DNA from: Candidatus Heimdallarchaeota archaeon
GTDB taxonomy: Archaea; Asgardarchaeota; Heimdallarchaeia; Heimdallarchaeales; Heimdallarchaeaceae
Direction: 5' to 3'
NCBI GenBank assembly: GCA_030668875.1
Contig: DAOVER010000004.1
Coordinates: forward strand, 1 to 32,000
DNA length: 32,000 bases
Shown: positions 1 to 32,000 of the stretch, piece by piece
Position numbering within the stretch: the first letter of the stretch is position 1
How the letters are laid out: each line of letters starts with the position of its first letter
Notes under the pieces: model-generated
The model's input: only the letters and a program-made list of their open reading frames with translations
The model's database searches: none
Told to the model about the DNA's origin: nothing
Made by a program: the position numbers and the translations under genes

Positions 1-385
1 AGTTTGAACTGCTTCTCTACAGGGTCTAAGTTGCTGGACAAGATTCTTTAAACTTTGTATGAAGTTTATTGGATTAGTTGACTTCATAATAATTTTGTCG
101 GCACTCTGACCCTAAAACTTTGCGTTAATTCGGAAGTACTATTTATACAGGGCATTTTAAGAATTATCATGAATGTATAGATGCTTTGATAACTGAAACA
201 TCTCCTGATTACTCGTTTGTCATCACGGAAGAACCATTCATACTTCAATCAGATCTTTACGAAGAAGCTTTTCTCAAACAATTTAAACTAGATTTAGCAA
301 CATGGGCAGCGTAAGAATTTAAATATTCTTTTTCGTATGTATAGTTTGGGAAAAACTGAGGTAAAAAAGTAGAAGGAGAGAAAAA

Positions 386-1051
386 ATGGATAATTCCAAA
401 AAGAAAATCCTGATAGGAATAACTATCATTCAATTGCTTCTTTTTTCAAACATGATCCAAGCAAACGGTGATATACCTGTTATTGCTTCAAGAATATCTA
501 AGATTAGTGAGATAAAGGTGGTTGATGATCCTGGATATTTTGTACCCAATCATACCCACTTCAGTTTTGATGTTGAAGTAGAAATTCTAAACAGAGATGA
601 TGAAAATCAAACAGTTGTTGAGGTACCAGATTGTTATCCCAAAGTCCGAGTTTATGCTTCACTGGTTAATCAATCAATAGAACTGACCCCTATAAGGCAT
701 TGCTATTCTATGGTAACCTATTTTACCTATCTTCCAAGCATAACTACAGAATGTGAGGTGGTTAGGTTATATATTAATCAATCGGGATTATCTCACCTTC
801 CAGATGGTAACTATGCTCTAGACAGACCCATCAATACAGCTTCTAAATATGGAGCAGGCGAACTAGCAGAAGTATTACTCACATTTTTCCAAATGATCTC
901 TGGTATCATTAATATCACCTTTACTAACTTTACAGTGCTAACACTTCCAGAAGAAACATTTGCATTCTCAATCCAATTAACAACTATCTTCCTAATTTCA
1001 ATTGCTATTCTTGTTGTAAGGAGGAAAAGAATAGAAGTTTATTACAAATAA
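386..1051 (+). CDS. Secreted/surface protein with C-terminal TM anchor and basic tail (hypothetical)
   Basis: N-terminal signal peptide (KKK + hydrophobic), 6 N-X-S/T sequons, C-terminal hydrophobic helix followed by RRKR; motif-level similarity to 1291..1977. Confidence 0.8.
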   Translation: MDNSKKKILIGITIIQLLLFSNMIQANGDIPVIASRISKISEIKVVDDPGYFVPNHTHFSFDVEVEILNRDDENQTVVEVPDCYPKVRVYASLVNQSIELTPIRHCYSMVTYFTYLPSITTECEVVRLYINQSGLSHLPDGNYALDRPINTASKYGAGELAEVLLTFFQMISGIINITFTNFTVLTLPEETFAFSIQLTTIFLISIAILVVRRKRIEVYYK

Positions 1052-1290
1052 TTATTTGGATGATTTTCTCCTTTTTATCTTGTCATTTCATATTTTATTA
1101 TCTTAGAACATACTACAGCAAATATCTAAATTCTTCAAAAGAAAGTAGATTTATTTGTTACTTGAATTCTAATCTCAAAACCTATAATGATATACAAAGA
1201 AAAAAAGTTCTCAAAGATTGTAAGGAAAATTATTTTCAGATCATTTCTTTTGTGATTAGATTTAATAATGAACAATACTTAGTTTCCTAG

Positions 1291-1977
1291 ATGAGAAAAC
1301 TGTTCAAATATCTTCTATCTGTCTGTTATATCATCTTAGTTAGTTTTTGTTCTACTTTGTTTTGTTCTCATGCAGCTATTTCTGAATATACAATATATAC
1401 TCGTATGACAGATATAGTTGTTCCACCAGAATTGGTTTACAGAGAGAACTACGCTAATACAACTTTCTATGAGTTCGAATATAGTTTTGAGATTATCAAC
1501 CCCTCTGGTAAAACGTTGTATATACTCACCCTACACACTTGTCTTGTTTTTATATCTGGAAATCTCTCATTTGAAAATGAACATTATATAGGTCAAGTAT
1601 GGGGACCTAATTATCTTTTACCTGCTGGCACCAACCATACTATTAAACCTGGAATTACTGAAGGAATGTCGATATTTAATATGGAAGTAAACGATACTTT
1701 GAATGCTCTTCCTAATGGTAATTTCACCGTATGGATGTATCTTGGTGATTATGAGGAACAACATAATTACATTAATTTTACTTCAGAAATAGTCGTTCAT
1801 GGTTCAGTTATCCAAGTAACTCATAATGGTGCTAATGAAACCTTTACTTTTCCTGAAGAACCTACTCCAACACCAACCCAATCCTATTTCTTTTTGACAT
1901 CTCTAATGTTTGGGATATTGGTAATCACTCTTATTAGAAAACACAATGGTCTCTATTATTCCTCAAAACGACATTAG
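1291..1977 (+). CDS. Secreted/surface protein with Pro/Thr linker, C-terminal TM anchor (hypothetical; paralogue of 386..1051)
   Basis: Signal peptide, 7 sequons, PEEPTPTPT linker, hydrophobic helix then RKH; shares EI(L/I)N, Cys, P(S/G)IT, LP(D/N)GN(Y/F) with the upstream gene. Confidence 0.8.
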   Translation: MRKLFKYLLSVCYIILVSFCSTLFCSHAAISEYTIYTRMTDIVVPPELVYRENYANTTFYEFEYSFEIINPSGKTLYILTLHTCLVFISGNLSFENEHYIGQVWGPNYLLPAGTNHTIKPGITEGMSIFNMEVNDTLNALPNGNFTVWMYLGDYEEQHNYINFTSEIVVHGSVIQVTHNGANETFTFPEEPTPTPTQSYFFLTSLMFGILVITLIRKHNGLYYSSKRH

Positions 1978-2016
1978 TCTACAAAGAAAAAGGAAAACGG
2001 TGTAGGATGAACAGAA

Positions 2017-3807
2017 TCACTTGACTAGTTTCTCCAACTCATCAACAAATTTCTCAAATTGTTTAATCCCAAGTTTCCAGAAATCTTTTTCACGTATATT
2101 AACCCCCATCATTTTCCCCAGTTCCTCAGGAGATTTGCTTCCACCGGCGCTTAACATTTCCATGAACTTATTAACGAAGCCTTCTTCTTTTCCAGACTTA
2201 TATATCTGGTAAAGCGCGTATGTGAATAGATACCCAAATGCGTAAGGATAATTATAGTATCGATAATTAGCAAAATAATAGTGAGGTTGAGAGATCCATT
2301 CCCAATCCGATTCTTCTAACCATTCAATTGTATCTCCGTAAATGATATCTCTTGATTTTTTCCACAGAGATTTTATCTTATTTGCATCCAATATTTGTCC
2401 TTTTTCTATAGTTTCATACATCGATTTTTCAAACCAATATCTGGTGTTTATATCATAAATTGATAAACCTGAATTATCCAATTCCATTCCTAAAATCATC
2501 AGTTTTTTTTCTTGTGATTCTTCAATATTTAATAGATAATCTGTTAATAATAACTCCCCAAAGGTTGCGGCTGTTTCTGCCATCACTGAAGGTACTCTAG
2601 CATTGAAATAAGTTTGCTTCTGTGAAGATAAGTAGAAATGGGTAGCATGACCAAGCTCGTGAGCCAAGCTATAAGCATTCGAAAATAAACCTTTAAAAAA
2701 CTGATGAATAAAAGCGGATTTTCCTTTATACCAAATAGTACAGAAACCACCTACTAGTTTTCCTTCTCTTGGTAATGCGTCAATGTGGTTCTTATCAAGC
2801 ATATCGTCAACAGCAAAACAATAACTAGCGTCGAATCTCCTATAAGCTTCGCGAACCATCCTTGTAGTTTTGCTCCAGCTTAAATCAGGGGATACATCTG
2901 TGATTTGAGCATCAAGATCTTGACACCCTAACTTTGGTATCTTGAGAATTCTTGCTTTTAACTGCAAATATCTATGAAAAATACCAATATTCTCCTTAAT
3001 TACTTCCTCCATATTTAGTATAATTTCCTCATCGACTTCATTTGAGATTAAACTGCTGTGCAGTGCAGTTTTATATTGTCTTTTTTTCGAAATCTGAACC
3101 CAGTCAGAGCAAATATTACTCAATATGGAAGGAAAAATAAGTTCATCTTGTCCTTGAAGTTTATAGATTGCCTTATACGCTGCTGTTCTCATTGATCTAT
3201 CTGGGAGCTGTAACAGTCTAGATACGTAAGAGAAGTCAACAGTCTTTATTTCACCCTTTATCTCGATTTCGAATTTTCTTAGACTGAAGAGTTTAGATCG
3301 TAATGCTTCCCATTCGTTTACACCAAATCTATCCTTTTCAATTATTAAAGATTCTTCATCCCCGGAAAGCAAATGAGGTGTTCTTCTTTTTATTAATGAT
3401 AAAAAACACCTGTAATTCTTCAAAGATGTGTTATTAAGTAAAGACGGTTTATCTTGTAGTAGTTTTCCAAGTTCTATTTGAAAAAAAGAAAGTTTCTTTC
3501 TAACAAGGGCACTGAGATTCTTTACTTTGTTATCTAGTTGCTTATTTTCTTCTTTTGTCATGTCTGCTGCGAAAGAAAGAGATGAAAATACAACTATTTC
3601 ATTTAGCTCAGAATAAATATCTTCAAGATGTTTAAGCAATTTTATAACATCTTTATCGGTAAACTGGTTTTCTTTTATTTTTCCTTTATATAATCGAATA
3701 ATCTCATCTGACTCTGTTTCAATGTAATCGATTCTTTCTTTAATCGAAGGATGATTCGCACTTGGAAAGAGTTTAGACAAGTCAGAGTCCATATTTTCAT
3801 CAGGCAT
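2017..3807 (-). CDS. pepF: Oligoendopeptidase F (peptidase M3B)
   Basis: 596 aa; AHELGH zinc motif, downstream MAETAATFGE third ligand, HIDALPREGK..GGFC and PHYY..YYNYPYAFG motifs typical of M3B. Confidence 0.92.
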   Translation of the reverse strand: MPDENMDSDLSKLFPSANHPSIKERIDYIETESDEIIRLYKGKIKENQFTDKDVIKLLKHLEDIYSELNEIVVFSSLSFAADMTKEENKQLDNKVKNLSALVRKKLSFFQIELGKLLQDKPSLLNNTSLKNYRCFLSLIKRRTPHLLSGDEESLIIEKDRFGVNEWEALRSKLFSLRKFEIEIKGEIKTVDFSYVSRLLQLPDRSMRTAAYKAIYKLQGQDELIFPSILSNICSDWVQISKKRQYKTALHSSLISNEVDEEIILNMEEVIKENIGIFHRYLQLKARILKIPKLGCQDLDAQITDVSPDLSWSKTTRMVREAYRRFDASYCFAVDDMLDKNHIDALPREGKLVGGFCTIWYKGKSAFIHQFFKGLFSNAYSLAHELGHATHFYLSSQKQTYFNARVPSVMAETAATFGELLLTDYLLNIEESQEKKLMILGMELDNSGLSIYDINTRYWFEKSMYETIEKGQILDANKIKSLWKKSRDIIYGDTIEWLEESDWEWISQPHYYFANYRYYNYPYAFGYLFTYALYQIYKSGKEEGFVNKFMEMLSAGGSKSPEELGKMMGVNIREKDFWKLGIKQFEKFVDELEKLVK

Positions 3808-3990
3808 TTAATCTATTAACAAAAGAAAAGGAAAAATATAAAGATAATGGAAAAAAAGAACTCACGCTCTTATTTTTGATGTATTGCTATTATTTGCGAG
3901 AAACAATCCTCCCTGAAACATATTCGAAAATTAAAATAATCTGATTTATAAAAAATAATAGAAGAAAAAGTAAGGAAAAAATACCTAATA

Positions 3991-4527
3991 TTACACATTT
4001 TTTCTCTTTTTCAGATAGAACCAGAGACCTACTCCTGCACCTGCTAAAATAACAGCAGATCCAACTGCTATTCCAATTATCAGACCTATGTTAATAGTTC
4101 CAAGGAAAGTAACTATTACATCAAGCTGAGCATAGGTGGAAGGATTAGTGTGGAGAATAGCTAAATAATAAGAACCAGCTGGACCAAGTTTAACTGTGTA
4201 TCTCTTAGTAACAAGATTGTTGGTCTGTCCTTCCATTTCCACAGCAAGGTAGAAATTTTCTTCAGGGATATCGTAACCAGAGACTAGCCTGTTATAATCA
4301 ACAGAAGAGAGAACGAAGGGGATAGCTTCATCTCCATTAAGAGTAATCTCAACAGAGATTCGAGAATTATCTTCATTAAAGGTATGTGCCCAAGCCCATC
4401 GATCTTCATAACTGAGAGTAAAGGAAGTCGTGAGAAGAACCTCCGAGGCAAAAATAGACGAGATGGGAACGAAGAGAAACAGAGAAAGAGTAAAAAGTGT
4501 AAATAATTTAATTTTCTTATTGTTCAT
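3991..4527 (-). CDS. Single-pass surface protein (hypothetical)
   Basis: 178 aa; signal peptide, beta-rich middle, C-terminal TM helix followed by KKRK. Confidence 0.75.
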   Translation of the reverse strand: MNNKKIKLFTLFTLSLFLFVPISSIFASEVLLTTSFTLSYEDRWAWAHTFNEDNSRISVEITLNGDEAIPFVLSSVDYNRLVSGYDIPEENFYLAVEMEGQTNNLVTKRYTVKLGPAGSYYLAILHTNPSTYAQLDVIVTFLGTINIGLIIGIAVGSAVILAGAGVGLWFYLKKRKNV

Positions 4528-4985
4528 TTTTGTATCAATCCTTTTTTGTTTAAAGATTTAAGAATTTTGCCCAGTTAGGTAGAATTCACATGTTACTTGA
4601 TAATAATCAATTTGATATTTAAAAGAGAGATAAATTGTTGTTACTTGAAATAAGGTGAGAGGAAGCCAATGTAACTCTTGCTAGAATCTCTTTTAGCGTA
4701 GTTTTGCAACCCCCACTCATATTGATCCATTATCTTGTCGATATAAGTATGGTACTTCAGTTATGAAATTAGTGCGATTCTTTTCCCTGAAAAAACAGCT
4801 AAAAGGGAACCACCGAAAAGAGTTTTTAAAGGTGAACCCACCTTCATCTAATCTTTCTTTTCTTCCTTTTTCACTTTATTTCAAGCTAAATTATTACTAG
4901 AGATATGAAATTGTTTCAGCTTACAATAAACAACCAGTTCTAATCCCGCATCATTTTTATAAGTCTAAATTAGAATTTTAATTAT

Positions 4986-6809
4986 ATGAAAAAAAAACAT
5001 CTGGAACTTGAAAAATTGATTAAATTGCCTATCTTTAGTATTCATCCGTTCTTTAACAAGCATAGCAACCTATGGTTTTTCAGTGACCTGGATGGTCCGA
5101 GTAAAGCATATGAAATAAACCTTGAAGATTTCTCCTATAGTTTATTTAATGAAAAATTAAAATTGGGCCTACTAACTAGTTATATTTGGTTAAAAGAAAA
5201 TAACAAGCTTCTAATAAATAGAGATGCAGAGGGAGATGAGCAATACAATATTCATCTGTATGATTTTGTAACTAAACAAGAAACTAAACTGACAGATACC
5301 CCAAGGGCTAAAGAGTTCTTCGTAGATATCAGTCCTAATAAAACACATCTTCTAGTAAGCTCTAATCGCAATAAAGTTAATAATTTATTTAAATTGGACA
5401 TAGATTCTAAAGAATTAACACAATTAACCTTCCATGATTTACCAATTTCTGGAGGTGGTGATTGGTCACAAGACGACATTATTTATTATAATGCAATAGC
5501 AACAGAAAATAAAAGAAATGTAGATATTTGGATGGTTCATGCTGATGGTTCAAATAACAAGGAACTCTTACAACTATCTGACGATTCTCTGGATTATGTA
5601 TTTGATATATCGAATGATGGAGAATTATTGCTCATATCTACAGATGCTAAAGGTGTTCTTCAAGCCGTAATCTATAATACTAAAACTAAGGAGATAAAAT
5701 GGTTTGGTGGTAGCGAATTTCAAGAACAAGCTGTTCAGATCAGCAAGGATAAGAAATTCTTGCTAGTTCTAAGAAATGAAGCTGTTAGATCCTATCCAGT
5801 CATCTATAATATTGAAACAAAAGAAGAAATCGTTCCTGATTTACCAGGTGTAATATATCGAGCACATTTTGCAGGAGAGGATAAGTATCTGTTTTACTCT
5901 CGCTCTGATCCTCAAACACCATCTGTCTTAGCTCTATATGATTTAGCGAAAAAGAAAGAAATTCCCATAATAAATCCCGCTGCTGAATATTCAAAAGATG
6001 ATTTTTACGAACCTGAATTTATCACGTATAAAACCTTTGATGATCGAGAAATAGGTGCTGTTATCTATAAGCCAGATATTGAGGAAGGAAAAAAATATCC
6101 TGCCATAGTTCTTGCACCAGGTGGACCAGGAGGAAGACTGTTCTGGGATTTCTTTGCATTTGCACAAATGGCTGCTAGTGAAGGATTTGTCCTTATATCT
6201 CCACATATTAGAGGGTCATATGGATATGGGAAAGAGTTTAGGGATTTAATCTACTTTGACATTGGTGGTGGAGATGCAAAAGATTACATTTATTCAAAAA
6301 AATACCTTGCAACACTTGATTTTGTTGATAAGAGCAATATAGGGATTTATGGTGGATCCTATGGCGGATATATGACCTATCTTCAATTAACCAAATATGC
6401 TTATGCTAATTGGGATGCTGGCGTTGCATATGTAGGAATAACAAGTTGGAAAACTATGTATGATGTTGGAATGTCTAATTACAAAAATTTCGTTGAAAGT
6501 CTTTTTGGGACATACGAAGAGAACAAGGTATTATGGGAAGATAGAAGCCCCTTAAATTTCGTTGAACTGATTAAAGCACCTATATTAATGATTCAAGCAG
6601 TCAATGACCCACGATGCCCAATTAGCGAGTCAAGGCAGTTTAGAGATAAAATGCTACAATTGAACAAAAAAGAAGGAGTAGATTTTAAGCATGTTGAAAT
6701 AGGTGGAGAAGGTCATATACTCTCGGGTCAAGAAGCACGATTAAGACATGACAAGTTAGTACTTGAATTCTTTACTAAGTTTTTAAAAAAATCTAATATA
6801 ACTAGTTAA
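4986..6809 (+). CDS. S9 family peptidase (acylaminoacyl/prolyl oligopeptidase) with N-terminal beta-propeller
   Basis: GGSYGG nucleophile elbow, NDPRC (Asp) and GEGH (His), GSYGYGKEF motif, TolB/PD40-like repeats in the N-terminal half. Confidence 0.92.
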   Translation: MKKKHLELEKLIKLPIFSIHPFFNKHSNLWFFSDLDGPSKAYEINLEDFSYSLFNEKLKLGLLTSYIWLKENNKLLINRDAEGDEQYNIHLYDFVTKQETKLTDTPRAKEFFVDISPNKTHLLVSSNRNKVNNLFKLDIDSKELTQLTFHDLPISGGGDWSQDDIIYYNAIATENKRNVDIWMVHADGSNNKELLQLSDDSLDYVFDISNDGELLLISTDAKGVLQAVIYNTKTKEIKWFGGSEFQEQAVQISKDKKFLLVLRNEAVRSYPVIYNIETKEEIVPDLPGVIYRAHFAGEDKYLFYSRSDPQTPSVLALYDLAKKKEIPIINPAAEYSKDDFYEPEFITYKTFDDREIGAVIYKPDIEEGKKYPAIVLAPGGPGGRLFWDFFAFAQMAASEGFVLISPHIRGSYGYGKEFRDLIYFDIGGGDAKDYIYSKKYLATLDFVDKSNIGIYGGSYGGYMTYLQLTKYAYANWDAGVAYVGITSWKTMYDVGMSNYKNFVESLFGTYEENKVLWEDRSPLNFVELIKAPILMIQAVNDPRCPISESRQFRDKMLQLNKKEGVDFKHVEIGGEGHILSGQEARLRHDKLVLEFFTKFLKKSNITS

Positions 6810-6890
6810 GAACTAAGTTGATAGTCTTCTCATTATAGATACTAACCCTGTTTCAAAAATTGTTCTAATTTGTTTTTTTTCCTCTCATAA

Positions 6891-6974
6891 ATTCTTTCAA
6901 GGAACTGTAAAACAGTTAGTAAGGACGATTCAATAATCTGTGAAAAGTGTGGATGTAAACTTGAAAAAGGTTAG
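6891..6974 (+). pseudogene. Possible remnant of a zinc-ribbon-coding 3' end
   Basis: Translates ILSRNCKTVSKDDSIICEKCGCKLEKG*, matching CxxC-x10-CxxCGxxL with the first Cys lost; no start codon in frame. Confidence 0.3.
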
Positions 6975-7060
6975 TCTTGCTTGATTGGGAGAATTAGGTT
7001 CCCTATTTCTTATTTAATAGAAAAGAAATGGTTTTGCTTAGATCTGTCTTCTTAAAATTC

Positions 7061-7080
7061 AATATCACATAATATCACAT
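7061..7080. repeat. Perfect 10-bp tandem duplication AATATCACAT x2
   Basis: Seen directly in intergenic sequence upstream of tRNA-Asn. Confidence 0.7.
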
Positions 7081-7202
7081 CAAAATGAGCTCAGTTTTCA
7101 TCCTTTTGTTGGTGATTCTTTTGCTGATCCTAAATCCTTCAACCGCGGGCAGATTTATTTATTATTTGGATTCTATTTCTAAAACCTATAATAGTATACA
7201 AA

Positions 7203-7220
7203 GAAAAAAAGGTTTAAAAA
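7203..7220 (+). promoter_or_regulatory. Archaeal BRE-TATA promoter of tRNA-Asn
   Basis: Purine run GAAAAAAAGG followed by TTTAAAAA (7213-7220), 33 nt before the tRNA. Confidence 0.6.
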
Positions 7221-7252
7221 CACAAGAAAAATAAAAAGCGCGAAAGAAAGTT

Positions 7253-7329
7253 GCCACCATAGCTCAGTCCGGTGGAGCAATTGACTGTTAATCAATCGGT
7301 CGTAGGTTCGAATCCTACTGGTGGCGCCA
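7253..7329 (+). tRNA. trnN: tRNA-Asn (GTT), CCA encoded
   Basis: Acceptor GCCACCA/TGGTGGC, anticodon arm ATTGA-CTGTTAA-TCAAT, T arm GTAGG-TTCGAAT-CCTAC, discriminator G, CCA. Confidence 0.97.
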
Positions 7330-7497
7330 TTCCCTTTCAACTCTCTTATAATCAATTAGTTTATCTTCTGTCATTTGTTGTAAACGTTTTTATTTCTTTG
7401 TTTTATTTTAAATTTGACAATGCAAAAAGAAAAGAGAGTTAATGTTCTTTGTATTTGGCAGCCAAATGAAGAACTAAAATAGTATCTTACTCTAGGT

Positions 7498-8448
7498 TTG
7501 AAAGACTATCCCCAGGTTAATTTGATCTTCCCCCCTGATACAGAAGAAGAGACTTTTTTGAAATTCGCTCCAGATGCAGACATAATAATGGGTTGGAGAC
7601 CAACAAAAGAACTCCTACAAGCGGCAAAGAAGGCTAAACTATTTATCAATCCTGGTGCAGGTGTGCAACATCTAATATCTCTGTTCCAAGAAGTTACTAA
7701 AGAACAATCTATAATTTTAGTTAATGGTCATGGCAATTCTGATAATACTGCTCAACATGCTGTTGCTCTTCTACTAGCTTTAACAAACAAAATTGTTTTA
7801 CATCATAATTGGATGAAAGAAGGACATTGGAGAAAAGGAGATAATGAAGCAGTTTCAGTACCTTTGCAAGGAAGAAAAATAGGTTTTCTAGGTTATGGGG
7901 CAGTTAATAGGAAGGTACATAGATTATTATCAGGTTTTAATGTAGAATTTTCAGTTCTAAGAAGGGATTGGAAGAAACAAACATCTTCTCTCCCAACGCT
8001 TGTTAAACAATACAAACCTGAAGAGTTTCCTTTGTTTCTGAAAGCAATTGATACACTGATTGTAACTGTTCCGCTCACAGCAAAAACAAAAGGAATGATA
8101 GGAAAGCAAGAGCTTGAGCTGTTAGGTTGCGACGGATTAATTGTAAATATGTCAAGGGGAGAAGTGATTAATGAAGAAGAATTTTATCATGTGTTAAAAG
8201 AAAAGGAAATTTTAGGTGCAGCTATTGATGTCTGGTACGACTATAGACCGGAACCTAATGAAAAAGGTGAAAAACATCCTTCCACCTATCCTTTTCATGA
8301 GTTAGATAATGTTATTCTCTCCCCCCATAGAGCTGCATCACCATTCAGTGTTTTAACACGTTGGGATGAACAAATAGAAAACATAAGTAGATTTGTTAGA
8401 GGAGAAAGAGAGTTTCTAAATACAGTAAACCTAGAAGCAGGATATTAA
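7498..8448 (+). CDS. D-isomer-specific 2-hydroxyacid dehydrogenase (NAD-binding); probable true start ATG 7420, interrupted by TAG at 7480
   Basis: GFLGYGAVN Rossmann motif, NMSRG (Arg), AAIDVW, ILSPHRA (His); in-frame upstream ATG and family-like N-terminus MQKEKRVNVLCIWQP. Confidence 0.88.
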   Translation: MKDYPQVNLIFPPDTEEETFLKFAPDADIIMGWRPTKELLQAAKKAKLFINPGAGVQHLISLFQEVTKEQSIILVNGHGNSDNTAQHAVALLLALTNKIVLHHNWMKEGHWRKGDNEAVSVPLQGRKIGFLGYGAVNRKVHRLLSGFNVEFSVLRRDWKKQTSSLPTLVKQYKPEEFPLFLKAIDTLIVTVPLTAKTKGMIGKQELELLGCDGLIVNMSRGEVINEEEFYHVLKEKEILGAAIDVWYDYRPEPNEKGEKHPSTYPFHELDNVILSPHRAASPFSVLTRWDEQIENISRFVRGEREFLNTVNLEAGY

Positions 8449-8465
8449 TATAGCTTAAAAAGAAA

Positions 8466-9638
8466 TCATATAATATCTATTTTTTTGATTTTACGGATGA
8501 ATCTTGCATGTGTAAACGCTTTCCAATTTCCAAAGAACAAAGTTATCACATACACTATTTTTCTCAATACTTGGTTTTGAATTCCTAGCATTTGGATGTC
8601 ATTTTTCTCAAAAAACTGATCAAACATTTCTAGCGTTTCTTCTGAGTAAACTCTCGGACGAACTATAAAATGGTTAAGGAAAAAGGAGCCATTCAACAAA
8701 GATGTAAACGCAGTTTCAATACCAATTAGTACAAAATAATATTGTGATATTTGACCCTTAGCATATGGTATATAATTACTTTTTGGAGAATCCGACAATG
8801 TTGCTCCGACCATTGCTAAGAAAGTAACTATAATTATGACAAAAAAAACTATCATAAGTCCAAAAATTATCATAATACTTAGTATTCTAACAATATTAGT
8901 GATTTTATCCTTATAATTCAGTTTTCTCATTTCTTTAAAGAATGCTACCCATGGAAGATTCAAATTAAATTCTTCGAACAAGCTGTGAGGTAGTATCATA
9001 TTTCTTGTTTGCTGAATAATCAAAGATTCTGGGATTTCACCCTTTGTCAGAATATAGGAATATCTTGGGATCATGACCTTCAGTTTTGACTTCAAATTAT
9101 CCATTCTTGCTAAATACTTCTCTTCCTCATCTTTGTTTAATGAATTCAGTGCAAAATTGCTCATTCCTTTTCTACTTACAATCATGTAAGCGAAGAAACC
9201 TAAAGCACAGAACGTAATGATATAAGTTATGATTTGTTGTAAATCAATCCCTTTATAACTTGTAAATATGGGCATAGGTGCGTCTACATTGAAGATTATA
9301 CTTATGAGAATAATTACAGCCAATAGCTCAAATATGTAGTGAACTCTAAAACCAAATCCAACGTTGAAATTTCGAACATCGATAATTTTTTTATCATATG
9401 GGTATTTTGGTTGATGTTTAGTGAACGGGGAAATGACAATAAAATGAAAAACAATGGGATTAAGTATAAGTAAGGAAAGCAGCAGAACAAAAGCAAGATA
9501 ATAATCAGGAATAGAAAAGGCCAAATCTAGTATCATTATTATCCCTCCTATTAAGACAATTTTCCAAATCATGTAAAATAGTGAATAATAAAGCCCTTGA
9601 CGATTTGAATCTAGATAGAATCTCTTATACTCATGCAT
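8466..9638 (-). CDS. Multi-pass membrane protein (hypothetical)
   Basis: 390 aa ORF with about 6-7 long hydrophobic segments; no family recognised. Confidence 0.75.
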   Translation of the reverse strand: MHEYKRFYLDSNRQGLYYSLFYMIWKIVLIGGIIMILDLAFSIPDYYLAFVLLLSLLILNPIVFHFIVISPFTKHQPKYPYDKKIIDVRNFNVGFGFRVHYIFELLAVIILISIIFNVDAPMPIFTSYKGIDLQQIITYIITFCALGFFAYMIVSRKGMSNFALNSLNKDEEEKYLARMDNLKSKLKVMIPRYSYILTKGEIPESLIIQQTRNMILPHSLFEEFNLNLPWVAFFKEMRKLNYKDKITNIVRILSIMIIFGLMIVFFVIIIVTFLAMVGATLSDSPKSNYIPYAKGQISQYYFVLIGIETAFTSLLNGSFFLNHFIVRPRVYSEETLEMFDQFFEKNDIQMLGIQNQVLRKIVYVITLFFGNWKAFTHARFIRKIKKIDII

Positions 9639-9670
9639 AACTATTAGACAAATGTTTGGAAATTTAAGTA

Positions 9671-10255
9671 TTACCCACTTCTGTTAGTGCTATTTTTCAA
9701 CTTCTTGTTCAAAATTAGGATGAAAGGCCATCCAAAGGTGTAAATAAATAATTCAAATAACAACGAACCATTCTCTGGTGGTTTTCCTTTGAATCTACTT
9801 CTAAATGCTTCAACAGTGTTACCCAACAAATTACCCACGGTAACCATCTTGATAAACAAAATAATGTCATTTGCCTTTTGATTACTATATTGTTCAACAA
9901 GTTTATTCCATGCTTCATCAGTTGGATTTCCATTTGTTTCTGCATAGTGTTGTGCGAAAGAAAGAGCTATAATTTCTTCTGGATCACATGAACCAAAATC
10001 ATTTTCCATAATTTCGATAATTTCTTCTTCTGTACACCCAGAACTTAATGCAGTTTTAGTATGTGTCCATTCGCAATACATACAACCATAGACAGCAGTA
10101 ACAGCAAGCATAATCCTCTCTCTGAATTGTTCACTTATTCTACTGGATTTCATTACTTCTCGAATTTGAGAGGAGTTTTTCATTACTTTAAATCCATCAT
10201 GGAAGAAACTTCTGAAGCCATAGGTTCGTTTCTTGAAATATTGATTTGCTAGCAT
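9671..10255 (-). CDS. AhpD/carboxymuconolactone decarboxylase family protein
   Basis: RERIMLAVTAVYGCMYCEWTH (CxxC..H) core, ALSFAQHYAET, GNLLGNT, C-terminal hydrophobic helix. Confidence 0.85.
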   Translation of the reverse strand: MLANQYFKKRTYGFRSFFHDGFKVMKNSSQIREVMKSSRISEQFRERIMLAVTAVYGCMYCEWTHTKTALSSGCTEEEIIEIMENDFGSCDPEEIIALSFAQHYAETNGNPTDEAWNKLVEQYSNQKANDIILFIKMVTVGNLLGNTVEAFRSRFKGKPPENGSLLFELFIYTFGWPFILILNKKLKNSTNRSG

Positions 10256-10277
10256 GCTTTGTTCACAAGAATATAGC

Positions 10278-10294
10278 AGATAAATAATTTATCT
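10278..10294. promoter_or_regulatory. Inverted repeat AGATAAA-TAA-TTTATCT, candidate operator of the ahpD-like gene
   Basis: Perfect 7-bp arms with 3-bp spacer, 23-39 nt upstream of ATG 10255, adjoining a TATA-like TTATAAGA on the minus strand. Confidence 0.35.
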
Positions 10295-10351
10295 TATAAC
10301 ACTAAATGAGAATTTTACAAAATAAAAATAAAAAGAAGGAAAAAAGAGGTG

Positions 10352-11392
10352 CTATATTTCTGGAAAGTGGCATGCCACGAAGTGACCTGGTTCCAATTCA
10401 TCCAAAGTTGGTGTGACCTGAGAGCATATCTCTTGAGCTTTGTAACATCTTGGGTGGAAAGGACAACCAGAGGGAGGATTAATAGGACTGGGGACGTCAC
10501 CCTCAAGAATAATACGGTCCATCTTAATTCTGGGATCGGGGCGAGGGATAGCAGAGAGAAGAGAAACAGAATAAGGATGAGCAGTTTTCCTGAAAAGTTC
10601 ACCAGTAGGAGACATTTCCATAATCTTGCCAAGATACATGACAGCAACACGATCAGATACGTGTTTAATAACGCTCAAATCGTGTGCAATAAACATGTAA
10701 GTTAGATTAAATTCTACTTGCAAATCATGAAGAAGGTTAAGTATCTGAGCTTGAACTGAGACATCAAGTGCTGAAACTGGTTCATCCAGTAAAACTACTT
10801 CAGGATGGATAGCTAAAGCTCTTGCAATACCAATCCTCTGCCTTTGACCTCCACTAAATTCGTGAGGATAACGCAAAGCATGGTAATCTTCTAATCCTAC
10901 TTTTGTAAGAATTTCAAGAACTCTGGATTCCTTTTCCTCATAGGTCATATCAGGGAAATGTATGTCAAACGGTTCTTTGATAAGATCAAGGACCATTCTT
11001 CTTGGATTCAAGCTGGAATAAGGATCTTGGAAAACCATTTGTAATTGACGTTTAATCGCTAATTCTTCTTCTCTTGTCATTGGTTGGAAAATATCTATGC
11101 CTTTAAAGTAAATAGAACCTTCAGTGGGTTCCTCAAGTTTAACAGTAACTCTAGCAGTGGTGCTTTTTCCACAACCAGATTCACCTACAAGACCAAGAGT
11201 CTCTCCTTTGTTCAAAAAGAGATTAACTCCATCAACAGCTTTAATTTGAGCAACAACTCTGGAAAAGAGAATAGATTGTTCGCTAATGGGGAACCATTTC
11301 TTCAAATTGATGAGATTGATAATCGGATCGGTTTTAGGGTTCCACCCAGAAAACAAATCTATTACTTCATATTCTTCAAAAGTACTTACCAT
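10352..11392 (-). CDS. oppF: Oligopeptide/dipeptide ABC transporter ATP-binding subunit (OppF/DppF)
   Basis: GESGCGKST Walker A, QMVFQDP, FSGGQRQR, LLDEP, IAHDL, C-terminal HPY and GCPFHPRC motifs. Confidence 0.95.
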   Translation of the reverse strand: MVSTFEEYEVIDLFSGWNPKTDPIINLINLKKWFPISEQSILFSRVVAQIKAVDGVNLFLNKGETLGLVGESGCGKSTTARVTVKLEEPTEGSIYFKGIDIFQPMTREEELAIKRQLQMVFQDPYSSLNPRRMVLDLIKEPFDIHFPDMTYEEKESRVLEILTKVGLEDYHALRYPHEFSGGQRQRIGIARALAIHPEVVLLDEPVSALDVSVQAQILNLLHDLQVEFNLTYMFIAHDLSVIKHVSDRVAVMYLGKIMEMSPTGELFRKTAHPYSVSLLSAIPRPDPRIKMDRIILEGDVPSPINPPSGCPFHPRCYKAQEICSQVTPTLDELEPGHFVACHFPEI

Positions 11393-11397
11393 CTTAA

Positions 11398-12438
11398 TTA
11401 GGTCTCCTCTTTAATACTTGTTCTTTCTTTCATAGTAGAGTCATCAACGTGTAAATCTAATTCCTCAAAGTGGTGACATTGAACACGACGACCTTTTTGT
11501 TTGTCGATAATAACATCAGGAGGACGCTCACGCATACAGATTTCAGTAGCGAATTTACAACGAGGATGAAAACGACAACCCTTGGGAGGATTGATAAGTC
11601 TAGGAACAAGACCAGGAATAGTAGCAAGACGATGCTTGTCCTTTTCGAGACTGGGGATAGAATCGAAAAGAGCACGAGTGTAAGGGTGTTTAGGATCAAT
11701 GAAAATGTCCTCAGTAGGACCGGACTCAACGACACGACCACCATAAAAGATGTGAACACGTTTAGTGGTTTCGGCGACAACACCAAGGTTGTGGGTGATG
11801 AGCATCATAGCAAGGCCGTGCTTCTTCTGCATCTCCTTGATGAGTTCGAGGATTTGAGCCTGAATAGTAACATCCAAAGCTGTTGTTGGTTCGTCGGCTA
11901 TTAGAAGGCTTGGTTGGAGTGCTAGAGCCCTCGCTATGAAAATTCTTTGTCTTTGTCCTCCACTGAATTGATGTGGGTAATCTTTTATTCTTGCTGCTGC
12001 GTCTGCTATTCCTACTTGTTCCAATGCTTCTAATGCATACTCCAGTGCTTCCCTTCTACTACAGTTTCTATGTAGCGCTATTACTTCTGTCATTTGGTCG
12101 TCTATTTTGAATATTGGATTTAGACTTGTCATTGGGTCTTGGAATATCATTGCTATTTCCTTTCCCCTTATTTTTCTCATTTGCAAATCTGGTAGTTCTA
12201 GTAAATCTACTCCTTTGTAGATTATTTTTCCTGCAACTGTCTTACCGTTTTTATCAAGAATTCTCAGGGTTGATTTCGCTGTTACTGTCTTTCCACAACC
12301 TGATTCTCCTACAATTCCTACGGGTTCTCCTTGATATACATCAAAAGATACCCCATCTAGTGCTTCTACCACTCCCGATTCGGTATAAAAGTAAGTATAG
12401 ATATCTTGTACGTCTAGTATTGTCTTTGCCATTTTCAT
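11398..12438 (-). CDS. oppD: Oligopeptide/dipeptide ABC transporter ATP-binding subunit (OppD/DppD)
   Basis: GESGCGKT, MIFQDPMTSLNP, FSGGQRQR, IADEPTTALDV, ITHNL, HPYT, GCRFHPRC. Confidence 0.95.
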   Translation of the reverse strand: MKMAKTILDVQDIYTYFYTESGVVEALDGVSFDVYQGEPVGIVGESGCGKTVTAKSTLRILDKNGKTVAGKIIYKGVDLLELPDLQMRKIRGKEIAMIFQDPMTSLNPIFKIDDQMTEVIALHRNCSRREALEYALEALEQVGIADAAARIKDYPHQFSGGQRQRIFIARALALQPSLLIADEPTTALDVTIQAQILELIKEMQKKHGLAMMLITHNLGVVAETTKRVHIFYGGRVVESGPTEDIFIDPKHPYTRALFDSIPSLEKDKHRLATIPGLVPRLINPPKGCRFHPRCKFATEICMRERPPDVIIDKQKGRRVQCHHFEELDLHVDDSTMKERTSIKEET

Positions 12439-13536
12439 CTACTCTCTCAATCTTGGATCTAGTGCATCCCTTAATGCGTCTCCTAGTAAGTTGAACGCTA
12501 ATACTACAAAGAATATCGCAAAACCTGGTAGTAATGCTAATTCTGGATTCGTTTTCAGCACTGTTTGTGCATCATTTACCATCTGTCCCCACGATATTGT
12601 CGTCGGACTTCCTAAACCAAGAAATGTTAACCCTGCTTCTGCCAAGATTCCCCCCGCAATATTTAGTGTTGCAATTACAATTATTGGTGCTAAAATATTT
12701 GGTATAATGTGCACCATAATTATTCTCCGATTACTTGCACCAAGTACTCTTGCAGCATTTACATAATCTAGGTTATAGATTTGTTTCGTATTTGCATTTA
12801 CAAGTCTCGTTAGACCTGCCCATCCAAATATTCCCAATACGACAATAATAACTACTGACTGTGGTATTTGACGAAGGAATACTAATCTTCCTCTTCGGAT
12901 GAAAGATACAGCAAGGATTGCTATAACTAAAAAGGGTAGTGCGAGGAACATATCTGTGATTCTCATGATAACTTCTTCTGTCCATCCTCTATAATATCCT
13001 GCTAATGCTCCCAAGGTAACTCCTATAACTACTGATAGGACACTTGAAAATAAACCTACAGTTAGAGATACTTCACTGCCTGCCAATAGTCTTGAGAATT
13101 CATCTCTACCTAAAATATCTGTTCCACCTGGGTACTTAAGATTAGGATTTGAAAGAGATCCTCCTCCATTCCATGCATCAAATAAGGGTGTTGTTCCTAT
13201 TGGGCTATATGGCATTAAGAGTGGGTAGAAAATAGCTAATAGAATTACGCTTACCACTAAAATAGCTGATAACATAGCAATTCTATTTTTCTTGTATCTT
13301 CTCCAGACTAATGACCATTGAGAAGGACTTCTTTCTCTCAATGTTCCGTCCTTAGCTATAATTACCGTATCTTTTCCGGTAACTAACTGTGTTAGTTTCT
13401 TGAAGAAATTAGCAACGGCAATATATATACAGGCAATAAAACCAGCCCAAATCATAGATCTTGGTAGCCTCTTTTCTATCATGTATTTGTCCAAAGTTTC
13501 TCTGAATTTTTGTCTTTGTGTTTCTACTTTTTGCAT
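12439..13536 (-). CDS. oppC: Oligopeptide ABC transporter permease (OppC/DppC) with N-terminal extension
   Basis: GTDILGRD, SL.VG, YVNAARVLGAS (EAA loop), HIIPN, EAGLTFLGLG, SWG.M, LGDALRDALDPR. Confidence 0.95.
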   Translation of the reverse strand: MQKVETQRQKFRETLDKYMIEKRLPRSMIWAGFIACIYIAVANFFKKLTQLVTGKDTVIIAKDGTLRERSPSQWSLVWRRYKKNRIAMLSAILVVSVILLAIFYPLLMPYSPIGTTPLFDAWNGGGSLSNPNLKYPGGTDILGRDEFSRLLAGSEVSLTVGLFSSVLSVVIGVTLGALAGYYRGWTEEVIMRITDMFLALPFLVIAILAVSFIRRGRLVFLRQIPQSVVIIVVLGIFGWAGLTRLVNANTKQIYNLDYVNAARVLGASNRRIIMVHIIPNILAPIIVIATLNIAGGILAEAGLTFLGLGSPTTISWGQMVNDAQTVLKTNPELALLPGFAIFFVVLAFNLLGDALRDALDPRLRE

Positions 13537-13554
13537 TTTTTGACCACCTAATTT

Positions 13555-16167
13555 CTACAATTCAATTCTTGGATCTACCGCCACATAGATTATATCCGTC
13601 ACTAGATTCCCTAATAGAATCAGTATCGTCAGTATTGCTACCGTGCCAAGTATCATCGGGAAGTCGAGAAGACCGATAGCCGATACATATTTGAATCCTA
13701 GTCCTGGCCATGTGAAGAGTGTTTCTGTAATTGGAGCTCCAGCTAATGCTGTAGCTAGGAACAATCCTACGTAGGTAACAACTGGAATCAATGTGTTTCT
13801 AAAGGCATGTTTCCATGTAATGATTCTCTCAGAAATACCATTAGCTCTTGCTGCTAAAATATAGTCTTGTCTTAATACCTCTAACATAGTTGATCTTACT
13901 AATCTTGAATATATTGCCATGAAATTGAACAGCAAAGTAACTGTTGGAAGGACCATGTGAATGAGAGAGTCACCTAACCTTAACGTTACATTTCCCCACC
14001 ACGTTACCCATTCGCCGCCCCAGAATAAGTCCCAATTCACACCACTGAATACTGGTGTTGGTGCGGGTATTCTATGAGCTTTTGCTGCTGGGAACCACCC
14101 TAATCCATAACCACTAAAGATGTAGATTAGAACTAGACCAAAGACGAATATTGGCATTGATTGTCCCAATAATGCAAGAGAGCTTGACATTGAGTCAACC
14201 CATGTATTATGGTTCTTAGCTGCTAAAACTCCTAATGGAATGGAAACCATTAATGATAATACAAACGCTAATAATTGTAGTTTTAGTGTTTCCCAGACTA
14301 ATCCACCGATCATGTCATTTATTGCTTGACCTGATTGGAAACTGGTTCCCATGTCTCCATGTAAGAGATTATAGAACCACATAATGAACTGTACATAGAT
14401 TGGTTGATCTAGCCCTAATTTCCGCGTTAGATTTATTCGATCTTGTTCTGTTGTTCTTTGTTTACCAAGTAACAATAAGGCTACTGGGTCACCTAAACCA
14501 CTTACCATCACAAACGTTAGAACACAAACTGCAATGAATAGGGGAATAAGAGTCAATAAACGCCGGGTAATATATGTTGTTAAACGCAAATTAGCAACAT
14601 TTTTTATCCATTTGAATATGCTTGTTTCTCCCATTTTTCTAACTTTTTCAGAACTAATTGGTTTTTGCCAGTTAACAGGCAAAAATATTCCTGTTATAAG
14701 CACTATTATTCCGATTGTAAAAATATAGAAACCAGCACCTATGAAACCGTTTAATTCAATATTAAAGAAGGATGGAGAACTGTCATTCGGATTAAATGTT
14801 ATTGGTGTAACTGATAATGCTGTTTGACCATCAACTACTGCTACGTAGGTTTCTGCAGCAATATACAGTGATCGGTTCATCGCAATTATCGCCGCAATCA
14901 GTCCACTAAGCAATAATATTACTGCAACAATATCCGCAGCTAAACCTTTTGACTTAAAACCTCCACTTTGGAAGACTTGACCTAAGCCTGCAAATAACAA
15001 TGCAAACACTAGTAAGAACCAGATAACTGCAGATAGAATCACAATACTGGCAGGAACTTCTCCACTAATAAGTTGAGCATCTGCAGAATATCCTGTAGAA
15101 TTATAAGTAAGGGTTCTATATTGAATACTGAAACCCATAACTTGAACAAGATTCCCTCCAGTATCGTTGTTTATCCTTGGTCTTACTTGGAATATTAATA
15201 ATCCTGTGCTATCATCTACAATGTAGGCGTGCTCATTAACGATGTAAATGCTATTGGGTACTCCTTCTATATCATATGATGCTTCAAGTACAGGATCTGT
15301 TGGATCCTCTACAACAATAATCTGTAATCCTGTTTCTGCGTCAATAACATACGCAAATCCATTTTCAACAAATATGCCTTTACCATCACCAGCTAAATCA
15401 TAACTACCCATCAAAACTGGGTCAGTTACATCTGTTACATTTAGTATTGTTAAACCAAAACCTTCGCCTACAATGAAAGCATATCCTCCTTGTATGACGA
15501 AATCATTTGCAATACCATTTGTATTATAACTTCCTTCTAGTGTTGGATTTGTTATATTTGATATGTTCAATATTAATAGACCACTTGTCTCATCCAGAAT
15601 AAACGCATAATCCCCATGAATGAAAACATCTTGTGCTATACCGGTTGTTTCGTAACTTCCTTCTAGTGTTGGATTTGTTACATCTGTCACATTCAAAATT
15701 GTTAGTCCTGTATCGGCATCTGTAACGTATGCATAACCATCTTTTACGTATACTTCATTACCTCCTCCTGTGAGATTGTAATATCCTGCCAATGTTGGAC
15801 TTGATGCTATAGTAACATTCACAATCAATAATCCGGTAATTGAGTCTGTTACATAGGCGTACCCATCTTCAACATGTACTCCTTTGCTGTCTCCTGCAGT
15901 AGTATATGTCCCTGTCAGACTAGGGGAAGTTGGGTTGGATGCGTTAAAAACAAGCATTCCTGCATTCACATCAGCTACATAAATCATACCGTTTTTATAA
16001 AAAACATCATTTGCTCCGCCCGCAATACTGTAGTGAGACGAGGCAATTATTGGTTCTGGTTCTATAGTTGTTGAATCAAATGAAATATGATATAACGGTA
16101 CAAAGGCTGCCGTAAATAATAGGATAGCTCCGACAACTTTAAGTGAAATAGCTACACTTTTATCCAT
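13555..16167 (-). CDS. oppB: OppB/DppB permease fused to an N-terminal four-TM module containing a seven-bladed LVIVD beta-propeller
   Basis: C-terminal ~345 aa: YITRRLL, PGDP-like LGDP, LGLDQP..VQF, GDMGTS, MLEVLRQDYILAARANG, HAFRN, ETLFTWPGLG, DPRI; aa ~43-328 contain seven ~42-aa repeats. Confidence 0.92.
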   Translation of the reverse strand: MDKSVAISLKVVGAILLFTAAFVPLYHISFDSTTIEPEPIIASSHYSIAGGANDVFYKNGMIYVADVNAGMLVFNASNPTSPSLTGTYTTAGDSKGVHVEDGYAYVTDSITGLLIVNVTIASSPTLAGYYNLTGGGNEVYVKDGYAYVTDADTGLTILNVTDVTNPTLEGSYETTGIAQDVFIHGDYAFILDETSGLLILNISNITNPTLEGSYNTNGIANDFVIQGGYAFIVGEGFGLTILNVTDVTDPVLMGSYDLAGDGKGIFVENGFAYVIDAETGLQIIVVEDPTDPVLEASYDIEGVPNSIYIVNEHAYIVDDSTGLLIFQVRPRINNDTGGNLVQVMGFSIQYRTLTYNSTGYSADAQLISGEVPASIVILSAVIWFLLVFALLFAGLGQVFQSGGFKSKGLAADIVAVILLLSGLIAAIIAMNRSLYIAAETYVAVVDGQTALSVTPITFNPNDSSPSFFNIELNGFIGAGFYIFTIGIIVLITGIFLPVNWQKPISSEKVRKMGETSIFKWIKNVANLRLTTYITRRLLTLIPLFIAVCVLTFVMVSGLGDPVALLLLGKQRTTEQDRINLTRKLGLDQPIYVQFIMWFYNLLHGDMGTSFQSGQAINDMIGGLVWETLKLQLLAFVLSLMVSIPLGVLAAKNHNTWVDSMSSSLALLGQSMPIFVFGLVLIYIFSGYGLGWFPAAKAHRIPAPTPVFSGVNWDLFWGGEWVTWWGNVTLRLGDSLIHMVLPTVTLLFNFMAIYSRLVRSTMLEVLRQDYILAARANGISERIITWKHAFRNTLIPVVTYVGLFLATALAGAPITETLFTWPGLGFKYVSAIGLLDFPMILGTVAILTILILLGNLVTDIIYVAVDPRIEL
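15184..16040 (-). repeat. Seven LVIVD-type coding repeats (~126 bp period), including a 28-bp exact direct repeat at 15527-15554 and 15653-15680
   Basis: Repeat consensus G.a.dV.v.ggYAyv.d...GL.IlNvtd.tnP.L.GsY; TAACTTCCTTCTAGTGTTGGATTTGTTA occurs twice 126 bp apart. Confidence 0.9.
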
Positions 16168-16229
16168 AATGAATCACTCGAGTGTGTATGAACAGATTAC
16201 CTATTCGTTGTTTAACTCTCACTGAAGTT

Positions 16230-16244
16230 TTTATAAATGTTGTC
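16230..16244 (-). promoter_or_regulatory. BRE-TATA promoter of the opp operon
   Basis: Minus strand GACAACA-TTTATAAA, 63 nt before ATG 16167; GAGTGA SD-like site near the start. Confidence 0.5.
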
Positions 16245-16463
16245 GCAATTTAGATGAATCAATACAACCATTAGAATAAATTTTGTAGAAGAATGAAAAT
16301 AAATATCTTTAGACAATGCTATTTTAAGTCTTGAGTCAATGAGACAGAAAAGTTCAATGTTTTTATTTAAACAAAAGATAATTTATTGCAAAAAAATTAT
16401 TTTTTGATTCATCATCAAAAATGAGCAGATTTTAACGAACTATCTGAAGTAGATTGCTAACAA

Positions 16464-16477
16464 AAAACATTTAAAGA
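16464..16477 (+). promoter_or_regulatory. BRE-TATA promoter of tRNA-Val
   Basis: AAAACATTTAAAGA about 40 nt before the tRNA; identical 14-mer at 18357-18370. Confidence 0.6.
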
Positions 16478-16515
16478 AAGTAAGACTGAAAAGAACGAGC
16501 TAAAACATTACCAAA

Positions 16516-16593
16516 GGGGTGGTGATCTAGCTCGGTTATGATATCTCCTTGACGTGGAGAAAGTCGGCGGTTCGAATCCGCCCCACCCCACCA
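16516..16593 (+). tRNA. trnV: tRNA-Val (GAC), CCA encoded
   Basis: Acceptor GGGGTGG/CCACCCC, D arm ATCT..TGAT of archaeal Val type, anticodon arm TCTCC-TTGACGT-GGAGA, T arm GGCGG-TTCGAAT-CCGCC, A73, CCA. Confidence 0.96.
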
Positions 16594-16849
16594 CCATTTC
16601 TATGTTTTTCTTTACTCAAATAATTCCTTTACACTAAGATATCTTTGTCCTGTATCAGCTAATGCCGTCACAATGACTTTGTTTATATTTTCTTTCCTTT
16701 TGGCTATTTATTCTACAGTTTTACACGTTACGCCAGAAGATATTGATTTTGGCAAAACAGACCTCTTGATTTTATCTGCTAAATTTCAGCATACTAAAGG
16801 GTTTAATATTTGAGCATATTATAAATGTAAACAAGTAATAGGTGAGGAA

Positions 16850-17803
16850 ATGGATTTCGTAAAGGAGGCTAAAAAAGCTGAAAAAAGGATTCGCAGCTAT
16901 ATTAGGAAAACTCCGTTAGAATATTCTCCGTTCTTAAGTAAAGAAGGCAAGAACAAAACCTACCTAAAGTTAGAAAATTTACAGCTCACTGGTTCATTTA
17001 AAATCCGTGGAGCTATAAATAAAATATTATCTCTCACGTTAGAAGATAGAGAAAAAGGGGTTATAACTTCGTCTTCTGGGAACCATGGTGCAGCTTTTGC
17101 TTATATTGCAGAAAAACTTGCTATTGATGGGACAATCTATCTACCTAAAAATGCTTCAAAAGCTAAAATTGCTTCACTTAAGAGCTATGGGGTCAATCTA
17201 GAATTTTATGGCTATGATTGTGTTCAAACTGAAACTCATGCGAGAAATCTCTCTCTAGAACAGGGAGTGGTTTTTGTTTCACCTTATAATGATTCTGAAA
17301 TTATTGCTGGTCAAGCTACAATTGGAATAGAACTTCTTGAGCAATTGGCGGATACAGATGTTGTTCTTGTACCTGTTGGTGGAGGAGGTTTGATATCCGG
17401 AATTGCTGGTTATTTAAAATCCGTTAACAAGAATATTGAAGTGATTGGATGCCAACCCATTAATTCAGCTATTATGAATGAATCTATAAAACAAGGGAAA
17501 ATTGTTACTATTGAATCATTAGACACAATATCAGATGGAACAGCTGGAGGAATTGAAGAGAACTCCATCACATTTAATTTTTGTAAGAAGTATGTAGATG
17601 ATTTCATCCTTGTTTCAGAATTAGAAATAAAAGAATCAATCAGGTTGGTGCTACAGCACCACCATATGTTAATAGAGGGAGCAGCCGCATTGACTGTTTC
17701 TTCCTACCTCAAAAACAAGAGTAAATTTAAAGGAAAAAACGTGGTTTTAGTTATTAGTGGTGCGAAAATTAGCTTAGAGAAACTGAAGGAAATACTATGT
17801 TAA
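16850..17803 (+). CDS. PLP-dependent threonine/serine dehydratase (fold type II, no ACT domain)
   Basis: LKLENLQLTGSFKIRGA (PLP Lys), SSGNHG, PYND, GQATIG.E, VPVGGGGL, EGAAA, SG.K; AGGTGAGG SD upstream. Confidence 0.9.
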   Translation: MDFVKEAKKAEKRIRSYIRKTPLEYSPFLSKEGKNKTYLKLENLQLTGSFKIRGAINKILSLTLEDREKGVITSSSGNHGAAFAYIAEKLAIDGTIYLPKNASKAKIASLKSYGVNLEFYGYDCVQTETHARNLSLEQGVVFVSPYNDSEIIAGQATIGIELLEQLADTDVVLVPVGGGGLISGIAGYLKSVNKNIEVIGCQPINSAIMNESIKQGKIVTIESLDTISDGTAGGIEENSITFNFCKKYVDDFILVSELEIKESIRLVLQHHHMLIEGAAALTVSSYLKNKSKFKGKNVVLVISGAKISLEKLKEILC

Positions 17804-17812
17804 TCTAAAGTT

Positions 17813-18334
17813 TTAGTATTCATGGATTTTAGTTAACTTTAGTTCTTCTTTATTCTGTACCATCTCTATCTCAATTACCTTAGTTTTCTTTTCCTTAAGT
17901 AAGAGTTCTGATATCATGTAATAGTCAGAAGGAACAATTTGATCTTTCATTGAGTTAATGTCCTTTAAAGTAAACCATTTCAACTCTCCTTCGTCTGTTG
18001 GAGATAACTTTCCTTCTTCTGTACTCACTTGACACACAATGATTATAAAATGCCGAACATTGCTTTCTTTGTCTACTTCTATCAATCTTTCATTTAATGT
18101 TCCTTTAATTCCTTCCCACTTAACTTCTAATCCTGTCTCTTCAAATATTTCTCGTAAGATGGCTTCTTTTAGTTCTTCATTCTTTTCTAATTTACCACCA
18201 ACTAAAGCCCACTTCTTCTGATAGTCTCCTTTGCTGCGATTAATCAACAACCATTTTTCTCCCCATCTGATTCCTGCTACAACAATATTTAGGATATTGT
18301 TTTTCATCTTGATAAGGAGAGAAAATAACATCAA
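17813..18334 (-). CDS. NUDIX hydrolase (probable start ATG 18307)
   Basis: Nudix box GGKLEKNEELKEAILREIFEETGL; EGELKWF. Confidence 0.9.
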   Translation of the reverse strand: MMLFSLLIKMKNNILNIVVAGIRWGEKWLLINRSKGDYQKKWALVGGKLEKNEELKEAILREIFEETGLEVKWEGIKGTLNERLIEVDKESNVRHFIIIVCQVSTEEGKLSPTDEGELKWFTLKDINSMKDQIVPSDYYMISELLLKEKKTKVIEIEMVQNKEELKLTKIHEY

Positions 18335-18356
18335 AAACTTTTTCCTTCAGATTCAT

Positions 18357-18370
18357 AAAACATTTAAAGA
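18357..18370 (+). promoter_or_regulatory. BRE-TATA promoter of the 18401-24324 operon
   Basis: AAAACATTTAAAGA ends 31 nt before ATG 18401; identical to the tRNA-Val promoter 14-mer. Confidence 0.55.
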
Positions 18371-18400
18371 TTCATATTCCAAATTCTTTAGCGAAGCCCA

Positions 18401-18994
18401 ATGACTAACTTCATCCAACGAACATCTCAGACTATTCGCAGAAAGCTTGGCTATCCTGAAACATCGCTATTGGTTATGGGAAACAATCTTCCCGCGACAC
18501 GTAACCGTGTTTTGCTTATGCGCTCTAATACTTCTTTAAATGAATTTATCATTGACAGCTGTTTGAATGAGCTTCCATATACTGAAAAACTAAAGTTCAA
18601 ACCTAAACAATTTATCCCTTTCGAAGGTATTCTCTATCTTATAGATGCAACGAAAGAAGAAATGATTAAACATGAACGCAACTATTTCTGGGAAAAAATT
18701 ATTTGGGATGAGGAAGTAGAAGATCTTCCTATAGCTGTCTGCGCTTACAACACTGATTTACAAGGAGCTTTGACTAGAGGAGAATTAATAGAAAACATGT
18801 CTCTCATACGCTTAACAGATCGTATATGGAACCTTTTTGAGGTTCCAGATGTGGATTCATTAATTGAATCTCTAAAATGGATGAAAAAGGTAATCCATAT
18901 GGGTTACATAAAACCTTGGGTAGAAAAAGAAAAATTGTTAGAAAAAATACAACCTATTAAGGTTCAATTTCCTTCAGAAGAAGAAAATAATTAA
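18401..18994 (+). CDS. Arf/Sar-like small GTPase-fold protein with degenerate nucleotide-binding motifs
   Basis: C-terminal half aligns by eye to the Arf family (GILYLIDAT, DLPIAVCAYNTDLQGALTRGEL, LTDRIWNLFEV, SLIESLKWM); P-loop reads GNNLPATR, no DxxG, G4 reads YNTD. Confidence 0.7.
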   Translation: MTNFIQRTSQTIRRKLGYPETSLLVMGNNLPATRNRVLLMRSNTSLNEFIIDSCLNELPYTEKLKFKPKQFIPFEGILYLIDATKEEMIKHERNYFWEKIIWDEEVEDLPIAVCAYNTDLQGALTRGELIENMSLIRLTDRIWNLFEVPDVDSLIESLKWMKKVIHMGYIKPWVEKEKLLEKIQPIKVQFPSEEENN

Positions 18995-19013
18995 TAAATA
19001 AGAGGAATATACA

Positions 19014-20561
19014 ATGACAATTTCAATTGAAAATATAATGAAGGATGGTTATTCTGGTTATTCCGTTCGTTCTATATTAATGAATCCAGAATTCCGTGAT
19101 AGAGTTTCTAAAGACGTTACTGTTCGTGGTAATGAAGTTGGAAAAAAACTTGTTATGGATAAATTAGCTGTTGGTGGTAAAGTCCTAATTACAGGTCCAA
19201 CAGGTGAAGCCAAAACTCTTTTTGCAAGAGTATTGCTTGACCACATTGTTAGAGAAATTAACAATTACAAATACCATATCGGCGGTTGTCCATTCTTAGA
19301 AGATGCCGGATACATTGTAGATATCATCAATAACTTTCCATCAAATCCTTTTGCTGGAATTAGAGTTATGCAATCTCTATGTCCGTATTGTAGACAAAAA
19401 ATCGAAGGTGTTTTATCTGATGGAAACAGTTCTGTACAACTAGACAATACAAATAGCATACTTGAAATTTCTCCAAAAGAAGTAGTAAGTAGGTTAGGAA
19501 AACTCGATGCTACAAAAACACTAGTCAGAAGATCACAACTTGATCCAAGAAACGATCCTGAAAGTCTCTATATGCTACTTGCAGGTGTCGAAAACTTAGA
19601 AGAACTGTTTGGCAAAGAAACTCAAACTACTTATGCCGCCACCTCACACAAGGTAGGTGTTCTTTCCCACGGTATATTAGTTGTGAATGAAATTCAGAGG
19701 CTCCCATTAACACTATTAGAATCATTGATGGGTTTTCTTGAAGAACCAATGGGTATTAAATACAACATCCAAGGAGAACCAGTTTACATAGATGGTGCCG
19801 TAATCTTTACATCTAATGCACCACTGACAGTCTTTGGAGAAGAAAGTCAACCTATTATCAATCGTATTCCTGAAGTACTATGGCCCGCACGTTCTGTTGA
19901 AAGCAGAGAACAAATTATACGTGATATGTTTGAAGAACAGATTGTTCTATCACGAAAGAAAATCACAGCAAATCCTTCTATTATACAATTGCATGAATTG
20001 GAAAAAGGTTCTACAGATTTTGTTAGCAGACTTGCAGTAGATTTTCTTGCATATCTTGGAAATAATTCCTTACCTGCTAACCTAAAATCAAAGGGCATTC
20101 GTTCAGAAAGTCGTATGGCACGTACCGATTTCTATTCTGGTCTTGATGAAATCCATGATCCACAAAGAAATCCTCACATAGATTTACGTACTATGAACAA
20201 TATCATTGGTGAGACAGTGCTTTTACAAGCTAGAGAAACAGCTACGGATGCCAATGTTATAACTCTGGAAAAGCTACGAAGTACAATGAATGCTTACGAT
20301 ATACCTGTTTCGATGCTCAATGATGCTCTTCAACAGATAAAGATTCTTTTGAGAACATCAATAAAAGAATCAGAAGTTTCTATAAGTGTTCAAGATATCT
20401 CTGAAGATATTTCAAAGATGAAAGCACTAAGTGATAATGAACTAGCAGATCTGATTGTAAAGTTTGAAGGTTTAGATAAGTACAAAGACAAAATCCGAAC
20501 AACAATAATTGAGAGTCTTAGACCATCTTACGAGCAATTGTTAAGAGTAGATTACATCTAG
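19014..20561 (+). CDS. AAA+ ATPase, Mg-chelatase/MoxR-like clade
   Basis: Walker A GPTGEAKT (aa 61-68), GGCPF and CPYC, Walker B ILVVNE, FTSNAP sensor-1, PIINRI Arg finger. Confidence 0.85.
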   Translation: MTISIENIMKDGYSGYSVRSILMNPEFRDRVSKDVTVRGNEVGKKLVMDKLAVGGKVLITGPTGEAKTLFARVLLDHIVREINNYKYHIGGCPFLEDAGYIVDIINNFPSNPFAGIRVMQSLCPYCRQKIEGVLSDGNSSVQLDNTNSILEISPKEVVSRLGKLDATKTLVRRSQLDPRNDPESLYMLLAGVENLEELFGKETQTTYAATSHKVGVLSHGILVVNEIQRLPLTLLESLMGFLEEPMGIKYNIQGEPVYIDGAVIFTSNAPLTVFGEESQPIINRIPEVLWPARSVESREQIIRDMFEEQIVLSRKKITANPSIIQLHELEKGSTDFVSRLAVDFLAYLGNNSLPANLKSKGIRSESRMARTDFYSGLDEIHDPQRNPHIDLRTMNNIIGETVLLQARETATDANVITLEKLRSTMNAYDIPVSMLNDALQQIKILLRTSIKESEVSISVQDISEDISKMKALSDNELADLIVKFEGLDKYKDKIRTTIIESLRPSYEQLLRVDYI

Positions 20562-20574
20562 ACCGGCATAATTA

Positions 20575-21981
20575 GTGCCCAATGGAGATAATAGCATGCC
20601 CCATAGAATAAATTTCATAACAGCAGAAGAATTCACTGACCCTATTCAAGCATATGGAGACGTTGAATTCATCTTAGATTTTGAAGATGCTGCTCAAGTA
20701 CTTAGGTTATGGCGTAATCCACATTTAGGAAGAAGTTCTCGTGAAGGAGCAGTTCTTTCTCTTGCTGCAAAAAATGCTGTGGCAATGGAGAATATTGTTC
20801 AAAAGATAATGACAACTTATTTGACTGCTAACGAAGAAGAACGTTTACTAAACGAACTCAAAATCCTGCGGTTTATGGGTGATAGGATTCTCCCTGATGT
20901 ATTGGAAAGAGTAAATCGCAATGAGCTTCAAACTCTGGAAGAAATTCTTAAGTACATACAAGATCTTCTTCGTAATCTTAAATACGAAGGATCAGTTGAT
21001 TTAGACCAGCTGGCAGAAAAGCTCAATCAACTGCAAGAGATAATTGATATTGAAATAACAGATGCTTTTGGTAGAAAGAAACGTATATCTAGAGAAAGTG
21101 TTATGGATTTACTTGGAAAAATCCTCGGGCGTTTTCTTTTAAAACAAATATCCGTGGCACCAATCGACGAAGTGCAGAAGAGACCTAGGGGCACTATCAG
21201 ACTTAAAGAGACTTATAAGAGTGCAATTTTGAGTTCTCAAAATATACCGCCAACTTCTGTTAAACAAGAAGACATAATTCGGGTGAAAAAAGATAGACGA
21301 TCACTTGTGTATCTAATTGTGGACATGAGTCAATCTATGAAAAAAGCTGTTTTTGAAGGTAAAATGTCAAGGCTAGATGGGGCACTCTTAACTAGTTTAA
21401 GTTTATACTATTACTTCAAAATAATGAATCGTCGAAAAAGGAAAAGATTTGACATGTTTAAACTTGCCGTAGTTCCAGTTAGAAAGAACCCAACTGTCGT
21501 TGATGATGATAGTAAAATGGAAAACTACCTTCTAACAGCTGACGCAAAGGGTAAGACTTACATGGTTCAAGCTATTCAGACCGCCATTGAACACGCAAAA
21601 AAGCAACGTGTGGATAAGGATATTGATGTGTACTTCACAATAGTTACAGACGGTATGCCCAATGTTCCAACTTTTCCATATGATTATCGAAAAAATGAGG
21701 AGTTGCAGAAATACTTCTCTGAAATTCAAACCAAAACGAAACCAGAAACAATAGATTGTTTGATTCAACTCAATGGGATTTTCAAACATCTTAAAAATGA
21801 TAGAACAAGAAACTGGAACATCTCCTATTTCCTTATGGGGACTGAATCTCTACGTAATAAGGAGTTGTTCATTCACACAAAACAGATGTTGAAAGGTATA
21901 ACACGACCCATTCTTATCGATCCTGCTCAGATAAAGAAACTGGGAGAACAAATTTTAAGGGAGAGTATGATGCATGCTTAA
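20575..21981 (+). CDS. VWA domain protein with intact MIDAS (probable start ATG 20596)
   Basis: LIVDMSQSM (DxSxS), GKTYM, TIVTDG; preceded by a helical N-domain and GTIRLKETYKSA segment as in AAA-associated VWA proteins. Confidence 0.88.
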   Translation: MPNGDNSMPHRINFITAEEFTDPIQAYGDVEFILDFEDAAQVLRLWRNPHLGRSSREGAVLSLAAKNAVAMENIVQKIMTTYLTANEEERLLNELKILRFMGDRILPDVLERVNRNELQTLEEILKYIQDLLRNLKYEGSVDLDQLAEKLNQLQEIIDIEITDAFGRKKRISRESVMDLLGKILGRFLLKQISVAPIDEVQKRPRGTIRLKETYKSAILSSQNIPPTSVKQEDIIRVKKDRRSLVYLIVDMSQSMKKAVFEGKMSRLDGALLTSLSLYYYFKIMNRRKRKRFDMFKLAVVPVRKNPTVVDDDSKMENYLLTADAKGKTYMVQAIQTAIEHAKKQRVDKDIDVYFTIVTDGMPNVPTFPYDYRKNEELQKYFSEIQTKTKPETIDCLIQLNGIFKHLKNDRTRNWNISYFLMGTESLRNKELFIHTKQMLKGITRPILIDPAQIKKLGEQILRESMMHA

Positions 21982-23554
21982 AACCAAAACTGAATTTGAT
22001 GAGATAGTCCGAGTTTATAATTTAGCAAGAGAAGATTTCAAAGCTCTTGTAGGCGAAACTCCTGAAAACTATCGTGTGTTGCTTTTTGTTGACCCAGATC
22101 TACACGTTTCGGTAAATAGAGTTGTAGAAATAACTGGCACTCCACAAGCTATTTTGACAGCTGAACAAATAACTCATCTGAAGTCTGCTCGTATAAACGA
22201 TTTCTTGCCAGTTGGAAAAGAGACAGTCTATAATTCTCTCCCTACTTTGATTTATCTATCAGCCCCTTCATATGAACTTAACAAGGAACAGGAATTTACT
22301 CTTAGAGTAATGTTCATTCATGCTTTTGCTCATGCTTACATGAATGAAAAAACTGAGTCAAACTCAGCACGAACACTCTCCAGACTTTATCAGATAGACA
22401 CTGTTTTGAAGGAACTAATGACAAATAATGTTTTTCAGCTAAACAAAGAATCATCCGATGGGCATTCTTGGGCATGGCAATATTTCCAAGATTTAATTGG
22501 TGTAATTCGATTGTTCACCGAAGCTGGTGTAGAAGATTTTTACATTCCTCCTGAAATTGCTCGAAAATACACTCTATTCAATAATTTTTCAATTGAAGCT
22601 ATTAACTATTTGTCAGAAAGAGCAAAAGTATCAAGGAAAAAACATCTTCACGAACTAATTGACGAAGGTTTTGCACATTATGTTCAAGCTAAAGGTATTG
22701 AATATCTTATAAAATCAGGAGATTATGAGTTCAAGAAAAGTGATGAGGATAAAGAACCAAAATTACCTAATGAGTTGAAAGCATTTTTAGCTCCTCCCAT
22801 TGGTGAATTTAGTTTAGCTGTAATGAGAAGGCTTGAAACAAAAGTTGAAAATGAAAAAGAGCTATTCAGCAAACTTTTCAGTTATAAATCAGATATTGAT
22901 TTGTTGGAAGAATTTACTTGGGATGAAGTAAAGGATTTGCTTGCTGTAAATAAGAATCTGCATTCAGAAGGTGTTGTTGAGAAATGGCACTCTACACGAA
23001 GTAGGTGGACAGATATCTGGTCTGTTTATGCATATGGTTGGAAAATTGTTGAAGAATATACTAGAAAAGTATACAGAAAGAAGTTTTCAACTTTTGGTCA
23101 ACTACAGGATGAAAAACCAAGAATAGAATCCAAAGGCTATGTTAAGGTTGATCAAAGAAAAGTGTATGTTTTTGAAGTTAATGACTATGGAATAGGAATA
23201 GATCAACTCATTATACTTCATAATCACATGGCGCTGTATAGGGATGATTTTAAGACAATTCTTCCTGCATTTGCTGATGTAATTGTATTCAAGAAAATCG
23301 GTGGAATTCACGTTTCAACACTATTTGCTGTGCATAAAACAAAACACCAACCTCTATCTCCATATAATTTGCCGGTTGTAACCAGAGCTGTTCAAGTTAC
23401 TAAACGAAAAGATGCTTACAAATTTGATTTAGATGAAGAATCTGAAGATAAGATCGATGTGAGCAATGTTGATTATACCTATTTACGCAAATTGACCCAA
23501 CCTCAAAGAGGAGCAATTGCGTATTTAATAAAAGAAGGATTGTTTGAATTATGA
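21974..23554 (+). CDS. Hypothetical protein with zincin-like motifs (HAFAH, EGFAHY)
   Basis: 526 aa ORF overlapping both neighbours; FIHAFAHAY at aa 116-120 and DEGFAHY at aa 231. Confidence 0.8.
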   Translation: MLKTKTEFDEIVRVYNLAREDFKALVGETPENYRVLLFVDPDLHVSVNRVVEITGTPQAILTAEQITHLKSARINDFLPVGKETVYNSLPTLIYLSAPSYELNKEQEFTLRVMFIHAFAHAYMNEKTESNSARTLSRLYQIDTVLKELMTNNVFQLNKESSDGHSWAWQYFQDLIGVIRLFTEAGVEDFYIPPEIARKYTLFNNFSIEAINYLSERAKVSRKKHLHELIDEGFAHYVQAKGIEYLIKSGDYEFKKSDEDKEPKLPNELKAFLAPPIGEFSLAVMRRLETKVENEKELFSKLFSYKSDIDLLEEFTWDEVKDLLAVNKNLHSEGVVEKWHSTRSRWTDIWSVYAYGWKIVEEYTRKVYRKKFSTFGQLQDEKPRIESKGYVKVDQRKVYVFEVNDYGIGIDQLIILHNHMALYRDDFKTILPAFADVIVFKKIGGIHVSTLFAVHKTKHQPLSPYNLPVVTRAVQVTKRKDAYKFDLDEESEDKIDVSNVDYTYLRKLTQPQRGAIAYLIKEGLFEL

Positions 23555-24324
23555 GTATTGCGAATTTTCTTAATGGATTAGGTATGGGTAGAAAATTACA
23601 TAGTGAGAACCCACTTGACCGAGCTCACTTTGCTTTGTTTCAACAGATCAAGGGAAAGGCAAAAACAGTGAGAAAACTGCTTCCACTCCTAGAAGATTCG
23701 GAATGGAATGTGAGAAACTCAGCTTCTTCTTCTATACTATTTCTTGTTTCAAAATACCCAGAATCAAAGAAAGAGGTTCTATCTCACTTACATAGTTTTG
23801 TTGAAAAAAGTTCCTTATCTGTCAAACTATCAATATTAGAAGTATTGGGGAAACTAAAACATTATGATTCTAAACCCTATCTCATTAAAATGCTTGAAGA
23901 AAGTGGTTATGATCTGCAATATGCAACTATAAGAGCAATTGGATACTTAGATGATGTAGATGTTTTATATCCGCTCAAAAATGTTGTATATGCCCGTGAT
24001 TACATTACAAAACGAGCAGCTATTCTATCAGTAATTAGAATTACATCTTCTGTTAAAGAAGAAGAGATTATCAAGAAACTAACTCCACATATTCATCTGA
24101 TAATTGAATCCTATCTAGAATTGAACAAATTAGATGAAGTTGTAACCAAAATATTAGATTATGGTGATCCTGAATCATTCCCAGATATGAAAGGGTATAC
24201 TGAATCCGAAATAGTAAAACTAGAATCTCTTATTGAGACAAAAGATTATAGTGTAGAAATGTATCAAAATTTCGCTAAGTTAATTTATCCTACATACTTC
24301 CCTATAGCAGAAAATGTAAAGTAA
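23551..24324 (+). CDS. HEAT-repeat protein
   Basis: Repeated LLPLLEDSEWNVRNSA / LIKMLEESGYDLQYATIRAIG / LKNVVYARDYITKRAAI helical hairpins; ATGA overlap with the upstream gene. Confidence 0.82.
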   Translation: MSIANFLNGLGMGRKLHSENPLDRAHFALFQQIKGKAKTVRKLLPLLEDSEWNVRNSASSSILFLVSKYPESKKEVLSHLHSFVEKSSLSVKLSILEVLGKLKHYDSKPYLIKMLEESGYDLQYATIRAIGYLDDVDVLYPLKNVVYARDYITKRAAILSVIRITSSVKEEEIIKKLTPHIHLIIESYLELNKLDEVVTKILDYGDPESFPDMKGYTESEIVKLESLIETKDYSVEMYQNFAKLIYPTYFPIAENVK

Positions 24325-24332
24325 AGGTTGAA

Positions 24333-24593
24333 TTAAGCTTCAAACTTATTGATACAATATTCAACGAACTCTTTTTTTACTCCTTTTGTTACTTCTTCAT
24401 TCTTCCACTTTTCACGTATAAACTCTCTCACCTCTTCAGGGCAAAGATGATAACAAGTTGTAACAAGAGCGTATCCCATCATTCTGTTGCGAATCGTTTG
24501 AGAATCTAAGAGATTTAACGCTCTTCCAAGATGAGGATAGTTTTTTTGTAATTCTATTGAATTTCTTTTCTTTTCTTCTCCTATGGTGATCAT
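24333..24593 (-). CDS. Small hypothetical protein
   Basis: 86 aa ATG ORF with protein-like composition, GGGAGA SD-like site upstream, no overlap with long ORFs. Confidence 0.65.
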   Translation of the reverse strand: MITIGEEKKRNSIELQKNYPHLGRALNLLDSQTIRNRMMGYALVTTCYHLCPEEVREFIREKWKNEEVTKGVKKEFVEYCINKFEA

Positions 24594-24678
24594 GTTCTCC
24601 CGTTAATGTAGAGGGTTTTTGCTATAAAAACAACAAATAACTTAGATGAAGTGAGACTATTTCTTGCGAAGTTTCAAA

Positions 24679-24882
24679 TCATCTTACGCTTCTTATTTTA
24701 TCCTTAACTTCATATATGGCACAGATTCTGCTCATCCCCTTATCCTCGTGGGAAAGTTTATACCAAGCAAGAATTTTACCTTCTGGTGCTTCAATCTCTT
24801 TAAAAACTGACTTGAGATAGTTTAGAACACCTTCTGTTTCGAGTTCTTCTTCAGGAACATCGAAATAGTTGAAGAATTTCAT
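24679..24882 (-). CDS. Small hypothetical protein
   Basis: 67 aa ATG ORF, same orientation as 24333..24593, no competing ORF. Confidence 0.65.
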   Translation of the reverse strand: MKFFNYFDVPEEELETEGVLNYLKSVFKEIEAPEGKILAWYKLSHEDKGMSRICAIYEVKDKIRSVR

Positions 24883-25055
24883 AGAATCCGATTCCGTTTT
24901 ATGCTTCTTAAAAACAAGTATTACAAGAATGATACACTCTATCTTTTTTTAGCAATTTCCCATCCAGCAAAAACAAACGTATCTAGGTTTATTAAGTGAA
25001 AACTGTCTATCAGATAAGCATACTTTTTAACTTTAAGAAGATAGGAGAAATAACA

Positions 25056-27032
25056 ATGCCATTAGATATCGAGACACCTCTAAAACCAAGAGGAGACCAA
25101 CCAAAAGCTATTCAAAAGCTAGTTGGAGGGATAAAGAAAGGCAATCGATATCAGACTCTTTTGGGGGTTACTGGTTCAGGCAAAACCTATACTATGGCAG
25201 CTGTAATTGATAAAATTAAGAAACCTACTTTGATTATTGGCCCTAACAAAACTCTAGTGGCTCAGCTTTTTGGTGAGTTTAAAACTCTCTTTCCTTCTGC
25301 AAGCGTCAATTATTATGTTTCCTTTTATGACTATTATCAACCTGAAGCATATCTTCCTTCAAAGGATATGTATATTAAGAAGGATGTAGATATAAATGAG
25401 GAAATTGAGCGTTTACGACATACTGCTTTAGAAGCTCTTGCAACTCGCGATGATGTTATCGTATGTGCATCTGTTTCATGTATCTATGGAACAGGCCCTC
25501 CTGAATTGTACCGTTCCAATCAGATAAAATTGAATGTTGGTGATGCTTTTGATCGACAAAAATTAATGCTTGAACTTGTCAAGAATCAGTATCAACGAAA
25601 CGATGTTGCACTCACTCGTAAATGTTTTAGAGTTCGTGGAGATTCTATTGACATCTTCCCATTATATGGTGATTATGTTTATCGCATCGAATTCTTTGGA
25701 GATGAAATTGAGCGTTTGACTGCCCGTCACCCGGTATCCGCAGAGAAGATGAAAGAATATGGGCATTTGTCAATCTTTCCTGGGACACAATACCTTGCCA
25801 ATGACGCCTACTTTGAGAGAGCTCTGGAAGATATATCTGTAGAACTTGATATGCGATTAGCTGAATTGGAAAAAGAAAACAAAGTAATAGAAAGGCACCG
25901 ACTGAAACAACGAGCACTTTATGATTTAGAATTATTAAGAGAAACAGGATCCTGCCCAGGTATTGAAAATTACTCAAGACACTTTGATAGAAGGAAACCT
26001 GGAGAACAACCTTACACCCTTCTTGATCACTTTCCAGAAGACTTCCTGTTAATCGTTGATGAATCACATTTAACGATACCACAAATACGAGGAATGTATG
26101 GTGGTGATCATTCTAGAAAGAAGAATCTGATCGAATACGGTTTTAGACTTCCATCAGCACACGATAACAGACCTTTCAAATTTAATGAGTTCCGTAACTA
26201 CATGAATACAGTCATCTTTGCTAGTGCTACTCCTGCTCCCTTTGAATTCCAAGTATCAAATCAGGTTATTGAACAAATTATACGTCCTACTGGTTTGGTT
26301 GATCCCAAAATAGATTTAAGATCAACAAACGGACAAATTACCGATCTTCTAAGTGAGATTAATCAGAGAACGAGTAAGGGTGAAAGAGTTCTTGTAACAA
26401 CTTTGACGAAAAAAAGCGCTGAAATGCTTTCGGATTACCTTCTTGACATGAAAGTAAAATCTGTTTATCTTCATCATGAAGTGGTTACTTTAGAAAGGAT
26501 TTCCATCCTCCGTGATTTAAGATTAGGTAAGTATGATGTTGTAGTTGGTATTAATCTTTTAAGAGAAGGTTTGGATTTACCTGAAGTTGCTCTTGTTGCT
26601 ATTCTTGATGCAGATAAAGAAGGTTTTCTACGATCTAGGAGTTCATTAATACAACTAATGGGGCGTGCTAGTAGAAATGTACACGGTAGTGTTATTCTTT
26701 ACGCAGATAATTTGACTAATTCAATGAAAACAGCTATTGCAGAAAATAATCGTAGAAGAAGATTACAACAAGATTACAATAAACAACATGGTATTAAGCC
26801 AACAACAATCAGAAAAGAAGTTAAATCCATTGTAGAACACCTTATGCAAATTACACCCAAAGAAGAGGAAAAAATTGAAGTACCCAAGGGTCTTACGAAG
26901 GAAGATCTTCTTTATGTTATTGAAGATTTATCTAGCCAAATGGCTGAAGCAGCAGGAATATTAGATTTTGAAAAAGCTGCTCTTTATCGCGATAAAATTC
27001 AAGAACTTGAGAAAATGGTGGAAAGCAGATGA
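25056..27032 (+). CDS. uvrB: Excinuclease ABC subunit B (ORF track start 24996; ATG 25056 preferred)
   Basis: GVTGSGKT, SFYDYYQPEAY beta-hairpin, GIENYSRH, DESH, GFRLPSA.DNRP, EQIIRPTG, GINLLREGLD, C-terminal UVR coil; AGGAG at 25043-25047. Confidence 0.97.
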   Translation: MPLDIETPLKPRGDQPKAIQKLVGGIKKGNRYQTLLGVTGSGKTYTMAAVIDKIKKPTLIIGPNKTLVAQLFGEFKTLFPSASVNYYVSFYDYYQPEAYLPSKDMYIKKDVDINEEIERLRHTALEALATRDDVIVCASVSCIYGTGPPELYRSNQIKLNVGDAFDRQKLMLELVKNQYQRNDVALTRKCFRVRGDSIDIFPLYGDYVYRIEFFGDEIERLTARHPVSAEKMKEYGHLSIFPGTQYLANDAYFERALEDISVELDMRLAELEKENKVIERHRLKQRALYDLELLRETGSCPGIENYSRHFDRRKPGEQPYTLLDHFPEDFLLIVDESHLTIPQIRGMYGGDHSRKKNLIEYGFRLPSAHDNRPFKFNEFRNYMNTVIFASATPAPFEFQVSNQVIEQIIRPTGLVDPKIDLRSTNGQITDLLSEINQRTSKGERVLVTTLTKKSAEMLSDYLLDMKVKSVYLHHEVVTLERISILRDLRLGKYDVVVGINLLREGLDLPEVALVAILDADKEGFLRSRSSLIQLMGRASRNVHGSVILYADNLTNSMKTAIAENNRRRRLQQDYNKQHGIKPTTIRKEVKSIVEHLMQITPKEEEKIEVPKGLTKEDLLYVIEDLSSQMAEAAGILDFEKAALYRDKIQELEKMVESR

Positions 27033-28846
27033 GCCTTTTATCAGATTTAGAATCTTTACCTTTAGAACCCGGAGTTTATCTAATTAAGGATAAAGATGAA
27101 AAAATTGTATATGTCGGTAAAGCTAAAAACATTCGAAACCGAGTAAAACAACATTTTCAAACTACTCATGACCCAAAAGAGGATAAACTACAGGAGTTAG
27201 CTAGTAGAGTAGATTGGGTGATTACAAGAAATGAATCAGAGGCTCTAATTTTAGAAAAGAAATTAGTGAAACAGCTTTCACCTAGATTAAACAGCCAACT
27301 GAAAGATGACAAATCACATCTTCTAATTCGTATATCGATGGAAGATGAATACCCTCAGTTTTATATTGCTAGAGAAACTGATTCTAGAATTCCTAAAAGT
27401 GTATACTTTGGTCCCTTTACCAATGATACGATGCTTAGACAAACAGCAAAACTTGTTCTGAAACTATTTCCAATATGTGATTGTGGGAAGTGTAAAGAAC
27501 AAACTAGAAAAAGTAAAGCTCCTCTACGTTGCATGAGAGAACGATTGGGCAGGTGCTTAGCTCCATGTTTAAATGACGTTTCTCCTGAAGAATATGGAAA
27601 AACAGTCAAAAACGTTATCGCTTTTCTAAAGGGCGACGTTGCTGATTTACTTGATAATCTTGGAAGGGAAATGTGGACAGCTTCTGAAGGATCAAATTTC
27701 GAAAAAGCTGCAAACCTGCGTGACCTTATTCAAGCTGTTTATACAATTTTGAACATACAAAAAGATCTACACTCAAAGAAAAGGAATGTTGACTTATTGG
27801 CTTATAGAGAAGAGGATAGTATCCTTTCTTTATGTAAGATAGAAATTCGAGAATACAGAATTCACAACATTAAAGCTTTCATTTATGACGAGAAAGAAGA
27901 GATGTTAAATCTGGGTGAAGTGTTAACCTACATCTATGGTTTAGAGAAACCGAGATATAAGATTCAAGCTAGTAATGACTTCATTTCTAGGTTCAAGAAT
28001 AATATTGGTTTCCAAATTTTAAGTATTAGAGGAGATACAGCTAAACAACTAAACGATGTTACAGAGAAGAATGCATCTAAAGAATTACAAAAGTATATGC
28101 GAGAATTAAAACACCATGAGGACGCGGAAACCGTTCTAGAGGAAGTGAAAACCATTCTTTGTTTAGATAAAATGCCGGAGATAATACATGGTTTTGATAT
28201 ATCGACATTGAAAGGGCAACATTCAGTAGGTTCTTGTGTAGTTTTTGCTAATGGGAAACCAAGGAAAGACCTATACAGACGTTTTCGTATTAGAAAAGAA
28301 TATTCAGATCCCAATGATTATGAAATGATGAAGGAAGTAATTTCCCGTAGATACAAATCCGACACTCTCAAAAAGGATCCTTTACCGAATCTGCTGATAA
28401 TTGATGGTGGGAAGGGACAACTGAATATTGCTGTAAAAGTTTTAAAGACCTTGCAATTGAACGTTCCAGCAATAAGCATCGCTAAGAAAAACGAGGAAAT
28501 ATTTGTAGAAAATCAAAGCGAACCAATCAAACTTGAACAAAAGTCAGCTGTTCTAAGGTTAATTCAATATGTCAGAGATGAGTCTCACAGGTTTGCAATA
28601 AATTACCACAAGAAGCTAAGAGAAAAGTCTGTAAAGCGGACAATATTCGATGATATCAAGGGAATCGGTAAGAGTAAAGTCCAGGCTCTATTCCACGAAT
28701 ACAAAAACATACAAGAAATTGCTAATTCTGATATATCTGAAATGAAAAAAGTTTTAGCTGTTAATGAAAAAATAGCTACGCAAGTTATAGATTTAGCTAA
28801 AAAAAATTTGAATAAGAACTACATTCGAGAAAATTCGAATAAATAA
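27029..28846 (+). CDS. uvrC: Excinuclease ABC subunit C
   Basis: GVY...YVGKAKN GIY-YIG domain, Cys-rich CLAPC, UVR coil, GFDIS, LLIIDGGKGQ, RDESHRFA, HhH IKGIG. Confidence 0.96.
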   Translation: MSLLSDLESLPLEPGVYLIKDKDEKIVYVGKAKNIRNRVKQHFQTTHDPKEDKLQELASRVDWVITRNESEALILEKKLVKQLSPRLNSQLKDDKSHLLIRISMEDEYPQFYIARETDSRIPKSVYFGPFTNDTMLRQTAKLVLKLFPICDCGKCKEQTRKSKAPLRCMRERLGRCLAPCLNDVSPEEYGKTVKNVIAFLKGDVADLLDNLGREMWTASEGSNFEKAANLRDLIQAVYTILNIQKDLHSKKRNVDLLAYREEDSILSLCKIEIREYRIHNIKAFIYDEKEEMLNLGEVLTYIYGLEKPRYKIQASNDFISRFKNNIGFQILSIRGDTAKQLNDVTEKNASKELQKYMRELKHHEDAETVLEEVKTILCLDKMPEIIHGFDISTLKGQHSVGSCVVFANGKPRKDLYRRFRIRKEYSDPNDYEMMKEVISRRYKSDTLKKDPLPNLLIIDGGKGQLNIAVKVLKTLQLNVPAISIAKKNEEIFVENQSEPIKLEQKSAVLRLIQYVRDESHRFAINYHKKLREKSVKRTIFDDIKGIGKSKVQALFHEYKNIQEIANSDISEMKKVLAVNEKIATQVIDLAKKNLNKNYIRENSNK

Positions 28847-28891
28847 CTATAAAAGACACTAAGTTAATAGATTTATTTAGTGAATAAATAG

Positions 28892-29764
28892 ATGAAAAAA
28901 AGATTATTTGTCAATTTAGGAGTTCTTTTACTTGTTACATCATTGGCTTTTGTTACACCAACAAAAGCAGCAACCAATTGGGGGGTTGAAACAGATGTAA
29001 TAAATAAATATGAATTGATAACTCTCAAGTTGGGAGGTTTAAATTATGCAGATTACTTCGGTGAAAACTTGACTTTGAGAGTAGCTTTTGACAGTTTTGA
29101 TGATACTGGATATACTTATACTACATACAATTCTACAGGAGGCACTTCAGTTAATGAGACAAGGTTTATTGAAATGCCAGTGGGAGAAGAAAATGTAACT
29201 TTACCTGAAGGATTACCTATTGCTTTACCATTATCCATAGGATCAATACCCGATTATCTCCTTTATTTTGGTCAGTTCATAAATACGTCAAATTCGTTCT
29301 ACCTACTTGAAGAATTATTGCTCAATATCACTGAATATGCAAATGTAACATATACTGCAGCACATTCTTTGTTAGATGAAACGTATCTAAAATTATATTT
29401 TGACTTGTTTGCCCCAGAAGTTAATGCGTCAATTCTTTCTGAACTGATGGGAGAAGGTGATACAGGGTTACCAATTGCTTTGCCTGCTAATATAACAGAT
29501 TTCAACCTTAATACAACTATCAAATTTAACTCGACAAGTGGTTTACTCTATGATATGACCTTCATAATACGTTCCCAGTCTCATATTGGTGATTACAAAG
29601 AAGCTTTTGATGTAGATATCAAGTATGCGCTTTATGTTCCTCCTCCTCCCGAACCTACTGAACCTCCTGAAACTGAGCCTACTGAGTCTCCATATCCGTG
29701 GTTTTTACCAACGATTACAGTTTTTGTGATAGCAAGTGTGCTGATAGTTAGAAGAAGGAAATAG
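28892..29764 (+). CDS. Surface glycoprotein with Pro/Glu/Thr linker and C-terminal TM-RRRK anchor
   Basis: Signal peptide, 11 sequons, PPPPEPTEPPETEPTESPYPWF linker, hydrophobic helix, RRRK end. Confidence 0.88.
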   Translation: MKKRLFVNLGVLLLVTSLAFVTPTKAATNWGVETDVINKYELITLKLGGLNYADYFGENLTLRVAFDSFDDTGYTYTTYNSTGGTSVNETRFIEMPVGEENVTLPEGLPIALPLSIGSIPDYLLYFGQFINTSNSFYLLEELLLNITEYANVTYTAAHSLLDETYLKLYFDLFAPEVNASILSELMGEGDTGLPIALPANITDFNLNTTIKFNSTSGLLYDMTFIIRSQSHIGDYKEAFDVDIKYALYVPPPPEPTEPPETEPTESPYPWFLPTITVFVIASVLIVRRRK

Positions 29765-29835
29765 TTCTCCTTATTTCTTCACTTTATTGTGCACAACTTT
29801 TTTTTAATTCTAAATTAATCTTTTCTTGAAATATA

Positions 29836-30951
29836 TTGAATCTTAAACAGGAAGAATATTTGATTCTTAAACACATCCTCAAAGAACCTATCATTCCTTA
29901 TAGCAAATTGGCTGAAAAAATTAAAATCTCTCCTCCAACAGTGAAGAAGAGAATTGAAAAACTAATTGAGGAACAAGTAATCAAAAGCTTCCACGCTGAG
30001 TATCATCCTGAGTCACTAGGTTTAGAAAGTCACATATTTCTCTTGCGTGTAGATTCAATTGATAAATATAGAATCGTAGAAAGAATTGTTGATTATCACC
30101 CATATCTAGTAGTTAGACAGCGATGCTATGGTGGTATAACAGGAATATTTCTAAAAGTACATATCCCTATAGGTTCAATAAATAAATTTCTTGAATTTCT
30201 CAATTACATTAAAGATAACAACCTTATTGCTGAGGTTGTACATTCAACAACAATAGGAACGGGTATTAAAACTCATAGTGATCTTACATATTGGGAACCC
30301 ACCACTGGTAAATGGTTCTTCAATTGGGATATCTGGAAGAAAAATATTGACAGCGTTGATTATATTCCTCAGTTTGACTATTTTCAAAGAATAGCTAGAG
30401 AAAAACCTAAGAACGTTCTAAGCCACCTGAAATATCTTGATTTTCTTTTACTGCAGGAGCTTGTTCGTGATCCTACACAGAAATATGCAGATTTATCAAA
30501 ACAGCTAGGAACACCGCAATACACAATTTCTCGTCGAAAGAAATTTTTGAACAAATATGTTATCCGAAATTATCTTGTAGACGTTGATAGATCGTTCTTT
30601 GGGCTCGAAGATGAGTTAGTTTTCAAAGTTATATGTAGTCAACGTGCGATGACAAAGGTCATTTATCTGATTAAGAATCTTCCCCTTCCTTTTGTATCGG
30701 ATTTTCGTCATACTGAAAAGGGCTTTCTCTGGAAAATGCTTCTTCCTCCTAAGGACAAATTGGAACTAATTAACCTTCTTTGGTCACTATTTCCTGATCT
30801 ACAAATAATGATGCTTGATCCTCAAACAACTGTTACAAAACCATTTAATCCCAATAATTATTCATTTATTGAACAATCTTGGAAGGATTCAGTTGAATAT
30901 ATGATTGAACAATCATTAGATAAAGCTCGTGGTGAATTAATACTTGCATGA
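29836..30951 (+). CDS. Tandem Lrp/AsnC-like winged-HTH protein (probable transcription regulator)
   Basis: Two HTH segments, IPYSKLAEKIKISPPTVKKRIEKL and KYADLSKQLGTPQYTISRR, each followed by a ferredoxin/RAM-like region; TTG start. Confidence 0.78.
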   Translation: MNLKQEEYLILKHILKEPIIPYSKLAEKIKISPPTVKKRIEKLIEEQVIKSFHAEYHPESLGLESHIFLLRVDSIDKYRIVERIVDYHPYLVVRQRCYGGITGIFLKVHIPIGSINKFLEFLNYIKDNNLIAEVVHSTTIGTGIKTHSDLTYWEPTTGKWFFNWDIWKKNIDSVDYIPQFDYFQRIAREKPKNVLSHLKYLDFLLLQELVRDPTQKYADLSKQLGTPQYTISRRKKFLNKYVIRNYLVDVDRSFFGLEDELVFKVICSQRAMTKVIYLIKNLPLPFVSDFRHTEKGFLWKMLLPPKDKLELINLLWSLFPDLQIMMLDPQTTVTKPFNPNNYSFIEQSWKDSVEYMIEQSLDKARGELILA

Positions 30952-30995
30952 GTTTGCTCGTTTAGAAAAGAAGTTTAGTGCCATCTGTTTGGCAT

Positions 30996-32000
30996 TTAGA
31001 CTATTGCTCGAAGCTCATGAACTATGTCATGCTTCATCTGTTTTCTGATTGGACTAATTATTCCTAATACAGCTGCAATTATCAAAGTAACAATCATAAT
31101 AAGTAGAGAGACTACGTCAATGTGTAATGTCATAACCACAACTTCTTGAGATATGAGTAAAGGCTTCAGGAAACTCATTCCCATTAACGTTGTAATAATA
31201 CCTAAGGGTATACCAACTATTATTGTAGCTAAAATGAATATTGATATCTCGTAGATAAGCTGCTTTCTTATATTACTCTGTCTTCCACCTAATGCCATCA
31301 AAACTGCATATTCCCTTCTTCTTTGTTCTAATATGAACTCGGTTGAGATTACAACATACACAATTGCTATGATGTTAACGAAAATTGCTCCAATCAACAA
31401 TACTACAGTAATTGGTGGAATATATCCTGTTATGAAATAGCCAATATAGTCGGGGTTAATTTTCTCTGGATTTACGTTAAACAGAGGATTAAGAACCCTT
31501 ATTTGTTCAGCAATAACTTCAACATCTGCACCATCACTCACATCTGCAAGGAAAAGCGTGCCATTCTCCACACCTAATCCAGTAATAAGTTCCTTGTTTA
31601 CAAGTACCCACTCGTTCGTGATTCTGTTCATTTTAGGATCATGTCCGTGTGCAATCCCTAAACCTGGTGCTGATTCAATAACAGCAGATACATTGAATCG
31701 CATGTAGAATGGCCCTCCTCTAAAATCTGTTACAAACATAGTTTTTCCTACAGAGAAACCAAGTCTTTCGGCTATATATTTACTCAGAATAATCCCTGTT
31801 TGATTCGCTCCTAAATCTGTTAAAGCGTTATCAGCATTAGTTTCTGGGAAACTCTCATCTATCCATCTACCTATATCCAAATAATCTGGTGCATTTATGC
31901 CGAAAACCTCGACATTTTGATAGCCGATTGAGGCTACAATTGAATAGAACCCTAATGTTTTTTCAATTCCAGGGATGCTGCTAATCTTCTCTTCGTATTC
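30996..32000 (-). CDS. FtsX/MacB-like ABC transporter permease, 5'-truncated by the window edge
   Basis: Frame stays open from 31880 to 32000 (EYEEKISSIPGIEK...); QRRREYAVLMALGG motif, three C-terminal TM helices, ending PIRKQMKHDIVHELR. Confidence 0.88.
   Translation of the reverse strand, partial: EYEEKISSIPGIEKTLGFYSIVASIGYQNVEVFGINAPDYLDIGRWIDESFPETNADNALTDLGANQTGIILSKYIAERLGFSVGKTMFVTDFRGGPFYMRFNVSAVIESAPGLGIAHGHDPKMNRITNEWVLVNKELITGLGVENGTLFLADVSDGADVEVIAEQIRVLNPLFNVNPEKINPDYIGYFITGYIPPITVVLLIGAIFVNIIAIVYVVISTEFILEQRRREYAVLMALGGRQSNIRKQLIYEISIFILATIIVGIPLGIITTLMGMSFLKPLLISQEVVVMTLHIDVVSLLIMIVTLIIAAVLGIISPIRKQMKHDIVHELRAIV

Follow-up and report, generated by a model that had tools for sequence, protein, structure and literature searches.

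An LVIVD beta-propeller inside the OppB-type permease of a Heimdallarchaeaceae ABC importer whose operon lacks a binding-protein gene

Introduction

The locus described here raises the question of what a large surface domain does inside an ABC importer permease when no binding protein is encoded alongside it. Opp/Dpp importers need a class-5 binding protein, and for the type-I importers of this family dependence on a solute-binding protein (SBP) is well established. To our knowledge, ABC importer permeases rarely carry large ectodomains other than SBPs. However, in the window analysed (the first 32,000 nucleotides of contig DAOVER010000004.1 of a Candidatus Heimdallarchaeota archaeon), an OppB-type permease is encoded in one frame with an LVIVD propeller, and no oppA accompanies it. 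An earlier note on this DNA favoured the idea that the propeller captures substrate in place of OppA, and also named adhesion, sensing, or a scaffolding role for an OppA from another locus.

The note's impression that the architecture is undescribed agrees with our reading of the literature, in which we found no paper describing an LVIVD-permease fusion and none of relevance to LVIVD in combination with ABC transporters. The search on LVIVD itself returned the 2004 description of the repeat and no functional work, and nothing was found that links Heimdallarchaeota with oligopeptides and SBPs.

An intact fused gene in a conventional operon

From the promoter side onwards, the locus contains the following features.

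16516-16593, plus strand: tRNA-Val, beyond the promoter side of the operon
16228..16237, minus strand: TATA-box-like TTTATAAAAA, candidate archaeal promoter element ~60-70 nt upstream of the ATG (sequence reading)
16108..16161, minus strand: TM1 of the N-terminal four-TM module (residues 3-20; AF2 helix)
15178..16062, minus strand: seven-bladed LVIVD beta-propeller, extracellular, with 7 N-glycosylation sequons (residues 36-330; Pfam PF08309, AF2)
15052..15177, minus strand: rest of outer loop 1, three beta strands forming a juxtamembrane pedestal (residues 331-372; AF2 strands 336-344, 348-356 and 361-366)
14683..15051, minus strand: residues 373-495, made up of TM2, a long TM3, TM4 and, between TM3 and TM4, outer loop 2 with its conserved TFNPND motif and one beta strand
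14581..14682, minus strand: Lys/Arg-rich cytoplasmic linker between the N-terminal module and OppB (residues 496-529; from sequence, pLDDT low at 505-522)
13558..14580, minus strand: complete OppB/DppB-type permease core with EAA-type coupling loop (residues 530-870)
12439..13536, minus strand: oppC, 365 aa, extended at the N-terminus by ~70 aa that include an extra hydrophobic segment (Pfam OppC_N and BPD_transp_1; NCBIfam Opp4C, 274 bits)
11398..12438, minus strand: oppD ATPase, 346 aa, oligo_HPY C-terminal domain with four Cys (Pfam ABC_tran and oligo_HPY; NCBIfam OppD/DppD)
10352..11392, minus strand: oppF ATPase, 346 aa, oligo_HPY C-terminal domain with four Cys (Pfam ABC_tran and oligo_HPY; NCBIfam DppF/OppF)
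9671..10255, minus strand: CMD/AhpD-like protein of 194 aa that has a CxxC and ends in a hydrophobic stretch (Pfam PF02627)

The fusion is read as a single ATG-started, stop-free frame (13555-16167, minus strand) of 870 aa, in which TM1 is followed by seven LVIVD blades, three TM helices and a complete OppB. Pfam profiles detect the LVIVD repeats in 6 scored stretches (E 8e-43); BPD_transp_1_N spans residues 531-609 and BPD_transp_1 residues 643-869, and with its EAA coupling loop the core has all the marks of an OppB-type subunit. The AF2 model places helices at 3-20, 373-401, 405-439 and 478-495 ahead of the OppB core, with a full-length pTM of 0.46 that does not fix the geometry between domains. 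Frame, domains and model thus bear out the uninterrupted fusion reported earlier.

The source is a metagenome-assembled genome from marine sediments, a type of assembly in which misjoins occur, and it is reasonable to ask whether an assembly or frameshift artefact has joined a surface-protein gene to oppB. No evidence for this was found. The same frame, as an 868-873-aa architecture, recurs at 60-93% identity in 13 other species genomes and in ~15 protein clusters from four data sources (NCBI, JGI, ENA and Logan assemblies), and the 14 species genomes with the full-length fusion belong to one Heimdallarchaeaceae genus. Parts of one conserved module also lie on both flanks of the propeller. The segment 14600-15200, singled out in the earlier note for a check of the assembly, lies within a region (13400-16400) that is spanned by Logan contigs from four runs of one study with no indel or joint, although this continuity is not independent support because the contigs are possibly the source data. 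Recurrence in many genomes, together with the continuous contigs, refutes an artefact, to which we give almost no credence. The fused gene is intact and conserved.

The operon encodes a conventional ABC importer of type I and of the Opp/Dpp family, OppB*-OppC-OppD-OppF, in which an OppC-type permease and two oligo_HPY ATPases are encoded with OppB by abutting genes on the same strand. The gene order read earlier holds, with the partners matched by Pfam and NCBIfam, and so does the position of the tRNA-Val. The CMD/AhpD-like gene is the last of the operon and is kept in orthologous loci whose downstream side could be read (it occupies the same place in L021 and L023/L024, and the L022 contig stops before that position). 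None of the four subunits (OppB, OppC, OppD, OppF) reaches the cut-off of an NCBIfam equivalog, the best score being Opp2B nickel with 263 bits against 350, and for this reason the transporter cannot be assigned to a substrate type (peptide, nickel, opine or glutathione). A profile search with SBP_bac_5 returned no match on the whole contig (C38, 105,506 bp), which upholds the earlier statement that the operon lacks oppA.

A four-helix module with a propeller in its first outer loop

The earlier note listed three TM helices behind the propeller, and overlooked that they form a four-TM pedestal module together with TM1. The N-terminus is conserved in 870-aa and 585-aa forms of the protein alike, the pedestal strands are common to propeller-less orthologues (as seen in an alignment with the 585-aa forms and in the P0022 model), and the TFNPND motif of outer loop 2 is nearly invariant. 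TM1 and the three extra helices make up a conserved, lineage-specific module with a beta-sheet pedestal. This module predates the propeller and is more widely distributed. When it was searched against 1.84 billion representative sequences, only family members and fragments were recovered, and the scores of an ESM Atlas feature search with residues 331-530 (0.78-0.80) did not rise above chance level.

Searches with whole full-length models point to a claudin/TARP-like resemblance, and the fold of the module is predicted to be of this kind. The fusion protein has no match to Pfam PMP22_Claudin or Claudin_2, and loop 1 outside the propeller has neither Trp nor Cys, such that the W-GLW-C-C motif is absent and the module carries no claudin sequence signature. 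We find it decidedly improbable that the module is a true archaeal claudin/TARP-type tetraspan built into the transporter as an auxiliary subunit, with a species-variable glycosylated propeller that contacts partner cells or polymers and so sites peptide uptake at contacts. If true, this would provide a precursor-like case, in an Asgard archaeon, of membrane zones for contact and uptake that tetraspans organise.

The propeller interrupts outer loop 1 between its strands 1 and 2. Seven 42-aa repeats run in register through residues 36-330 and score 143.9 bits against a Pfam PF08309 cut-off of 20.2, and the AF2 model closes 28 strands into seven four-stranded blades with pLDDT >90. LVIVD proteins in AFDB superimpose on it with a TM score of 0.85 by hit and an rmsd of 1.1 over 290 residues, at 24-32% identity. 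The seven repeats reported earlier are confirmed, as are the 7 N-X-S/T sequons inside them (N75, 117, 131, 159, 201, 204 and 243), which reuse the same repeat position. Further sequons occur at 334, 356 and 461, and all are confined to the two loops of the N-terminal module that are predicted to face outwards. Because the sequence predicts an N-in topology with K/R-rich inner loops, and because sequons occur in outer loops only, the propeller is placed outside the cell, as was originally suggested; the same topology agrees with the orientation needed for TM1 of OppB.

No family match to an SBP was found in the fusion protein at E <= 0.01 with Pfam. The ectodomain is an all-beta propeller, and neither the bilobed fold nor a family signature of a fused substrate-binding domain or class-5 SBP is present. 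Furthermore, no blade-specific conserved surface patch was detected across clades, where the invariant residues are those of the scaffold only, and this argues against a single fixed, conserved ligand.

Distribution and evolution of the propeller

Orthologues of OppB that differ only by the absence of the propeller (567-601 aa) are found in 12 related genomes, and the genus of the 14 propeller-bearing genomes includes 8 without the propeller. They reside in the same NUDIX-PALP...oppBCDF synteny, likewise with no SBP gene, and in L023 and L024 the downstream CMD and 2-Hacid_dh genes are present as well. No SBP_bac_5 gene lies near the orthologue in G005, G022 or G001: in the single-contig genome G005 the closest is ~276 kb away, and in the other two the contig of the orthologue has none. 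The SBP-less operon has been kept across three genera, whereas a more distant OppB type of the same family has an SBP nearby (including G022:C2). Upstream of the fusion in L021 are two 600-aa proteins that had been considered as divergent SBPs; these proved to be HGSNAT_cat-like membrane acyltransferases.

Propeller-bearing and propeller-less forms are interspersed in a tree of the core. On this tree, parsimony on presence and absence alone prefers four gains over one gain with 5-6 losses. However, the insertion point is identical in all OppB propellers, and these are mutual best matches with near-gapless alignments over ~296 columns, for which reasons we favour a single origin. The interspersed pattern fits a history in which the propeller was gained once and lost at least 5 times. 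Between propeller-bearing clades, identity is 36-40% in the propeller versus 81-84% in the core, and the corresponding dN/dS values are 0.16-0.23 and 0.03-0.07. The propeller is thus under purifying selection while evolving ~4x faster than the core, and it is an optional add-on that has, by all appearances, been lost repeatedly with the rest of the gene intact.

These comparisons bear directly on the proposal that the propeller is a tethered capture domain in place of OppA. The proposal draws on the absence of an SBP from operon and contig and on the covalent union of ectodomain and permease, as with the SBDs of GlnPQ and OpuA (PMC8025302). Since an SBP gene is missing from the operon whether or not the propeller is present, as the 12 propeller-less genomes demonstrate, the idea of replacement is not supported. 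The propeller also seems to have been lost at least 5 times from a transporter that is still strongly constrained, it has no conserved pocket or patch, and its fold is unrelated to class-5 SBPs. The genome search for SBP_bac_5 leaves the missing operon oppA standing and speaks against its replacement, given that ~17 such genes exist elsewhere. Finally, a second LVIVD-permease fusion in the genome has an SBP of its own next to it. Overall, we regard capture by the propeller as very improbable, and the tie implied in the earlier note between propeller and missing SBP is not supported.

Binding proteins and the role of the propeller

That second fusion, P0126, is an FbpB-type permease (G000:C36, L026:3795-6743) with an LVIVD propeller after TM1. 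It adjoins its own SBP_bac_8/6/1 protein, and its type is represented by ~50 Heimdallarchaeaceae clusters. None of the ~17 SBP_bac_5 genes of the genome shares a contig with an Opp permease, and the Opp systems comprise 2 complete ones and one lone OppB, as counted in a draft genome that is 92% complete.

We lean, with modest confidence, towards an SBP-dependent importer that is fed by orphan SBPs and bears a dispensable, glycosylated interaction ectodomain. OppB has gained a lineage-specific N-terminal module, a four-helix bundle whose two outer loops build a small beta-sheet pedestal, and in one genus an N-glycosylated seven-bladed LVIVD propeller entered the first strand-to-strand connection of the pedestal. 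According to this proposal, substrate would be brought by some of the ~17 family-5 SBPs encoded elsewhere, which just two complete Opp translocators would serve. From these gene counts we infer that orphan SBPs dock on this translocator, and there is precedent in the orphan MppA, which works through OppBCDF (PMC3173086). The least certain step is that the propeller might be a dispensable platform for protein or glycan interactions beside the SBP docking surface, a location that is assumed because the pTM of the model leaves the arrangement of domains loose. There it could hold a surface partner near the translocator (for example an exopeptidase or an SBP anchored in the membrane, or else polymers or material of partner cells), and would tune uptake rather than be required for it. 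The other roles named earlier for the propeller (adhesion, sensing, or scaffolding of an OppA from another locus) are compatible with the data.

Two further explanations deserve consideration. The genome encodes at least six LVIVD proteins on differing scaffolds. They comprise two ABC permeases that are unrelated to each other, a protein of 1024 aa with two anchors, and three stand-alone proteins that are anchored or secreted. Because several of these are surface proteins other than transporters, the role of the domain may be unrelated to transport. The propeller could then be a generic coat, shield or adhesion module that uses membrane proteins merely as anchors, contributing to a glycoprotein surface layer or to contact between cells or between cells and particles. 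Sequons recurring at one repeat position, fast divergence, repeated loss and the lack of a conserved surface patch would all suit such a module. However, both verified permease fusions carry the propeller after TM1 of an SBP-dependent subunit, which is unexpected for random anchoring, and a dN/dS of ~0.2 shows that there is a function but not which one. We rate a pure coat role as unlikely, if well worth keeping in mind.

Alternatively, the importer might need no SBP, with the four-TM module and pedestal, which every orthologue has, serving as a built-in receptor or gate irrespective of the propeller, or the system might be an exporter. Conservation of the SBP-less operon across three genera is consistent with this, as are the distant OppB type that keeps an SBP nearby, the near-invariant TFNPND and the lack of relatives of the module elsewhere. 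Against it stand the ordinary OppB, OppC, OppD and OppF parts, the established dependence of type-I importers of this family on an SBP, and a large surplus of orphan family-5 SBPs wanting a translocator. We consider this explanation improbable, and return to the SBP-fed importer as the preferred reading.

Even with these uncertainties, the locus corrects the tempting but wrong reading of the propeller as a binding-protein substitute. Two unrelated Heimdallarchaeaceae importer permeases bear an LVIVD propeller at an equivalent position, and its natural presence or absence among sister species offers a comparative system for the role of an accessory ectodomain, with SBP recruitment, tethering of substrates or partners, and shielding as candidates. 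The findings also bear on peptide uptake in an Asgard archaeon with many orphan SBPs and few translocators.

Comparison with known systems

Relative to DppBCDF and OppBCDF of E. coli and to OppABCD and DppABCD of M. tuberculosis (PDB 8z1y, 8z1v, 8z21, 8j5q and 8wd9), the permease described here has ~530 extra N-terminal residues, and its operon has no SBP gene and no assignable substrate class. MalF of MalFGK2 offers the closest functional parallel to a docking platform. It is likewise a type-I permease with extra N-terminal helices and a large extracytoplasmic domain in an outer loop, and its P2 ectodomain touches the binding protein (PMC6906923). However, P2 is an Ig-like domain of ~180 aa that sits in another loop and is constitutive, whereas the 295-aa propeller stands on a claudin-like pedestal and is optional among species. 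MalF (2r6g_F) matches the OppB core only, with no sequence or fold relation to the propeller.

In GlnPQ and OpuA, an extracytoplasmic domain is covalently N-terminal to a type-I transmembrane domain (PMC8025302), as is the case here, but those domains have bilobed SBP folds that bind substrate, whereas the LVIVD propeller matches no SBP family. The claudin/PMP22/TARP/MP20 tetraspans (3x29_C, 4p79_A, 9cbv_A and 9s41_J) have no sequence similarity to the four-TM module, which lacks the Cys pair and W-GLW signature of claudins in loop 1 and forms part of a transporter instead of standing free.

The LVIVD-repeat (PF08309) surface propellers of archaea and bacteria (Adindla et al. 2004, PMC2447325) share the 42-aa repeat and seven-blade fold. 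Those proteins are stand-alone or multidomain and of unknown function, whereas here a polytopic transporter subunit carries the propeller within one of its outer loops. P0126 belongs to another permease family, has two fused BPD_transp_1 domains and an adjacent cognate SBP, lacks the four-TM pedestal module, and has a propeller just ~28% identical to that of OppB. Nevertheless, it shares with the OppB fusion an LVIVD propeller placed directly after TM1 of an SBP-dependent permease, and it too is found in Heimdallarchaeaceae only.

The fusion gene and its operon

The fusion gene is a single ORF of 870 codons with an ATG start and no stops, and Pfam detects LVIVD repeats (E 8e-43) in its product. 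The earlier note had described TM1, seven LVIVD repeats with seven sequons, three more TM helices and OppB in one frame, and this anatomy is accurate: the ORF, Pfam and an AlphaFold2 model built from a 51-sequence alignment agree. Equally accurate were the order oppB*-oppC-oppD-oppF, the tRNA-Val and the lack of oppA. Directly 3' on the same strand lie oppC, oppD, oppF and a CMD/AhpD-like gene; upstream are a candidate TATA-like element and tRNA-Val, and beyond them PALP, NUDIX and Arf-family GTPase genes. A search for family-5 solute-binding protein (SBP) domains, SBP_bac_5, gave no matches across the entire 105-kb contig.

Features of the operon region (window coordinates)
18401-18994 (+): Arf-family small GTPase
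13555-16167 (-): fusion gene; product with BPD_transp_1_N (residues 531-609) and BPD_transp_1 (residues 643-869), both by Pfam
12439-13536 (-): OppC
10352-12438 (-): the two ATPases
9671-10255 (-): CMD/AhpD-like protein with CxxC and a hydrophobic C-terminal segment

No NCBIfam equivalog reaches its cut-off, and the models for nickel, peptide and glutathione have similar scores, so that none of them assigns a substrate. Among relatives, the orthologous loci whose sequence extends to this position (L021, L023/L024) have the CMD/AhpD-like gene as a conserved fifth operon gene followed by a 2-hydroxyacid dehydrogenase gene, a possible clue to a thiol or redox-active substrate. In both ATPases, the C-terminal end is a stretch with four Cys, located inside the oligo_HPY domain or following it; the equivalent region of mycobacterial OppD reportedly holds a 4Fe-4S cluster. 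OppC has an N-terminal extension of ~70 aa, with an extra hydrophobic segment ahead of the canonical OppC_N helix, and its L021 orthologue is longer still (419 aa). The Arf-family GTPase, a typical Asgard eukaryote-like signature protein, is encoded three genes upstream of the operon and is syntenic in two relatives' loci (L022, L023).

Residues 36-330 form seven in-register 42-residue repeats containing seven N-X-S/T sequons, and are modelled as 28 strands in seven four-stranded blades (pLDDT >90). Helices are predicted at residues 3-20, 373-401, 405-439 and 478-495, followed by an ordinary OppB core. Lys and Arg are abundant in the inner loops and in the 496-529 linker, and the sequons are confined to the two outer loops. 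The topology is therefore N-in with an extracellular propeller, which matches the orientation required by OppB TM1.

The data exclude an assembly artefact. Homologues carry names that assign the organism to Candidatus Heimdallarchaeaceae. A full-length frame of 868-873 aa is present in 14 of the 30 Heimdallarchaeaceae species genomes surveyed, all of one genus, and the same architecture recurs in ~15 protein clusters (60-93% identity) from NCBI, JGI, ENA and Logan assemblies. Read support, which the earlier note wished to see checked, comes from contigs of four runs, possibly the source data themselves, that cover all domain junctions without an indel or joint.

The propeller as an optional element of an older module

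An orthologue of 567-601 aa without the propeller is encoded in twelve further genomes of the family (eight of the same genus, four of two other genera). Its alignment runs from the first residue through TM1, skips the propeller exactly and resumes in the strands that follow, and it lies in the same gene order, NUDIX-PALP ... oppB-oppC-oppD-oppF-CMD, then 2-hydroxyacid dehydrogenase (downstream end where read). One such orthologue was modelled as TM1, four to five loop-1 strands, TM2, a long TM3, loop-2 strands and TM4, a predicted four-helix bundle with a small beta-sheet, or pedestal, on top; in the modelled 870-aa form, the propeller interrupts this sheet after its first strand and before its second. 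The propeller is thus inserted, as an optional element, into a module older than itself. A sequence search of 1.84 billion representative proteins detected no relatives of this module outside the orthologue family.

In a maximum-likelihood tree built from residues 340-870, which both forms share, the outgroup genera are propeller-less and, within the genus, both forms are interspersed across three well-supported clades. Counted by hand, this demands four gains, or one gain and five to six losses. We favour a single gain with repeated in-frame loss, since the propellers share an identical insertion point, align nearly gaplessly over ~296 columns and are mutual best matches ahead of all other retrieved LVIVD proteins. 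Allele exchange by recombination within the genus may also account for the mixed distribution.

Where present, the propeller is maintained by selection under constraint three- to five-fold weaker than that on the core, as dN/dS among four close species is 0.16-0.23 versus 0.03-0.07. Between propeller-bearing clades, identity is 36-40% for the propeller, 51-56% for the pedestal and TM2-4, and 81-84% for the OppB core. The repeat's invariant positions across clades are scaffold positions only, with no blade-specific surface patch standing out in this comparison, and a generic coat or adhesion domain is a serious rival explanation for the propeller.

Possible source of a binding protein

A genome-wide search for SBP_bac_5, also proposed in the earlier note, found ~17 genes over 12 contigs in the source genome (G000), none of which shares its contig with an Opp permease. 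The genome has just two complete Opp-type translocators, the fusion system and one on contig C52, beside a lone OppB on C29.

Examples of orphan family-5 SBP genes
G000:C26:8012-9778 (-)
G000:C22:49518-51224 (-)
G000:C53:19789-21531 (+)
G000:C19:26224-27990 (+)

In three orthologue-bearing relatives, SBP_bac_5 matches are many but none lies near the orthologue: in the single-contig genome G005 the nearest is ~276 kb away, and G022 and G001 have theirs on separate contigs. Whether or not the propeller is present, then, the orthologue group conserves an operon without an SBP. An OppB type of the family that is more distantly related does adjoin an SBP (e.g. G022:C2). Since orphan SBPs outnumber translocators, sharing of unlinked SBPs with the translocator is the simplest reading, and orphan MppA of E. 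coli, which works through OppBCDF, is a precedent (PMC3173086).

Several orphan SBPs have Pfam block 287-356 N-terminal to block 28-285 in one ORF of 645-690 aa, as do SBPs of G022, G001 and G005, which suggests a circular permutation.

Other LVIVD proteins and Opp variants

Further LVIVD genes of the source genome
G000:C36:83794-86742 (L026:3795-6743) (+): second LVIVD-permease fusion
G000:C32:6096-9170 (L032:1097-4171) (+): two-anchor LVIVD protein

The C36 fusion (982 aa) joins TM1 and an LVIVD propeller to an FbpB-type permease with a double BPD_transp_1, and an SBP_bac_8/6/1 gene lies immediately upstream (L026:2153-3634); here, one LVIVD propeller coexists with a cognate SBP. Fusions of this type form ~50 clusters, Heimdallarchaeaceae wherever named, some carrying generic automatic names (e.g. 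Fe3+ permease, WtpB), and have propeller-less relatives of 610-666 aa. A 956-aa AFDB entry aligns with the model of the 870-aa fusion over both propeller and permease. The C32 protein (1024 aa) carries a hydrophobic anchor at each terminus and an LVIVD repeat; its CD36-family match is sub-threshold (20.8 bits versus a cut-off of 26.5). Because LVIVD repeats occur on two permeases, on this protein and in three stand-alone proteins of the source genome, the propeller is a surface module that the lineage can reuse.

The proposal that the propeller replaces OppA was not borne out. Propeller-less orthologues are equally SBP-less, ~17 SBP_bac_5 genes lie elsewhere and the C36 fusion has an SBP, all of which argue strongly against a stand-in.

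A distant relative, P0119 (1235 aa, Logan assembly), has OppB and OppC in a single protein with an M28 peptidase domain at its C-terminus, a further case of an extracytoplasmic enzyme or ectodomain fused to an Opp permease. Separately, four different genomes of the family encode an OppB paralogue of ordinary length that is interrupted by a single in-frame TAG, which may represent either codon recoding or a pseudogene that recurs.

TAG-bearing OppB paralogues
G020:C46:13088-14101
G010:C65:6216-7229
G011:C418:4006-5028
G001:C30:126485-127495

Interpretation and comparison with known systems

The most economical model would be an SBP-dependent Opp-family importer supplied by unlinked SBPs, whose OppB would include an auxiliary, tetraspan-like module that is conserved and, in only some of the species, a dispensable, presumably glycosylated propeller serving as an interaction platform. 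The conserved pedestal may itself be a built-in receptor.

The earlier note did not recognize this architecture as described, and our literature search likewise turned up no publication that describes an LVIVD permease. Knowledge of the repeats as such comes solely from a computational description of 2004 (PMC2447325), and the fusion proteins are already deposited in public databases under generic names. What makes them notable is that the propeller is naturally present in some species and absent from others, that it recurs on two permease families, and that the tetraspan-like module is an orphan.

The closest functional analogy to the propeller is the MalF P2 loop, which touches maltose-binding protein (PMC6906923). 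In contrast, GlnPQ and OpuA carry genuine fused SBP domains (PMC8025302) where this permease carries an LVIVD propeller.

Follow-up and report, generated by a model that had tools for sequence, protein, structure and literature searches.

A conserved five-gene operon of Heimdallarchaeia that joins a divergent AAA+ ATPase and a VWA/MIDAS protein to predicted SpoVR-like, HEAT-repeat and Arf-derived partners

Introduction

What is encoded by a tightly packed run of five genes in an archaeon of the Heimdallarchaeia, a group on which reconstructions of the archaeal ancestor of eukaryotes are based? The genes, here called g1 to g5, occupy positions 18401–24324 of a 32,000-nucleotide stretch (the window) of a Heimdallarchaeia MAG from marine sediment and, in the ORF list, have opposite-strand genes on either side. 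An earlier note had read them as an undescribed system made up of an Arf-like pseudo-GTPase, an AAA+ ATPase, a MIDAS-bearing VWA protein, a zincin-like pseudo-enzyme and a HEAT protein. None of the five is named in public annotation, where all are "hypothetical", and no published description of the operon was found in the literature. To this extent the system is undescribed, but its core has a bacterial counterpart by gene order and by the predicted folds of g3 and g4.

Layout and conservation of the operon

The genes are separated by gaps of 19 and 13 nt and overlap by 8 and 4 nt, all on the + strand of the ORF list, and both flanking genes, a NUDIX gene upstream and an 86-residue ORF downstream, are on the − strand, as the earlier note had it (Table 1). 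The 4-nt overlap is the ATGA in which the g4 stop meets the g5 start. Since 11 of 16 g3 orthologues start with MPHRI in the alignment, translation of g3 probably begins at the ATG at 20596, and the g2–g3 gap would thus be 34 nt. The TTTAAA element sits within a 66-nt divergent spacer common to g1 and the NUDIX gene, and a GAGG that can be read as a signal by consensus only lies 8 nt 5' of the g2 ATG.

Table 1. Features of the operon and its flanks, in window coordinates
Feature	Position	Strand	Description
NUDIX gene	17813-18334	-	Upstream flank
TATA-box-like TTTAAA	18364-18369	+	32 nt 5' of the g1 ATG; consensus resemblance only
g1	18401-18994	+	197 aa; putative Arf-family-derived pseudo-GTPase
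g2	19014-20561	+	515 aa; putative divergent MoxR/ChlI-class AAA+ ATPase
g3	20575-21981	+	468 aa, GTG start as listed; helical N-region, then VWA domain
g4	21974-23554	+	526 aa; predicted SpoVR-like, gluzincin-fold N-domain (~2-348), C-terminal beta domain
g5	23551-24324	+	257 aa; HEAT-repeat protein
ORF, 86 aa	24333-24593	-	Downstream flank, then uvrB

In all 52 species-level loci g3, g4 and g5 are contiguous, and g2 joins them wherever the contig reaches that far. The full g1–g5 order is kept in 35 of the 52 loci, and g1 lies within 6 kb in four more. An arrangement that is found in the same order in dozens of species goes far beyond what chance would give, and the proposal that the five genes form a unit is upheld by their conservation as a block in these loci of Heimdall-group Asgard archaea. 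The operon is real, single-copy and syntenic across the class, compatible with co-transcription, and preserved as one block, with purifying selection on each gene (dN/dS of 0.02–0.14 across all five genes, 0.04–0.14 for g1).

The g4 gene (P0004) is present in 37 of 40 relatives. Among 300 Asgard genomes, g2 (P0002) is present in 50, all of which belong to five families within a single class; the operon was not found in any of 21 genomes from a sister family of that class or in the sampled genomes of the other Asgard classes. The flanking genes differ between families and are conserved only inside one family, and no mobile-element context is seen within the window. Two more distant versions of the locus keep the VWA–g4–HEAT order, one of them with an adjacent AAA+ gene, and in both the HEAT protein that follows g4 is longer. 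In locus L015, an ORF upstream of g2 was considered as a g1 orthologue and rejected at 12% identity. The 21 sequencing runs listed as containing the stretch are marine-sediment and cold-seep DNA runs, with no RNA run among them.

The five proteins

The AAA+, MIDAS-VWA, HEAT and Arf-like pseudo-GTPase assignments made earlier are all borne out by the motifs and profile matches described in this section. No 19-residue window in any of the five proteins exceeds a Kyte-Doolittle value of 1.41, so that none of the products has a transmembrane helix, again as first claimed, and no lipid-binding part is found in any of them.

The g2 protein carries a Walker A (GPTGEAKT), a Walker B (VVNE), a sensor-1 (TSN) and an Arg finger (INR), and on these features is provisionally classed as a divergent MoxR/ChlI-type AAA+ ATPase. 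Pfam matches in its family are all weak (Sigma54_activat in 15, AAA_5 in 13 and Mg_chelatase in 8 of 16 members). The canonical AAA_3/AAA_5 HMMs of the MoxR class match g2 only below threshold, AAA_5 falling short of its gathering score; the Sigma54_activat match passes its threshold but is partial. The protein-language-model neighbours of two orthologues (0.95–0.97) all carry AAA_5, Mg_chelatase, Sigma54 or AAA_3 domains; AAA_5/Mg_chelatase proteins of 470–545 residues, many of them archaeal, are found among such neighbours. Neither phmmer (P0002) nor the family profile matches any PDB sequence. With the MoxR class g2 shares a DEINR-type Walker-B context (NEIQR), the TSN sensor-1 and the NR Arg finger, but it differs from this class in having the Walker-B Asp replaced by Asn (the Asn-Glu pair is present in 99 of 99 family members), the Walker A Gly replaced by Ala (95 of 99) and a Cys-bearing insertion of ~100 residues between Walker A and Walker B. 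The Cys triad is all-or-none, being CCC in 94 members and SS[ASV] in five. Taken together, the invariant Walker-B Asn and the Walker A Ala may mean weak or no hydrolysis.

The MIDAS of g3 is complete (D250-x-S252-x-S254, T328, D359) and invariant in 16 orthologues. The Pfam match of g3 is to VWA_2 and is weak, VWA_CoxE is matched in 5 of 16 members, and phmmer (P0003) found nothing among PDB sequences. Searched with its AF2 model (pLDDT 74), the best Swiss-Prot fold match is Rv0959/Mb0984 (E 3e-12, residues 36–463), followed by the UPF0229 proteins YhbH/YeaH (DUF444; E 3e-9 to 2e-7, residues 167–458), and the Atlas cluster with the Mb0984_helical, Rv0959_3rd and VWA_2 domains is matched with a TM-score of 0.57. 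In the PDB, the MIDAS domain of Rea1 is the best match, alongside p44/Ssl1, Rpn10, Ku80 and NorD, and the archaeal Sec23/24-like ArnAB ranks 21st. As Rea1, p44, Rpn10 and Ku80 score alike, these model-based matches are best read as reflecting a generic VWA fold.

The boldest of the earlier assignments, that of g4 as a zincin-like pseudo-enzyme, is also supported by its predicted fold. The g4 protein has no Pfam family. Its AF2 model (pLDDT 81, pTM 0.83) matches SpoVR family models among the AFDB clusters (E 3.6e-8 to 1e-6, probability 1.0) over query residues 1–468, i.e. over both domains, and superimposes on the Atlas SpoVR+SpoVR_C cluster (100% PF04293, 82% PF24755) with TM-scores of 0.54/0.59 over 383 aligned residues; there is no SpoVR structure in the PDB, and predicted models stand on both sides of this comparison. 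A VIA-align search against 48,161 PDB chains lists 50 matches, of which most are peptidases of the M1, M32, M3, M4 (thermolysin-type), M9 and related families that align with Z-scores of 8–9, moderate for a helical domain, over 170–190 residues within model residues 2–348. Listed matches with Z of at least 7 are all peptidases, except for a few uncharacterised proteins and TAF2 (TFIID). Foldseek of the same model returned nothing from the PDB at E≤0.001, and phmmer (P0004) returned nothing from PDB sequences.

In the present genome g4 has HAFAH where a zincin has HExxH, Ala taking the position of the catalytic Glu, and EGFAHY instead of NEGxA, and so retains two His and one Glu at zincin positions. 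These ligands are not conserved across orthologues, which have QLLAM, YALAK, VGFG or NGFA in other families of the order. HAFAH was not accepted as an active site inactivated only recently, the motif being absent in whole families. The description of g4 as a dead enzyme thus holds for its fold and not for a recent loss, because HAFAH is not conserved within the family. On these models g4 is a SpoVR-fold protein with a gluzincin N-domain that lacks a conserved metal site.

Directly after g4, in all related loci, comes g5, a HEAT-repeat protein by its Pfam matches (HEAT_2, 9.2e-10; Adaptin_N weakly, 0.0039). A predicted complex of g4 and g5 with g1 as partner scored 0.72; as a control in which another protein stood in for g4 reached 0.70, the score speaks neither for nor against binding.

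The g1 protein matches the Pfam Arf family (PF00025) at 4.7e-7 and 29.9 bits (cut-off 22.3) in its C-terminal half only, residues 74–163, and 11 of 14 orthologues match the family too. The family profile matches 100 PDB sequences, and all 60 matches listed are Arf, Arl or Asgard ArfR proteins (best 3.8e-11; Asgard ArfR 8oul at 6.6e-10, PDB 8OUK/8OUL), to whose C-terminal two thirds it aligns. Unlike these proteins, g1 lacks the P-loop Lys, the switch II DxxG and NKxD, and its G5 region is shortened. Across 29 aligned g1 sequences none of GxxxxGK[ST], DxxG (G3) and NKxD (G4) is conserved: the G1 region reads GNNLPATR here and GEKSETRD in another order, and the G4 region YNTD, YNAE, PETT or PNTS. 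Gly2 and an amphipathic membrane anchor are absent. In contrast to stand-alone Arf/Arl GTPases, g1 is always encoded with the AAA+/VWA operon. By its motifs, then, g1 is an Arf fold unable to bind nucleotide in the canonical manner, presumably reused as a nucleotide-blind subunit.

Comparison with known AAA+/VWA modules

An AAA+/VWA-MIDAS remodelling machine, the class named in the earlier note, is the natural reading of an intact MIDAS with an adjoining AAA+ gene. NorQ–NorD, CbbQ–CbbO, RavA–ViaA, CoxD–CoxE, chelatase I/D and Rea1 combine, as g2 and g3 do, an adjoining AAA+ and VWA with a complete DxSxS-T-D MIDAS. In the case that serves as a template for the mechanism, a NorQ hexamer is paired with a NorD VWA finger, and the MIDAS is needed for the target and not for binding the ATPase (PMC9976466; PMC13036017). 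The operon is read as a variant of such modules, from which it differs in having no linked client gene and three extra conserved subunits.

Over its whole length, g3 is by predicted fold closest to Rv0959, although the latter is longer (672 versus 468 residues) by an additional N-terminal 200 residues. Rv0959 (Mb0984_helical, Rv0959_3rd and VWA) forms an actinobacterial pair with Rv0958, a Mg-chelatase-like AAA+ protein, and look-alikes of the pair occur in other bacteria and in archaea. We know of no SpoVR-like, HEAT or Arf-like partner of Rv0958/Rv0959, and the papers found to mention either gene contain no characterisation of the pair.

The closer parallel in gene order is the PrkA/YeaG–YeaH/YhbH–SpoVR/YcgB module of bacteria and some archaea, in which an AAA+ protein, a VWA/MIDAS protein and a SpoVR-fold protein are encoded in the same order as g2, g3 and g4. 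These three genes are adjacent or overlapping here and in every locus where the contig allows, and a canonical prkA-DUF444-spoVR contig (G290:C578) shows the same succession. The bacterial VWA and SpoVR proteins (SpoVR ~500 residues) are similar in size to g3 and g4. In most bacteria prkA, yeaH and spoVR are reported to form a single operon; they show co-fitness in six species and work in a single pathway whose biochemistry has yet to be worked out (bioRxiv 10.1101/072470).

The parallel rests on the SpoVR-like fold predicted for g4 and on the likeness of the g3 model to Rv0959 and YhbH/YeaH, the match to the latter running from residue 167 to the end but being surpassed in score and length by that to Rv0959. 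At the level of sequence no link appears. PF04293 (SpoVR) has no match in the genome, with E. coli, B. subtilis, Thermus and Haloferax positive as controls, and none at E≤1 in 36 g4 orthologues; PF04285 (DUF444) has no match in the genome, nor in any g3 member at E≤1. AAA_PrkA (PF08298) and PF06798 match neither g2 nor 16 orthologues, and the genome-wide search with PF08298 gave only an unrelated sub-threshold match on another contig. Comparison by hhalign of the g2, g3 and g4 family alignments with single E. coli YeaG, YeaH and YcgB sequences was not significant, and neither was that of deeper alignments with small PrkA, DUF444 and SpoVR alignments (probability <10% throughout; g4–SpoVR 7%). 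A YeaG search meant to diversify the PrkA alignment added little, as it gave only sequences 78–100% identical to E. coli YeaG, mostly 85–88%. Though not significant, the best local matches of cognate pairs fall at the P-loop, the MIDAS region and the EGFA/NEGWA helix.

Furthermore, g2 seems to be of another ATPase class than PrkA, because it has no PrkA kinase-like C-terminal domain (PrkA has 644 residues, g2 515) and its profile does not match the solved PrkA 9xip. Unlike in the bacterial SpoVR module, the metal-site residues of g4 are not conserved, and the Heimdall operon adds an Arf-like pseudo-GTPase and a HEAT gene, both conserved, that the bacterial module does not have. As far as models can tell, its core parallels PrkA–YeaH–SpoVR by shape only, and the resemblance could be a convergent assembly from common parts.

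Proposed mechanism and alternative readings

On balance, we favour the view that the operon encodes a cytosolic ATP-driven protein-remodelling or signalling machine, vertically inherited and specific to Heimdallarchaeia, that is planned like the AAA+/VWA-MIDAS pairs and specifically like PrkA/YeaG–YeaH–SpoVR/YcgB; this degree of confidence belongs to the explanation as a whole. By analogy with NorQ–NorD, CbbQ–CbbO and Rea1, a g2 hexamer would bind a single g3 by way of the VWA domain or linker of the latter, an acidic residue of the client would complete the g3 MIDAS ion, and ATP binding or slow hydrolysis would pull on or twist the client. The g4, g5 and g1 proteins, encoded by genes with translational coupling or close linkage, would on the same analogy be a fixed adaptor or regulated-substrate part and not enzymes. 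The output, the weakest link of this scheme, is probably adaptation to stress or nutrient state and not housekeeping, if yeaG-yeaH-ycgB is a guide.

The same parts could instead serve metal delivery, with g2 and g3 inserting or exchanging a metal in one particular client, either g4 itself as a zincin scaffold or an enzyme encoded elsewhere, in the manner of NorQD, CbbQO, CoxDE or the chelatases, while g5 and g1 hold the client. Metal insertion is the job of established MoxR/VWA pairs (PMC9976466, PMC13036017), and the MoxR/ChlI-like features of g2, the full MIDAS of g3 with its VWA_CoxE matches and the NorD VWA among its fold matches, and the two His and one Glu kept by g4 here would all suit such a role. 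It is nevertheless unlikely, if worth keeping in mind: several families that retain the whole operon have lost the putative g4 ligands, which means that the conserved function cannot be to load g4 with metal; the flanks change from family to family and include no conserved metalloenzyme gene; and the genome has, outside the operon, at least six MoxR genes of the canonical AAA_5 type that are available for such tasks. Somewhat less probable again is a machine without counterpart elsewhere, in which the nucleotide-free Arf-derived protein and the HEAT solenoid are permanent subunits of the MIDAS/AAA+ remodeller and the SpoVR-like pseudo-zincin either is the substrate under regulation or senses the state of the cell. 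If this were true, the Arf–solenoid partnership of the eukaryotic coat or cofactor type would have pre-existed, independent of nucleotide, inside an ATP-driven complex of the archaea closest to eukaryotes.

Descent of eukaryotic machinery from the operon, or analogy with it, is a far more doubtful proposition, whether in membrane traffic (an Arf-like protein with a coat- or adaptin-like alpha-solenoid and a Sec23/24-like VWA trunk) or in ribosome assembly (a midasin/Rea1-like remodeller with a Rix1-like HEAT protein). The lineage is the right one, g1 is genuinely of the Arf family with Asgard ArfR among its nearest solved relatives, and the Adaptin_N, Rea1 and ArnAB matches point the same way; but g1 has neither nucleotide-binding motifs nor Gly2 nor an amphipathic anchor, the five proteins offer no transmembrane or lipid-binding part, and the VWA matches of g3 to such proteins reflect a generic fold. 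Absence from the sister family and from the other Asgard classes sampled is, moreover, not the pattern expected of the ancestor of a universal eukaryotic machine, and the link to membrane-coat ancestry, put forward earlier as speculative, is left unsupported. Least credible of all is a role in defence against viruses or in biological conflict, after the pattern of the NTP-dependent ternary vWA-MoxR systems. An AAA+ protein and a vWA protein with adaptor-like extras do make up such a layout (PMC7159879), and one set of g2 protein-language-model neighbours is bpMoxR, yet the operon is a single-copy, syntenic and vertically inherited block under strong purifying selection, with no effector domain and no mobile element nearby in the window. 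A defence system was likewise rejected with PADLOC, which gave only a P-loop-level match to TRIP13 (1.2e-4) and a HEAT-level match to WGR_XIII (4e-5).

Under the favoured reading of a remodelling or signalling machine, the operon bears on PrkA–YeaH–SpoVR, one of the most widely distributed gene triads of bacteria for which no biochemistry is known: a relative by shape only, whose motor differs and which has two additional subunits, gives an independent view of the VWA–SpoVR pair. The small size, solubility and strong conservation of all five proteins put co-expression and cryo-EM within practical reach, and the invariant Walker-B Asn of g2 provides a clean mutational handle.

Operon layout

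The window carries a real, conserved and unannotated operon of five co-oriented genes, encoding an Arf-like protein (g1), an AAA+ ATPase (g2), a VWA protein (g3), a predicted SpoVR-like protein (g4) and a HEAT protein (g5). The earlier note had placed the five genes at 18401-24324, two junctions being gaps (19 and 13 nt) and two being overlaps (8 and 4 nt), and a six-frame ORF list reproduces this arrangement exactly. Because most g3 orthologues begin with MPHRI, the real start of g3 is probably the downstream ATG indicated in the table, and the g2–g3 gap would then be 34 nt. The claim that the proteins have no clear TM helix also stands: none of the five contains a membrane-spanning hydrophobic stretch (maximum Kyte-Doolittle value of 1.41 over 19 residues).

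Coordinates of the operon genes and associated sites in the window
Feature	Position	Strand	Basis or remark
g1	18401-18994	+	six-frame ORF list
g2	19014-20561	+	six-frame ORF list
g3	20575-21981	+	six-frame ORF list; probable true start ATG at 20596
g4	21974-23554	+	six-frame ORF list
g5	23551-24324	+	six-frame ORF list
g2 Cys triad (CPF ... CPYC)	19270-19400, residues about 88-126	+	insertion between Walker A and Walker B
TTTAAA	32 nt from g1 ATG, inside 66-nt spacer before g1	+	consensus resemblance
GAGG	ahead of g2	+	consensus resemblance

A NUDIX gene lies upstream of g1 on the minus strand, and g5 is followed by an 86-aa ORF, also on the minus strand, and then by uvrB–uvrC. The 86-aa ORF (24333-24593, −) belongs to no Pfam family and, among the relatives examined, is kept by the closest alone (L019, 48% identity). 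The uvrB and uvrC genes (24996-28846, +) are of bacterial type and also neighbour the operon in other genomes of the family (L019, L024-L026). Elsewhere in the window, at 13555-16167 (−), an 870-aa protein joins an Opp-type permease (BPD_transp_1) to six LVIVD β-propeller repeats; oppC-like and ATPase genes come after it.

Distribution and conservation

Ca. Heimdallarchaeum endolithica and Ca. H. aukensis, both with closed genomes, belong to the window's family. The g4 protein is present in 37 of 40 relatives and g2 in 50 of 300 Asgard genomes. All four families of the window's own order are positive for g2 (26/27, 1/1, 11/11 and 3/3 genomes), as are 8 of the 11 genomes of one family from another order; g2 was not found in 21/21 sister-family genomes or in the other 24 families sampled.

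The five genes, proposed in the earlier note to form a system, do co-occur elsewhere. Among 52 species-level loci scanned with profiles of the five proteins, 35 have the full canonical g1–g5 order, four have g1 displaced yet less than 6 kb away, four lack g1 in the examined stretch, and nine are interrupted by contig ends. The g3–g4–g5 segment is always contiguous, with g5 always after g4, and g2 adjoins it in every locus whose contig extends that far. Genes that flank the operon in the window are shared within the window's family only, and therefore the conserved unit is the gene block rather than the neighbourhood. All five genes, g1 among them, have pairwise dN/dS values of 0.02-0.14.

Two more distant versions (g4 profile E-values of 5e-56 and 2e-23) keep VWA–g4–HEAT with a longer HEAT protein, and in one of them an AAA+ gene is divergently adjacent. 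A gelsolin-domain protein gene (L031:14413-15003, +) is found about 5 kb from a distant VWA–g4–HEAT version in a 'Promethearchaeota' MAG. Near the most distant operon version there is a canonical small GTPase gene (L033:12167-12748, −; Pfam Arf, Ras, Roc); no g1-like protein was detected in this locus, which has a TnpB/Cas12f-like gene at its edge. In two lineages whose g1 does not lie directly upstream of g2 (L013:4356-4994, +; L014:11444-12193, −), that position is occupied by an FKBP-type peptidyl-prolyl isomerase gene (Pfam FKBP_C, 3e-14 and 5e-7, respectively), with a ParB_N protein gene between it and g2 in L013. Such a neighbour may point to a role in folding or alongside chaperones.

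The ATPase and the VWA protein

Weak Pfam matches of g2 (Sigma54_activat in 15/16 members, AAA_5 in 13/16, Mg_chelatase in 8/16) and the protein-language-model neighbours of two orthologues, all of which carry families of these types, would place it in the MoxR/chelatase/NtrC group. AAA_PrkA matches neither g2 nor the orthologues examined, and the solved PrkA structure 9xip is not among the matches of the g2 profile. Motifs were counted in 99 full-length members of the family with identities as low as 35%, all of them Asgard records and none named in public databases. Walker B is Asn-Glu in all 99 and Walker A is GPTGEAK[TS] in 95; three of the remaining four, all among the most divergent, have the canonical GxxGxGKS, and the fourth has GVTSEGKS. 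The Cys triad is all-or-none, complete in 94 members and entirely replaced (Ser, Ser, Ala/Ser/Val) in five, a pattern that suggests a single, dispensable putative metal site. At other loci (contigs C13, C95, C93 and C33; L097-L102) the window's genome encodes at least six canonical AAA_5 (MoxR-like) ATPases, each 300-380 aa long, and g2 is therefore an additional, far more divergent paralogue class beside them.

The MIDAS residues of g3 (D250, S252, S254, T328 and D359) are invariant among orthologues. The best fold match of its AF2 model (pLDDT of 74) is Rv0959/Mb0984 (E of 3e-12, residues 36-463), followed by the UPF0229 YhbH/YeaH family (E of 3e-9 to 2e-7, residues 167-458). In the ESM Atlas, it matches clusters with Mb0984_helical, Rv0959_3rd and VWA_2 at a TM of 0.57. 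Solved structures that match g3 are generic VWA domains (Rea1 MIDAS, p44/Ssl1, Rpn10, NorD), and no g3 member matches the DUF444 HMM.

The SpoVR-like, HEAT and Arf-derived proteins

The g4 protein has neither a Pfam family nor a PDB sequence match, and its family is tiny (20 matches among 1.84 billion representatives). Residues 2-348 of its AF2 model, which is good (pLDDT of 81, pTM of 0.83), align with solved gluzincin catalytic domains (M1 aminopeptidases, M32 carboxypeptidases, thermolysin, TAF2) at Z of 8-9, so that calling it a zincin-like pseudo-enzyme was right on the fold. The model points specifically to a SpoVR-like protein: it matches SpoVR family models among AFDB clusters (E of 3.6e-8 to 1e-6, probability 1.0) and an Atlas cluster with SpoVR and SpoVR_C (TM of 0.54/0.59, 383 residues). 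In the window's protein, HAFAH and EGFAHY occupy the HExxH and NEGxA positions, where E. coli YcgB has AHACYGH and NEGWATFWH. These residues are not conserved in other operon-keeping families; the invariant motifs of g4 are NN, WxWQYFQD, DFYxPP and ILHNH. A loop of g4 that is acidic and modelled with low confidence (residues 485-497) is one candidate for supplying the acidic residue that would complete the g3 MIDAS. The g5 protein matches HEAT_2 at 9e-10.

Pfam Arf is matched by 11 of 14 g1 orthologues, and the match in g1 is limited to the C-terminal half. A profile of 29 sequences has 100 matches in the PDB (best E of 3.8e-11), and among those listed 60/60 are Arf, Arl or Asgard ArfR. The P-loop lysine, DxxG and NKxD are all absent from the g1 alignments. 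Judged from these alignments, g1 is thus an Arf-derived protein that is unable to bind nucleotide canonically, yet is under purifying selection.

Comparison with known systems

The operon is best filed among AAA+/VWA-MIDAS modules, with PrkA–YeaH–SpoVR as the closest plan. In most bacterial species yeaG (prkA), yeaH and ycgB (spoVR) form a single operon (bioRxiv 10.1101/072470), and the AAA+ ATPase PrkA ends in a kinase-like domain (PMC13001217). The Heimdall core shares gene order and two of three folds with this triad, but HMM and profile comparisons detect no sequence relation, and g2 appears to belong to a different sequence class than PrkA. In MoxR/VWA machines, a single VWA protein is bound by the hexamer via a finger and the C-terminus, while an acidic residue on the target is what the MIDAS grips (PMC9976466, PMC13036017); by analogy, this literature supplies a candidate mechanistic template for the Heimdall module. 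The literature search returned no paper characterising the actinobacterial Rv0958/Rv0959 pair and none on the Heimdall five-gene operon.

A dedicated metallochaperone is a plausible alternative to this placement, but g4 cannot be its conserved metal client. Descent of coat or ribosome-assembly machinery from such an operon is very improbable, generic fold resemblances being its sole backing, and a role in defence is harder still to credit, as both the inheritance pattern and the PADLOC result contradict it.

Another MAG of the same class (G290, 80% complete, 6% contamination) has canonical prkA–DUF444–spoVR, in that order, and g2 was found in neither of the two genomes of its family. The genes form two sets on short contigs (C578: L086/L092/L093/L095; C418 and C713: L090, L094, L096). 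Contamination or gene transfer could explain their presence, or the distribution may be complementary. One of the SpoVR genes encodes a 766-aa protein that carries an insert of about 250 aa; SpoVR proteins with LAGLIDADG insertions occur among the Atlas clusters.

Follow-up and report, generated by a model that had tools for sequence, protein, structure and literature searches.

The first gene of a five-gene cluster in the window (the whole 32,000-nucleotide stretch of DNA analysed here, from a Candidatus Heimdallarchaeota archaeon) encodes an Arf-derived protein in which every GTP-binding motif has been replaced or deleted. This protein, referred to here as pseudo-Arf, is a Heimdallarchaeia-specific offshoot of the archaeal ArfR GTPases with a single origin, and its gene is functional, under strong purifying selection and not decaying. 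It is followed by genes for an AAA+ ATPase, a von Willebrand factor A (VWA) protein with an intact metal ion-dependent adhesion site (MIDAS), an orphan protein designated X and a HEAT-repeat protein (Table 1). The reading that we favour, with moderate confidence, is that pseudo-Arf is a nucleotide-free pseudoGTPase that serves an AAA+/VWA machine as a fixed subunit or adaptor.

Table 1. Coordinates of the pseudo-Arf gene, its parts and the genes that follow it
Feature	Position	Strand	Description
Possible archaeal TATA box, TTTAAAG	18363..18369	+	ATG lies about 35 nt downstream; spotted by eye
Pseudo-Arf gene (P0001)	18401-18994	+	197 aa, starts MTNF; opens the gene cluster
N-terminal cationic amphipathic helix, residues 2-16	18404..18448	+	Helix in the AF2 model
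Former P-loop (G1), residues from 27	18479..18508	+	Now GNNLPATRNR; alignments including canonical ArfRs
Former switch region	18509..18622	+	11-residue deletion takes out the G2 Thr; DxxGQ replaced by ELPYT; alignment with ArfRs of the same genome
Family-wide conserved block, residues 97-147	18689..18841	+	Helix 3, strand 5, helix 4, loop, strand 6
Former G4, residues 116-119	18746..18757	+	YNTD for NKQD; alignments
C-terminal extension past the Arf domain, residues 166-197	18896..18991	+	Extra helix 173-182; acidic tail in family f1
MoxR/ChlI-like AAA+ ATPase	19014..20561	+	515 aa
VWA protein, MIDAS site intact	20575..21981	+	Pfam VWA_2
Protein X, orphan with SpoVR-like fold	21974..23554	+	526 aa
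HEAT-repeat protein	23551..24324	+	257 aa; Pfam HEAT_2, E 9e-10; closes the cluster

Arf ancestry and loss of the GTP-binding motifs

An earlier note on this DNA, made from the sequence alone, had described the pseudo-Arf reading frame as an Arf-like protein with all of its G motifs eroded. The reading frame was found as described, as were the strings quoted from it: GNNLPATR (residues 27-34), GILYLIDAT (76-84), DLPIAVCA (108-115), YNTD (116-119), LTDRIWNLF (138-146) and SLIESLKWM (153-161). The Arf-like scaffold is borne out by several comparisons. The Pfam Arf profile (PF00025) matches pseudo-Arf at 29.9 bits (cut-off 22.3; E 4.7e-7), with the match covering residues 74-163 only, corresponding to profile positions 82-172 of 174. 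A phmmer search of PDB chains matched Arl1, Arl8, Arl3, HodArfR1 and Arf6 with E values of 4e-6 to 2e-5. The AF2 model is of moderate confidence (pLDDT 68, pTM 0.66); its best 50 Foldseek matches in the PDB are all Arf family or Sar1 proteins (probability 1.00), and VIA-align superimposes it on Arf/Arl/Sar and Asgard ArfR structures with Z scores of 13-13.8 and rmsd values of 2.5-4.2 over 131-161 residues. The predicted fold is Arf-like, and not one outside the small GTPases, an outcome for which the note had allowed.

Against the pseudo-Arf family profile, paralogues of ArfR type reach 23-28 bits and those of Ras/Rab type score near 0. In the tree, the family forms a single clade (SH-aLRT 99) within the Arf/ArfR cluster, in keeping with the phylogenetic check that the note had proposed, and a 99-supported branch parts pseudo-Arf and the Arf/ArfR cluster from the Ras/Rab-like proteins. 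The suggestion that this is a eukaryotic-signature variant has to be qualified: the family is an offshoot of archaeal ArfR specific to Heimdallarchaeia, and no tie to any eukaryotic Arf-like lineage was found in the sequence, fold or tree comparisons.

The same genome encodes three canonical ArfRs and many further small GTPases. When pseudo-Arf is aligned with these three paralogues, each G motif is seen to be replaced or deleted, as the note had claimed. The G1 motif, GLDAAGKT in ArfR, becomes G[ND][ND]xPATRNR in pseudo-Arf; an 11-residue deletion takes away switch I along with the G2 Thr; G3 changes from DVAGQ to ELPYx (ELPYT in P0001); G4 changes from NKQD to YN[ST][DN]; and G5 changes from CSA to EVP. 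Approximately 30 residues are gained at the C-terminus. In the AF2 model, only one interswitch strand is present (residues 49-56), followed by a loop (57-75). Loss of the nucleotide-binding motifs extends from P0001 to the whole family: the P-loop is absent from all of the approximately 20 pseudo-Arf clusters at 50% identity, and the best 22 matches of a full HMMER search lack GxxxxGK[ST]. Among the lower matches of the same search, nearly all full-length proteins have both a P-loop and NKxD, and those that lack the P-loop are mostly fragments. Because the P-loop Lys/Ser, switch I, DxxGQ and the guanine-specificity motifs have been lost, pseudo-Arf is predicted not to toggle and can most likely neither bind GTP nor hydrolyse it, which would place it among the class i pseudoGTPases.

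Both termini vary between taxonomic families (designated f1, f2 and so on). The N-terminal helix of P0001 has a hydrophobic moment of 0.54, a value reached by only 2.6% of shuffles, and a net charge of +4. Values of 0.44-0.64 and +3 to +6 are found in 19 of 20 f1 sequences (the other is N-terminally truncated), and alignments indicate that f7 orthologues lack the helix. The note had drawn attention to a helix without Gly2; the helix is present, but the absence of Gly2 is not special to this protein, since Asgard ArfRs normally lack this myristoylation signal (bioRxiv 10.1101/2024.02.28.582541). The C-terminal tail is acidic in f1 and basic in f7, so its charge is not conserved. No fusion forms of pseudo-Arf were found among near-length homologues or in a length-free HMMER search. 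One long match from the latter, P0061 (1044 aa, 8 matching stretches), was rejected as a fusion: it is a tandem-repeat protein that matches just the ERxxFWE motif of helix 3.

The five-gene cluster

The order pseudo-Arf-AAA-VWA-X-HEAT, with pseudo-Arf first and all genes co-directional, is found in 27 of 28 loci from three taxonomic families. In one genus, pseudo-Arf lies on the opposite strand at a distance of 1.8 kb. Successive genes are separated by gaps of 19 and 13 nt and then overlap by 8 and 4 nt. We interpret the cluster as a probable operon encoding an ATP-driven machine. A bacterial-type promoter scan upstream of pseudo-Arf was uninformative, as expected for archaeal DNA. Among the read sets matching this locus there was no RNA run; the only near-full matches are four marine-sediment DNA runs from one study, two of which may be the source of this DNA.

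The AAA+ protein has the Walker A motif GPTGEAKT, the Walker B motif VVNEIQRL (with Asn in place of Asp), the sensor 1 motif FTSNAP and a putative Arg finger within INRIPE. All orthologues share the Asn-Glu Walker B and an Ala replacing the second Gly of Walker A. Weak Pfam matches to Sigma54_activat and AAA_5 were obtained for 6/6 orthologues and to Mg_chelatase for 2/6, and the closest atlas neighbours are archaeal AAA_5/Mg_chelatase clusters (score 0.97). A PrkA-type ATPase was also considered for this gene and rejected, as there is no PF08298 match and the nearest clusters are MoxR/ChlI-like.

Translation of the VWA protein probably starts at the conserved Met8 (ATG at 20596). Its MIDAS residues D250, S252, S254, T328 and D359 are invariant in the alignment, and its atlas neighbours are VWA_2 and Rv0959_3rd clusters; a search of the literature on Rv0958/Rv0959 found nothing functional. 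A Sec23/24-like identity, attractive in that such a protein would naturally partner Sar/Arf, was rejected because these nearest clusters are prokaryotic and the VWA gene forms a pair with an AAA+ gene.

Protein X has no Pfam or NCBIfam family, no Foldseek match in the PDB at E ≤ 0.001 and no atlas feature scoring 0.9 or above. Its AF2 model (pLDDT 79, pTM 0.82) superimposes on SpoVR clusters of the atlas (TM 0.54/0.59, 387 residues) and on gluzincin domains at Z scores of 8.9-7. The N-terminal 336 residues are similar to a zincin peptidase domain with a degenerate HAxxH, a motif whose conservation is limited to f1, f7 and a single f3 sequence. We also considered whether the cluster might be a defence system. 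PADLOC gave just two weak, non-specific matches, and a mobile defence island does not suit a gene set that is single-copy, syntenic and vertically distributed.

Proposed role of pseudo-Arf

Across the wide family, helices 3 and 4 and strand 6 carry the conserved positions, and the former nucleotide pocket is not the conserved site. The conserved block, defined from 18 sequences of four taxonomic families and from a second alignment of 27 sequences, contains the invariant residues W97, W102, P110, L124, E131, S134, L135, R137, D140, W143 and E147, and is a candidate partner-binding face. In a survey of 399 Asgard genomes, pseudo-Arf and X have almost the same distribution: each occurs in 28 of 29 f1 genomes (pseudo-Arf being single-copy in 28 of the 29) and in the only f2 genome; both f4 and f7 have pseudo-Arf in 11/12 genomes and X in 10/12. 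The pair was found in no other family of the survey. The role as an interaction module put forward in the note fits the operon position, the co-occurrence of the partners and the conservation of helices 3-4 and strand 6.

We propose that an Asgard ArfR GTPase became a pseudoGTPase that kept the Arf core fold and (in f1) the amphipathic helix but lost the GTP motifs. Pseudo-Arf would be co-produced with the MoxR/ChlI-like AAA+, VWA/MIDAS, SpoVR-like and HEAT proteins, and would make contact through the conserved helix 3/helix 4/strand 6 surface, which bears two invariant Trp residues. Its cationic amphipathic helix may tether the complex to a membrane or serve for docking to a partner. Because a motif-less pseudo-Arf heads the fixed operon of an ATP-driven machine, it is probably a permanent binding subunit and not a switch. 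One lineage has the machine but no pseudo-Arf, which makes the protein an accessory part.

Within the operon, the HEAT and SpoVR-like proteins are likelier partners than the AAA+ protein. After removal of background divergence, distance residuals are correlated at 0.54 for pseudo-Arf and HEAT and 0.45 for pseudo-Arf and X, compared with 0.01 for pseudo-Arf and AAA, 0.06 for pseudo-Arf and VWA and 0.81 for the expected AAA-VWA pair; these values are suggestive only of pseudo-Arf belonging with HEAT and X. Such correlations could also stem from shared fast evolutionary rates and saturation. A three-chain complex prediction (AAA+ and HEAT, with pseudo-Arf as the partner) gave a median score of 0.69, and partner-swapped controls gave 0.27 and 0.00; exchanging the AAA+ chain left the score at 0.61, so the prediction is not specific to chain 1 and counts neither for nor against an association. 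A narrower version of the proposal, in which the former Arf GTPase has become a nucleotide-free adaptor, still bearing its helix, and joins with the HEAT solenoid to couple it to the AAA+/VWA motor, is speculative and on balance improbable. If true, it would represent a prokaryotic 'Arf plus solenoid' module without a GTP cycle in the archaeal lineage nearest eukaryotes, and partnerships between Arf folds and solenoids (compare coat and adaptor recruitment) would already have been explored in Heimdallarchaeia.

It is unlikely, though worth weighing, that pseudo-Arf is no stable subunit at all and instead acts transiently, as a chaperone in the assembly of the HEAT or SpoVR-like protein, or is itself a client remodelled by the AAA+/VWA pair. 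In known MoxR-type pairs, clients are typically held by the VWA/MIDAS protein. In three f3 genomes (87-88% complete), AAA-VWA-X-HEAT is kept and pseudo-Arf is undetectable. In L059, a deeper relative, AAA, VWA and X are present but pseudo-Arf is not, so the machine can do without this protein. Pseudo-Arf also evolves faster than its neighbours, with identities between families of 22-28% as compared to 51-58% for AAA+ and 44-49% for VWA, and there is a precedent in AAGAB, a chaperone of adaptor subunits (PMC12490416). The tight, translationally coupled spacing of the genes, however, suggests approximately matched synthesis, as expected of subunits.

A ligand-operated switch, in which a remodelled pocket binds a nucleotide or other anionic ligand non-canonically and regulates the AAA+/VWA machine, seems quite unlikely. 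Among 20 f1 sequences, G27, R34, N35 and R36 of the former P-loop are invariant and T33 is nearly so, such that this site might bind something; phosphate could be bound by the two Arg residues that begin helix 1, and some pseudoGTPases (classes ii and iii) still bind nucleotide (PMC12722892). Beyond f1, only G27 is retained: the TRNR sequence is lost in f2, f4 and f7 orthologues, which read GEKSETRDY, GKNKELINK and GKTAPLLST, respectively. The Ser/Thr that coordinates Mg and the Asp that binds guanine are also gone, together with the G2 Thr and the Asp/Gly of G3 (at the former G4, N117 is invariant in f1 but the Asp is not conserved), and since switch I is deleted, little remains to switch.

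We regard as very unlikely a third alternative, that pseudo-Arf is independent of its neighbours (for example, as a decoy for regulators or effectors of true ArfRs) and occupies its operon position by hitch-hiking. With the ArfRs and other small GTPases of this genome at hand, an Arf shape could compete for their partners, but the switch and interswitch surfaces read by Arf GEFs, GAPs and effectors are the very parts that have been deleted or replaced. Moreover, the gene order has been kept across lineages with orthologues that are only about 25% identical, and the distribution of pseudo-Arf tracks that of protein X and not that of ArfR. The loss of every catalytic motif might suggest an Arf pseudogene in decay or a wrongly called ORF, but this is practically untenable given a dN/dS of 0.04-0.16 (0.04-0.08 for the adjacent AAA+ gene), which indicates purifying selection and not the relaxed selection that the note had considered, a frame intact in at least 50 genomes, 48 invariant columns among 20 f1 sequences of 53-97% identity and a consistent fold prediction.

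Work on the Arf-family proteins of Asgard archaea treats them as forerunners of membrane traffic in eukaryotes, and their archaeal partners are almost uncharted. If pseudo-Arf is a fixed subunit or adaptor, its likely partners share its operon and make up with it a defined, co-expressible five-protein set. The operon itself is uncharacterised, combines an Asn-Glu Walker B AAA+, a MIDAS protein, a SpoVR-like pseudo-zincin and a HEAT protein, and is confined to a few Heimdallarchaeial families. To our knowledge, no class i pseudoGTPase of Arf descent has been described outside eukaryotes before, so that pseudo-Arf would be the first, and conversion of small GTPases from switch to scaffold would already have occurred in Heimdallarchaeia.

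Comparison with known systems

Pseudo-Arf shares its core fold with the Asgard ArfRs of known structure (HodArfR1, 8OUK/8OUL; GerdArfR1, 8OUM/8OUN) at Z scores of 13-13.4, and an N-terminal amphipathic helix without Gly2 is common to both. The half of the protein from helix 3 to helix 5 is still recognisable in sequence when compared to Asgard ArfRs and eukaryotic Arf/Arl/Sar proteins. In contrast to ArfR and Arf, pseudo-Arf has none of G1-G5, lacks switch I and has the C-terminal extension. In published work, the G boxes of Asgard Arfs are conserved and the proteins bind GTP (PMC11914678; bioRxiv 10.1101/2024.02.28.582541); text searches of these two reports found no description of a motif-less Arf family.

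With respect to the other products of the operon, the MoxR-type pairs (RavA-ViaA, CbbQ-CbbO, NorQ-NorD, CoxD-CoxE and ChlI-ChlD) likewise combine an AAA+ protein with a complete-MIDAS VWA protein. The Heimdallarchaeial operon differs in the Asn-Glu Walker B and Walker A Ala of its AAA+ and in having three extra fixed partners; we know of no described MoxR/VWA system with an Arf-derived protein.

The PrkA-YeaH-SpoVR operons of bacteria and haloarchaea follow a similar three-part logic, with a P-loop ATPase, a MIDAS VWA protein and a SpoVR-fold protein; the possible counterpart of the last is X, which resembles SpoVR clusters in its predicted structure. The three genes of this triad, PrkA (YeaG), YeaH (DUF444) and YcgB (SpoVR), are cofit in six bacteria (bioRxiv 10.1101/072470). 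The DxSxS, T and D residues of YeaH align with the MIDAS site of the operon VWA protein. Sequence comparisons lend this parallel no support: hhalign probabilities are 0.1% for X against E. coli YcgB, 0.3% for VWA against YeaH and 2.9% for AAA+ against YeaG (just Walker A being aligned in the last case). Pfam SpoVR and AAA_PrkA are below cut-off in this genome, and SpoVR was not found in the 250 Asgard genomes searched. Neither a GTPase-fold protein nor a HEAT protein accompanies the triad in bacteria, unlike in the Heimdallarchaeial operon.

For pseudo-Arf itself, parallels are found among the class i pseudoGTPases, the classes of which are summarised in PMC12722892. The pseudoGTPase domain of AAGAB, for instance, uses a non-switch surface to bind and stabilise adaptor subunits (PMC12490416). 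The AAGAB psGD, RhoBTB and p190RhoGAP pG domains share with pseudo-Arf a GTPase fold that lacks nucleotide motifs, and serve as protein-binding modules. These examples are eukaryotic and not Arf-derived, whereas pseudo-Arf is an archaeal, stand-alone protein that is encoded in an AAA+/VWA operon and predicted not to bind nucleotide.

Fold, motif loss and single origin of the pseudo-Arf family

The first gene of the five-gene cluster encodes a protein of 197 aa (P0001, here called pseudo-Arf), and the sequence strings that the earlier note quoted from it were all present, each at the position reported. Its description as Arf-like is borne out by Pfam, phmmer, Foldseek, VIA-align and a family profile. 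Pfam Arf (PF00025) matches residues 74-163 with 29.9 bits (cut-off 22.3), and phmmer against PDB sequences returns Arl1, Arl8, Arl3, HodArfR1 and Arf6 (E ~5e-6) over the same C-terminal half. The AF2 model, built with 20 homologues (pLDDT 68, pTM 0.66), has the order helix, strand 1, helix 1, strand 2, loop, strand 4, helix 3, strand 5, helix 4, strand 6 and helix 5, plus one extra helix. Its top 50 Foldseek matches in the PDB are all Arf family members or Sar1 (all probability 1.00), and VIA-align gives Z scores of 13-13.8 to Arl2, Arf6, Arl6, Arl3, Sar1 and two Asgard Arf-related GTPases (ArfRs) of known structure, GerdArfR1 and HodArfR1. In the source genome (3.23 Mb, 92% complete, GC ~34%), the family profile scores ArfR-type paralogues at 23-28 bits versus ~0 for Ras/Rab-like GTPases. 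Homologue records are labelled Candidatus Heimdallarchaeaceae or Heimdallarchaeota, and databases name the protein "hypothetical" or "ADP-ribosylation factor-like". This genome has 39 Arf-profile matches, among them Arf-like proteins of ~300-340 aa with long C-terminal extensions that cluster on two other contigs, C18 (1769-17400, four within 16 kb) and C71 (13001-35845).

The claim that all G motifs are eroded holds in an alignment with three canonical ArfRs of the source genome, whose motifs read GLD[AS]AGKT, PTIG, DVAGQ, NKQD and CS[AI]. In pseudo-Arf, G1 reads G[ND][ND]xPATRNR, switch I and the G2 Thr are missing through an 11-residue deletion, and G3, G4 and G5 read ELPYx, YN[ST][DN] and EVP; the C-terminus is longer than that of ArfRs by ~30 residues. 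When 1.84 billion representatives were searched with HMMER without a length limit, ~20 full-length pseudo-Arf clusters (156-203 aa) came up first, after which all matches were canonical Arf-like proteins aligning over the C-terminal half. GxxxxGK[ST] is absent from all of the first 22 matches, while nearly all lower-ranked full-length matches have a P-loop and NKxD (the lower-ranked matches without a P-loop being mostly fragments); the boundary of the family thus coincides with complete motif loss. A metagenomic protein of 1044 aa (P0061) consists of tandem repeats of ~140-aa units, each with ERHQFWETLL, which resembles helix 3 of pseudo-Arf.

In a phylogeny with Asgard Arf-related proteins, as the earlier note had proposed, the pseudo-Arfs group together as a single long-stemmed clade (SH-aLRT 99) within the Arf/ArfR cluster, and a 99-supported branch divides them from Ras/Rab-like proteins. 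This topology fits a single loss event.

Selection and conserved positions

Relaxed selection, which the same note had set against its reading, was not found: dN/dS of pseudo-Arf is 0.04-0.16 (Nei-Gojobori, 19 unsaturated pairs), and that of the neighbouring AAA+ gene is 0.04-0.08. An alignment of 20 sequences (53-97% identity) has 48 invariant columns. In the source genome's own family (f1), G27, R34, N35 and R36 of the former P-loop are invariant and T33 nearly so; beyond f1, G27 is the sole survivor. Family-wide, W97, W102, P110, L124, E131, S134, L135, R137, D140, W143 and E147 are invariant and E98, I130, R141 and W160 nearly invariant, and these conserved columns map to helices 3 and 4 and to strand 6, distant from the switch side. 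In 19 of 20 f1 sequences, the N-terminal helix is cationic (net charge +3 to +6) and amphipathic (hydrophobic moment 0.44-0.64), and the observed moment is reached by 2.6% of shuffles; the twentieth sequence is N-terminally truncated, and f7 orthologues lack the helix. The lack of Gly2 that the earlier note reported is no special trait, since bioRxiv 10.1101/2024.02.28.582541 describes this as usual for Asgard ArfRs.

Organization and distribution of the gene cluster

Features of the pseudo-Arf region
Feature	Position	Strand	Remark
NUDIX hydrolase gene	17813-18334	-	divergent, upstream of pseudo-Arf
TTTAAAG, candidate TATA box	~35 nt upstream of pseudo-Arf ATG		read by eye
Pseudo-Arf gene	18401-18994	+	first gene
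AAA+ ATPase	19014-20561	+	second gene
VWA protein	20575-21981	+	third gene
X, 526-aa orphan	21974-23554	+	fourth gene
HEAT_2 protein	23551-24324	+	fifth gene
Bacterial-type uvrB and uvrC	24996-28846		directly downstream of cluster

The genes are separated by gaps of 19 and 13 nt and then overlap by 8 and 4 nt, and the TTTAAAG may be the TATA box. The NUDIX gene, in the same place in f1 loci L001-L004 and L051, may share the promoter region. The uvrB and uvrC genes, found likewise at L001 and L002 and not at L003, are outside the conserved module. PADLOC returned nothing useful.

Gene order is kept in 27 of 28 loci examined from f1, f4 and f7; in one f4 genus, pseudo-Arf is on the opposite strand, 1.8 kb upstream. 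Among 399 Asgard genomes, pseudo-Arf and X respectively occur in 28/29 and 28/29 (f1), 1/1 and 1/1 (f2), 0/3 and 3/3 (f3), 11/12 and 10/12 (f4), 11/12 and 10/12 (f7) and 0/22 and 0/22 (f5), and in no other Asgard family. AAA-VWA-X-HEAT is retained in f3, where pseudo-Arf is not detectable, and at locus L059 a deeper AAA+ relative (36% identity) lies beside VWA and X without pseudo-Arf. By these two cases, AAA-VWA-X is the older core and pseudo-Arf an accessory dropped by one lineage (f3). At L059 (2894-8530), the AAA+ gene stands back-to-back with a three-gene operon for VWA (464 aa), an X-like protein (469 aa) and an unknown protein of 391 aa, an arrangement that may be an ancestral form of the core. 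At L058 (6365-8551) and L060 (5835-7990), from MAGs labelled Promethearchaeota and Hodarchaeota, a 192-aa non-Arf protein precedes an AAA+ (41-45% identical), a conserved 182-185-aa gene is divergently upstream, and VWA, X and HEAT are not nearby.

In the AAA+, the motifs Walker A (GPTGEAKT), Walker B (VVNEIQRL) and sensor 1 (FTSNAP) are invariant, and INRIPE likely holds the Arg finger. In 18 orthologues, with identities as low as 36%, Walker A always has Ala for its second Gly and Walker B always Asn for the usual Asp. Pfam matches of the AAA+ (Sigma54_activat, AAA_5, Mg_chelatase) are all weak, and the Atlas clusters closest to it hold archaeal AAA_5/Mg_chelatase proteins, 470-545 aa long (score 0.97). 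The two Walker motifs flank a His/Cys cluster, HIGGCPF...CPYCRQ, which becomes TSPF...SPYSR in one f4 genus, so any zinc site there is not universal. The VWA protein, similar to VWA_2 + Rv0959_3rd proteins, keeps a full MIDAS site; its ORF is listed from a GTG, and conservation begins at Met8 (MPHR, ATG 20596), probably the true start.

X has no sequence family and only Heimdallarchaeial homologues. Its AF2 model is good (pLDDT 79, pTM 0.82) but had no Foldseek match in the PDB; in VIA-align, residues 1-336 resemble the domains of gluzincin peptidases (M32, M1, TAF2, LTA4H, thermolysin; Z 8.9-7), and an Atlas shape search places SpoVR clusters first (TM 0.54/0.59, 387 aligned residues). The fold of X is thus SpoVR-like overall, with an N-terminal domain like that of zincins. 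HAxxH is conserved solely in f1, f7 and the one f3 sequence, becoming Q/Y/N...M/L in f4 and some other homologues; X is thus probably not a peptidase, and looks like a second dead enzyme of the same operon.

Proposed role and known systems

Distance residuals were correlated at the 27 loci with all five genes after background divergence was regressed out. The values (AAA-VWA, r = 0.81; X-HEAT, 0.55; pseudo-Arf with HEAT, 0.54, X, 0.45, VWA, 0.06, and AAA, 0.01) hint at two sub-modules, {AAA, VWA} and {pseudo-Arf, X, HEAT}, though joint saturation of the latter three faster-evolving proteins could alone yield their correlations. Pseudo-Arf is most likely a class i pseudoGTPase, derived from an ArfR, that has lost nucleotide binding; it would belong permanently, as subunit or adaptor, to an AAA+/VWA/SpoVR-like/HEAT machine, attached through its conserved helix 3/helix 4/strand 6 face and probably placed with HEAT and X. 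Its cationic amphipathic helix might contact a membrane or a partner. The analysis itself establishes the fold, the loss of motifs, selection, a single origin, synteny and co-occurrence, from which the loss of nucleotide binding, the physical association, the partner's identity and the helix's role are inferred.

The AAA-VWA-X core resembles the PrkA(YeaG)-YeaH-YcgB(SpoVR) triad of bacteria and haloarchaea, whose genes are cofit in six bacteria (bioRxiv 10.1101/072470), in architecture only. Pfam SpoVR and AAA_PrkA are below cut-offs in the source genome, SpoVR was not found in 250 Asgard genomes, and hhalign of the cluster proteins against the triad failed to give a sequence-level link (probabilities 0.1-3%); the MIDAS residues of YeaH do align with those of the VWA protein.

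A text search of two Asgard Arf papers (bioRxiv 10.1101/2024.02.28.582541; PMC11914678) found no motif-less Arf family; one mentions unannotated divergent sequences and the other conserved G boxes. The best mechanistic precedent is AAGAB, in which a class i pseudoGTPase domain uses a surface other than the switches to hold adaptor subunits (PMC12490416). PseudoGTPases and MoxR/VWA pairs are already known; an Arf-derived, prokaryotic, operon-embedded pseudoGTPase would be a new form.
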